From NCBI RefSeq assembly GCF_009914755.1, contig NC_060947.1: a DNA stretch of 64,000 bases; one strand, written 5' to 3'. The notes beneath the pieces were generated by a model. That model saw only the letters and a list, made by a program, of their open reading frames with translations, searched no databases and was not told the origin of the DNA. Source of the DNA: the human T2T-CHM13v2.0 reference genome, Homo sapiens. Below, in pieces: positions 1 through 64,000 of the stretch. Each line of letters opens with the position of its first letter. Position 1 is the stretch's first letter. The position numbers and the translations under genes were made by a program.

Positions 1-535
1 CTTATAGTGAAATAATAGGAACTTTATGAATTTGCATTGTGTAGAAAGGATTGATGGTAGAAATAATTTAGAGATTTCAAGCTTCTTCCTTTTTAGTCTG
101 TGCCTGGGCTTTGTTTTTTGTTTTTTAAATTTTGGAGATATGCCACTGATTTCTAATTCCTGCCAAATTGCCACATGCCTCTTTAAGAGCCATCAGTAGG
201 AAGGTGTCTATATCATTAGGAAACCCTGTTTTGTAGTTGTACCTTTGTTGATCTCTTTTTGAGACTTTTGTTTGTTTGTTTCTTGTTCTTATCAGGCAGA
301 CCCTGAACCAGAATAGGTTCAGAGAGGCTCTGATAGTTGTACTTTTGTTCCAGCAGAATGTGTGGACTTAAATTCTTAGAGTGATACTTTGAAAAAGAAT
401 TTGTTATTGTTTAGGACTCAGCATTTTGACCAGTCATAATTTAATACGCTAAGTCAGTGGTGAATGGGGAAACATGTATTATATTTAATAATTGTCAAGG
501 TAAATGATTTATGATGTTGATAATTCATTTACTGA

Positions 536-718
<183 letters not shown>

Positions 719-816
719 TAAGAACATTTTTACTGATTTCTGCTAATAGCCCAAAAAAGCATCAAACGAACGTAGGTACGTTTGGTACAGATTACAAAAG
801 TTAAAAAGCTCATCTG

Positions 817-940
817 GACCAGGCACAGTGGCTCACGCCTGTAATCCCGGCACTCTGGGAGGCCGAGGTGGGAGGCTCAGTTGAACCCAGGAATTTGAGA
901 CCAACCTGGGCAACATAGTGAGACTCCCATCTCAAAAATA
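817..940 (+). mobile_element. Alu monomer (FLAM-like)
   Basis: Alu left-arm consensus plus A tail. Confidence 0.85.
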
Positions 941-1619
941 AATGAATTAATTTTTTAAAAACCCATTTGTAGTTGGGAAGATTTTGGATGAGTGCTTCAA
1001 GCTTGGCTTCTGAAACAAATCATTAGAAATCATTAACTATATAATTATTTATTCATAGTAGTGAAATTCTTTGTATATTAGAGAATGCATCTGTCCTACT
1101 CTTAATAGGATATCTACTTTCTGGTTTTTTTTTTTTAGTATAGGCGATAGATTCACTATGAATGATAAAATATATATGCATTATGCCTGAGGTTAGGAAA
1201 ATAATGTGGTCAGTAGCCATGGGGCAGCCAAGGACCTTGGTTTCCTAGAATGGAGCTATGACCTGTTGTAGTAATTGGCTGCTTATGTGATTGTAGGGGG
1301 CGGGAGGGTCTAGATCCAGTCAATGTGAGAGATCGAAAGGTAAGGGCTCAGAAGAAAGGAAATACAGCTTGCTCGGTGCTATCATCTCCTTCTCTTTGTA
1401 AGTCTGGTGCTTTTGATGTGGTCTCTAGATATATATCATCAGTCACTGAAAGGAACTTTTCTCCAAATCCTGAGCACCCTTGAAAACAGAAACTCTACCT
1501 GGGAACTGCTTCACTGCCAGGCCTAAGGGCAGAGCCCCTGAGCTTTTTGTAGTCTTTGGGCAACCAAAGTGAACACGATTGGTTGTTTACATTTAAGGAT
1601 GAAATTTGTACCTAGTTAT

Positions 1620-2275
<656 letters not shown>

Positions 2276-2799
2276 TGATGGCTATTAAAATAACTGAGAA
2301 ATAATTATTAGTAAACTAATGATAGTTACTTTTAGTAGGAATTGTTTTATTTATAAAGATCTTAGTCTAAAGAGGATGTTTTAATGACCATCTTGCTATG
2401 TCTCTGTGAAAGATAAAAGTGATGCTGTATATGAGGGCAAAAAATGATGTGGGGGAAGAAAATTTCCATGGCTACATGAAGAAAATATTTTGTGATCTGA
2501 AATTTGAAAGGTACCTATGTTTTGTTTACTTGCTTGCTTTTTTCCACAAAAGGTGTCAGATGACTTACTATTGGACTTTATTTCAAATCTGTAAAATTTT
2601 AAGAAAATGAAGAGGGTAGAAATCAGCATTCTTGATTAGGGGATTGCAACGACTGCCACAAATAAAATGTTTACTTTCCCTGTGAATTTTCCTTGTCAGT
2701 GTCATCTCAGAACCCCTTAACTCTGCTTATTAGATGTTATTGGGGAGGTGGGTTCCTGAGTTGATAATTAAGCACCGCTTTGTGCTTTTCAATGTTTAG

Positions 2800-3105
<306 letters not shown>

Positions 3106-3937
3106 TAACTGAGGCTTGGCTGTTCTCTGTGGATGAGAGTACTGTTTAAGATAAGAGATAGAGAAATTGCCCCACTCAGAATAGCCAGAGGCTTGAAAAA
3201 GAGAGCCACTAAAGGAGAAACCAGTTGGGGTTGTATCCTGCTACTGTTTTTTTGGCCATTGTCTTGTCATCTTCCCTGCAGGATTTTACCTCTTTTCGTG
3301 TGTAAGGACACTGGAGGCTGCTTGCTGGCTCACTTACTCCTTCACTGGCTATTCAGGCAATGTGGGTGACTGTGCTGATCTAAGAGGCCCTCCTTCCATT
3401 ATAAGCATATAGAAGTGCTTGAAAGAATGTCACAAAAAACATTTTTACTAGCATAACTAAATTTGAATGCAAGAGGGGGTGATATACACAGGTGTTACAT
3501 ATGGATGGAAAACTCAGAAGCCATAGTGGTGAGCAGAAGCTGACGCTGAAACTGTGTTTCCTGCAGAAAGCCAGGGACTAGAAATGCTGTCAACTTGTTC
3601 TTGAAAAGCAGACTAGTAAAACTAGTAAAGCTGGCTTGCTGCCCTTGGCTGTTGGACCCAAAGAGTCCCCTGAGATAAATTAGAATTAGAATTATAGGCT
3701 TATGCTGTGCAGAGTGGTTCTTTGCAAATTCACATGACCTGCCCCATAGGGACATCTCCATAGCCAAGGGCTCCTTTGGTCAAATACGGAAGATGAGTGG
3801 AATTTACAAAGCACCTGAAGGAAAAAAAATGCCATGAGAAACAGGTGCAACAAACAGAATTCATCTCCTTAGAACTACGGAGAATAGGCCAATTTCCAAG
3901 AGATCTAAAAATACATACATTAAAATTGTGAAAAAAA

Positions 3938-4082
3938 GGGCCAGGCATGGTGGCTCACGCCTGTAATCCCAGCTTTGGGAGGCCAAGATGGGAGGATTGC
4001 TTGAGGCCAGGAGTTTGAGACCAGCTTGGTCAACATAGCAAGACCCTATCTCTAGGGGGAAAAAAAAAGAAAGAAAGAGAAA
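3938..4082 (+). mobile_element. Alu monomer with TSD
   Basis: ttgtgaaaaaaagg on both sides. Confidence 0.85.
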
Positions 4083-4529
4083 AAATTTGTGAAAAAAAGG
4101 AAGGAACAGAAACTATGAGGGAGTTATAAGACATTTTTGATACATGGTGCTTTAGCTGATACTTCAAAATATTTCATAATTTATATTGTGATTCTTTAAC
4201 CCATGAGTTATGTAGAAGTATTTTTTCCAAATGCATGGGTTTTAAAAAAGTAATTTCTAATTTTTAAATTTCTAAGTTCACTGCATTGTAATACTGTGGT
4301 CTATGTGATGCTGAAGTTTTGGGATTTTTTTTTTTTTCAGACTTTCCTGTGGTCGAGTATAGATTATTTCCAAGTACACATGGCATACTTAGAAAAAATT
4401 ACTGTGCAGTAGTCCACAAGGCAAATCTCAACAAACAATAAAGAATCAGTGTCATATAAACTAACTTCTCTGACCACAATGCAGTTAAATCTGAAAATAA
4501 TAATAAAATGATATCTTAAAAGGGTATTT

Positions 4530-4835
<306 letters not shown>

Positions 4836-4844
4836 TCAACATTT

Positions 4845-5795
4845 CTCCTTTCCCCATCCACCCGTCTCCCCCAGCGTCTTCTAACCATCATTCTACTCTA
4901 CTTCTATGAGTTCAACTTACAAGTGAGGTCATGTAGTATTTGTCCTTCTATGCCTGGCTTACTTCACTTAACATAATGTCCTCCAGGTTTATCCATGTTG
5001 CAAATGACAGTTTCCCGCGCTTTAAAGGCTGTATAGTATTCCATTATGTTTATATACCACATTTTCTTTCTGCTTTTTTCTTTTTTTTTTGAGACAGAAT
5101 CTTGCTCTGTCGCCCAGGTTGGAGTGCAGTGGCGCAATGTCATCTCACTGCAACTTCTGCCTCCTGGGTTCAAGGGATTCTGGTGTCTCAGCCTCCTGAG
5201 TAGCTGGGATTACAGGTGCATGCCACCACGCCCAGCTAATTTTTTGTATTTTTAGTAGAGATGAGGTTTCATCATGTTGGCCGGGCTGGTCTCGAACTCC
5301 TGAGCTCAGGTGATCCACCCACCTCAGCCTCCCAGTGGATCTCAGTGCTGGGATTACAGGTGTGAGCCACTGCACCCAGCTGCACATTATCTTTATCCAT
5401 TCGTTTGATTATGGACACCGAGGTTGCTTCCATCCATATCTTAGAAATTGTAAATAGTGCTGCAGTGAACATGGGAGTGCAGATATCTCTTCAGCATACT
5501 GACTTCAATTGCTTTGGATATATATACCCAGAAGTGGGCTTGCTGGATCATGCTTTAGTGATCTATTGCACAAAATGGTGACTATATTAAATAATAATGC
5601 ATTGTGTATTTCAAAATTGCTAAAGGAGTAGATTTTAGATACTTTTACCACAAAAAAAATATAAGTATGTGAGGTGATGGATTTGTTCATTAGCCTGATT
5701 TAATCAGTCTACTTTGTAAACTTATAACAAAACATAACATTGTACCCCATAAATATATACAGTTACTATTTGTCAGTTAAAAATAAAATAAAAAG
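4845..5795. mobile_element. Old L1 3'-end fragments in both orientations, interrupted by an antisense Alu (~5075-5380)
   Basis: L1 3' motifs: ggctgtatagtattccatt, aatagtgctgcagtgaacatgggagtgcagatatctct, taagtatgtgaggtgatgga. Confidence 0.75.
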
Positions 5796-7459
5796 TATTT
5801 GGAAATAGTAACAAACAGAAGATAACAACTCCTCAGATTTAAAGCATATGGAACACCCAGTAGGCAAAAGCCAGATCCACACCTACATACGGTGAAATTG
5901 AAGAGTCATCAAGGAAATGGAAAATCTTAAAAGCTGTGAGGGAGAAAAGACACTGTCATTACAAAGGAATGAGAGTAGAAGGAAAGCAAGGAAAATGTAG
6001 TGATTGTGTAGTATGAGCTAGGCTGAGTATTATTTGCATTGTCATAATAATGAAATGATGCTGATCAAGTGAAAATTTTGATATAACTATTGGGTAAGAG
6101 TGGGGAGATAGAAACAGAAGCAGAGCGCATGGATGGCTCAGCGCATGGATGGGGCAGTGGTTGGTGATGTGAGAGAGCTAAAGCCTCATTTTCTATAATG
6201 GATAGTAAATAGACAAGGCCTAAAATTGAAAAATCAGGAGATGTAATTTAAGTGTCTTATTTAGAGATGTTAAAAGCAAAAAAAGTCAACAAGAAAAGAT
6301 AGTTGGAATAGATGCACTCCTAAATAATTCATGGGTTGAGGAGGAAATCACTGTGGAACTTTTTAAATTATTTGGAACTGAGTAACAATGAATGTAGCAT
6401 TTATTTACAAAATTGGGAGGTGCAGCTAACGTGGTAAGAAAAGGGAAATTTATAGCCTTAAATGCATGTTTTAGACAATTTAGGTTGTCTAAGAATGGAA
6501 ATTAATGAGCTAAAGAAAGCGGAAGAACTTCAGAGTAAATACACATAAAGTAGAAGGAAGGGAACAATACAGATCAAAAGGCAGATTATTTCACAGGGAG
6601 CATTTAAGTCATTTTTTATGTGATTTCTGTGAAAATCATTGCAGAAGATTTTCTTTAAAATTATAAAAATCCAAAATGCCATTTTGAGATTTTTATTAGC
6701 ATGTAATCCAAAAATAAAGATTTAAAAACAGACTAGCCTCATTTTACATGAGAAGAAGCTGTGCTGTGTGAGGAGCTCATTTTATTGCTTGGCCCTGGTT
6801 GGCTGCTCAATGCTTTTCCTAGCAGAAGATGGTAAATGAGATAAAAGATTCAGGGGCAAACCCCACAAAACATAAAAATCAGAGTAACTTAGAATTCCAT
6901 TTAACGAAGCTTCCATTTGATTAGCTAGCTGTTTTAGTTAGAATTTCAAGTCATACAGGTACAGAAATTTGAGGACAGATATGCATCTCCCTTACAATAC
7001 AGTGAGAGAAAAACCATCATTCGATATTAAGCAGCCAAGCTTTTTACTTTTTGAGCTTAGCTGCCTATATAATTATTTCTTTTCCTTCATTGGTGTTCAT
7101 TTGATTCATGAGCTGCTTCAATTTGATCGCTATGGACATGGTTCCTAATCTTCAACTTTCCTGAACCGAGCGCCATTTCACTAAGTGAAGTGAGGCTGGA
7201 AAGTTTGCATCATTTGCTCATGTATTCCCCTCACAGCCTGAGGAGGTAAACTCTATGATCGCTAAAGGAAAGCACCTATAGATGATTCAGGGCGGCTGCT
7301 AGCAGTATGCTTTTGCAACTTTGAACTCTCTTCCCCCTCTTCACTTACTCATTAACTCATTTTGAGAGAATTTGGGGAAGAGTTAATAAGCATCTTGAGT
7401 AAGAGAAAAAAATTATTTCATTTCACAGAATCATAAAATTGATCACTTAATATTGATGC

Positions 7460-7815
<356 letters not shown>

Positions 7816-8709
7816 TTAGCGTTACTTTGCTACTTGTAAACATGAATCTTTAAGTAGTAAGGGAACTACTGAATGAAAGATCAATGTAAGAAATCTCCAT
7901 TAAAACAAAAACATGACTGTACTGCTTGTTTTAATACAGTAATACTGGGAATGAAATAATTTTTTTAGGGGAAAAATAACTGTAATTTATTTTTTTAAAT
8001 CATGTACTGCAAAACAAATCTATGGGGATAGAAGTCAGAATTTTCGTTACCCTTGAGGGTGGAGGTAGTACTTCGAGGGCGCTGATAGTGTTCTGTGTCG
8101 ATCTGGCTGGGCTACCTGAGTGCATGCATGTGTAAACATTTGTTGAGCTGTTACCCCAAGATTTGTATACTATATTATATGTATTTTGCACTTTAATAAA
8201 AAAATTGAAGGAAAAAAGTAGGTCTTATCACCATTGGTTATTTCAATCTAATAATATCAACATGTCCTAAGATAAAGGCTTCAAAAACCTTGTGACATAC
8301 TTAACACCTTATCTAAGAGTCTTTAGGCTATCTGAAGACAAATGTTAAATCTCATTAAACATTTTTAAAATTTTGAAATGAAAGATGAATTCCATTTTTA
8401 TTTCAATTAAATTCAATACTCAGATTCCTCTAACCTCTTAAATGCAAATTAAATACTTTATTGTGGAATATGCATTCATCGTGGCACATTTAGTCAATAT
8501 TGAAACCAAATGTATTGCTGCTTCAAATACATGAATGACCACCAGAAAATGGTTTGTGCTAGATATAGTGTTGTGTCCATCAGGTTTAAGTTATTTTCCA
8601 CTGAGGCATGATGGGAGATACAGACTTGGCTTACCAGGGGGCTGTTTAATCTTCTGTGCCCTCAAAAGGGCTTGTTTGGAAATGATTTCGGGCTTCTAAA
8701 TTTCCATAG

Positions 8710-8979
<270 letters not shown>

Positions 8980-9071
8980 TAATTTTATTATGAAAATATA
9001 AAACTAATTTATGAACAATGTTGTCATACCTCTGGGTATTGGAACTAATCTGTAGAATTTGAGCAACTTAA

Positions 9072-9248
<177 letters not shown>

Positions 9249-9279
9249 TGAATACATGAATATCATTAATTTCCCTCTT

Positions 9280-9403
9280 TTTAAAAAATAGAGACAGGGT
9301 CTCACTCTGTTGTCCAGGCTGGTCTTGAACTCCTGGCCTCAAGCAATCCTGTCTTGGCCTCCCAAAGTGCTGGGATCACAGGCTTGAGCCACTGCATCCG
9401 GCC
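9280..9403 (-). mobile_element. Alu monomer
   Basis: Antisense left-arm consensus. Confidence 0.85.
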
Positions 9404-10245
9404 TCCCATTCCTTATACTACTTGAAATTTTGGAAATTTTGCTATTTTAGAAAATGAAAGATTGTGCACATTTACTGCTGGGGTAGATTCTTCTTTAGTG
9501 TAATTTTCTTATGACTCTCATGAATAAACTGATCCTTTTTGTGAGTTGAGCTGTGGTAAATAACATCACATTTTAGCACGAGGGTTGCCACCTATTAATT
9601 CAAACAAGCCAGAGGTCATAGATCTACTTGGTGACTGGTGGAGCTGTGTGGATCTGGTAACTTGGAAGCCATTGTTCACTGCCTCTGCTGATTTGTTGCC
9701 ACATTTTTCTCATTCATTCTGGACATTGCAGTGGAGGGGCCACCTCTACTTTTGACTCCTGTCCTTCAGTTTCTCCATCTGCTCATGCGCCCTCTTAACC
9801 ATGTGGCATGCCACTTTCGTGGTGGCCTCCCCTTTTTATTTGCTGTGGATGACCAGGGCCATCATCCTTTATTCTCTGATGTGGAAACTATTCAAGGGAA
9901 GTGAGCAAACTGGGCCAATGGTAGGATGTCATTGCAGAGTGCCAGGATATCCTGATGCTTTGAAGGAAAACCACTGGAGAACTTGGATGCTTTATCATGG
10001 TTTTGCCAAAAATATAGCTATTGAGTGGCAGTCACTGTGCTAGGGAATGGCCATCACCTTTTTGTTAGGAAATAATGTTTTATATGCATTTTCAATTGAA
10101 GCAAACATACCAAATGGAAGATAATTATATAAATTCACTTATATGATCAACATTTGTAATATCCTGTGCCTTGCTTGGTAAATGGCAAATAAAGATCTCT
10201 GGTGCACATTTAAAAGAATGCTCTTTTTTTTTGGGCTCTCTGAAG

Positions 10246-10299
10246 GTTGACCTGCTCTTTCTTTCTGAACTGCAAGTGCTACATGATATTTCAAGCTTG
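10246..10299 (+). CDS. ATP6AP2: ATP6AP2 coding exon 6 (54 nt)
   Basis: ctgaag|GTTGAC...AGCTTG|gtaagt; VDLLFLSELQVLHDISSL. Confidence 0.96.
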
Positions 10300-11102
10300 G
10301 TAAGTAGGCTGCTCTAATTTTTTAATTCCATTTATTTTGGTTTCTAGAGAATCCTTGAATAATAGTAAAGGCAGTTGAAAAGTTTGATTAAGTATGCCCT
10401 AGATTTATGATCCCATGAAAATTGAAAAATTAGTGGCAATATTGGGAATTTTGAACACATCCATGTTATAGTCAAATTATTTTGCATTTCTGCTTTTTAG
10501 GGAGAGACAACATATCTTCCAAGAACACAAGCCTGGGCGTAAGAACACCCTGGCCATAGTCCTAACTTGGCTGTTGATTTCTTGTGAGACTTAATTCCTA
10601 TCTATATCTTTGGGCCTAAAATAGAAATAATAGTTTGGACTAATAATGCTGTCAGTCAAGTCAAGAAGGGACGAAATCCGTCTGAAGGGTATTTTTTTGG
10701 TGAATGATTTTTTAAAAATCATCCTTGTTACTGAAATAGAAATTCTTATCTGTTTGCTACCTTCTGAAGTTGTTTTCCAAACTTTTTCAACAGGTGTTGG
10801 TTCGGGGAGTCTGGAAGTGTAGTGCATTCCTGGGATCAAACTGGTCCAGCCATCTGTTCTTTCATACGTTGGCCCATACCTGAGTTTTTAAAACTGAGGA
10901 ATTTTGTTGAAAGCTTTTATTAAATATCCAAGGAGTCTTGTACTGCTCCTAAACATGAGATTCGTGTTGGATTTATCAGAAACGCTTATTCAAACCAGTT
11001 TCTTTTGCCACCATTTTAGACTATTTGCATGTTGTGGTACACTGGTATGGTTTAGTTTAGCCTAGTTTAGTTAGGCATAAAACTTTAACTGGCTGTGTTT
11101 GA

Positions 11103-11324
<222 letters not shown>

Positions 11325-12290
11325 TGAGAGGTTGGAGTATGACCATTTCACTTTTAGCCTCTTAATAGAAAAATCTGCTGTTTCAAACACTGTTGATTGA
11401 ACTCTTATTTGCCTTCTTTGGGGCTCCTCTAATTATACTGGCCAAGGATGGAGTAGGGTCAAAAATGTATATTGATATATTTCTTCCTAATGCTAGAAAG
11501 AACAGCATTAGGAAAAGTTATCTCACACAAAGCTTTACAAAATTATTGTGGTAAAATATATATAACATAAAATTACCACTTTAACCATTTTTAATTGTAC
11601 AGTTCAGTGGTATTAAGTGCAAGTACGTTCACATGTTGTACAACCATCACCATCTTCTATTTCTAGAACTTTTTCTTCTTCCCCAACTGAAACTCTGTAC
11701 TCCTTAAACACTATGAGATAACTGAAGTAGAACACCCAGCACAGTACCAGACAGTAGATGCATAATAAATGCTAGTTCCCCTCTGCCCTTGAAGTTCTTC
11801 ACCTGCATCCTTTCAGTGAGGCTTCATATTTTAATCTTTATAGATGTTTGTGATTAACCAGAGACCACTTAGGAAGATTTCATTTCTCTTTCCAACTTCC
11901 CTTCCTCCAATTTATATGCTGACAAATTCAGTCTCTTCTTAAAGTAATTTTAGTCTAAACATTTGAATATATGTTAAAGCTTAACACTTTTCTGTATAGT
12001 TGAGCAAAATCAAAACCTTTAAGACTTGCTTATTGTAAGATGTAGTATATTTCATGAGCCAGGAGGTAAGTGTACATTGTTCTTGTAGCTGCACAAAAGC
12101 TTTAAAAATAATTTTAATAAGTATGTATTTGACTCACTGCATAAAATGATAAGTAGGAGGTAATGCATATGTTAATTAGCCAATGTGGACTTAAGCCATT
12201 CCACAATGTGTACATATTTCAAAACAATATGTTGATGTGATAAATATATATGATTTTAATTTGTTAATTAAAAATGAAAAAAGTACATAG

Positions 12291-12458
<168 letters not shown>

Positions 12459-12747
12459 TGAGATCCTGCTTTAAAACTGTAAAATTAACTTCTTATAAAA
12501 AAAAAAAAAAACCAAGTCCTATATCACCTAAGGGTGACATGAATGAGCAGTCAGTAAATCTGAAAAACAATTTCAGTTAAAACGTAAGCTTCTTGTTCAC
12601 ATACATATGTGTGCTTTGCCAGTGATGATCAGTTCTTTAGGGTTATAATCAGATAATGCAAGAATTTGAATTAGGGATAAAAGTAAATCTGTCCAAGATT
12701 ATAATTCAAATATCAGTACACACAAGGAGATATCAGAAGTTAATGTG

Positions 12748-12880
12748 GCGCCAGGTGCAGTGGCGTGCATCTGTAATTGCAGCTTCTCAGGAGGCCAAGG
12801 CAGGAGGATTGCTTTAGCTCAGGAGGAGTTTGAGGCCAGTCTGAGGAAACATAGCAAGACCCTGTTTTGAAAAAAAAAAG
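12748..12880 (+). mobile_element. Alu monomer
   Basis: Diverged Alu arm, TSD-like agaagt(t/g)aatgtg. Confidence 0.8.
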
Positions 12881-13479
12881 AAGTGAATGTGTGCGGGAGT
12901 GGTGTGGTGCCCACATCCTATGGGCTCTGCTTTTCTAGCAGGCACATTGTCTTTGTGGCGTAGTCCCTCACTTACTGAGATCCTCTGTGTGCACCTCTTT
13001 ATGATTTTGATTTACTTAACAGTTTTTTTGGGTATGGATCTTGCTTTGATTTTAAGCATTTAGAGGGTCAGGGTTAAGCATTACCATGGTTGCTGGCCAT
13101 GGTAAAATACATATCTGTTTATGTGTATGTACGTGCACATTTACATACATACATATATACTTACAGCTGCAGCAGAACCTAGGGAGGGTGATGGGAAAGA
13201 GTAGTGTAGATGCTCCCTAACATCCTACGTCTGAGAACATTGCTTAGGGCTGGCTGTATCACTTGCAGCAGATAGATATCCACTCAATTACATACACCTC
13301 CGCTTCAGACCCATTTGCAGCCCTCACCCTGCTCAGTTTTACTGAAGTCAGTGTGGGACTTGGAGTCGGAAGGTCGAAGCCAGTGCCTGTTTGAGATAGT
13401 CTAGCGATTACTGGTTTGAGATTGTTTCTTTCTAAATTAAATTGGGGATGGAAGGACCTTTGTTTCAGACAGCATGTCA

Positions 13480-14438
<959 letters not shown>

Positions 14439-14477
14439 TCAGCACATGTGTTGAGAGTGGGGATGCCTCCCAGAGAA

Positions 14478-14790
<313 letters not shown>

Positions 14791-15801
14791 TATGAGATTT
14801 CTTTTTAGGGTGATAGAAATGTTCTAGAATTAGATTGTGGTGATAACTATGAAACCACTAAAATTCCTTGACTTGTACACTTAAAATGGGTAGGAAAAAG
14901 AACATGTTTATCAAAAAAAAAAAAGGAAAGAAACAAAGAGGTCTTCATGGGCGTGAAATCCTTTAACGTTTGCCTCAGCTCTGAGCTCCCCGCAGGTAAA
15001 TATGCATGCCTGTGTACCCATTCTCTCCTACATTTGAAATCACTCTCTTCCATTAGTTTAAGGAGACAGGAGTTTAAGGAACATTTACTGAGTACTCACA
15101 ACATTCCAGGTGCTGGGGCTGTAGGGACAAATAGATCTCGGTTACATTTTCGTTCTCATCCTCACTGCCAGGCACCCTGCCCCCATTTCTCCCACCTCAT
15201 TTGACTGCCGCCTCCTAACTTGTCTGAACTCATCTGTCTCTCTGCTTCCCAGCTGGCTCCTCCCAAATCCATCCTACACATTGTCATCAAAGTTATCTTT
15301 TTTCTTTTCTTTTTTTGAGACAGGGTCTCGCCCTGTCCCAGGCCGGAGTGCAGTGGCGCAATCATAGCTCACTGTAGCCTCAAACTCCTGGGCTCAGGTG
15401 ATCCACCTGTCTGAGCCTCCTGAGTAGCCAGTTCTATAGGCTTGAGCCACCACACTCAGCTAATTTTTAATTTTAATGTTATCTTTTTAAGACAAACCTG
15501 ATCATGTCACTCACTTTCTGCCTAAAGCTTGTCAATGGCTCCTTATTGCCCAGAGGCTCATGTCAGATTTTCTGTAGCTTCCCTGCTTCTAGCTTCATCT
15601 CCTGCTGTGTTCCTACTTTTAAAATTCTCTAGCCAGAATGAATGATATTTCCCAAACAGTGCCTTTGTCAGAATGAATTCAGTTTCCCAAACAATGTTTT
15701 TACACAGCTCTGTATTTTAAAAAAAAGTGTTAAGTGGATCATACATACATAAGTATATAACATATTTAATACTAGTTATTTAAATAATAAAAATAATAAC
15801 A

Positions 15802-16153
15802 CTGTATAGCTCCGTTTTCATATGGCTATAAAGAGCTACCTGACACTGGGTAATTTATAAAGGAAACAGGTTTGATTGATTCACAGTTCCACATGGCTGG
15901 GGAGGCCTTAGGAAACTTACAATCATGGAGGAAGGGGAAGGGGAGGCAGGCACCTTCTTCACAAGGTGGCAAAAGAGAGAGAAAGTGGCACACTTTTAAA
16001 CCATCAGAGCTCATGAGAACTCAGTATCATGAGAACAGTATGGGGGAAACTGCCCCCATGATCCAATCACCTCCCACCAGGTCCCTCTCTCGACACGTGG
16101 GGATTACAAATCGAGATGAGATTTGGGTGGGGACACAGAGCCAAACCATATCA
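15802..16153. mobile_element. MaLR solo LTR (MST/THE1-like)
   Basis: ctgggtaatttataaaggaaa...gagatttgggtggggacacagagccaaaccatatca. Confidence 0.85.
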
Positions 16154-16486
16154 ATAGCTTAAGAGAATGCTTGCTCCTTTGAAGCTCCCTATTTTCTCCC
16201 TCTACCCTCCCTCATCCAGAGGTAACTGCTGTCCTGGATATCATGTTAATCCCTTGCTTTTCTTTACAGATTGACTGCATATGTATTTGTTCTTAAACAG
16301 TGTTGTTTGGTTTTGCCTGTATTTGAATTTTATATAAATTGAATCATACTACATGTATTTTTCTGTGTTCTTTGTTCAGTATTCTTTTTAAGATTCACTC
16401 AGGCTGACAAATGTAGCTGTAGTTTAGTCATTTTACTGTTACATATTCTGCTTGTAGGGATATACCACAATTCCATTCTGTTGATG

Positions 16487-16793
<307 letters not shown>

Positions 16794-17117
16794 TGATATT
16801 CTTATACATGTCTCTTGGTACACATATAGAAATTTTCCCTAGCGTATGGACTTACTGGATCACAGGATATGCACACCTTCAACTTTATTAGGTATTGTCC
16901 AGTTTTCCCAAGCATTTGGACTGGTTTATACTTCCACCATCAGTGCAAGTGTCGTCTCCACAAAGGCGCTCCTTCTTGCTTCCTCCTAGTATAAGTAGCT
17001 GTTATGCCACTTATGAAGAAATGTTTGTTAGACAAATGAATCACAGTCACTAGACTGGGATAATTTCCTATTTTAAAATTCTTCCCTCTTGATTTTTCTT
17101 TCTTTTCTATATTGTAG

Positions 17118-17312
<195 letters not shown>

Positions 17313-18195
17313 ATGTTACCTGTGCCAGAATTAGAAAAGGGGGTTGGAAATTGGCTGTTTTGTTAAAATATATCTTTTAGTGTGCTTTAAAGTAGATAGT
17401 ATACTTTACATTTATAAAAAAAAATCAAATTTTGTTCTTTATTTTGTGTGTGCCTGTGATGTTTTTCTAGAGTGAATTATAGTATTGACGTGAATCCCAC
17501 TGTGGTATAGATTCCATAATATGCTTGAATATTATGATATAGCCATTTAATAACATTGATTTCATTCTGTTTAATGAATTTGGAAATATGCACTGAAAGA
17601 AATGTAAAACATTTAGAATAGCTCGTGTTATGGAAAAAAGTGCACTGAATTTATTAGACAAACTTACGAATGCTTAACTTCTTTACACAGCATAGGTGAA
17701 AATCATATTTGGGCTATTGTATACTATGAACAATTTGTAAATGTCTTAATTTGATGTAAATAACTCTGAAACAAGAGAAAAGGTTTTTAACTTAGAGTAG
17801 CCCTAAAATATGGATGTGCTTATATAATCGCTTAGTTTTGGAACTGTATCTGAGTAACAGAGGACAGCTGTTTTTTAACCCTCTTCTGCAAGTTTGTTGA
17901 CCTACATGGGCTAATATGGATACTAAAAATACTACATTGATCTAAGAAGAAACTAGCCTTGTGGAGTATATAGATGCTTTTCATTATACACACAAAAATC
18001 CCTGAGGGACATTTTGAGGCATGAATATAAAACATTTTTATTTCAGTAACTTTTCCCCCTGTGTAAGTTACTATGGTTTGTGGTACAACTTCATTCTATA
18101 GAATATTAAGTGGAAGTGGGTGAATTCTACTTTTTATGTTGGAGTGGACCAATGTCTATCAAGAGTGACAAATAAAGTTAATGATGATTCCAAAT
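17313..18195 (+). other. ATP6AP2: ATP6AP2 3'UTR
   Basis: Repeat-free AT-rich sequence from the stop codon to AATAAA at 18171; end position approximate. Confidence 0.85.
18171..18176 (+). terminator. ATP6AP2 polyadenylation signal
   Basis: AATAAA followed ~20 nt later by GU-rich tttgtgtc. Confidence 0.8.
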
Positions 18196-18451
18196 TTGTG
18201 TCATTGCAGTACTAAATCTATTTTATATTGTAAAAACCTAACAAAACAGGCTTTTCTTTCATCAGGATTGGCTGTTTTGTTGTACAGATAATTTCATGGT
18301 GTTTCTTTTACACTTGTTTATTCTCGCTGCCTCCTGAGATTTAGTACTAATGTAAGGAAGGCATTTTAATTACCATTCTTGTTACTGAATTTATATAGGA
18401 TATATGAGAAATGCATACTTTATGTAGGAAAGGGTTACATTTTTCTATAGC

Positions 18452-18588
18452 TTTTTTTTTTTTAAATTAAAAACATTTTAGAGACCAGTCTTGCTAGGTT
18501 GCCAGGCTGAACTCCTGGCCTCCAGTGATCCTCCTACCTCAGCCTCCCCAGTAGCTGGGATTACAGGTGTGCACCACTGCACCCGGCC
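18452..18588 (-). mobile_element. Alu monomer
   Basis: Antisense arm. Confidence 0.8.
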
Positions 18589-19751
18589 CTGTAGCATTTT
18601 TAAAGATGAATAAGCAACTAATTGGTTAGAATATGAAGGACTGTCTCAGGTAAAGGTTTAAGGTAACAATTTGTTTTCTTTTTCAAAAAACAGGATCTTT
18701 AACTTCATTATTATATAGCAAGATTATTTTAGTATGAGCATTGTAGCCCTGACCCTGGGATCCTTCCTTGTATTTAGTATTAGCTGTTTCTGCATCTTCT
18801 TTGCAAAGATCATCAAATTATTTATACATAGCATTGAGTTTGGCAGGTTTGAGAAGGTAGGGTTTATTTAGTTGTCAATTACTGCAAGATGCCCTTGACA
18901 ATTACAGTTTCAAACCCCCATAGAGTGAAGGAAATGTTGGTTTTCTTTTTGCCTCTCATTGAAGTATAAATAATAGGGAAACTGATACTCAGCTTCACAG
19001 GGAAGAAAAACTACATTGTTCTAAAATCACTCTTCCATCCCTACTTCCTGCCAGAGTGATGGGGGTGAGGGTTTTCAGCTGTTTATCACCAAAACAGTTC
19101 CCACTCTGACCCCATGGAACGCAACACTGCCTAAGTGTAGGGAGCAGGAACCTATCATGCGTCAGGGTGGTTAGAATCCATTTGTCTTTCACAACTTTCT
19201 TATATAAACATTGCCGGAGAAGTTAGATTGTTATGATTAAATATGAAATAAACCAATGCCTTTTTAATTTAAAACTGATGAGACTTTAAGTTCTAGGGGA
19301 AGAAAAAAAATTAATTACATGACAGCACTAATCCATATAGGGTAAATGGCATCAGCATCCTTCTATCTATGTTAGGCAGAGAGCAATTCATTAAAATAAA
19401 TGTTCTGCCAAGATTATTATACCTGTTGCTGATGATTTGCTCTTAAATTAAGTCTAATTTGCTCAGGAACATAAATCACAGTGTCGATTTGTGTGAGAGG
19501 CAGAAAAGGCAGACTCATGGCAGACGATTCCACTGACAAAGAGAAAACCCAATCACTTTACATCTCATTGGTGGACTATTCTAGGTTTATAAAATATCTG
19601 AGATTCTGCATATGTAGATATTGCTTATGGCCTAATTCTATTAGGAATAATATAGAATTGATTTTTATTTTCTTTGGTTATGTGTTTTTTTGAAGGAATA
19701 ATCTGAATCCATTTTCATTGATACCAAGTAATATGGAAACTGTAAACTTAC

Positions 19752-20666
<915 letters not shown>

Positions 20667-21406
20667 TAAATTTAACTTTTTAACGGACGATCAAACCAAC
20701 AATTTTCCATGTAGGAACCAGGGTCAATGATCATGCCGACTGAGTCATACAGTGGCATTAAGCCTTCTAACTTTGGGCACAGGTGGTTTTTTTCTAGCCT
20801 TTTCATGACAGAATGACTGACTATTCTGTGTTTTCTTCGGAAAATACAGTCGTTGGGGAAGGCCATCAGTAAAAAGCATTGTGAGTAAAATGCATCAAGA
20901 GTCATACAGGTGAATTCAGTTCACTGCGTTACCACTTACAAGTTGAACAATCTTGGGCAAACCCCTTAATCTCTCTGAATCAGCATTTTTAATCTATATA
21001 ATGGGGGTAGTAATACCCCAGGTCTATAAAAGTTAGCATTCAGTAGGAGAACACAAAGTTTGTGAATGCTTAATAAATATAAGCTACAATCTTAGCACTA
21101 AACTCAAGGAACTCTGCTTGGACCCAGCATTGTGCCATTGATAGTGCTAGCCAGTTTCTTGCAAGCAACAGGAACAAACCTTGTTTAAATTTTGCTAGTT
21201 GTCCTGCTAATGCCCTTTTACTAGACCAGGGTCCAGTCCAGGAGCACGCATTGTGATACCATGTTTTCTTAGTCTCCTTTCATCTGACACAGTCCACCTT
21301 TGAAGAGTATTGGCCGGTTATTTTATAGGACGTCCCTCGGTTTTGGTTTGTTTGATGTTTGCTAATGATTAAATTCAGGTTATACATTTTTAGAAAGAAT
21401 ACCACT

Positions 21407-21710
<304 letters not shown>

Positions 21711-21774
21711 AAAGTAGTATTATTCTGTAGTTACTGTTTGTGTAAGACAGGGGAAATAAGGAAACATGCATATA

Positions 21775-21988
21775 CAGGTTGACTACCCCTTATCTGAAAT
21801 GCTCGGGACCAGATGTGTTCCAGATTTCAGGTTTTCTTGGACTTTGGAATCTGGTTGAGCATCCCCAATCTAAAATTCCACAATTGGAAATGCTTCAGTA
21901 AGCATTTCCTTCATGTGTCATGTCTCAAAAAGTTTTGGATTTTGGAGCATTTTGGATTTCAGCCTTTAGATTTGGGATGCTCAACCTG
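21775..21988. mobile_element. Tigger4/MER46-like non-autonomous DNA transposon
   Basis: TA|CAGGTTGA...TCAACCTG|TA terminal inverted repeats with TA TSD. Confidence 0.85.
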
Positions 21989-22364
21989 TATCTTCTTACT
22001 TTTGTAACGAGAAACATAGGAAATATAAGCCAGAAAACAATAAAGCTAATTATAAGATGTAGGAGTAGACAGAATGGAATAAATAAGGGAGGAAACAGCA
22101 CTACTACAACGAGTAGACCATTTTGTGTAGTTTTAATGCCAGAAGGTCAAAGGAGACAGCTTCAAGGGGCTCCCACTGTCCAAAGTTGGGCCAATTTCAA
22201 CATCAAACTTAAGAGGACAGTAATAGATTATAACCCACTGAATAAAGTGAAATAAAATGAATAGATTACAACCCAGTGAATAAAATGACCATATTGATAA
22301 TAAGTAGATAAGCAACTTAATGGGGAGAGAAGGGAGGGTATTCCTTATATTAGAATGCTGACTG

Positions 22365-22612
22365 ATATATGTATATATGTATATGTGTATACATATGTAT
22401 ACACAAATACATTTGTTTATATATACATATATGTATATGTATATATTCACATATACATATATACATCTATGTACATGCGCATATACATATATACATATGT
22501 ATATATGTGTATATGTACACGTATATGTATACGTATATATGTATATATGTACGTATGTTTATATACATATGTACATATATGTATATAAATATGTACATAT
22601 ATGTATATGTAA
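22365..22612. repeat. (TA/TG/CA)n degenerate microsatellite
   Basis: Alternating purine-pyrimidine tract. Confidence 0.95.
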
Positions 22613-22691
22613 ATATTGATTGGACAGTAAATATTGATTTGGACAAGAATCACTGATGAATGCTAAATCTATGGGGGAGAGAGTCTGATAA

Positions 22692-23362
<671 letters not shown>

Positions 23363-24009
23363 GGTAGTCCCCTTTAATCTGGAATAAGACAGAGAAACAA
23401 AACAAAAGATTGGAGGAAACCATGGTTCAATGGGGGCTGAACACAACCCATTCCCTCCTGCCTGTTCATTGTACTGGGGGACGGAGACCAGACTACAATG
23501 ACAAGGGGCATTTTATAGCTAGAGAAACTGAGATACACAATACACTTAACTAACGTTCTTGTAGCTACTGGAAGATGCTGGATAACCATACAGCCTTCAG
23601 CCATTGTATTCACATGAGGAAAACAATGAAAAAGGCAAAATATTAGAATCAGGGCCACAGATGGCTCTAAAATTACTTTCAGCAGTAACTGAAAATAGCA
23701 AGCCAATATATCTGCCTATTGTTTTATTCATTCAGCTTCTCTTGAGCCACAGTGCTATTTATTCCCTTTGGTAGAATTTAACAGCAAATATTCCAGGAAG
23801 TCAGTACAGGACATGGCAAAAAAAAAAAAAATTTCATAAAATACTCAAATCCTAAGTGTTTTGTTTCACAGCCATAATTCAAAAGCAGGTATGTTTTTGT
23901 AAATGTTGGCCAGTGTTCCATGGCAAATTTAATGAACTACATTTCTTATTTTTATTGTTTTAAACCACAAGACAGAAAATCACTTAAAAAATATAATGTT
24001 GCAATCATT

Positions 24010-25320
24010 AGAGTGATACTGACTCAGACAAGAATCGTCGATGTACGCTAAAACTAGCAGGTTAAATATTTAATGAGGAAATAGATATTTACATAGTCTC
24101 AAAGTATCTCTGCACAAATTACTTATTAATTATAAAGGGAAAAATACTAACTTAGCAGTAGAGAAACCTGGTGAACACTACCTTAACATCACTAATAACC
24201 AGATATCACATGCCTCCCAATGTAAGGCACTGGGGACATGTCGTTGCTGTAGTGTTTGTGCCAAAAATGAACACCCTGAAGGTAGCTGTCCTAGTCCATT
24301 TGGGCTGCAATTACAAAATACCTTAGACTGGGTAATTTATAAACAACAGAAAGGTACTACTCACGGTTCCAGAGACCAGGAAGTCCAAGATCAAGGTGCC
24401 GGCAGATTTAGTGTCTGGTGAGGGCTCACTGTCTGCTTCATAGATGTCTCCTTCTCTCTGTGTCATCACATGGCAGAAGGGATGAACAAGCTCCTTCCGG
24501 CTCTTTTATAAGGGCACTAATTCCATCCATGAGGGTGGTGCCCTCATGACTTAATCACTTCCCCAAAGGCCCCACCTCTTAATATCACCTTGGCGGTTGG
24601 TTAAGTTCCAACCTACGAATTTTGGGGGAAGGCATAAACACTCAGATCATAGAAGTAGTCATGAGGAAACATTGAATGAACCCCAATTGAGGGACATACT
24701 ACCAAATTGCAGGCTTGAACTCTTCTAAAATGTCAAGGTCGGCTGGGCGCCGTGGCTCACGCCTGTAATCCCAGCACTTTGGGAGGCCAAGGCGGGCGGA
24801 TCACCTGAAGTCAGGAGTTCGAGACCAGCCTGGCCAACATGGTGAAACCCCATCTCTACTAAAAATACAAAAATTAGCTGGGCGTGGTGGCACACGCCTG
24901 TAATCCCAGCTACTCAGGAGAATCACTTGAATCTGGGAGGTGGAGGTTGCAGTGAGCTGACATTGCATCACTGCATTCGCATCACTGCATTCCAGCCTTG
25001 GCAACAGAGCGAGACTCTGTATCAAAAAAATAAAACAAATGTCAAGGTCATGAATGCCGAAGTAAGGTAGAGGACCTGGTCTAGATTAAAGGAGACTAAA
25101 GTGACATTACAGTTAAATGCCATGTGTAATCCTAGTCTGGATCCTAGACTAGAAAAACAAAATTGTTATATTGGACATTATTGAGACTATTGGTCATATA
25201 AGAATACTGATTGTAGATTATAGTATTATATCAATGTTAAATGTCTTGATTTTGATGGGTGTATTGTGATAATGTAAAAGAAAGTTTACAAAAATCTATA
25301 TGCTTAGAAAATACACACTG
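24010..25320 (+). mobile_element. L1MC-type 3' fragment interrupted by a MaLR LTR (~24287-24655) and an Alu (~24740-25035)
   Basis: gagaaacctggtgaacactaccttaac; the Alu is flanked by TSD aaatgtcaaggtc. Confidence 0.7.
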
Positions 25321-25321
25321 A

Positions 25322-25632
25322 GGCCAGGCATGGTGGCTCACGCCTGTAATCCCAGCACTTTGGGAGGCTGAGGAGGGCGGACCACCTGAAGTCGGAGTTC
25401 GAGACCAGCCTGGCCAACATGGCGAAACCCCATCTCTACTAAAAATACAAAAATTAGTCGGGCATGGTGGCAGGCACCTGTAATCCCAGCTGGAGATTTG
25501 GGAGGCCAAGGCAGGAGAATCACCTTGAACCTAGGAGGTGGAGGTTGCAGTGAGCCGAGATCGCGCCATTGCACTCCAGCCTGGGTGACAGAGACAGACT
25601 CCGTCTCAAAAAAAAAAAAAAAAAAAAGAAAG

Positions 25633-25664
<32 letters not shown>

Positions 25665-25995
25665 TACACACTGATGCTCTTAAGAAATACTGTTAAGGGC
25701 CAGGGGTGCTGGTTCACACCTGTAATCCCAGCACTTTGCTGAAGCAGGCAGATGGCTTGAGCCCAGGAGTTCAAGACCAGCCTGAGCAACATGGCAAAAC
25801 CCGTCTCTACAAAAAATACAAAAATTAGCCGGGCATGGTGGCACACATGTAGTCCCAGCTACTTGGGAGGCTGAGATGGGAGGATCACTTGTGCCTAGGA
25901 AGTTGAATCTGCTGTAAGCCATGATTGCATCACTGCACTCCAGCTTGGGTGATACAGAGAGACCCTGTCTCGAAGAAAAAAACAAAAACAAAAAC
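25322..25995 (+). mobile_element. Two sense Alus
   Basis: Dimers; the first has TSD agaaaatacacactga and a (GAAAA)n tail. Confidence 0.9.
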
Positions 25996-27514
25996 ACCAA
26001 TACCCTTTGGCTAGAGAGAAGAGTAAAGCGAATATGGCAAAATGTTAACAGTTGGTAAATCTAGGTGAAGGGTATATGGGAGCTCTTTTGAGCATTTCTT
26101 TCTCTGTTATACCTGTTTTAGACTTTTCTAAGTTTTCTCAGCTTGAAATTATTTCAAAATGAAAAGTTAAAAAGAACAATTAAAATTAAATAATGCCACC
26201 TCTATGGTCTGCTGCACTGGACTTCACTGAAGATTTGTGTAGGTCCAGGGTCGTTCCCATCAAGCAGGATTTCATAGGAACTGTGACCAAGAATCTTGGT
26301 TAGAAGAAAGAGTGCGATGCACATTTTTCACAACTGGGAAAAGGGATGAAGCCATCGTTGTATTTACTTGTCTTCTCCCGGCATTTTCTTTTGAAAGTTA
26401 ACAGTAAACTTGCCAGCCATGTCTCGTGATTGAGTCACATAGGACCTGACAGCTTCACGTTTGTGAGGCAGCGCTGAGAGTAGAAATGCCAAAAGCATTA
26501 ATGGCAAATAAATATTATTTGAAATAATGATAAATCTTTAGCTGTTCAGTCTCATCTATTAAGCACAGTGAACTGTACAGCAGAACTAATTTACCTGTGA
26601 GGAGAGGTAATCGCTGGACAACATTACTGATGTTCTCTAATCCTAAAGCTGTTTCGTCACTACCTTTGCTTCAGACACGTAAAATCCTCTGCAGTTTTGC
26701 TGAATCCTAGCCCTGTATCTTCTCAATCCACCTTGGAGACCCTTTTACCTCTAAGTATCCCTTCAACTGCTGGCCAAGTTCCAAGATAATATCTTACCCT
26801 CTATTTCTAGTGTAGGTCTGGCACATTTGTCATGATTATAACAATCAACAAATGTCTACTAGACACATATGTTATACAAAGGCACAGCCAAGCGTCTACC
26901 AGGAAAGTTACATACACATCGTCTGTACCTCCATTTTTCTAAATTTTCTGTAAAATGCCCCTCTGGGTGGGCAGGCCTTGTCTTGTTCAATTTGGGTCAC
27001 ACCCAGTCAACATGTTAGAAAGGTTTGGAGGGAGAAGGAATATTTCATTTGGTGATTTCTTCCCTGGCCTAAAGGAATTTAACTACATAGTTAGAAAGAC
27101 GTAAACATATCAGAAGTTACAGTAATTTGTGTAGAGGAGTGAGGTGAGAAATAGGAAACCTTACTCCTGGTTTCCCATGAATTCGTTGTGTCACCATGAC
27201 AGATGACATGATCTCAAGGCCTCATGCCTCCTTTGTAAAATGAGATGGATGAACTGGATGATAATAATGACAACAGCTAAAATACACTGAGCACTTACTA
27301 TATATCAAGGCCTATAGTAAGCACTTACTGTGGATTAACATGCTGAAACCTTGCAACACTGCTGTGAGGTAGGTACCACTATCATCCTCATTTTACAGAT
27401 AATCCATGAGATCCTTTCAACTCCAAATTTCTATAATTATGTGACTTCAAGTTAAGTAATATGGTAGATTGCATTTTTCAAAGGCGGACACAACATTTCC
27501 CATCTTATATGCTC

Positions 27515-28738
<1,224 letters not shown>

Positions 28739-28759
28739 TCCTATGCTCTTCTTGAAGTA

Positions 28760-29860
28760 TAACTTTGAGAAGTGGGTCTATCTACCCTCCATTGAATTTG
28801 GGTGGCCTTGTGGCTATGGAAAAAGTGATGTCATGTTGACTTCTGAGGCTAAGTCCATAAAAACCAATATAGCTTATGTTAGTTTTCTATTGCTATGCAA
28901 CAAATTACCCCAAACTTAGAGGCTTAAAACAATACCTATTTATTAGCTCATGGTTTTGTAGGTCAGAATTCTGGGCACAGCATGACTTGGTTCTCTGCAC
29001 AGGGTGTCACACAGCTGAAATGAAGGTGTTAGCTGGACTGAGTTCTTGGAGGAGCAGAGTTGAGGTGAGGACCCGCTTCCAAGCTCATTACATTGTTGGT
29101 TGAATTCAGTTCTTTATGGTCATACGACTAAGATCTCTGTTTCTTTGGTCAGCTGGGGGCTGCCTGCATTTTTTGCCATCCATCTTCAAAGCCGGCTATG
29201 GAGAATATCCTTCACGTCAAATCCCTCTCATGTTTTGAATCTCTGAATTCCGGTCTCTGACCTCTAGACCCAGATTTAAATGGTTCCTGTGGTTACGGGA
29301 GGCTCACTTGGGGAATCTCTCTATCGTAAGATCTACTGACTCAAAACCTCAATTACATCTGCAAAAGCTCTTTTGTCATGTAATCATGGGAATAATGTCT
29401 AATGATATTCATAGGTTCCACTCACACTCAAGGGAAGATTATACAAGGGTGAGGGTCATTGGGGCCATCTTAGAATTCTGCCTACCCGATAGCTTCTGCT
29501 TGATTCTCTTGTTTACTCTTGATTACTCTTGTTTACTCCTGGAACTCAGCCACCATACTGCGAGGAAGCCTGAGCACCCTGTGGAATGATCCACATGGAG
29601 AGAAACTGGCCCCTTAACAGCCCCAGTTGAGCTCCCAGCCAATAACCAGCATCAACGTGCTATGTGAGTGAGCCATTTTCAAAGTGGATCCTCCAAGCCC
29701 TAGGCTGAAATATCCCCACTGGTGATGCATGGGACAGATGAGCTGTCCCTATTAAGTCCTGCCCAAATGGTAAATTTGGGAGTAAAAGAAAAGATTGTTG
29801 TTCTAAGCCACTAAGTTTGGGGGTGATTTGTTATACAGCAATAGGTGATCAAAACCAAGT
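28760..29860. mobile_element. MLT1-type MaLR LTR fragments, apparently nested
   Basis: acaaattaccccaaacttagaggcttaaaac; aagccactaagtttgggggtgatttgttatacagcaatag. Confidence 0.7.
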
Positions 29861-30230
29861 AACTTACGTGAGACAGTCTGTAAGTACTGAAAGCTTCTGT
29901 GGAAAAGGAGCGGTAGCTTCTATTTCTTTTAGGACATTGGAGCATCTGGCAGCGTAGGCCTAAAATGTCATTCAATACATGCTTGCTGATTTATTAGTTC
30001 AAACTTATACTGACCTGATTTACAACAGTATACCAGTCATCCATATTTGGAAGCTCCGCATTTTAAAAGGGTTATCTAAAAATTATGCCACTTTCCTTTG
30101 GAGGAATGGCTATACTATATATTTTTAAGCCATATTTGTAAAATGTTTGGGGTGTAAATGAACACAGATAATGAATATTCATTTTAAAGGTACAATAGGC
30201 TTGTATGTAAATCACTACATAAAGCATTAG

Positions 30231-31065
<835 letters not shown>

Positions 31066-32212
31066 TTATTTGAAGGGAAAAGGTAACTGTACAATGGAGA
31101 AACCAGGCGAATAACTTTTTTTTTTTTTTAATATATTCATTTTGTTAAATGCATCTGGTCTGAACCATGGAAGATACAGAAACAGTTTCGAAGAGCATTT
31201 AACACTGGTTCTTTCAACTGTGGACTGAAAAAATATAAAGCATATGGAGACACTGAGTCTGACAGCTACTCAAACAAGTGGGCCAGAGCTGGTTTCAATG
31301 GTGCCAAAAGTACAGGTACTCTACCCCCTGCCAAATGATCCTACCAAAAAAGATGCCAGAAGCACACAGAGGAGATGGGTAACAGACACCTGGAAGGTAC
31401 AAATTCTCCATGATATGACATTTTCAACATACTAGTGGAACCCATATATGTAGGCTCCATTCTGTCTTGAACAATTCCAAAATATTAAAGAAAAACATCA
31501 GGAAGTAGATAGATTACTTAGAGAAAACTTTGAGTTACTTTTAACCAAAGTTATTTCTACTATGCTTTATCACTGACTCAGTAGCTGCCCTCAAAAAAAG
31601 AAATATTTTATATATAATATGTATTTTACTAAAAGTATTTTTTACCCATTTCCAATGGGTTGATTGACCAATCTCACTAATCAGTAAGAGTGCTCAACAT
31701 TTCCCATTTTGGGCCATTTCTATCACTCTCAAATTTTGGTGAATCTGCCCTAAGTTCCCAGCATCACAGCATTCGTGGATCTGAGTAGACATTCCGGAAA
31801 ACACAGAGATGTTCCAATACTCTCTGTTCTTAATTTCATCTAATTAGTTTTAAAATTTATTCTCTACTCACAAAGAAGCATAAATAAAGGTTTCACTCTT
31901 ATGTAAAGACCTGACAAAACATACAATGGTCCTCTGCTGATGTGGAAGCAAGGACAGTTTTCTACGATAGTCTGTTCTTTATAACCTATAACTGTTGTGG
32001 GAAAAAAAGAAAATCCATTTCTTATTGTAATTATTTTTCTTGTTTGAGGTTTCTTTTCCACACCCTGAATCTACAATGACCCAACCACAAGTTTGGGAAC
32101 ATTGCTTCTGAGGCCCATTCTCTGATGAGAAAGTTCAGTCCCACCTGGGGAAAGTACCTGAGTCCCAGCCTTTTCAGCCTAACATTACACCTAATATCTA
32201 AAGTAAGAAATC

Positions 32213-32416
32213 AGGCTAGGTGTGGTGGTACGCACCTGTAATCCCAGCCACTTGGGAGGCTGAGGCAGGAGAATCGCCTGAACCCAGGTGGCAGAGATTG
32301 CAGTGAGCAGAGATCGCACCAGTCACTCCAGCCTGGGCAACACAGTGAGATTCCACCTCAAAAATAAATAAATAAAATAAAATAAAATAAAATAAAATAA
32401 AATAAAATAAAATAAA
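32213..32416 (+). mobile_element. Alu right arm with (TAAAA)n tail inside the retrocopy
   Basis: Alu consensus and pentanucleotide tail. Confidence 0.88.
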
Positions 32417-32616
32417 ACATCCAAGTATCCACCTTGGGTTGCAGGAAAATAGTTAATATTATGCATTTACAAAAAATGTAACTATATAATGTGAAACACC
32501 ATAAAGTCAGATGGCACTGCACGAGGCATTTTTGCTTGTTTTTCTTAGGGAAAAGGAGTTCTACGGAAAATTCTCTCATCCTCCTCTCTCTGCCGCCGAC
32601 TCCTCTATGTCCAAAG

Positions 32617-32918
32617 TTTTTTTTTTCTCCCCCCTGAGAGGGAGTCTCACTCTGTCGCCCGGGCTGGAGTGCAGTGGTGCAATCTTGGTTCACTGCAACC
32701 TCCGCCCCCTTGGCATTCAAGCGATTCTCCTGCCTCAGCCTCCCAAGTAGCTGGGATTGCAGGCACGCACCACCATACCCGGCTAATTTTGCATTTTTAG
32801 TAGAGACGGGGTTTCTCCATGTTGGTCAGGCTGGTCTCAAACTCCCGACCTCAGGTGATCCGCCCACCTCGGCCTCCCAAAGTGCTGGGATTATAGACGT
32901 GAGCCACCACACCCGACC
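32617..32918 (-). mobile_element. Alu inside the retrocopy
   Basis: Full antisense dimer. Confidence 0.9.
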
Positions 32919-33646
32919 TAGGTTTTTGTTTAAAATTGGGCCTTTGTTCTTATTCAGTAAATCTATGTCACAGGATGAGCCAGGATTTAAATATATAATT
33001 TTTTAGTATCTTTCACGTCAAATTAGAAACACATATTTGGAATTTACTGCTGCAGTCTCTACTGTGCTTATCATGGTAGTGGCTGAAACTGGAAGACATT
33101 TTTTTTTAAACCCTGAAGTCATCCATACTTGCTACTTATTTAGTCTTCTTGCTTGGAATGAAAAGTATTCACGAATACCACCACCTAAGCACCTGTTTAA
33201 AATGAAACTCAGCCTTCAGCTTGCAAAATGATGTCTTTATAATTAAGCCAACAGCAGAAGACCCATGCAAGTTGTTTCTTTCTTCCTGGAGAAGTTGGCA
33301 GGATAACTGGAATCCTAGGAGCTCCTCTGTATTGAATTTGCCAAGTCCTGAGTTCAGAATTTTGTTTTTGAGATGAATATAAAAGCACCTAATGGTCAAG
33401 GAAAATTTTCTTCCTGTGATAAGGAACCTTTGCTTTAGTGTAGATGACCACTCCCCTCCGCAAGGTAAGGAGGAAGAATGTTCGGTTAGTTCCTTTCCTC
33501 TGGCCGATCTCTTTTTTTCTTCTCTTCGCACAGTCCAACAGATGCGCTCGGCCTCCCGGGAGCTAGCCCGCCCCCGGCCCAGAGGCCAATTTACAGCCGC
33601 ACGCCTCACTCCACCATCCTCGCAGCTTCTCCGCGGATAACTTCTT

Positions 33647-34110
33647 AACCAAGTGGCCGAACTTAGTACCACCAATGCTGGAACAAAGTGACATCATGTG
33701 CCTTGCATTGTGATGCAACTAAGAATACAACATCTCTTGTGAAGTTGTTTTATCAAAAAATGTTTAACCTAAATCTAACGAGAAAACAGACAAATCCAAC
33801 TTACAGACATTCTGAAAAGCGACGAGCTTGGACTCTTCAAAAATGTCCATGTCATGAAAGACAAAAAGCCAGGGAACGCTTCTAGATTAAATATTAATCA
33901 AAGGAGTTAACTAAACTTGAATTTTGATTGAATCCTGACTTCCCCCTCCAACAAGAAGGAAAAAAAAATACAGCCGTAAAGCTATAAAATTTAAATATGC
34001 TCTGCATATTACAGTGTGGATTATTGCATTGTGGTTAAGTAGGGGTCCATCCTTGTTTTTAAGAGACAGATGCTAAAATGTTAAGGTGAAATGTCACTAT
34101 GTCTGCAAGT
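33647..34110 (+). mobile_element. Old L1 (L1MC/L1ME-type) 3' fragment, host of the retrocopy; its 5' part is at ~31040-31110
   Basis: Similar to the in-window L1 copy at 24120-25140. Confidence 0.65.
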
Positions 34111-34359
34111 AACACTCAGGCAAATTGTGTTAAGGGCTAAAATTCTGAACCCGGTTGAGGAATTTTGTATCAACATCTAGTCAACACTGTCCAGGGACTA
34201 GGCAGAACAAGCAGTTTCCCTTTGCATGGCTGAGAAGCAGGCAGCCTGACCCTCTCCTCTCCGGGTGGCACGAGTAACCCTCAGCACTTAAAAGCAGCTG
34301 CAGGCCTGTGGGGAACGCAGGCTGAGGCTGTGGTTCCACTTCTGCCAGAGGACACACAC

Positions 34360-35000
34360 ATGCACGCATGCTGTATGCACTTTATGGCAGTCCACGGAAA
34401 GCGCAAAAGTGCAAGGGTGAGGCTGCGCCCCTCCCCTAACCCCCACAGGAACATACGACAGCAGCACGTGCTGTCTGGAGCACTTTACAGCAGTCACGTC
34501 TGCACAAGGGCAAACCCACGCCCTTTCACCCCCACAGAACAGCGGCAGCTGCTGTCTGGAGCATTTTACGGCAGTCAGGCAAAGGTGCAAGGATGAGGCC
34601 AGGCCCCTTCACTCTCTCAGAACCGCTGCACGTGCTTGTGGAGCACTTCACAGCAGTCATGCAGAGGCGCAAGGGCGAAGCTACGCCCTTTCATTCCCGC
34701 AGAACATTGGCATGTAGTCTGGAGCACTTTACAGCGGTTACATGAGGCGCGAGGGCAAAGCCACGGCCTCGCACGCCCGCAGAACAGGAGCACGTGCTGT
34801 CTGCAGCACTTTAACGGCATTCAGGCAAAGGCCCGCGGGTGAGACCACTGCCTTTCGCCCCAATAGCACAGCGGCACGTGCCGTCTGGAGCACTTTACGG
34901 TAGTCAACGCGAAGGCGCCAGGGTGAAACCACGCCCTTTCATTCCGACAGAACAGCGGCACGTGCTGTCGGCGCACTTTGTGGCAGCCACGCGAAGGCTC
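34360..35000. repeat. Diverged ~82-bp tandem repeat, 7 copies plus 1 degenerate, upstream of MPC1L
   Basis: Core CAGAACAGCGGCACGTGCTGTCTGGAGCACTTTACGGCAGTCA recurs, with E-box positions at 34465, 34546, 34629, 34711, 34791, 34875, 34959. Confidence 0.9.
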
Positions 35001-35500
35001 GAGGTCGCGAGCGTGTGCCCAGTCAGGGTCGGCTGCGGGTACTCGGCTTTGCGCTCTATTTCGTTGTGGTCTGGCTGTTGATCCGTAGGCACGCCTACGG
35101 CTATTCCATCATGGCGAGGATGGCGGTACTGTGGCGGAAGATGAGAGATAACTTCCAGAGCAAGGAGTTCCGGGAATACGTGAGCAGCACTCACTTCTGG
35201 GGTCCCGCGTTCAGCTGGGGCCTTCCGCTGGCTGCCTTTAAAGACATGAAGGCGTCGCCGGAGATCATCAGTGGCCGCATGACAACAGCGCTCATCTTGT
35301 ACTCGGCGATCTTCATGCGCTTCGCCTACCGCGTACAGCCTCGAAACCTGCTGCTGATGGCGTGCCACTGTACCAACGTGATGGCGCAGAGTGTGCAGGC
35401 CAGTCGCTACCTACTCTACTACTACGGCGGCGGCGGCGCCGAGGCTAAAGCCCGCGACCCTCCGGCTACCGCCGCCGCTGCCACCAGCCCGGGTTCCCAG
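34440..35500. promoter_or_regulatory. CpG-rich island over the MPC1L promoter and CDS
   Basis: High GC and many CpGs against AT-rich, CpG-poor flanks. Confidence 0.75.
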
Positions 35501-35521
35501 CCCCCGAAACAAGCTTCTTAA
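35111..35521 (+). CDS. MPC1L: Mitochondrial pyruvate carrier 1-like protein, intronless (136 aa)
   Basis: atcATGG start; [61 protein letters not shown]... with MPC1-family motifs [30 protein letters not shown]. Confidence 0.96.
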
Positions 35522-35654
35522 GAACTGAGAGGGCCTGATCTCATCTCTGCAGGTCACAAGCACTGAACTGCCATTCCTCCTGAAAAAAGACCAATGAAGA
35601 CCTCGGTTTTGACTCTAAAACAGTGCGAATCTGACTTAAACCTGCAGTTTGATT

Positions 35655-35660
35655 AATAAA
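35655..35660 (+). terminator. MPC1L polyadenylation signal
   Basis: AATAAA ~135 nt after the stop, T/GT-rich downstream. Confidence 0.75.
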
Positions 35661-36799
35661 GAAATACAAAGTAACATTGAACCGAAGTTGAGTGTTGCCT
35701 TTTTTGTAAACTGAAAATGTTTTTTAGAAGGGGAGGGTGGATTAGCTGGTCTTTCTCTTCACAGGACCTGCAACTCAAGATAGTTTATATGGGGGAGGAA
35801 GACTTTGAATGAAAAGCACTTCACAGTATTCACTAACTCGTAGCTTTTTTGTTTTTTTTTTAAAGCTCTCTTGGGAACGTATTTCTGTTACTTGTTTTGG
35901 ATGTCCAGAGCGAACAGGGTTGCTTAGTATCACACATGACTCACAGCTTGGTGCAGTCACAAATCTGTATATCAAAAAAAGTCTGGGGGCTCTTTCTACT
36001 GAGGGAAATGTTTCGAAGTGGGTTTTAAATGAATGTCGTGAGGTACAGTGTAGCCTCAAGAGAACCTAGGATCTCTTGGCGACGGAGAGCAATTATAGAA
36101 TCTGCCATGGAGACAGGATAAACAATTCTGAGGACAATTGCCATCAACCCTGGATTCTAGGTAAATAGGTAAAACGACAAAATCGTTCTTTCCTCCTTTA
36201 GTTATCCTTAAAAACGGGGGAAATGGCAGTTTGCAAAACTGGTTACCCATCAACTCTGTTGAATGCTAGCTAGAGCTGGGGGTGAGGGGTCAGTGGTCAA
36301 CAGCGGCAGCTCAGAGTATTCCCCTAGGAATCTTGGGGGTTCCTACGGATTCTTAAACCACAGAGCCGAGAAAAGGGAAACGAGAAGGGTGGGGTGGTGG
36401 GGCAGTAGGCTAAGGCCATTACCTACATAGCAGAGGCTGCCCTCTACGATTTGACCCAAAAATTTCCCCTGTCCCTGCCTCTGAAGGATGCGGAAAGTTC
36501 CAGAGTGTTTACTGGTGAACCCCAAAGTAGGTGTTTAGAAGTGTTTGAACCCTGCTTTAGATAGAGGTTTCAAATGCAAAGAAATTTAAAAGCACTATCA
36601 AAGATTCTGAAGACGTTAGTTCTTGGACAAAACAGGCACATTAGTGGAATTCTAGAAGATTCCCCTTTATCTTCTCTGGCATTAAAGCAGAAGTCCTCTT
36701 TGTGGGCAGTCTGTGTCACAGTTTCACGAAATTCTGCATGTGGGGACGGGGTTAGCGGGGGAGTGGGGGGTAAGGGGGTGGGAAACGAACTATGGGGGT

Positions 36800-37245
36800 A
36801 GTGTATTATCTATGGCCGTGTAATCACCCCAACACTTAGTTTAAAACAGTTATCTGACGTAATTTCTGAAGGTCAGGAATCTGGAAGTGATTTAGTGGGG
36901 GACTTCTGGCTCAGGGACTCTCAGCTGTCTGCTGGGGCTGCAGTCTCTGAAGATTTGACTGGAGCTGGAAGATCCGCTTCCAAGCTCATAGTTGTTTGTA
37001 GGAGGCTTCAGTTCCTTGTCATCTGGGCCTCTCCATATGGCTGCTTGTGACGTGGCTTCCCCCAGAGTGGTGTTCCAAGAGATAGCCCAAGATGGAAGTT
37101 CTAGCCTTTTACAGCTTCATCTTGGAAGTCACATACCATCACTTCTGCTGTGTTCACACAAAACAACTCTGGTACACTGTGGGAGGACAATATGAGGATG
37201 GGAAGCAGGCGTTGTTAGGGGCCATCCTGGATGCTGGCTACCACA
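36800..37245. mobile_element. MLT1-type LTR
   Basis: ggggctgcagtctctgaagatttgactggagctggaagatccgcttccaag...ggctaccaca. Confidence 0.7.
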
Positions 37246-38690
37246 CGTGGTGCTAAAATAAGAATTCTCACGCCTTTCTAGTAGTCAGTAGGAAAGTAAA
37301 GCATGTAAATTTGTTGCTTACCTTCCCAAAGAGAGGTCACAAAATGCTCAGTTTACAGTTTTGTGGTCATTGCTAACATGCATATATCATAGAGCATGGG
37401 TTTGAGAAGCAGAAATCTCTGGAAGATAACAGTGGGTCTTAATGTTTTAGATAATTCAGACTACAATGCAGTATTAAAAACCAGTGCTTAAAGTTATGAA
37501 ATGAGTAACTTTATATCCACTTCACTAATGATTTCATGAGTAGAAATTAATATATTTTTAGGTTGTCTTACAATATGCATTTTGTAATTTGAGTCTATTT
37601 CAATAAAAGGCCATTGTCTGTTGAAGACATTTCAGAGCCGGTAGGTTTCTAATTAACCTGGTGAGGGAAAAGGAGGTAATCTCTGCTGCTAATTTCCTAT
37701 TACTCTATACTTACAATTTAGAGGTCAAAACGATTCGAGGAAATATCCAAAAGATTGCAACACCTCCACAATAATGCAATGCTCCACTTACAGCATCTAA
37801 TTCATAATATGCCCACCCAACTAAGTTAGCTGGGTTCACTTAGACCCTTTGTTGTCTAGGATATTAGTGTTTAAAGCCAAGTAAGTAATTCATACTTTAA
37901 TAAAAATGAACTTTTTAAATCATTAGGGTAACAATCATTTCATAATCTTCCCAAACTCTCAAACGTAATCCTAACCTTGGCAATTTAAACTGTCTACAGA
38001 TCTCCACAACTTTATAAAACCAGTAACATTTTCTGAATTGGCAGAGCTAGTTTTCCAGTTTTTGTCACCAACACACTTTAGTCATTTCCCAGAATCAGGT
38101 GTTTTACTCTGAGTTGAATATGTAATGTCTTCCTCCTTAGGTACTCTGAGCTCCCTGGTGAAGAATAGGCTAAATCCAAAGAACTGCTTTATCTTTGCAA
38201 CTATAATGCTAATACCATTTTTTTCCTCTAATTCTTTCAAAACTATGAGCCACATATTGTGTCCCAGGGAGAGGCTGAGAACAAATCATATTGCTGGACG
38301 AAGACAAGCCTCTTCACGATGAAACAGACAGCCCTATGTAGAAAGTGATCCACTTGCTGGGCTTCTTCCCACGACCCTGACAATTTGCAGGTGACCCTGG
38401 AGGTGGAGCTACAAAATGGAGGAATGGAGGCTACAACATAGTCCAGGAAATGCGACACAGCCAGCTTGCAGTTTGAATTTATATTTTATTATTTTGAAAT
38501 ACAAAAATTTAAAAACATTTCAAAATACACCAGTACATGTTTGTTGTAAAAATTTCACCTAGGAGGATATAAAATAGAAAAGCCGAATATTCCTTCTAAC
38601 TCTCCCCTCTACCTCAATTCCCTTCAGAGGTAACACAGCAAAAAAAAACTGGGGAAAAGCAAACAACTTTCCAGACCTCTACTATTCTAA

Positions 38691-39063
<373 letters not shown>

Positions 39064-40561
39064 TAGTTAATATGTCTTAGAGATCACTGCATGACCACAG
39101 TGCAGCATCGCTTCATTCTTTCCAACAGTTGCATAAGATCCTGTAGTATGGATGTGCTACACTTTAACAGTGCTGCTGTACACATCCTGTTGTGCACACC
39201 CTTGTGCCCAGGTGCACAGTTCTGTTAAATAGAAAGATATGAACAGGTTGATGCCTCTATATATGATGCTACATTGCCTTAAAGCCCTCTCTAGGGCTTT
39301 AAAAAGTTTTCGGAACCGTATCTTTAACAGAGCGGACAAATCCAGTAAGATGACAGTTCGTATACCATCATCCATACCTTACACATCCTTGTATTTATAT
39401 CTACTTCAGTGGCTGGCACATGGTGGACCCTTGATAAAAGCTTCTTGGATAGATAGGCAGAAACTAACTAGACACAGGTATAAAATGGAAGCGTTCATAA
39501 CCCAAAGTTCCTAAAATTAGAAGTCAGATCTTAAATTGGTTAGTGAATCAAGATTCCATTTGATCCCAAGTTTTGTACCTCACATCTAGAAGCTCTGAAA
39601 TATTTCACTAAGTTTCCTCGTTTGGAAGAGTTGTGAGATGAATGAAATTTCTTTCTTTACTGTTGAAGTTTTCTCAAGGAATTTCATGAAATAAAGGGAG
39701 AAAGAAAATGTAAGACTAAAGACTAAATACTACCTGGACAGATTAAAGGAGGAAGTTACAGGCACATTTGCACTCATCTGGGCTTTACAAAGTGATATTA
39801 AGTGCATTTTAATGTAAAAATATACACCAAATAAACCCCTGCCCTCCACCCATTCTACAGATGACATCCTTGGTGGGCGGCTGGATAGGCACACATCTTC
39901 ACTGGGCTTGGAATGGAGCCTTTCCTGCAGGCAGTGAGGAACATGGCAATTCTGTTCCTGAAGGTCCACAGGCAACTTGACCCAGTTAAGTACCACTGGC
40001 CTTGGAAACAAGTAGATGCGGGGAAAGGCGAAAGTGAGGCCGACTCCACGGACCACTGCCTATGATGGGGCAGTCATTGCGCAGTTTGGGAAACCAGCAG
40101 GAGGAACTCAGGAGTGGATGACTTTAGGGGTAAAAGGTATAGAAGAAGCATGAACGAATGTGTGAATTTGTTGAAAGAAAATGATGTCTTTGAATTTCCA
40201 CAAGAATGTTGCAATTTCATTTTTAAATTTCGTAACAAAGGACCAGGCTTAGCTAATAGTATAACTAACATTTAGGCCTGTGAATACTCCCAAGCTATGA
40301 GGGGACCCTTCAGTCAAATATTCACTGAGCATGTGAGGGCCAGGCCCTGGGAGCTTACTTTTCAAAAGTGTACCATAAACCAGCTGCCAAGCGAGAAGCT
40401 CCCCTGCTCCTGCCTGACATCCCCGCTTGTAATGCTGGCCTGGGTCCTGCCTGTCCACTGGTCACTCGAGTCACCATTCTCCAGCTCCCCACAGACCAGC
40501 CTGGGCCCACCTCCTTGCCCTACTGCCTTAGGCTACTCCAACCTAGTAGTAACAGTTTTTG

Positions 40562-40845
40562 GGGTTTTTTTTTTTTTGAGACAGGGTCTTGTTCTGCTAC
40601 CCAGGCTGGAGTGCAGTGGCATGATCATAGCTCACCACAGCCTTGACCACCTGGGCTCAAGGGATCCTCCCACCTCAGCCACCTGAGTAGCTGAGAATAA
40701 AGGTGTGTGCCACCATGCCCAGGTAATTTTTAAATTTTTTTGTAGAGATGGGGTCTCGCCATCTTGCCCAGGTTGGTCTCAAACTCCTGGGCTCAAGTGA
40801 TCCGCCCACAGTGCTGGGATTACAGGCGTGAACCACTGCACCCAG
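40562..40845 (-). mobile_element. Alu (J-like)
   Basis: Antisense dimer, TSD agtaaca. Confidence 0.9.
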
Positions 40846-41073
40846 AGGCAGTAACATTTCTGTACTAATTGGAAATGACTAGAAAATCACCTTTCAGGCA
40901 ATGTTTCTTCTTGCTTTCCTCTAAAAAGGAAATATTTCTTTCCTATCCCAACATTTATATCCCAGCCCAGCCTTGGGGATCCTGGGTGAATAGGAATAGG
41001 ACTTGCCTGCCAGTGGGTGGAGCACTCCAGGTGAGCCTCTGGCACAGGCCTGGCCAAACACAGCCTTTACTAA

Positions 41074-41463
<390 letters not shown>

Positions 41464-42159
41464 TGGTAGCAAGTTTTGGCATAGAGTATCTAATATTTTT
41501 TATTGCAATAGATTATACAACCCCAAGTTTATAAATATTAAAATAGTTCCAAAGAGTTAGAGGAAAGTCCAGGACAAAACAACAAAAATTCCTTTTTGTT
41601 TGGGTACAATACTCTGGTAACTTTTTCCTTTTGCACAGAAAAGGATGTCTGAGATGGAAGCCATGCTGACTTTCACAGAACATGCCTGATTTTTGTTGAC
41701 GGGCAACCTAAAATGAAAGAGAATGTTTTATTTATTTTTTTTATTTGAGGGGGGAAAAAGTAAAATGCTGAAGACAGTTACTCATTTTAAGAAGTTCTCC
41801 TTATGGAAATTGACTAGTCAATTGCTATTAATGCCATGGTAAGAGCTAGGCATCAATGGTGTCATTTTAAGGCAGAAATGCTTTTTGATTATGTTATAAA
41901 GCTGATTCATTTAATTCTAGACCAATGACTTCAGGTGTATTTGGCTAAACAGGGAGTTGATGCTGAATTACTTCACAGACGTAAGAATCATTAAGTGAAG
42001 AACACAAACCTCAGTGTCCTTTCTTTGAAACAATAAGGACAAAGGCAAACTTCAGATTAGATTGTTGTGTGTTCATGATGGCCTCACATGAGAGAATAGA
42101 CATGAAAGAGATGAGGTGATTCTGTCCTTCTTTAACACCATCATCTGCCTGAACTCACC

Positions 42160-42318
42160 TCAGGCCTTCCTGTCAGGTGTTTGTCTCCCAGGTTCCTGTG
42201 AATCCAGTTTTTGATGTAGACAGAGGCTGTCTAGCTTCTGCATATCTTCTGTAAGGCCATTTCTAAGATCCTCATTGTTTCTCAGAAATTCCTTCACCAC
42301 TTCCAGTCGATTTGAGAG
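42160..42318 (-). CDS. CXorf38: CXorf38 last coding exon 6
   Basis: ttgcag|CTCTCA...GCCTGA; [52 protein letters not shown]. The six exons sum to 319 aa. Confidence 0.95.
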
Positions 42319-42714
42319 CTGCAAGAGGAAACCATGCAATGTACAGCTTAGACGATTTTATAGCAGATTTGTAATTCAAATGAAAAACCTACTAGCTTCT
42401 AGACTGGCTCCTACTCACGTGCCCAAGAGACAGAAATCTTGGCTACAGGCATCTGTCCACAGACAGGTTAAAGTTTGAAAAACAAAACAAATCCTTTAAA
42501 ACAAAGCATCCTCCACTCAAAAAATAAAAAAGTGACCCAGGATAACTGGTTCTGGGGGTACACAAGGGAATATTTGCTTGTCTCCTTCCATTTTTTTGCT
42601 TTAAAACTTCCTGCCTTTACATGAAAGGGCTTCATTTTATACATACACACCCGTGTGTGTGTACAAATAAATAAAATGCCCTTTTCTTTTGAATTCTGTA
42701 CCTGAATTATTATA

Positions 42715-43142
<428 letters not shown>

Positions 43143-44529
43143 CGATGAATGCTTTTAAATGGGGAACCCTCAACTGCAAGTTAAGTCAGGGTTATATAAA
43201 TCTAATGAAGAAAAATAACGGAGCACCCTGCCCTAAGAGAGCAGTAGTTCTTAAACTGCAGAGCGTACATCACTGATTCCCATGCAGTAGGTCTGGGGTG
43301 GAACCCCAGCAAATACTCACGTTATCGTGAAGTAAGCAAATGAAAGAGCCAGATGCCAGATCATGGCTGCTGGGGATGGGAGGGAGGTGGACAGCTGTGG
43401 CCAGGACGCACGGGGAGCGGGGAGGGACAGGGAGGAGCTGCAGATGATCAAAGGGTTTCAGATTGGTCAGTAAGTAGACCGGGAATGTGCCCTTCAGGAG
43501 CTGGTTAATACACAGCTGGAAACTAGCCTAGAGCTCCTGCAAGATGCTTGGGCTTTAAATAATAAATCTGGAAACCAGAGACATGTGAAATGAAGATCAC
43601 ATGGATGACACTGTTCACAGCAAGCGTTAGGAACTGTGGGCACTGCATCGTTAGCTCTCAGTGACCGTGCCCGGTGCCCTAGACACACCTCAGGGTCTTC
43701 CTGAGGCTCTAATCAGATGTCCGTGATGGCACCAGCAGGGCCTGGGCACCACACGCATGATCACAGATGGACTTTTGCCCTCAGTGGGGTGCCCCTCCAC
43801 TTGAGCGGAGACTTTCTCACATGATAACCCAGGAACGGTGGTCCTTGTGCTGCTACCTCCTGACCCCCCCTGCAGACTCTCAGGACTGATGTGCTCTGTT
43901 CCACTTAGTTTCTTTTCTTTTGCTCATGGTTTCAGTTCTCTTTTCCACCCCAAATTGCCTTTCTTTCCCATTATCTTCAACAGGAGTGTCCCATAGCTGA
44001 CATTTCTTGAAACTTGTTTTCTCCTTTGTGAAATGCAACAAATGCATTTACTCTTGAAATGTGCTTAAGAGGTGTTCTGGCTGGGGTGATTATTTTAGCT
44101 TGGGGTTGGGAGGACGAATCAAAAGGAGGCTTTAAAAAAAAAGTATTAAGAACAGGGAAGGTTTTGCATGTTTATAGGTAAAGGGGGAAGAGAAAGTAGA
44201 GATGGAAAAACTGAAAGTACTAGAAAAATTTGGAATGTAGAAAATTCAGACTTGGACACTGAAGCCCAGCTTTGTCACTTAACTAGCTGTGTGACTTTGG
44301 CCAAGACATCTGACCTCTCTGAGCTTACTTTTAGGTATACAAATTAAGGATGATGATAACAACACCACCTAGGATTCTTATGAGGATCAGAAATAAGCTA
44401 CTAAAAGCACTTAGCAGCATCTCTGGTCCATTCCCTCCTTTTTAACTACATTCATTCAATAAATGTCCAATTTACTGACAGTCTACTACATGCTGGTCTA
44501 CTGTTGGAGGTAAAAGACGCTCGGCAACT

Positions 44530-45185
44530 TCACTCTTCCAGTCACCTAAGCCAAAACTCTTGGCCTTGCTTTGATCTCTTTCTTTCTCTCACATGCCACA
44601 TCTGCCCACCTTCACATCACCTCTACACTTCTACCTTCAGCCTGGCTACCACCATCTTTTACCTGGTCCACTGCAGTAGCCTCCTACCAGTCTACCTGCT
44701 TCTATCTCGGCCCCTCCCCTCCAGTACCCCGTAGTACCCTCACCACTGCAGCCAGTGGCTCCTTTTGTCATCCCAATGGCTCACAAGGCCCAGTAGGAAC
44801 TGCTTCCTCTCCCTCCATTTCTCTGACCTCTTCACCCACTATTCTTTCAAGTCCTCTTCCCCTAGATACATGCATGGCTAATCCTCACCTCCTTCAAGGT
44901 ACTGTTAAGTCTCACCTTCTCAAAGAGGCCACCCTAACTACCCTACTGCAACCTGACATTCGTCCCCACTCTGCCAATCCTGATCGCCCTCCCTCTGCTC
45001 TACACTGGATTTCTCCTTCTACTGCCCCACATCATTACCTTATTATGTTTACTGTTTAGTATCTGTCTCCCAGATACTAAACAGTATCTGTCTGTTTCAT
45101 TCACTGATGCATACCAAGCTTCTAGAACTGTGCCTGGCACACAGTAGGTGCTCAATAAAAATTTCTAGAATATAACGAATGAAGT
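44530..45185 (+). mobile_element. L2 3' fragment
   Basis: tagaactgtgcctggcacacagtaggtgctcaataaa 3' signature. Confidence 0.75.
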
Positions 45186-48070
45186 GCCATTTTCTATCCT
45201 TTCCCCAATGGCCTTGAGTACACACTGTCATCGTCCCTTGTCCCTAAGCTTCCCCACAGGTCTCTGTGAAGGTGGCTCCCTCACCAGGATTTAAGAAATC
45301 AGTCATGATTTTAAAGTCTGTGAAAATTATTTTCAAGTTTTTTAGCCACTAACTGTGCTCAATGTTCTTTAGTTGGATTTTTTTTTAACTCCCAGATCCT
45401 AACAGAGCAATGAGGGCTGGCAGGACTATGTGAAGGGCACTTAGGTGGCAGCCGAATTCTGGGGCAGATGAGCCCATGGCCGACACAAACTCCACATGTG
45501 TTACAAGGGGGCCAAGCAGCTGCTACTCCCATTTGGCTCCAAAGCAGAAAAAAAAATCTCACAGTCACAGCAATACATGCACAGTGTATTTTAATGTGAG
45601 CCCACTTTTTCTAATGTGCTATACCTTTAAGGGTCACCAAACGAATAGAAAATTGTGGAGATGGTGAGCTCTCTGTGGCACTCCATGATGTGTTTGCAGG
45701 AGCTGTCACACTGAATTACCACCATCAATCATTTTTCTCAACTTAGCTTTCTAACCCTACCCCTACATTTTTTGGCTGGTTGGTCTGTTTAAGAGATGGG
45801 GTCTCCCTACATTGCCCAGGCTGGTCCCAAACTCCTGGGCTCAAGTGATCCTCTCACCTTGGCCTCTGAAAGTGCCGGGATTACAGGCAAGAGCCACTGC
45901 ACCTCGCCTTCACCCCTACTGTTTTAACAAAAACAAGAAACAGGTCTTGATAACATTTATAACAAAAGTCCTGGGGTCATAATATAATCACTGTATTTCC
46001 TGATCCCGGGATGCACACTTTTTCCTATTGTAACGTCTCAAATGAGAATGCATCTTACCATTGATAGTGTCTTGTAATAAACTGGCAGCATTATTTTTTC
46101 TTTCTTAGAAGTAACTGAAATAATGGTATGTTTTACAATTGACAGCATTTTACATTCATTGAAATCTGGTCCTAACAAATCCTCTGACTTTGGCAACTAA
46201 CCCTAAAGAAGATGGAAAATCATATAGGGTACTGAACTTTCTGAAGACGTCAAATTTCATATATGTGGAAACCTGACCTCCAACTTTTTTGAGGTAACAT
46301 GCCAATCAATCCTCACATTTTGACCAACTGAAATATTATGAGAAATGCCATGGTCTGCTGAAGAGAAAGCATGAAAAATGAGAATTTATCAACTCCACCT
46401 AGAGACTCCACCCAGAAGACAAGCCAATTAATCCCTATTTCCTTTCTGTAAAACAGATAATGGGGGTTCAAAACGTACAGCTGCCAGCTCCTCATTATAT
46501 AAGATCTGCAGCACAGCAGGCGGGAAGCCACAGGATCAGAAGGGGGAGACCTGCGGGCCAGCCCTCAGACCCAGTGCAAGCTCCTTGGGGCCCTTGCCTC
46601 ACATGCAAAGCAGGGGATATAAGATGACTGCCAGGTTCCCTTCCAGCTCTCAACTGACACAAAATCCTGGCTCTAGCTTCTGAAAACAGCAGCAGAAAGA
46701 AAACTGGGGCTCTAATGGCATTATAAAATAAAGACAGAGGAACTCAAACACATGGATTTAGAAAAGAGAAGATAAACATTCTAATACATCATTTTAAATA
46801 CCTATGGTGTACCATGGTGGGCACACCCAAAAAACCAGGGGTACCAAGCCCTTGTGCTAAAGGGGCTCACCATGCTGAATAAAGCACCTGGATCAAAGCT
46901 GGAATGGTTAATACAGGCATAGTTATCTGCAAGGAGCACAGCTCCGTGAATTTGCATTTAATAAACTCTCCCTATGTTTAATGAGGTAACCAGCAAAACT
47001 ACTTTCCTTGGACAAGGAGGAATGGAGAGGTGAAATGATTTTTCCAATATCTCCTGGTGATCTAGAAGTCTAATCCAGCCAGTGCTGAAATATTTCTGAA
47101 CCTTACTGGAATATAATTCTACTACTGTTAATTTCTTTTATACCTTGCATGTGACAAAGGAGATTTGTTTCTCCTGTACTTGGGAGTTTAGACCATCATT
47201 AGTCTGCAGGTCCTAAACTAGAAACATTGATAATCCTTTAAACATTCCTCTCCCCACCTTCTCCACCCTTTTCCAGCCCCATGCCATGCTCCAAGTAATC
47301 TCCCTGGCCACCAATATCCATCGGTTCTGCTCAGGCACTGCCTCCAGAATCCAGTTCCTCCACAGCCCCTAGTTTCTGTTCTCTCTCACCTTCACACGAC
47401 TGCAAGAGCCTTCTGGGTAATTGCTAGCCACTCATCCAACCTCCAACTACCACAAGAGTTAACTTTCTAAAAGCTATATCTGATCCTATCTCCCTTTCTT
47501 GACTGCTTTTTGGGAATGAAGCCCAAACCCCGTGGCATGGCCTAGAAAACCTTTTGGCATGTGGCTCCAGCCCACTTTACCATCCACAAACCTGGCCATA
47601 GCTCGTGTGCTCACCTGTTCTTGCCCAGGCTCAGACTATCCTTTCCTGCTTTTGCAAGTACTGTGCCCTCTGCCAAGAAGAATCTTTTTCTCTTGCCAAT
47701 TTGTCAGACTCTTATTTGATTCTGTGAGCCACAGCTCAACAGCATCTTCTTGGCAAAATCTTTTTTGGCAATCCACCTGACCAGCAGAGAATGTCTAGAG
47801 CATTTTTTTCAGAATTCTATTGTAGCCTTTATCACATTTTTCCACTTTGTGGCACAGATTAGGCATTCAAATGTTTGCTGATGTGAAAGTGAAAATATTT
47901 GTTAAGAGGTAATATTACTCTGTGCCAAAAGCATATTCACACTTCTGGAAATTATTTAACTTATAAATCAAAAACACAATTAATTATTTGTTAAGATGAG
48001 CTACTCTTCCTCCCCAGAATCTTTCTTTGTGTTGTTAACTCACACAGAGCCTATAACACTTTTCTTTTAC

Positions 48071-48250
48071 CTCTTCAGGCAACACCTCTTGTTCTTCTGC
48101 TTGAAGATATATCTCTTGAAGTTTCTCCTTTAGTAACTGCATTTCTATTTCATTGACTTGGCTCTCACTCAGGTAAGTTCCCATTTCACATTCACACCCA
48201 TCTCGCTGATCTTCCTCGGGGATGTGAACAGCCCAGTCAGACGTCAACAG
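48071..48250 (-). CDS. CXorf38: CXorf38 coding exon 5 (180 nt)
   Basis: cctcag|CTGTTG...GAAGAG|gtaaaa; [60 protein letters not shown]. Confidence 0.95.
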
Positions 48251-48544
48251 CTGAGGGATTGCCACACAAATATATGAACTGATTTCATGAAGAAGGCATT
48301 CCACTGAATTACTCAAATAATTTATAATTAAACACAATGAACTGGATCCATATTAATAGTGCACTGTGACCACAGAAAAGCTTCTCAGCCCAGCATAATT
48401 ACAGATTTCATATTGGCATTCTTTCCCCTGCTTACATTCTAACACTTAGGTTAAATCTAATAAACTTCAAATTCTAAATGTGTGGCTGTTGTTGTTTTCT
48501 CTCTCTTCATTCTGTATGCCAGAACTATTAAACATGATTTTTAC

Positions 48545-48694
48545 CTGTTCTATTCTGGAGTATACTGCCACAATCTCTGGGATGTTCTTGAATTCATTCA
48601 GAAAATTTTGGATCTTCATCTGAAAATCTCGAAGCCACGTAGAAGATACTTTCATCTCTGAAGAGTGCATGATCTCATTACGACATTTAATTAC
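48545..48694 (-). CDS. CXorf38: CXorf38 coding exon 4 (150 nt)
   Basis: ctgcag|GTAATT...GAACAG|gtaaaa; [50 protein letters not shown]. Confidence 0.95.
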
Positions 48695-50546
48695 CTGCAG
48701 AAAGACAAAAAGATAAAAGGCTTCAAAATCAAACAATGGGGTAAACTGAGATCTTTCACTCCAAAGAAAAAATCATAGAGAGGCTTTGTTAATTATAAAA
48801 TCAACAAGAGCAGTCTTCAGATGAGAAGGACTGGAACTTTCTTGGGATCATGGGCATAATCTGGCATGTACCTGTATCAGAGTGGAGGACACTTCAGCCC
48901 TCCAGCCCCGCAAGTTGGATCCACATTTAGTTTCATCCTGTCTAGAGGGCAGACACCAAGAAGTGAAGGTCTCCTTTTGCCTTCAAAGGTCAGGCAGGTA
49001 GCCTGAGGGAAGCTGGCCATGTGTAATGGTAAGGAGTCATCTCCCTACTAAAAGACTGGTTCAGGGCAAACTGGGGAGCAGAGGCCCTATCTCAAGGGGC
49101 AGCCTCTACTTAACACGTGGCTTGTTGCCATGGGAGTTACATGAGCCCTGTGTTCCCAGATCTTCTGATTTTTCATGAGAAACTGGAAATTTAGATTTTT
49201 ATGACAACTAATTTGAAATTTTAAAAAATCATGCAGGACAAATAAGACATGACAATAAGCCAGATTATGGCCACAGGATTCTAGGAATAAAAAGATGGCT
49301 CCTGGGCAACAATTCGGCCTTTTCTCCCTCCTTGAGTCTCTGGAGCAGATTTCCAAGCAATCCAGAAATTCCTAACATAACCTGTAGGTACCTGTCAGTG
49401 CCGTTGAGGCTTGAGGGGGTGTTCAATCCCCAGCCACATGAATAATACATTAGTCAGGGTAAGAAATACAAATAAGCCTACAACTATTCTTAGCCCTTGA
49501 AGTCTTGTGGCCAGCTGGGTATTCCACATTCCCCCAAAATCCCTTAACTTAAAACAACCTGCCAAAGAGCAAGCGCATCAGCTCTTGGTATACCCAAAGG
49601 ATGAAGCAGACAATACAAAAGTCTTTTAAATACTGTTGGAGCACCAGGAAGCTGGGTCCAGGGAGTTTCCTGATGTGGAAACCATGATGAAAAGAAAATA
49701 AACTTTGGCCTCTATCTTTAGAAAAATGGTCGTCTAATCATGTATTAATATATAATTCATATAGAGTCTTCCACAGTTTGGTTAAAAGATATCAAAGGGG
49801 TCAACTACTATGACAGTTCTTTGTTTCTGCCGATATCATAAAGGAGTCTCAATCCTGGTAGTTGCTGGTATGCAGACAAAAGATACATGCATTTTCTCTA
49901 CCTATTATAACCAGTCCAGGTATAGCTATATACTCTTTCCAATGACCTTCAGGGTAATAAATGTATGAGTTGTTCTCTGGTGAACTAGAGAAAAATCTAA
50001 ATTTCCCAGAGGAAATCTAACAAGCACAGTGATCTATTCTGACACTGTTATCCATCAGTGTTCACATTTTCTTCAGTTCCATACCATTTGGCCTTGCAGC
50101 TGCTTAGCCAATGAGATTCAGAAGGGTAGGATTCAAATGCTGGCATACAACAGGCAGAATGATGCAATGTTCTGTATTTTTTTTAATAAGGAAAATTACT
50201 TTGGTTCTGTTTATGGCAGAACAGGGAAGAGACTTTTAGGTTCATCTACTTCAGTGGCAAACGGCACAATGAGTTGTTAGGAAACTAATTCAGGAGAACT
50301 ACTCTTGATTGCATTTGCACTGGGGTTCTTGGACATCACAGAAGACATGATATGAGCCACACTAGTTTGCTTAGCGATGCCAACTTCGAACCCAAGTCTA
50401 ACTTTCTTTGTACACCACTGTTCCGGGGAGCTACTACGTGCTATACCTGCATGGTTGGCTTAGCATCACAGGTGTAGCTCATGACTGGCTCTCACAGCAC
50501 AGACCCAACTGACTCAGGGTATGCTTTTGAATCTGACAGCTCTTAC

Positions 50547-50666
50547 CTCTGTGACTTTCTTTCGATCAACCACGAAGTGATCGCAGGAGTTGATGAGACT
50601 TAAAAGAGCAACTGCATCACATTCCTCAGGTCCTTGTTTGTCTGCTAGTCCTCGGGGCATGAAGGC
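50547..50666 (-). CDS. CXorf38: CXorf38 coding exon 3 (120 nt)
   Basis: ctatag|GCCTTC...ACAGAG|gtaaga; [40 protein letters not shown]. Confidence 0.95.
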
Positions 50667-51600
50667 CTATAGCAAGGGAGGGAGGAGGGGGACCTGAGTC
50701 TCTTCCAACTCTAGGAGATGGAAAGGCAATGGTTACTTGTCTATTTTCCAAATGATGACTGAAGTTCTCTTATGCACTGAGGTTTCAACTTAAAGCCTCA
50801 TGAGCCCAAAATGCAAGTAGGGAAACTGTCACAGCTAAACCTTGGCCAAGGGCAATAACTGAAGGGCTGTATTATCCCTGCTATTAGATACATATGATAT
50901 AACAGGCTTTCCATTCTGTCTTAATGGCATATAAACAGAAAGCATAACTAGAAGGCATCTTTTTTCTTTTCCTTACTGAAATTTCAGTGGTTGAGTTGTT
51001 AAATAAGAAGATTTAAAAATAAAATAAAAGTGGACACTTTCTAAATGACTTGAGGAAGTTCCGTATGGAAGTATTATATTAAGAGTCTGGGCTTTGGAGT
51101 GCAAACTGGGTTCAAATGCCAGCTCTGCCATTTGCCAGCTGTGACCTTGGTCAAGTTACCCTCAGATTCCTTATCAGTAAATGGGGGATAACTGTCCTTA
51201 TCTACTTCAAAGGATATTGTGAGAATGAAATAAGAGAATGCAGGTATAGCACTAGCACAGTGCTAGGCACGTGCTAGTAACCAGGACATCAATGCTGGCA
51301 ATTATTATGTAGATGGTGCAAGGCGAGTAGGACCCACATAGGAGTTACAGATGGAATCCGGGGATGGGAGATACTAGATATGCCAGAAGGGCCTCAAGCT
51401 AGCAGGATCTTGCCTTTAGTAGGAATTTTATGGCACAGACCCCCAAAATGGTGTTATGGGAAAGCTTGGGCGTATTTCTTTCCTGAAATATTTCTCAACT
51501 TATACTGGGATGCAACAACTTTACTAGGCTAAGAATCACAAGGGTACACTCCTGCCAAGGGACTAGAACAAAAAGTTACTCGCAATAAGAACTCTAAATA

Positions 51601-52825
<1,225 letters not shown>

Positions 52826-52926
52826 TTAGTCACCTCCGAATCAGGTGCAGTAGTTTTCTTTTCCATTATAAGGTAGGTCCTGTCTGGCATTTTCTCACCA
52901 ATATAAGCCAATCTCTTCCATGTTAA

Positions 52927-53326
<400 letters not shown>

Positions 53327-54286
53327 TAAAATTGTATTGCATACCACCGTGTTCCACATGCCAAACGCACAGCAGTGAGAAACATGTTATTGCCTCTCTC
53401 TATCCTCCACTGTCTCTTCGCTGAGTAGGAGATGGGGCTGGAAAATAAACAGAGGCCCAATTGTGCAGGGCCTTATTGGCTCTGGAAAGGTGTGGGGTTT
53501 ATTCTAAGGCCATCAGGAAGCCATCCAAGGGTTTTAGGCAAGGGTTATAGAACGATCTAATTCCCATTTGAAGACTGCACATGCTGCTGTGTGAAGGACC
53601 GACCACAGATGCTCAGAGCAGCAGAGGCCTGGTAGGAGAGGGTGAGAGTTGTGATGTGGAGATGGAAAAGAAGATTCCAAAAGTATTTTGCAGGTACAAA
53701 CAAGGAGAGAGGGGGTACTGAGAGGGAAAGAGCTGAAACAAGAGTGACTCTAGAAAGTTGGTAATGGGGAACGGGCATAGGGTGGGGGGCAAAGACAAAC
53801 TGTTCTACTTTAGAACTAAATAAAATGTGCTCCACAGGCGATGGAGTGGAGGGGGCAAGTAAGCAGTTGGATGTGTGCGTCTAGAACTCAGAAGAGAGGG
53901 CAGGGCTAGAGCCATCAATTTGGGAGCCAGTTAGCATTTAACTCCACAGGCCTGGACAATGTCACCAGAGAAGAAGGGAACAGAAGAGGCCTGGCCCTGA
54001 GTCCTGAGGAAGGCCAAAAGACATTCAGAAGGAGGCTGAGCAGGAAGAGCCAGGGAGATGGGAGGAAAGCCAAGAGGGTTTCAAGAGCAGCCAGTAATGC
54101 CAAATGGCTCTGGGAGGTAAGAGAGACGAGGTCACAGATGCAGTGGAGTGGCAGGGGCAGAAGCCGAGGCGGAGTTGGTTGAAGAGGAAGTGGGAGCAGA
54201 GGAGAAGATAACAGGTATGAAACCTCTTTTTTGAGATGCTCTGCTGGATTTGTGTATGGGAGGCAGATAGAGAAATGGGGAGATAG

Positions 54287-54770
<484 letters not shown>

Positions 54771-55039
54771 CTTAAAATCTTATTTTCCAATTATTTATTC
54801 AAGTGTTTTTAAAAAAAACAGCTTTCTTGAGATATAATTCACCCATCTACACATTATAATTCAGTGGTTTCCAGCATATTTAAAGAGGTGTGCAACCACC
54901 ACTACAGTCCATTTTAGAACATTTTCATTGCCTCAAAAAGAAACCCCATACCCATTAGCTATCATCCCTCATTCCCCAAAGCCCTGGCAACCACTAATCT
55001 ACTTCTGCTTCTATAGATCTGCCTATTCTGGATATTTCT

Positions 55040-55351
<312 letters not shown>

Positions 55352-55974
55352 TGGACATTTCTTACAAATGGAGTCTAAATGGAATTTATATAAAATGGAC
55401 ATTTCATATAAATATAATATGTGACTAGCTTCTTTCACTCAGCATACTGTTTTCAAGATTTATCCACATTGTAACTTGTATTAGTACTTAATTCCTTTGT
55501 TACATTGTTACAGCAAAACAATATCCCATTGTACAGAGATACTGCATTTTAAAAATTCCATTCATCAGCTGATGGGTATTTGGGTTGTTTCTACCTTTTG
55601 GCTATAGTGAATGGAGCTGCTATGAACATCTGCGTACATTTTTTTGTATGAATGTATGGTTTCATTTCTCCTGGGAATATACTTAGGAGGGGAATTGCTG
55701 GGTCATGTGGTAACTGTTTAATTGTTTCTTTTAAAAAAATTTAAATAAACCATGGCTATATTAAAGCTTTTTCTATGGAGATGGGAATGAGCTGCAAGAG
55801 AGAGAGTGGACAGCTGAAGCCTCAAAGGCCTTGAGCAAGAGAAAAGGGATAAGATCCAACACACGAGTGGAGGTATGAGGCAATAAGAGGAGAGACACCC
55901 TTCCTCCTCTGTAGCAGAAGGAAATAGATGGTGCACATGGAGATTAGTTGGTGTTGGCAAAAAGAAGAGGAAGT

Positions 55975-56295
55975 ATAGTCAGCCCTCCATATCCACGAGT
56001 TCCGCATTCATAGAATCAACCAACTGTGGATGAAAAATTCTCAGAAAAATAATACAACAGTAAAAAGTAATCGAAATTTTTTAAAAATATAGCATAACGA
56101 CTATTTACATAGCACTTACATTCTATCAAGTATTATAAGTAATCTAGAGATGATTTAAAGTACATAGGAGAATGTATGTAAGTAATATGCAAATACCACA
56201 TACATCATTTTATATCAGGGACTTGAGCATCTGTGGATTTTGGTATCCTTGGGGGTCTTGGAAGCAATACCCCATGGATAAGGAGAGACAACTAT
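55975..56295. mobile_element. MER2/Tigger-like DNA transposon
   Basis: tagtcagccctccatatcc...ggataaggagagacaacta imperfect terminal inverted repeats. Confidence 0.7.
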
Positions 56296-57169
56296 GTATG
56301 TCCAAGGGCCTCCATCAATTCCGTGAAGCATGAGCAAGGGCGGAGGAACGGGAGCAGGGATTTGCCAGGGAAAAGTAGTAGTCTCCAGAAACTGAAGCCT
56401 AGAGAGAGATGTGGCCAGACCGCTGGGGCTCATGATCAAGAATGAAAGTGAAACCAGTCAGTTCCCTTGTGAGATTCTTTCCCACTAATCAGAAGCAGAA
56501 AATGTCATCAGGACTGGAGTTGGGCCAGGCAAGTTCAGAGAAAGGAGAAAAAAAAAGCTGAGATAACAGCAAGGGACGGATTATAATGATGGGCCATGGA
56601 ATCTGGGCTAGCTGAGGTGACAAAGGCAGGCAGGAGGACAGAGGGTGCTGGGTATTCAGGAAGCAGTGGAAGCCTCAAAGAGGCGGAAGTAGTATGGGGC
56701 ACAGGGTTGGGGGCAGGGGTGCATGAATAAGTGTGCCAAAGGCCAGCAGGATGTTAGACACTGAGACTTTCTGTGCCAAGGTCCAGGGTGTGGGCATGCA
56801 AGCCGGAGGCTGAGGGGGAGTGAAGCAGAGGATGCTGGAATCAGGAGCCCAGAAACTGAGAGGATGGGGTTGGACTAGAAGGTCTGTAGGTGACAGCAAC
56901 CAAGAGGAGCAAAGAGTGGTATAAGGAGGTAGTACAGGCTACAAGAGGATTCCAATGGTGTGAAAGCAGCAACGCAGACCAAACAGATGAGGGACAGGCA
57001 TTGTAAAGGGCAGAGTTTTCTTTCTTTCTGTTTTTTTTCTCTTTTCTAGGTAGAAGTAGAAGTCAGCAACTCTATGGCTGCAGTGGAAAAAAATGGGGAA
57101 GATGGTGTAGGTGTGGTGGGTTTACCGGCTCGTGATACCCAAAAGTCTGGGGACCCCTGATACAGTTCA

Positions 57170-57604
<435 letters not shown>

Positions 57605-58224
57605 TAGACTGACTGCTAAAGTCAATTTGTGTTAGGAAGCCACTTCTGGCTGTCCCTCTCCGTCCCTTACTGGGCAAAAAAATTTCCTACTCGATCTACT
57701 TAGTAAGTGACATTGCCAAGATCTGAAGACAGATCCGGCTGCCTACCCCATTCCCAGCTACCCAAAGTGCCTTTAACTGGGCACTTAAGGTGCTATTTTA
57801 GCCCTAACTTCCCTTGGCTTACTCTGTCATCCTTACGGCATCCTATAGCCAAAAAAGAGCTGATGAGCTGTTCAGCGAGCCTTACCCTCAAACAGGCCAC
57901 ACAAGAGTCTCCCTCCCTCCCTGCCTGTGCTCATGATGCTCGCTCTGCATCTTGCCCCAGTATCTCTTGTAGAACTCTTTCCTGTAACTTTCCAAGCAGG
58001 GGTAACAAACTCAAATGCCCTCAGGAAGCAGACGGGTAGAAGAAAGCTTCTACTTCACTAAGCTGGGTTGGGTCCCGCATACCACCCCTGAACCGCCTAG
58101 ACCCTTGATCAATCTCTCTCTCTGCATCTGTTTATGAGGCCCCGGCGACCACAAGACCAGATAGCCACCCCGAGTGCTGGGTGACCCGCCGCTTCCTCCT
58201 TCCGTCCCCGCCTCAGGCGCTTAC

Positions 58225-58359
58225 CTTGGCCACCTCCCAGGCGTCCACGGGCCAGCGGCCCGGCCGGCAGTTTCCCCAGTGCACATCTCCATTTCTGTTG
58301 ACATGATGTCTCAAAATCTCCCTTTTCCATTCAGCGCACACCTGACACTGAGGCTGAAA
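58225..58359 (-). CDS. CXorf38: CXorf38 coding exon 2 (135 nt)
   Basis: ctgtag|TTTCAG...GCCAAG|gtaagc; [45 protein letters not shown]. Confidence 0.95.
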
Positions 58360-58522
58360 CTACAGGGGGCGGCGGTGAGGAGGGGCCCAGGAGGGAGGGA
58401 CGTCGCGGTGGGCCCCGCATCGCGGAGGGAACAGGACACTTGCGCTCTGGGTCTGGGACAGGAACGGGGATGAGGAGGGGTGGGGTGGGGGCGGTGGTCA
58501 AGGCCCCGAGCCAGGTGCTCAC

Positions 58523-58738
58523 CTGGCGGGCGCGAGGGCTGCACCGTGAGCCGCCGCGGCAGACGGCGCGGGGCCCCAGGCCGGGGGCTGCGGCGAGTAG
58601 GCCGCGGTGGAAGGAGAGCACCTCGCGGCCGACGAAACCCTGCAGGCAGCTGCGCAGCAGTAGCAGGCAGTGGCCCGCCTTCACCCAGTTCTTGTACTCG
58701 GCGCAGTTGAGGCGCGCCGCTAGCTCCGACAGCACCAT
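58523..58738 (-). CDS. CXorf38: CXorf38 coding exon 1 (72 aa)
   Basis: gacATGG start; [46 protein letters not shown]...SPRARQ|gtgagc. Confidence 0.95.
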
Positions 58739-61700
58739 GTCTCCCACTTGGAACCAGGAGGTTGCGGGGCGTGGCGGACGGCAGTGCGCAGGCGCGGAGC
58801 CTGGGAAGTACCCGAGGCAGCGGCGCCTGCGCCGGCGGCAGCGACGCCTGCGCCTGCGCGGCGCGGTGCCACCGATCCCGGGGCGGGGCATCTTGACTTC
58901 CGGGGCACGTCGGCTCCACCCCACTTGGGTGACGTCTGACGTCTGACGTCTAACAACTTTGGTGCTTGGGGAAGCAGTTAACTATTTGAAACCCTTAGGC
59001 CCTCTTCGTCCCCCAAACAGAGACCCTGTCAGCATCCGATTCGACTCCCTCTCCTAATGTAGGGCACTTCTGTTTTAACTTTTTTTTATTGTCCAGATGT
59101 ACAAGGTGCTCAGGGCACATTGCTTGAATCGTGTATGTTCTTTGCATTATACAATTCTAGAGTTACTGGTTCCTAAGCCCACAGACCAGCTGTAGCAAAT
59201 TGAGGTATTAGTGAAACGTGACCGCTGGCTGCCTGCGGTGTGCCAAGCTAACCCAAAACTCAAAATCCCCCGCCACTGGACCACCCAGAAGGGGGCGTTT
59301 GCCTGTTTAGGGCAACACATCACTTGGATTCTAGAAGGCTGCACACCTGAGCCAGATAAGGGCATCCTGAAGCACCTAGCAAAGGTTAGACGATAATTAT
59401 CTAGTATTCTTGATTATATGATAATTAGTGCTCCTTGCACATGGAAGTCTGATTTAAGTTCCAAAGAAGTGCCACAAAGGTCAGAAGGCACTGGGATTGT
59501 CAACTCCAAGTGACAAGTCAGGTCAGTTTTAGTTGTTTTTAATGAGCTTTCTGAGCTTGGAAAACATGTCAAAATTGTGTGTAGTTAAAAGCCTCTGAGG
59601 AAAGAGTCTAAACATTAAACCTTCCCGACTGTGGTTCACAGCAAAAATGTCCAGTGTTTAGGAGCACTAGCTCAGACTCAAACTGCCCCTTCTTAGCAGT
59701 TTGATCTTAAGCAACCTTAATTTGATCTCAGGCAAATTACATTTCTCTGGGCCTCCATTTACTCATTTTTAAGAAGAGGATATCAATAACCTACCACATT
59801 GGGTTGTTGTGAGGATTAAATACACATTGAAATATTAAGAAAATGCCTAGCACACAGTAAGCTCTCAGTAAATACTTGCTATTATTTTATATTGACCTAA
59901 ATATGCCCTTTCATCAATCAGTTATATTCTTGGGCAAGGTATTTTAACAAATCACTGGCCACTTGGAAGTGGAGGCAACTTGCAGAAAATTGTGAGCATA
60001 CCATGGAGTTCCTGGAGTTGTGCAGCACAGTGCTGGCTGGCCTCTGCTAACTTTGTCTTAATAACCTCAATGCTAAATCCATCCTAAGTAAATTTAAATC
60101 ACATCCTTAGACACACTGTCCATTCTCAAACCGAATGAAAAAAAAATTCCACAAGAAACAATGAAATACACATTAACATTTTCCCTCTATGTCCCTTGAA
60201 TGTAAGTTCTCTTAAAATTTTCTGTATACTGATTTTATATCAAGAACACTTGGATGATAAATAAACATTAAGGTAAAATGTAATAGGCACTTCTTTTGGG
60301 GGGAAAAACTATGAAAGGAACAACTTTTTATATTGAAATTGCATCAGAATCCAGGGTAGCAAAGTTATAACTTCTTGAAGTTATCAAATTAACCACAGTC
60401 CAAAGAATGGCTGTTAGTATCCTTTGGCTGAACAGATTACTGTGTTAATTAGAACACAGTTATTAGTGGTTCTTAAATTCAAAGTCATATAAATTTTAGT
60501 TTATGCTTGCACTTAACTCACTCAGTTAATTTTCAAACATAAGGTTCGACTCCTGTTATTAGCGACTTGACACGTTCTGCTGAAGCTCTCACTTTTCTTC
60601 TAATTCTGAAAGTACTTTTATACATTCTGAAATGGCATTTCAGCAGATGGAAAAATGAAGGTGGCAAATCAGGACCAATTTCTTATTTCAAGGTTAAATT
60701 AATACTAAACCAGACTATTAATGAAAACATCTTCATCAAAATTAACTAGAGAGTTGGTAGTTCTCTGAAACTTTGTATAAATTTTATTTATTACTGTAAA
60801 TACTAAAATCACATTGAAAACACCTTAAAGTTAAGTCCCAACCCGATTATTAGAGAAAATCACTTGGGCATCCAGTCCCCTTGATCGAACCTGGGTAACA
60901 AAAGAGGCAAAAGACATGATTTGTGATGAAACTTACTATTCAAATGCTAAATGTTTTCAAGCTTTAATAAGGTATATATCAATTCCAAGTACCAAGCATA
61001 ATATAAAAATTCAAATTCATGGGTTTACTCTTAATAAGCATCAAAAGCAAATTTTGCGCACTGAATCCTATCTTACTCTTGATTGGCACAATGCATTCAG
61101 AGATGAGTTATAATTAGGAAAAAAGAGTGTCCACTGAATGCATCATGTGTAAAAATGCAATTAACATTTCAAAACCACATTAAAAGGGAAAATACCTAAA
61201 AAGTTAACTCTTAATAAAATTATTTGAAACAATATTATCCTGCAGATAAAAATACATTTCTTGTATATACATGTAGATTTCTACATGAAAGAAAAGATTC
61301 AGCTCCAAATAGAAAAGGGCTGACCCTTGATAAAGACATCTTAGATTGCCAAACTGATGTGATTACCACTGTAAGAACTAAAAACAGAAGGATAAAAAGA
61401 TTAAGTTAAAGGAAGGATAAAAGTTTAGTCAACTGCTCCTGAACAGTGGCAGAGTTGGGTGAGAAGTGGGAGATGAAGGCAGAAATAAGACAAAGAAGAA
61501 AGGCAAAGAAGGCTTCAACTCTGATTGAAAATGAGTGGAGAATCAAACAAAGTTGAGAACAGATATGATATAGGTACAGTGAGATACTTGAAACTAGAAT
61601 TTGATAGTTGATAGTTATAGAAGCTCAATTAAATCATCTTGAAGTGGAATTAGACAAAGCATCTACATTTTAATGGAGAACCAGTATTACAGTGACCAGG

Positions 61701-62489
61701 TAACTCGGCATGGTATTATCACTTAAAAATTTTTCCTAAATACCATGAAGTCGGTAGAAGACCTTTGCATCAGACCATGTTCTTTGAAGCTTAAAAAAGT
61801 CCCTGACTGACTAGGAAAGACAGCACAGTGCTCCAAAAAGAAACCCTGCAGAGATGTATTAATACCAAAAACTCCATTTGACCCTGGACAGGCCCAGGAT
61901 TCGGGATTCTTCACAATGAGGGGAATGGACCAGGTTTCTTCCAAGCAAAACATTCTATCGTTTTGTTGACAATGAATTAAATTGAAATTGTTTAGAACAA
62001 TCCCAATTTTGGTGGGGAAGGAAAGGAGGATAAGTTAAGCAAGATAAAGAAAGCTCACAGAAACTTCATGCAGAGGTACAGCATTAAAGTTCTTTGTTTC
62101 CTAATTAATGTTGTATGCAGAAGTATTCTGTAAACTAAATTTTCCTGACAGAAAAGTTCCCACATCCTCAACAGATGAGAATGATTGCATTATTTGGGAT
62201 CCTTGATCAATACGAACCACATACTGTCCCTTCTCAAAGACTAAGTTCCTTATTTTTCACCCAAATCCTATATATTGAAAGACAACCAAGGTGCTAAATG
62301 TTAACCACTAGTCAAGTTAGGAATGTCTGAAGAAAATATATTAACCTTGACATAAAGAAGATGTTTTTGGTCAAATTTCAGACATGTATTATTATAAATT
62401 AATAACTGGCTCCATCCACCAGGTTAAAGATGAAGGGAGGGCCTAAGATGTCTCTAGAGTTTATATACACACAAGTGAGTGTCACTGTT

Positions 62490-63023
62490 TTGTTTTGTTT
62501 TTGACCTAGTTTTATTAAATATTGCTTCCTTGGGGTGTGTTTATAACAACTCCCAGAACATTTCATGTAAGGATTCAAAGCGGTCATATTAAAATACAGC
62601 TTCAATATAAAGTTTATCACAGTTTTACAGTATTCAAAAATGACAGACCTGCCTTAAAAAACAAAACAAAAACCAAAAAAGGACTATTACACCCAAAACA
62701 TAAGAAAACAATTAAATAAACAAGTTTGGCATTTTCATGACTTTATAGTATAAAACAGAATATTAAATTTATTACTGGCAAACGGACACTGATTTATTTC
62801 CTTTGAAATGTGTCCCATTTAAACACACTATACAAGTTCATTATACAAAAGATGGATGATCATTTTGATGAAAGAAGTGCACCCTGAAAATTTTTGCCAG
62901 TTTAGAATATTTAGCTCTTAAAGTTTAAAAAAAAAGTCCTTTTCCTTTTTTAAACTGAAGGCTGAATTCAGATTTTTTTTGTTGTCTCATCTGTCAGCCT
63001 TCCTGGTTTAAAAACAATAGTGT
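62490..63023 (-). other. MED14: MED14 3'UTR to the proximal poly(A) site; a longer UTR may extend towards ~60000
   Basis: U-rich - strand sequence; AATAAA(-) at 62511-62516. Confidence 0.7.
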
Positions 63024-63097
63024 CTATGGACGCCCACCAGGGGGCAGTGTAAGATTAGCCATTAAATCACGAACAGCTGCAAATATTGTGCATTCAC
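63024..63097 (-). CDS. MED14: MED14 last coding exon
   Basis: ttctctgttgcag|GT GAA TGC...CCA TAG; (G)ECTIFAAVRDLMANLTLPPGGRP*, the recognised MED14 C-terminus. Confidence 0.93.
63031..63049 (+). promoter_or_regulatory. CTCF-like motif
   Basis: CGCCCACCAGGGGGCAGTG fits the CCASYAGRKGGCR core consensus. Confidence 0.6.
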
Positions 63098-63536
63098 CTG
63101 CAACAGAGAAAAATGGTCATTAGCTATTCACAACACAGGAAAGATGTTAACACACCGGTAAGGGAAGGGGTAATTAAATCTAAAATTAGTGAGAACTTTA
63201 AAGATCAAAATAAAAGACAATTTTAACTGCCCAGATTATTGGGGATTAAGCTGTGGTGTTAAGTATCAGATTATATTTGGTTTGGATTTTTTTTCTCAGG
63301 AGGAAACTTCAAGCAAGTCCCAGTTAGGTTTGTATTTAGGAAGATATGTCTAGAGTTTCTGTTTAGAAACACTGTAGCATTAGATAAGCCTTTGAAGTTG
63401 GGCTTTAAGGCTACTGAGTGCTTATAAGGGCATTTTGGATATCATAAAAACATCTAGTTTATATTTATGCATTAGTTACAACTTTGGTGGTATCTTTCAA
63501 ACGTTGCATTAAAGGCCAGATAAAAATGTTTAGGAC

Positions 63537-63718
63537 AGCGCTGTCCAATAGAACTTTTTGTGATGATGGAAATGTTGTATAAGTGTGCCATGGCTATTAA
63601 GCACTTGTAATATAGCTAGTGTGACTGAGGAACTGAATTTAAAGTTTTATTTAATTTTCATTAACTTAAATTTAAATAGCCACATGCTGGCTAGTGGCAG
63701 TTATACTGGACAGTGCAT
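63537..63718. mobile_element. MER3-like hAT MITE
   Basis: cagcgctgtccaatagaactt...atactggacagtgc inverted termini. Confidence 0.75.
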
Positions 63719-64000
63719 GTCTCTGACATCTATTGGAGTTTTCTCCCAAAATTCAAGGAAATGGTCAACTTCCAGAGTTCAACATTAAAATCAATTAAAT
63801 ACAAAAATGATTTTCTTAAAAGCACTTCATCAGAAGAGAAGTGATGGGTGTGGGAGGTGGGGTGGGAGACTGAAGTATGGTACACCAACAATCCAAAAAC
63901 AGGATTTGTGGGTGGGGAGGGTGCTGGCGATTCATCCTGTCAACTTCTCCTTTGCTCAAAGAAACCAAATACTCTGCTTCTTGTAATTATTACAAGTATT

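What the first reader, a model, noticed from the sequence alone, without database searches (positions are those of the whole stretch)
31107..33646. Apparently 5'-complete processed retrocopy of the lncRNA OIP5-AS1 (Cyrano)
Seen: a T14 tract (31116-31129), a ~14-bp TSD (GCGAATAACTTTTT at 31107, GCGGATAACTTCTT at 33633) followed by AA (L1 endonuclease TT/AA signature), and a GC-rich 5' end on the - strand. Joining the flanks restores a continuous old L1 similar to the in-window copy at 24120-24190. From memory: 33605-33624(-) TGCGAGGATGGTGGAGTGAG and 33487-33506(+) TAGTTCCTTTCCTCTGGCCG differ by 3 and 1 nt from widely used OIP5-AS1 RT-qPCR primers (TGCGAAGATGGCGGAGTAAG / TAGTTCCTCTCCTCTGGCCG) and span only 138 bp here. 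Inference: L1-mediated retroposition of a spliced short lncRNA isoform. Retrocopies of lncRNAs are rarely annotated because they have no ORF, and this one could confound OIP5-AS1 qPCR, probes or read mapping.
Basis: partly seen in the sequence, partly recalled or inferred. Interest (0 to 1): 0.85.

Follow-up and report, generated by a model that had tools for sequence, protein, structure and literature searches.

The report
Processed retrocopy of lncRNA OIP5-AS1
This stretch of the human X chromosome is an old, intron-less, L1-made copy of the chr15 non-coding RNA OIP5-AS1 (Cyrano): an ordinary kind of genomic fossil that seems to preserve a splice form the parent gene no longer makes with standard splice signals.

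Summary
The observation and the reading both hold. Window 31130-33631 (minus strand) aligns in one collinear block to four spliced exons of a chr15 locus: 2400 aligned bases, 93.4% identical. That locus matches the published OIP5-AS1 primer pair exactly and carries a long miR-7-complementary site that I recall as the Cyrano hallmark.

The copy has a 14-T tail, 12/14-matching 14-bp target-site duplications, a TCTT/AA nick site and one extra 5' G. Removing it restores an ancient dispersed repeat. Both internal Alus are inherited from the parent's last exon.

New here:
- At least nine other loci hold OIP5-AS1 retrocopies.
- The chrX copy uses an exon-2 donor that a solo LTR has since split in the parent. 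It also uses an internal last-exon acceptor that now reads CAA in the parent but CAG in three older copies. It is therefore probably a fossil isoform, older than the chr1 and chr2 copies.
- It ends about 250 nt before the miR-7 site, so it is not a Cyrano-like miR-7 trigger.
- The chr2 copy (0+1 primer mismatches, 138 bp) is a worse qPCR confounder than chrX (3+1).

Ordinary in kind, with modest interest. I could not test primate empty sites or expression.

The parts
31060..31106 (.). Left flank: part of an ancient dispersed repeat that was interrupted by the insertion
   Evidence: In one search, 5 of 5 genomic relatives align from here straight across the joined empty site.
31107..31120 (.). 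Target-site duplication, copy next to the poly(A) tail
   Evidence: It matches 33633-33646 at 12 of 14 positions.
31116..31129 (-). Poly(A) tail, seen as T14 on the + strand. The first five T's can also be read as part of the duplication.
   Evidence: It is not templated by the parent, which reads CCAGCTG after the shared 3' end.
31130..33337 (-). Copy of the parent's last exon from an internal acceptor to a proximal poly(A) site (chr15 39104355-39106479)
   Evidence: one continuous alignment.
32214..32417 (+). Alu right-arm-like piece plus an (AAAAT)n run, antisense in the RNA. It is inherited from the parent exon, not a later insertion.
   Evidence: The same element sits at the same place in chr15, and they are 85.9% identical.
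32617..32918 (-). Full-length Alu, sense in the RNA, inherited from the parent exon
   Evidence: with 87.3% identity to the parent's Alu. It is absent from the older chr12b copy.
33090..33097 (-). 8-nt miR-7 seed match, the only miR-7-type site in the copy
   Evidence: The motif is recalled from memory.
33338..33427 (-). Exon 3 (chr15 39092190-39092279)
   Evidence: with 89 of 90 bases identical.
33428..33524 (-). Exon 2, ending at the old donor (chr15 39091404-39091499). It holds the reverse-primer site at 33487-33506.
33525..33631 (-). Exon 1 (chr15 39090184-39090289). It holds the forward-primer site at 33605-33624.
   Evidence: with 95 of 106 bases identical.
33632..33632 (-). One extra G at the 5' end that is not in the parent (T there). 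Inferred to come from reverse transcription of the cap.
   Evidence: The cap origin rests on general knowledge of full-length retrocopies.
33633..33648 (.). Second target-site duplication copy (33633-33646), followed by AA. On the + strand this reads TCTT/AA, the L1 endonuclease type of nick site.
   Evidence: The TTTT/AA consensus is recalled.
33647..33900 (.). Right flank: continuation of the same ancient dispersed repeat
   Evidence: One search gave 39 other genomic matches at 67-84% identity, from 106 candidates.

Best explanation
A capped, spliced, polyadenylated transcript of the chr15 lncRNA gene OIP5-AS1 (Cyrano) was reverse-transcribed and inserted by the L1 machinery. This was target-primed reverse transcription at a TCTT/AA nick on the + strand, into an old interspersed repeat between ATP6AP2 and MPC1L. 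By divergence the event is roughly 25-35 million years old.

The copy is 5'-complete and 2.5 kb long. It is made of exon 1, exon 2 (old short form), exon 3 and about 2.1 kb of the last exon, including two Alus that were already exonised in the parent.

The source isoform differs from today's in two ways.
- It used an exon-2 donor (CAAAG|GT) that a 366-bp solo LTR has since split in the parent.
- It used an internal acceptor 150 nt into the last exon. That acceptor reads CAG in three older retrocopies and CAA in the parent today.

The copy was polyadenylated about 250 nt upstream of the long miR-7 site, so it lacks that element. It brought no promoter with it and is most likely an inert processed pseudogene.

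Shown: the intron-less collinearity, the tail, the duplications, the parent's identity and the shared Alus. Inferred: the L1 mechanism, the age, the order of events and the inertness.
For: Collinear, intron-less match:
- One search gives a single alignment, spliced parent 1-2416 against window 33631-31130.
- Searches give 2400 aligned bases, 159 mismatches and 120 gap columns of 2520.
- One search shows the same sequence in chr15 as four blocks separated by 1.1, 0.7 and 12 kb.

Parent identity:
- Both published primers match chr15 exactly, in exons 1 and 2.
- 27 papers hold the forward primer, and I read one passage with the pair.
- A near-full miR-7-complementary site lies at chr15 39106727-39106764 (the motif is recalled).

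Retroposition marks:
- A14 tail that the parent does not template.
- 12 of 14 matching duplications and the TCTT/AA site.
- 5 of 5 repeat relatives span the joined empty site.

5' completeness: the chr2, chr1, chr8, chr5a and chr10 copies start within about 10 nt of the same base.

Fossil isoform:
- The parent carries a TG...CA element of 366 bp flanked by the 5-bp repeat CAAAG, exactly at the old donor.
- That element has more than 3000 candidate relatives. The 39 scored are 89-92% identical, most over the full length, and four same-strand pairs lie 2-9 kb apart.
- The chr5a copy reads through the site without the element. The chr1 and chr2 copies carry its first 43 nt and use its internal donor. 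The chrX and chr12b copies use the old donor.
- At the acceptor site, chr5a/b, chr12a and chr12b read CAG, the parent and chr2 read CAA, and chr1 reads GAA. The chr10 and chrX copies start right after it.

Order of events:
- K2P distance to the parent is 0.0675 for chrX, 0.0537 for chr1 and 0.0547 for chr2.
- Polarised sites: 11 are shared by all four sequences, 1 by parent+chr1+chr2, 2 by parent+chr2, and none conflict.
Against: - No canonical AATAAA lies before the chrX poly(A) site. The copy has AATGAA and AATATA there, and the parent has AATGGA.
- No other retrocopy ends at that site. The chr1 copy runs on and the chr2 copy ends earlier.
- The order 'chrX before the LTR and before the CAG>CAA change' rests on parsimony. 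It has few polarised sites behind it (1 plus the two structural characters) and no outgroup genome.
- The genome is a single haplotype, so CAA could be an allele.
- After the LTR insertion a donor CAAA|GT exists in the parent. It would give the chrX junction if the copy later gained one G.
- The LTR family's copies differ from each other by 8-11%, more than chrX differs from its parent. This does not conflict with the order only if source elements were already diverse.
- Nothing here bears on transcription of the copy.
Confidence: 0.95

Rival explanations
1. The chrX copy came from a modern-type transcript (LTR-extended exon 2, last exon starting at the upstream acceptor). It later lost the 43-nt and 150-nt segments by two deletions, so it is not a fossil isoform.
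For: Both junctions sit in short repeats that could favour slippage (CAA at exon 3/4, and G/GT at exon 2/3). The copy has many other indels: 120 gap columns.
Against: Two deletions would each have to start exactly at an exon end. The older chr12b copy has the same exon 2/3 junction and the older chr10 copy the same exon 3/4 junction. Three older copies read CAG behind a long pyrimidine tract at the internal site.
Confidence: 0.05
2. The stretch is a DNA-level (segmental) duplicate of the chr15 gene or of another retrocopy, not a fresh retroposition from the parent's RNA.
For: Two chr5 copies do look like a DNA duplication of one retrocopy: they have the same structure and similar identity.
Against: - No intron sequence is present.
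- The poly(A) tail is not templated, and duplications sit exactly at the transcript's ends.
- The parent is the closest relative: 93.6% identity over the last exon, against 93.0% for chr1 and 92.1% for chr2.
- The chr10 copy, which shares the exon 3/4 junction, is only about 81% identical.
- No homology continues beyond the duplications.
Confidence: 0.01
3. The copy is not inert. It is transcribed from the minus strand, divergently from MPC1L 1.3 kb away, and acts as an RNA in its own right, for example by binding the same proteins or microRNAs as the 5' part of OIP5-AS1.
For: - CpGs are fairly well kept in the exon-1 part: 7 of 10 parental CpGs kept, and 9 CpGs present.
- Exon 3 is 89 of 90 bases identical.
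- One miR-7 seed match is kept.
- MPC1L's start lies head-to-head with it (hub table).
Against: - The copy starts at the parent's transcription start, so it brought no upstream promoter.
- Overall divergence (6.6% substitutions plus 120 gap columns) is what neutral decay gives.
- RefSeq annotates no gene here (hub table).
- It lacks the long miR-7 site.
- No expression data could be consulted.
Confidence: 0.08

Closest known systems
L1-mediated processed pseudogenes (retrocopies) of polyadenylated RNAs
   Same: Intron-less, with a poly(A) tail, 14-bp target-site duplications and a TT/AA-type nick site. It is full length to the transcription start, has an extra 5' G and carries no promoter.
   Different: The parent is a non-coding RNA. 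There is no reading frame by which pseudogene pipelines would find it or judge it broken, and RefSeq lists nothing here (hub table).
The other OIP5-AS1 retrocopies in this genome: chr2 172.65 Mb, chr1 240.17 Mb, chr5 (two), chr8, chr10, chr12 (two), and a chr19 fragment
   Same: Same parent and the same 5' end within about 10 nt.
   Different: - The chr2 copy matches what I recall as today's short RefSeq form. It has the LTR-extended exon 2, the upstream acceptor, and an AATAAA site with an A22 tail.
- The chr1 copy is from a roughly 6.7-kb form and keeps the long miR-7 site.
- The chrX copy is older than both. It shares its exon 2/3 junction with chr12b and its exon 3/4 junction with chr10.
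OIP5-AS1/Cyrano itself
   Same: 93.4% identical over 2400 aligned bases of a 2.4-kb spliced form.
   Different: It lacks the promoter, and it lacks the conserved region with the long miR-7 site, which lies about 250 nt beyond its 3' end. The main isoform is reported as more than 8 kb (passage of PMC8764876).
MPC1L, the neighbouring single-exon gene (34973-35681, + strand)
   Same: Also an intron-less gene on the X, 1.3 kb away and head-to-head (hub table). That it is a retrogene of MPC1 is recalled, not tested.
   Different: MPC1L kept an open reading frame and is an annotated gene. The OIP5-AS1 copy has no such evidence.

Membership tests
L1-mediated processed retrocopy | Collinear match to the spliced parent, with every intron missing | tested here: met
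   One alignment covers 2416 parent bases. The parent has three introns at the junctions.
L1-mediated processed retrocopy | Non-templated poly(A) tail at the 3' end | tested here: met
   A14. The parent reads CCAGCTG there.
L1-mediated processed retrocopy | Target-site duplications directly abutting both ends, and an empty site that is continuous when the insert is removed | tested here: met
   The duplications match at 12 of 14 positions. 5 of 5 repeat relatives span the joined site.
L1-mediated processed retrocopy | Nick site of the TTTT/AA type | tested here: met
   TCTT/AA on the + strand at 33643-33648. The consensus is recalled.
L1-mediated processed retrocopy | Empty orthologous site in outgroup species | not testable with these tools
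   No primate genomes are held.
Derived from OIP5-AS1 (Cyrano) | The parent locus is the gene that the literature calls OIP5-AS1 | tested here: met
   Both primers match chr15 39090191-210 and 39091421-440 exactly. 27 papers hold the forward primer, and I read one passage with the pair. No gene table for chr15 was on hand. The hg38 position of the gene is recalled only.
Derived from OIP5-AS1 (Cyrano) | The parent carries the long miR-7-complementary site of Cyrano | tested here: met
   at chr15 39106727-39106764. The motif is recalled.
Cyrano-like trigger of miR-7 decay | The copy itself holds the long miR-7-complementary site | tested here: not met
   The copy has only an 8-nt seed match at 33090-33097 and ends about 250 nt before the site.
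Old L1 as the host repeat of the insertion | The flanks match an L1 family consensus | not testable with these tools
   It is shown to be an old dispersed repeat: 39 other matches at 67-84% identity. The family name was not tested, and the in-window likeness is weak.
HERV-H type solo LTR (the element that split the parent's exon-2 donor) | TG...CA ends, a short target duplication, many full-length copies, and paired copies around proviruses | tested here: met
   The family name (LTR7) is from recall only. No repeat library was searched.

The most novel reading that the evidence does not exclude
The chrX copy is a dated molecular fossil of an extinct Cyrano isoform. With the other nine or more loci it forms a time series that records how the lncRNA's exons changed in primates:
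- Alu exonisation in the last exon, after the chr12b copy and before chrX.
- Then a solo-LTR insertion that replaced the exon-2 donor, and loss of an internal acceptor, both after chrX and before chr1 and chr2.

Retrocopies would then give an outgroup-free way to reconstruct the isoform history of a conserved lncRNA. One of them, on chr1, still carries the long miR-7 site.
Probability: 0.7. Interest if true: 0.45.

Novelty: new member of a known kind. Interest (0 to 1): 0.35.

Why it matters
Practical point. A primer pair that is assumed safe because it spans an intron gives near-identical products from genomic DNA. The forward primer is held by 27 papers in the library.
- The cDNA product is 136 bp.
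- The chr2 copy gives 138 bp with 0+1 mismatches.
- The chrX copy gives 138 bp with 3+1 mismatches.

OIP5-AS1 qPCR without DNase treatment or no-RT controls can therefore read DNA.

Short reads can also be misplaced. 105 of 2367 parental 50-mers are identical in chrX and 135 in chr2.

Evolutionary point. Retrocopies of lncRNAs are rarely catalogued. A 2025 review says the field concentrates on protein-coding parents (passage of PMC12747553). This family shows that such copies can date changes in a lncRNA's exon structure.

Otherwise the object is an ordinary processed pseudogene.

Tried and rejected
- A fuzzy-pattern script timed out and printed nothing. I replaced it with local alignments.
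- Rfam gave 0 matches in 30900-35800 at gathering scores.
- The in-window L1 likeness at 24120-24190 did not reach blastn significance. It was only marginal by Smith-Waterman.

Literature searches:
- 'OIP5-AS1' with 'retrocop' found 0 papers.
- Six phrases for lncRNA retrocopies, requiring two of them, found 0 papers.
- 'OIP5-AS1' with 'processed pseudogene' found 11 papers. The one I opened uses the phrase only in a list of biotypes. I did not open the other ten.
- A further phrase set found one general review.
- Another phrase set found four papers. I read only two passages of one of them, PMC12747553.
- The OIP5-AS1 review PMC8764876 has 0 occurrences of 'pseudogene' or 'retrotranspos' (term search only).
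- Subscription journals and browser tracks (UCSC retro-genes, GENCODE) could not be searched, so the copy may be listed there.

Explanations considered and rejected:
- A non-canonical TG-AG intron for exon 2/3. The LTR insertion explains the junction instead.
- Descent from the chr10 copy, which is only about 81% identical.

The chr12b row (68% identity) is an artefact of unrelated inserted sequence in that alignment. I did not use it.

Full report
**What is in the sequence.**
- A run of 14 T lies at 31116-31129.
- A 14-bp word at 31107-31120 recurs at 33633-33646 with 12 of 14 matches, and the second copy is followed by AA.
- The minus-strand end next to the second copy is GC-rich: 53.6% GC and 12 CpG in the first 250 nt.
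- The two primer-like sites lie at 33605-33624(-) with 3 mismatches and 33487-33506(+) with 1 mismatch, spanning 138 bp.
- The forward primer occurs in 27 papers of the library, all 20 listed being on OIP5-AS1 or linc-OIP5. In PMC6068457 I read the passage that gives both primers as the OIP5-AS1 pair.

**The parent.** The window's own genome can be searched. The window is contig C23 39990001-40054000. C15 has the length I recall for T2T chr15.
- Searches with the three non-Alu parts of the insert found a chr15 locus.
- Blastn against the fetched chr15 DNA gave four collinear blocks:

| Window | chr15 | Identity |
|---|---|---|
| 33631-33526 | 39090184-39090288 | 89.6% |
| 33524-33428 | 39091404-39091499 | 92.8% |
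| 33429-33338 | 39092188-39092279 | 98.9% |
| 33340-31130 | 39104352-39106479 | 88.7% (2229 columns) |

- Against the four exons joined in a script, the insert aligns as one block: parent 1-2416 to window 33631-31130.
- A global alignment has 2400 aligned bases, 159 mismatches (93.4% identity) and 120 gap columns of 2520.
- Both published primers match chr15 exactly, the forward in exon 1 and the reverse in exon 2, 1250 bp apart in the genome.
- At chr15 39106727-39106764 lies a site complementary to nearly all of miR-7. I recall this as the hallmark of Cyrano.
- The parent is therefore OIP5-AS1. No gene table for chr15 was available, so the primers and the miR-7 site carry the naming.

**Marks of retroposition.**
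- The A14 tail is not templated. The parent continues with CCAGCTG.
- The duplications abut the first and last aligned bases. One extra G at the 5' end (33632) has a T in the parent.
- On the + strand the pre-insertion site reads ...TCTT/AA..., the L1 endonuclease type of nick site (consensus recalled).
- The right flank is an old dispersed repeat, with 39 other matches at 67-84% identity from 106 candidates.
- I fetched five of those relatives that reach the start of the flank. All five align without a gap across the joined flanks, with one duplication copy removed.
There was no blastn hit, and the Smith-Waterman score was 18.5 against 11.2+-1.5 for shuffles.
- I could not test whether the repeat is an L1.

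**The Alus.** The last-exon block runs straight through both Alus. The full Alu at 32617-32918 is 87.3% identical to the parent's and the right-arm-like piece at 32214-32417 is 85.9% identical. Both were therefore already part of the parent's exon when the RNA was copied. The older chr12b copy lacks the full Alu.

**A family of copies.** Searches found further copies:
- chr1 (about 91% identical to the parent over 2184 columns)
- chr2 (91.6% over 1484)
- chr5, twice, with the same structure, so probably one copy later duplicated
- chr8
- chr10
- chr12, twice
- a fragment on chr19

The search scores only its best candidates, so this count is a lower bound. Five of these copies begin within about 10 nt of the chrX copy's first base. 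This supports the claim that the chrX copy reaches the transcription start.

**The isoform is not today's.** Two junctions looked non-canonical against the parent. Both are explained by later changes in the parent.

1. Exon 2 ends CAAAG in the chrX, chr12b, chr8 and chr5a copies, but the parent continues TGTTAGG.
   - One search shows why. A 366-bp element with TG...CA ends, flanked by a 5-bp repeat CAAAG, sits exactly there, and behind it the old donor CAAAG|GTCTTAAG is intact.
   - The element has more than 3000 candidate relatives. The 39 scored are 89-92% identical, most over the full length, and four same-strand pairs lie 2-9 kb apart, as proviral LTRs do.
   - By recall it looks like an antisense HERV-H LTR.
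   - The chr5a copy reads through the site without the element. The chr1 and chr2 copies contain its first 43 nt and use its internal donor TTTGT|GTGAGT.
2. The other copies start the last exon at chr15 39104205, behind CTAG. The chrX and chr10 copies start 150 nt further in.
   - A long pyrimidine tract precedes that point.
   - The tract ends in CAG in chr5a/b, chr12a and chr12b, in CAA in the parent and chr2, and in GAA in chr1.

The simplest order is: old copies, then chrX, then the LTR insertion and the G>A change, then chr1, then chr2. Two other lines agree with this order.
- K2P distances to the parent over the last exon are 0.0675 (chrX), 0.0537 (chr1) and 0.0547 (chr2).
- Among sites polarised by the old copies, 11 derived states are shared by the parent and all three young copies, 1 by parent+chr1+chr2, 2 by parent+chr2, and none conflict.

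This evidence is thin in sites, and there is no outgroup genome.

**The 3' end.** No AATAAA precedes the chrX poly(A) site. The copy has AATGAA where the parent and chr1 have AATGGA. The site is used by this copy alone.
- The chr2 copy ends 690 nt earlier, behind AATAAA, with an A22 tail.
- The chr1 copy runs on to chr15 39110654, behind AATAAA.

**Age.** A K2P distance of 0.0675 (0.052 without CpG columns), at about 1e-9 substitutions per site per year on each lineage (a recalled rate), gives roughly 25-35 million years. That is near the base of the catarrhines. I could not check this against primate genomes.

**What it does.** The copy brought no promoter, has decayed about as neutral DNA does, has no RefSeq gene (hub table) and gave no Rfam match. 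It ends about 250 nt before the long miR-7 site and keeps only one 8-nt seed match, at 33090-33097. I judge it an inert processed pseudogene. Transcription from the minus strand, divergent from MPC1L 1.3 kb away, cannot be excluded with these tools.

**Consequences.**
- The cDNA amplicon of the published pair is 136 bp. The chrX copy gives 138 bp with 3+1 mismatches and the chr2 copy 138 bp with 0+1. The chr2 copy is therefore the greater hazard for qPCR on RNA that carries DNA.
- Of 2367 parental 50-mers, 105 are identical in chrX, 80 in chr1 and 135 in chr2. The longest exact run shared with chrX is 93 nt.

**Novelty.** I found no paper that names an OIP5-AS1 retrocopy.
- The dedicated review has no occurrence of 'pseudogene'.
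- Ten of the eleven papers were not opened, and genome-browser tracks could not be searched.
- The kind of object is well known. This instance, and the use of the family as a record of isoform change, seem unreported.

Noticed in passing
L013/L029 = G000 C1:240167224-240175430 (outside the window): A long OIP5-AS1 retrocopy on chr1, about 93% identical to the parent.
- It covers chr15 39104205-39110654, with AATAAA at its end and a 9-bp target duplication.
- A roughly 1.5-kb later insertion interrupts it at the exon 3/4 junction.
- The long miR-7-complementary site is kept letter for letter over the 38 nt compared.
   Followed up: partly
L014 = G000 C2:172651346-172653308 (outside the window): A chr2 retrocopy with the LTR-extended exon 2, the upstream acceptor, an AATAAA site and an A22 tail. 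It matches the published forward primer exactly and the reverse primer with 1 mismatch, giving a 138-bp product.
   Followed up: partly
L011 2200-2565 = G000 C15:39091500-39091865 (parent gene): A 366-bp solo LTR (TG...CA ends, 5-bp duplication CAAAG) sits in OIP5-AS1 exon 2. It supplies the splice donor used by the two young retrocopies. It looks like an antisense HERV-H LTR by recall only.
   Followed up: partly
window 34458-34998: A tandem array with a period of 84 bp (or 163 bp), 6.6 copies at about 70% identity. It runs up to and across the annotated start of MPC1L (34973).
   Followed up: no
window 30701-31023: An Alu with a 31-base A tail (30986-31016) lies 84 bp from the retrocopy's left duplication, inside the same old repeat. 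It is a separate insertion.
   Followed up: no
window 32182-32206, 32126-32138 and 31277-31287: Stretches of 25, 13 and 11 nt present in the chrX copy but absent from the parent. Whether they are parental deletions or insertions in the copy was not resolved.
   Followed up: no

What the first reader, a model, noticed from the sequence alone, without database searches (positions are those of the whole stretch)
34360..35000. Diverged ~82-bp x7-8 tandem array of E-box modules immediately upstream of MPC1L
Seen: units spaced 80-84 bp with consensus ~CAGAACAGCGGCACGTGCTGTCTGGAGCACTTTACGGCAGTCA..GCAAAGGCGCAAGGGTGAAGCCACGCCCTTTCA. Perfect CACGTG at 34465, 34629, 34791, 34875 and 34959; variants CAGCTG (34546) and CATGTA (34711). 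The core is visibly better preserved than the linkers, and the array ends ~110 bp before the ATG. Known: MPC1L is a testis/germ-cell retrogene, and CACGTG is bound by MAX/MGA (PRC1.6 germline-gene silencing), MYC, USF and HIF in a CpG-methylation-sensitive way. Inference: an old minisatellite exapted as the retrogene's promoter, acting as a multimeric methylation-sensitive switch. The ~82-bp period is close to 8 helical turns, roughly phasing the sites.
Basis: partly seen in the sequence, partly recalled or inferred. Interest (0 to 1): 0.8.

Follow-up and report, generated by a model that had tools for sequence, protein, structure and literature searches.

The report
E-box minisatellite forming the MPC1L promoter
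Eight decayed copies of an 82-base repeat, five still carrying the CACGTG E-box, sit over the start site of the germ-cell gene MPC1L and most likely act as its promoter, but whether the E-boxes themselves matter remains untested.

Summary
Window 34361-35006 is a degenerate tandem array: TRF gives period 84, 6.6 copies, 71% matches. It has six full units, one diverged 5' unit and one truncated 3' unit. The array is unique in the human genome. Units are 66-79% identical with no higher-order structure, so it is an old, non-homogenised "fossil" minisatellite.

Two corrections. The RefSeq TSS (34973) lies inside the last unit, 9 nt after the last E-box. The best-kept block is TCTGGAGCACTTTAC, not the E-box, which ranks 14th of 78 hexamers.

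Evidence that the E-box is constrained is only suggestive, and it is confounded by a CpG gradient rising toward the TSS.

A promoter role is likely. The PRC1.6 switch is untested here and gets no support from mouse E2f6-knockout tables.

The CACGTG excess at MPC1L is already tabulated in print. E-box-bearing and promoter minisatellites are a known kind, and phased CACGTG triplets occur at hundreds of places in the genome. This is an ordinary-to-moderately interesting new member of a known kind.

The parts
34361..35006 (+). Whole degenerate minisatellite: 8 units of about 80-84 nt, with U0 diverged and U7 truncated
   Evidence: TRF; manual units and alignment; nhmmer profile built from U1-U6 recovers U0 and U7
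34351..34452 (+). U0, the diverged 5'-most unit. Its E-box position is disrupted (reads CACGCA-TG in the alignment). CpG o/e 0.48
34453..34946 (+). Six full units U1-U6. Perfect E-boxes in U1, U3, U5 and U6; CAGCTG in U2; CATGTA in U4
34947..35006 (+). U7, truncated last unit (about 60 of 83 model positions). It carries the last E-box and the annotated TSS
   Evidence: E 4.6e-9; hub annotation gives the TSS at 34973
34465..34470 (.). E-box CACGTG (U1), flanked G...C
34629..34634 (.). E-box CACGTG (U3), flanked G...C
34791..34796 (.). E-box CACGTG (U5), flanked G...C; first of three sites spaced exactly 84 nt
34875..34880 (.). E-box CACGTG (U6), inside a 12-nt palindrome
34959..34964 (.). E-box CACGTG (U7), which ends 9 nt before the RefSeq TSS
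34973..34979 (+). RefSeq TSS (34973) inside the U7 copy of the best-conserved block. There is a BBCABW initiator-like match with its A at 34975
   Evidence: hub annotation; (consensus recalled); for block conservation
34600..35500 (.). CpG island proper (200-nt windows with CpG o/e 0.78-1.18, GC 0.57-0.66). It spans the proximal units, the 5'UTR and the CDS
35111..35521 (+). MPC1L coding sequence (136 aa), intronless
   Evidence: hub annotation

Best explanation
Window 34361-35006 is an ancient minisatellite of eight roughly 82-nt units. It is found only at this locus and is no longer homogenised. It makes up the upstream half of the MPC1L CpG island and contains the gene's annotated start site in its last, truncated unit. 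It most likely serves as the TATA-less core and proximal promoter that this intronless retrocopy acquired at its insertion site.

Each unit carries three elements: a palindromic GCACGTGC E-box; 4-5 nt downstream, a better-conserved block (TCTGGAGCACTTTAC) that coincides with the initiation point in the last unit; and a decaying CCACGCCC (KLF/SP-like) box.

The inferred mechanism is that one or more CACGTG-binding bHLH factors occupy the repeated sites when their central CpG is unmethylated, as in germ cells, and cannot bind when it is methylated, as in soma. On this reading the array multiplies one activating input next to an initiator.

Shown: the array, its uniqueness, its age structure, its overlap with the TSS and the island, and the absence of other canonical promoter motifs.
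Inferred: promoter function of the repeat units, E-box occupancy, methylation dependence, and the identity of the factor, which is left open.
For: - Array and E-box positions are confirmed.
- The array is unique. BLAST of the 541-nt array against the 3.1-Gb assembly finds only itself. A 32-nt core pattern with up to 3 mismatches hits 3 places, all in the array, with 0 hits for the control.
- The TSS (34973) lies inside U7, 9 nt after the last E-box (hub annotation).
- The island spans about 34600-35500, while 34000-34359 has CpG o/e 0.19.
- In 34100-35300 there is no TATA, GGGCGG, CRE or T-box motif. The repeat's own elements are therefore the only recognisable candidates.
- The 5' E-box/initiator half of the unit is better conserved than the 3' half (230/264 vs 184/234, p=0.012).
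- All five perfect E-boxes keep the same G...C flanks.
- If the E-box CpG decayed like the other six inferred CpGs of the unit, keeping 5 or more perfect E-boxes out of 7 has P=0.0045.
- A genome-wide promoter motif survey lists MPC1L among its top 12 protein-coding genes for CACGTG in the 1-kb upstream region (O/E 36.07; PMC12230723, Results section read).
- Germ-cell expression comes from passages only: testis MPC1L/MPC2 complex (PMC10909473); round and elongated spermatids, as cited from Vanderperre 2016 (PMC11148293); human fetal ovary-specific, listed together with TEX11, FAM9B and FAM9C (PMC12120351).
- The parent MPC1 promoter shows no similarity to the array and has only 1 CACGTG in 1.3 kb.
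Against: - The E-box is not the most conserved element: 32/36, rank 14 of 78, with 22 windows as good or better.
- The direct CpG comparison is not significant: 4/6 vs 13/36, p=0.17. With the CCACGCCC CpG added it is 8/12 vs 13/36, p=0.066.
- If the E-box CpG is not treated as hypermutable, P(5 or more of 7 perfect) is 0.10.
- Per-unit CpG o/e rises from 0.29-0.64 in U0-U2 to about 1.2 in U6-U7. Intact E-boxes in the three proximal units may therefore reflect island protection only.
- Three of the eight units have lost the site.
- Phased CACGTG triplets at 74-90 nt are common in the genome: 516 matches, against 1044 for the reversed control. Nearly all the listed ones are tandem repeats. Multiplicity alone is what tandem duplication produces.
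- An E-box centred about 11 nt upstream of the start site would overlap the pre-initiation complex footprint. That fits a repressor or a mis-set TSS as well as an activator (inference).
- I saw no occupancy, methylation, CAGE or orthologue data.
- The survey notes that ChEA does not list MPC1L as a MYC target.
Confidence: 0.5

Rival explanations
1. Neutral relic inside a CpG island. A unit that happened to contain CACGTG was amplified once. The copies have decayed independently ever since. The E-box count and its CpG retention are by-products of lying in a germline-unmethylated island centred on the TSS. Only the last roughly 100 nt, or the gene body, carry promoter function, and the distal units do nothing.
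For: - Unit relationships are star-like at 66-79% identity with no homogenisation.
- CpG o/e rises along the array toward the TSS: 0.48, 0.64, 0.29, 0.86, 0.97, 0.65, 1.21, 1.19.
- The E-box is not the best-kept hexamer.
- CpG retention at the E-box is not significantly above other CpGs (p=0.17).
- There are hundreds of phased CACGTG triplets in other tandem repeats.
Against: - The 5' half of the unit is more conserved than the 3' half (p=0.012).
- The distal units U1 and U3 keep perfect E-boxes with identical flanks although their other CpGs decayed.
- P=0.0045 for 5 of 7 perfect under unit-average CpG decay.
- No other recognisable promoter motif is present near the TSS.
Confidence: 0.3
2. 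The array is a multimeric landing pad for MGA/MAX within PRC1.6, which silences MPC1L in early embryo and soma and hands over to DNA methylation. Germ cells lift the block.
For: - CACGTG is the MGA/MAX motif at PRC1.6 sites, and most such sites lie near TSSs (PMC5806899, passages read).
- The promoter is a CpG island of a germ-cell gene.
- MPC1L is co-listed with meiotic X genes as specific to the human fetal ovary.
- One E2F6 motif (GCGGGA) lies in the array at 34695 on the minus strand.
Against: - The mouse orthologue Gm4984 is not de-repressed in E2f6-knockout ES cells (log2FC -0.90, padj 0.0015, flagged neither up nor down). It changes only from about 0.03 to about 0.2 FPKM in knockout embryos, with padj NA (PMC8195999 supplements, files 7 and 8).
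- It is absent from the 10 readable supplementary files of PMC8639735.
- There is no T-box motif.
- In the passage I read, MPC1L is described as post-meiotic in males. From memory, classical PRC1.6 targets are mostly meiotic or genome-defence genes.
- Caveats: the mouse promoter may lack the array, and the E2F6 arm is not the MGA E-box arm.
Confidence: 0.12
3. Hypoxia- or ARNT-family-responsive promoter. Each E-box also reads as an RCGTG core on both strands and could bind HIF-alpha/ARNT, tying a mitochondrial pyruvate importer to oxygen status.
For: - The window's 11-mer ACGTGCTGTCT (exact in U1 and U5) is identical to the HIF-binding site plus flank printed for the human EPO 3' enhancer.
- There are 19 RCGTG matches in 34100-35300.
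Against: - The match was found after the fact. Beyond the shared ACGTG it adds only 6 nt.
- The EPO ancillary sequence that follows is not shared (compare).
- From memory, the 5' flank of preferred HIF sites differs from the C found here.
- I found no expression evidence for hypoxic control of MPC1L.
Confidence: 0.05

Closest known systems
hTERT intron-2 minisatellite VNTR2-1st, with CACGTG (MYC-family) sites in many repeats
   Same: A human minisatellite whose repeat units each carry the canonical CACGTG E-box, discussed as a cis-regulatory input to the host gene (PMC2915984, Background passage read).
   Different: It is intronic rather than at the TSS, it is polymorphic in length, and it belongs to a somatic or cancer-regulated gene. 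The MPC1L array is old, decayed and overlaps the start site. Its polymorphism is unknown.
MSY2 minisatellite as the testis-specific distal promoter of DDX3Y
   Same: A sex-chromosome minisatellite that holds a germ-cell-specific transcription start site of a protein-coding gene.
   Different: I saw only the search listing for PMC3039753; the detail is recalled, not read. It is Y-linked and a distal alternative promoter with spliced 5'UTRs. I know of no E-box logic there. MPC1L has a single annotated promoter.
PRC1.6 (MGA/MAX-E2F6-L3MBTL2-PCGF6) target promoters of germline genes
   Same: A CpG-island promoter of a germ-cell gene with CACGTG close to the TSS (PMC5806899 passages).
   Different: Those promoters typically combine single E-box, E2F6 and T-box motifs, not a tandem array. 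Here there is no T-box and one E2F6 motif in the array. The mouse orthologue is not E2F6-dependent. Occupancy is untested.
Genome-wide list of CACGTG-rich promoters (MAGNETIC server, NAR 2025)
   Same: MPC1L is tabulated with O/E 36.07 for CACGTG in the 1-kb upstream region, among 12 top protein-coding genes. The list also holds the germ-cell carrier gene SLC25A31 and the X-linked TEX28/TKTL1 (PMC12230723, Results read).
   Different: That paper reports only the count. It does not mention a tandem repeat, the unit structure, the TSS overlap or germ-line regulation.
Promoter-proximal VNTRs such as the MAOA upstream VNTR, the INS VNTR and the IGH minisatellite with a USF-type site (all recalled, none read here)
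   Same: Tandem repeats upstream of a gene that carry transcription-factor sites and modulate promoter output.
   Different: From memory, those are length-polymorphic and lie hundreds of bases from the TSS. The MPC1L array contains the TSS and shows no sign of recent turnover.

Membership tests
Minisatellite (tandem repeat, unit about 10-100 nt) | Head-to-tail copies of a 10-100-nt unit | tested here: met
   TRF: period 84, 6.6 copies, score 359. Eight units by profile search.
Minisatellite (tandem repeat, unit about 10-100 nt) | Length polymorphism or ongoing turnover (VNTR behaviour) | not testable with these tools
   Only one assembly is available. Star-like 66-79% identity with no lag structure argues against recent homogenisation.
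Dispersed repeat (transposon-derived) origin | Other copies of the unit elsewhere in the genome | tested here: not met
   BLAST finds only the array itself. A 32-nt core with up to 3 mismatches hits only in the array. No repeat-family library (Dfam/RepeatMasker) was available, so very old derivation is not excluded.
CpG-island promoter | GC above 0.5 and CpG o/e above 0.6 over more than 200 nt, overlapping a TSS | tested here: met
   200-nt windows from 34600 to 35400 show o/e 0.78-1.18 and GC 0.57-0.66. The TSS at 34973 is from the hub annotation.
CpG-island promoter | Measured transcription initiation within the element | not testable with these tools
   Only the RefSeq 5' end is available; there are no CAGE data here.
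PRC1.6 target promoter | E-box CACGTG near the TSS | tested here: met
   Five sites, the last ending 9 nt before the TSS.
PRC1.6 target promoter | E2F6 (GCGGGA) and/or T-box (TCACACCT) motifs | tested here: inconclusive
   GCGGGA occurs at 34695(-) in the array and at 35203(-) in the CDS. T-box: 0. Motifs were taken from PMC5806899.
PRC1.6 target promoter | De-repression on loss of a PRC1.6 subunit | tested here: not met
   Literature tables, mouse only. Gm4984 log2FC -0.90 in E2f6-KO ES cells, not called up; in embryos padj is NA. Human MGA-KO tables could not be read.
PRC1.6 target promoter | Occupancy by MGA/MAX/L3MBTL2/PCGF6, and somatic promoter methylation | not testable with these tools
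   No ChIP-seq or methylome access.
Hypoxia response element | RCGTG core | tested here: met
   19 matches in 34100-35300. An 11-mer is shared with the EPO enhancer site.
Hypoxia response element | HIF occupancy and hypoxic induction | not testable with these tools
   No data available.
Coding repeat or structured RNA | Open frame maintained across units, or a match to an RNA family | tested here: not met
   ORFs in the array are 78 aa or shorter on either strand. Unit lengths are 80-84, so the frame is not kept. No Rfam match lies in the array at E up to 1.

The most novel reading that the evidence does not exclude
The MPC1L promoter was born by tandem amplification of one roughly 82-nt 'E-box plus initiator' module. 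Each unit is then a miniature core promoter, because the best-conserved block of every unit is the block at which transcription starts in the last unit. On this reading the array fires from several phased start sites, and copy number supplies the drive needed for an X-linked retrogene to be expressed after meiosis despite sex-chromosome repression. That would be a route to retrogene promoter acquisition distinct from the routes I recall being catalogued (nearby CpG islands, bidirectional promoters, transposon LTRs).
Probability: 0.15. Interest if true: 0.6.

Novelty: new member of a known kind. Interest (0 to 1): 0.33.

Why it matters
If the repeated E-boxes are functional, MPC1L would be a compact natural example of a retrogene whose whole promoter was made by tandem duplication of a transcription-factor site. 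It would also be a convenient reporter for methylation-sensitive bHLH binding in germ cells.

In practice the payoff is modest. Mouse knockouts of the orthologue are fertile (PMC11148293). E-box minisatellites and minisatellite promoters are already known. The CACGTG excess at this gene is already tabulated.

What this check mainly adds is the anatomy:
- the TSS lies inside the array;
- the initiator-like block is better kept than the E-box;
- a CpG gradient confounds any claim of selection.

Tried and rejected
- Higher-order repeat. TRF's 163-nt row suggested a two-unit repeat. Mean identity by lag is flat (71, 69, 71, 70, 74% for lags 1-5), so I rejected it.
- Dispersed-repeat origin. I found no other copies. 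The weak nhmmer hits elsewhere in the window (E 0.32 or worse) are noise.
- Promoter carried over from the parent gene. I located MPC1 exon 1 on contig 6. Neither the array nor the 5'UTR resembles the MPC1 5' region. The retro-insertion's 5' boundary could not be defined.
- Coding or RNA function of the array: rejected.
This was a recollection of a database motif. The authors' in vivo consensus is WANSWCGW, not an E-box. The supplements held were too small to contain target tables. The lead is dropped as unsupported.
- PRC1.6 target lists. 'Mpc1l' gave 0 hits. The mouse symbol Gm4984 appears only in the E2f6 expression tables and is not de-repressed there. Supplements of the human HEK293 MGA-knockout study were unreadable.
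- The primary MPC1L paper (Vanderperre 2016) is not held, so its statements reach me only through citing passages.
- 'Not in print'. A full-text search for 'MPC1L' plus 'tandem repeat' found 0 papers. 36 papers mention MPC1L at all. The search does not cover subscription journals.

Full report
**1. Is it there?**

Yes. Tandem Repeats Finder reports 34458-34998 with period 84, 6.6 copies, 71% matches, 4% indels and score 359. It also gives an alternative 163-nt row with score 395.

I cut the region into eight units anchored on the E-box position and aligned them. U1-U6 (34453-34946) are full units of 80-84 nt. U0 (34351-34452) is a diverged 5' copy. U7 (from 34947) is truncated.

A profile HMM built from U1-U6 alone finds U7 (34948-35006, model positions 2-61 of 83, E 4.6e-9) and U0 (34361-34434, E 2.6e-7). 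Nothing else in the 64-kb window scores better than E 0.32.

CACGTG starts at 34465, 34629, 34791, 34875 and 34959; CAGCTG is at 34546 and CATGTA at 34711. These five are 5 of the 13 CACGTG in the window. All five share the flanks G...C, giving the 8-nt palindrome GCACGTGC.

**2. Uniqueness and age.**

The window's own assembly could be searched. The 541-nt array matches only itself. A 32-nt core pattern allowing 3 mismatches matches three places, all inside the array, and the reversed control matches none. So this is a single-locus minisatellite, not a fragment of a recognisable dispersed repeat. No Dfam or RepeatMasker library was available, so a very ancient transposon origin remains open.

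Units U1-U6 are 66-79% identical to one another. Mean identity does not depend on distance in the array: 71, 69, 71, 70 and 74% at lags 1-5. TRF's 163-nt row therefore does not reflect a real two-unit repeat, and there has been no recent homogenisation.

By my own hand calculation, the Jukes-Cantor correction gives about 0.25-0.45 substitutions per site between units. With recalled mammalian rates of 1-2.2e-9 per site per year, that means tens of millions of years, on the order of 50-150 My. This is probably an overestimate, because the sequence is CpG-rich. 'Old minisatellite' is therefore supported.

**3. Where it sits.**

The hub annotation places the single MPC1L exon at 34973-35681. The start site is therefore inside U7, 9 nt after the last E-box. 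The array is not merely upstream of the promoter; it is the promoter region.

CpG observed/expected is 0.76-0.79 over the array, 0.95-1.0 over the gene, and 0.19 in the 360 nt before the array. In 200-nt windows the island proper runs from about 34600 to 35500.

Short-motif scans used recalled consensus strings, except the PRC1.6 motifs, which were taken from PMC5806899. In 34100-35300 they find no TATA, GGGCGG box, CRE or T-box. They find two exact CCACGCCC boxes (34516 and 34929) and two GCGGGA motifs (34695 minus strand, and 35203 minus strand in the CDS). An initiator-type BBCABW match has its A at 34975, 2 nt from the annotated start.

The array has no long ORF (78 aa at most). Its unit lengths do not keep a reading frame. 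It has no Rfam match at E up to 1.

**4. Retrogene context.**

MPC1L is intronless. Its protein matches separate exons of the parent gene on contig 6: residues 7-24 at L005 6731-6784 and residues 30-58 at L004 731-817, about 16 kb apart.

Nucleotide similarity is confined to coding sequence, at 75-77%. The array and the MPC1L 5'UTR show no similarity to the MPC1 5' region. The MPC1 promoter holds a single CACGTG in 1.3 kb.

The promoter was therefore not copied with the gene, as expected for a retrocopy. I could not define the 5' boundary of the retro-insertion.

**5. Is the E-box 'core' preferentially preserved?**

Only partly. In U1-U6 the 5' 44 columns (E-box through ...GCAGTCA) match the consensus in 230 of 264 cells. 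The 3' 39 columns match in 184 of 234 (Fisher p=0.012).

Within the 5' half, the best-kept stretch is TCTGGAGCACTTTAC, whose hexamer windows score 34-35 of 36. The E-box hexamer scores 32 of 36 and ranks 14th of 78, with 22 windows scoring at least as high. In U7 this best-kept block is where the annotated transcript begins.

For CpGs, I inferred eight ancestral CpG positions in the unit. The six away from the E-box and the CCACGCCC box are retained in 2-3 of the 8 units each, and most of their losses are to TG or CA. The E-box CpG is retained in 6 of 8 and the CCACGCCC CpG in 5 of 8.

Restricted to the six full units, the figures are 4/6 for the E-box against 13/36 for the six others (one-sided Fisher p=0.17). 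Adding the CCACGCCC CpG gives 8/12 against 13/36 (p=0.066).

A simple binomial model gives P=0.0045 for 5 or more of 7 perfect E-boxes if its CpG decays like the others. It gives P=0.10 if that CpG is treated as an ordinary pair of sites.

The evidence for constraint is thus suggestive and depends on the model.

It is also confounded. Per-unit CpG o/e rises along the array: 0.48, 0.64, 0.29, 0.86, 0.97, 0.65, 1.21 and 1.19 from U0 to U7. The three intact proximal E-boxes lie where all CpGs are protected.

**6. Phasing.**

The spacings are 81, 83, 82, 80, 84 and 84 nt. At 10.5 bp per turn, only the three TSS-proximal sites (84 + 84) share a helical face. The others are scattered, at 257, 223 and 154 degrees.

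**7. How unusual is it?**

In the whole genome, three CACGTG spaced 74-90 nt apart occur 516 times; the pattern is palindromic, so the reverse count is the same. The reversed control pattern occurs 1044 times.

In the 50 forward rows shown I count roughly 23 separate loci. Nearly all are tandem repeats, many of them subtelomeric. Arrays of E-boxes are thus a routine product of tandem duplication. What distinguishes this one is that it lies on a TSS.

In print, the MAGNETIC server paper (PMC12230723, Results section read) queried CACGTG in 1-kb promoters. It lists MPC1L with O/E 36.07 among its 12 top protein-coding genes and notes that ChEA does not list it as a MYC target. It says nothing about a repeat.

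A full-text search for 'MPC1L' with 'tandem repeat' found 0 papers. Thirty-six papers mention MPC1L at all.

**8. Which factor?**

This is unknown.

*PRC1.6.* Passages of PMC5806899 confirm that CACGTG is the MGA/MAX motif at PRC1.6 sites, with GCGGGA for E2F6 and a T-box motif. Here there is no T-box and only one GCGGGA in the array.

The mouse orthologue is Gm4984 (PMC11148293). In the E2f6-knockout tables of PMC8195999 it is not de-repressed in ES cells: FPKM goes from about 1.5-1.9 to 0.8-1.1, log2FC -0.90, flagged neither up nor down. In embryos it changes only from about 0.03 to about 0.2 FPKM, with padj NA. It does not appear in the readable supplements of PMC8639735. The human MGA-knockout supplements could not be opened.

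The mouse promoter may lack the array, and E2F6 is not the E-box arm of the complex.

*HIF.* The window 11-mer ACGTGCTGTCT (exact in U1 and U5) equals the HIF site plus flank of the human EPO 3' enhancer as printed in two papers. This match was found after the fact, adds only six bases beyond ACGTG, and does not include the ancillary sequence.

*TCFL5.* My recollection of an E-box-type database motif was not borne out by the authors' in vivo consensus, WANSWCGW.

**9. Expression context (passages only).**

- MPC1L/MPC2 is the testis form of the carrier (PMC10909473).
- Expression is described as restricted to round and elongated spermatids, citing Vanderperre 2016, and mouse knockouts are fertile (PMC11148293).
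- In human fetal gonads, MPC1L is listed as highly ovary-specific (log2FC above 2 against control tissue and against testis), together with TEX11, FAM9B and FAM9C (PMC12120351).

Expression in fetal ovary, where germ cells are globally demethylated (my own knowledge, not from a call), fits a methylation-gated germline CpG-island promoter. It says nothing about the E-boxes specifically. The primary MPC1L paper was not held.

**10. Verdict.**

The most likely reading (about 0.5) is a fossil minisatellite recruited as the TATA-less CpG-island promoter of a retrogene, with repeated methylation-sensitive E-boxes next to an initiator-like block.

The main rival (about 0.3) is that the distal units and the E-box multiplicity are neutral by-products inside an unmethylated island. 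The PRC1.6 switch (about 0.12) and a HIF element (about 0.05) remain possible but have no positive evidence here.

Known relatives exist. These are the hTERT VNTR2-1st with CACGTG repeats (PMC2915984 passage) and the MSY2 minisatellite holding a testis TSS of DDX3Y (search listing only; details recalled). This is a new member of a known kind, of modest interest.

Noticed in passing
window 34467-34477 and 34793-34803: The 11-mer ACGTGCTGTCT (E-box half plus flank) is identical to the HIF-binding site and flank printed for the human EPO 3' enhancer in two papers. The identity does not extend into the EPO ancillary sequence.
   Followed up: partly
window 34351-35030: CpG observed/expected rises unit by unit toward the TSS, from 0.29-0.64 in U0-U2 to about 1.2 in U6-U7. 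The 5' edge of the CpG island therefore falls inside the array rather than at its border.
   Followed up: yes
window 27934 and 27960: Two further CACGTG lie 26 nt apart inside a (TA/CA)-rich simple tandem repeat, within the masked stretch 27860-28596. This is an example of E-boxes generated by repeat expansion with no nearby gene start.
   Followed up: no
window 35414-35493 (+): There is a weak Rfam match to the mir-1913 precursor (25.6 bits against a gathering score of 105, E 0.035). It lies in the GC-rich tail of the MPC1L coding sequence, which encodes the Gly/Ala/Pro-rich C-terminus absent from MPC1. It is almost certainly chance.
   Followed up: no
window 35111-35521; L004 731-817, L005 6731-6784: I found matches between MPC1L and the parent MPC1 only within residues 7-102 (40% over 7-102 with two in-frame stops, and 69% over 25-59; 76% over 30-58). 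The last ~34 residues gave no significant match. The frame around the CDS is open for 205 codons.
   Followed up: no
window 34453-34946, 5' half of each unit: From memory only, the E-box-to-CTTTAC stretch faintly resembles part of the MIR SINE consensus. No repeat library was available, and the genome searches found no other copies, so this is untested.
   Followed up: no
genome-wide, e.g. G000:C1:728738-729327, C2:3628033-3628471, C4:1393357-1393828: Many subtelomeric GC-rich minisatellites carry CACGTG in every unit or every other unit. Several of the top genes in the published CACGTG-promoter list may owe their rank to such repeats.
   Followed up: no
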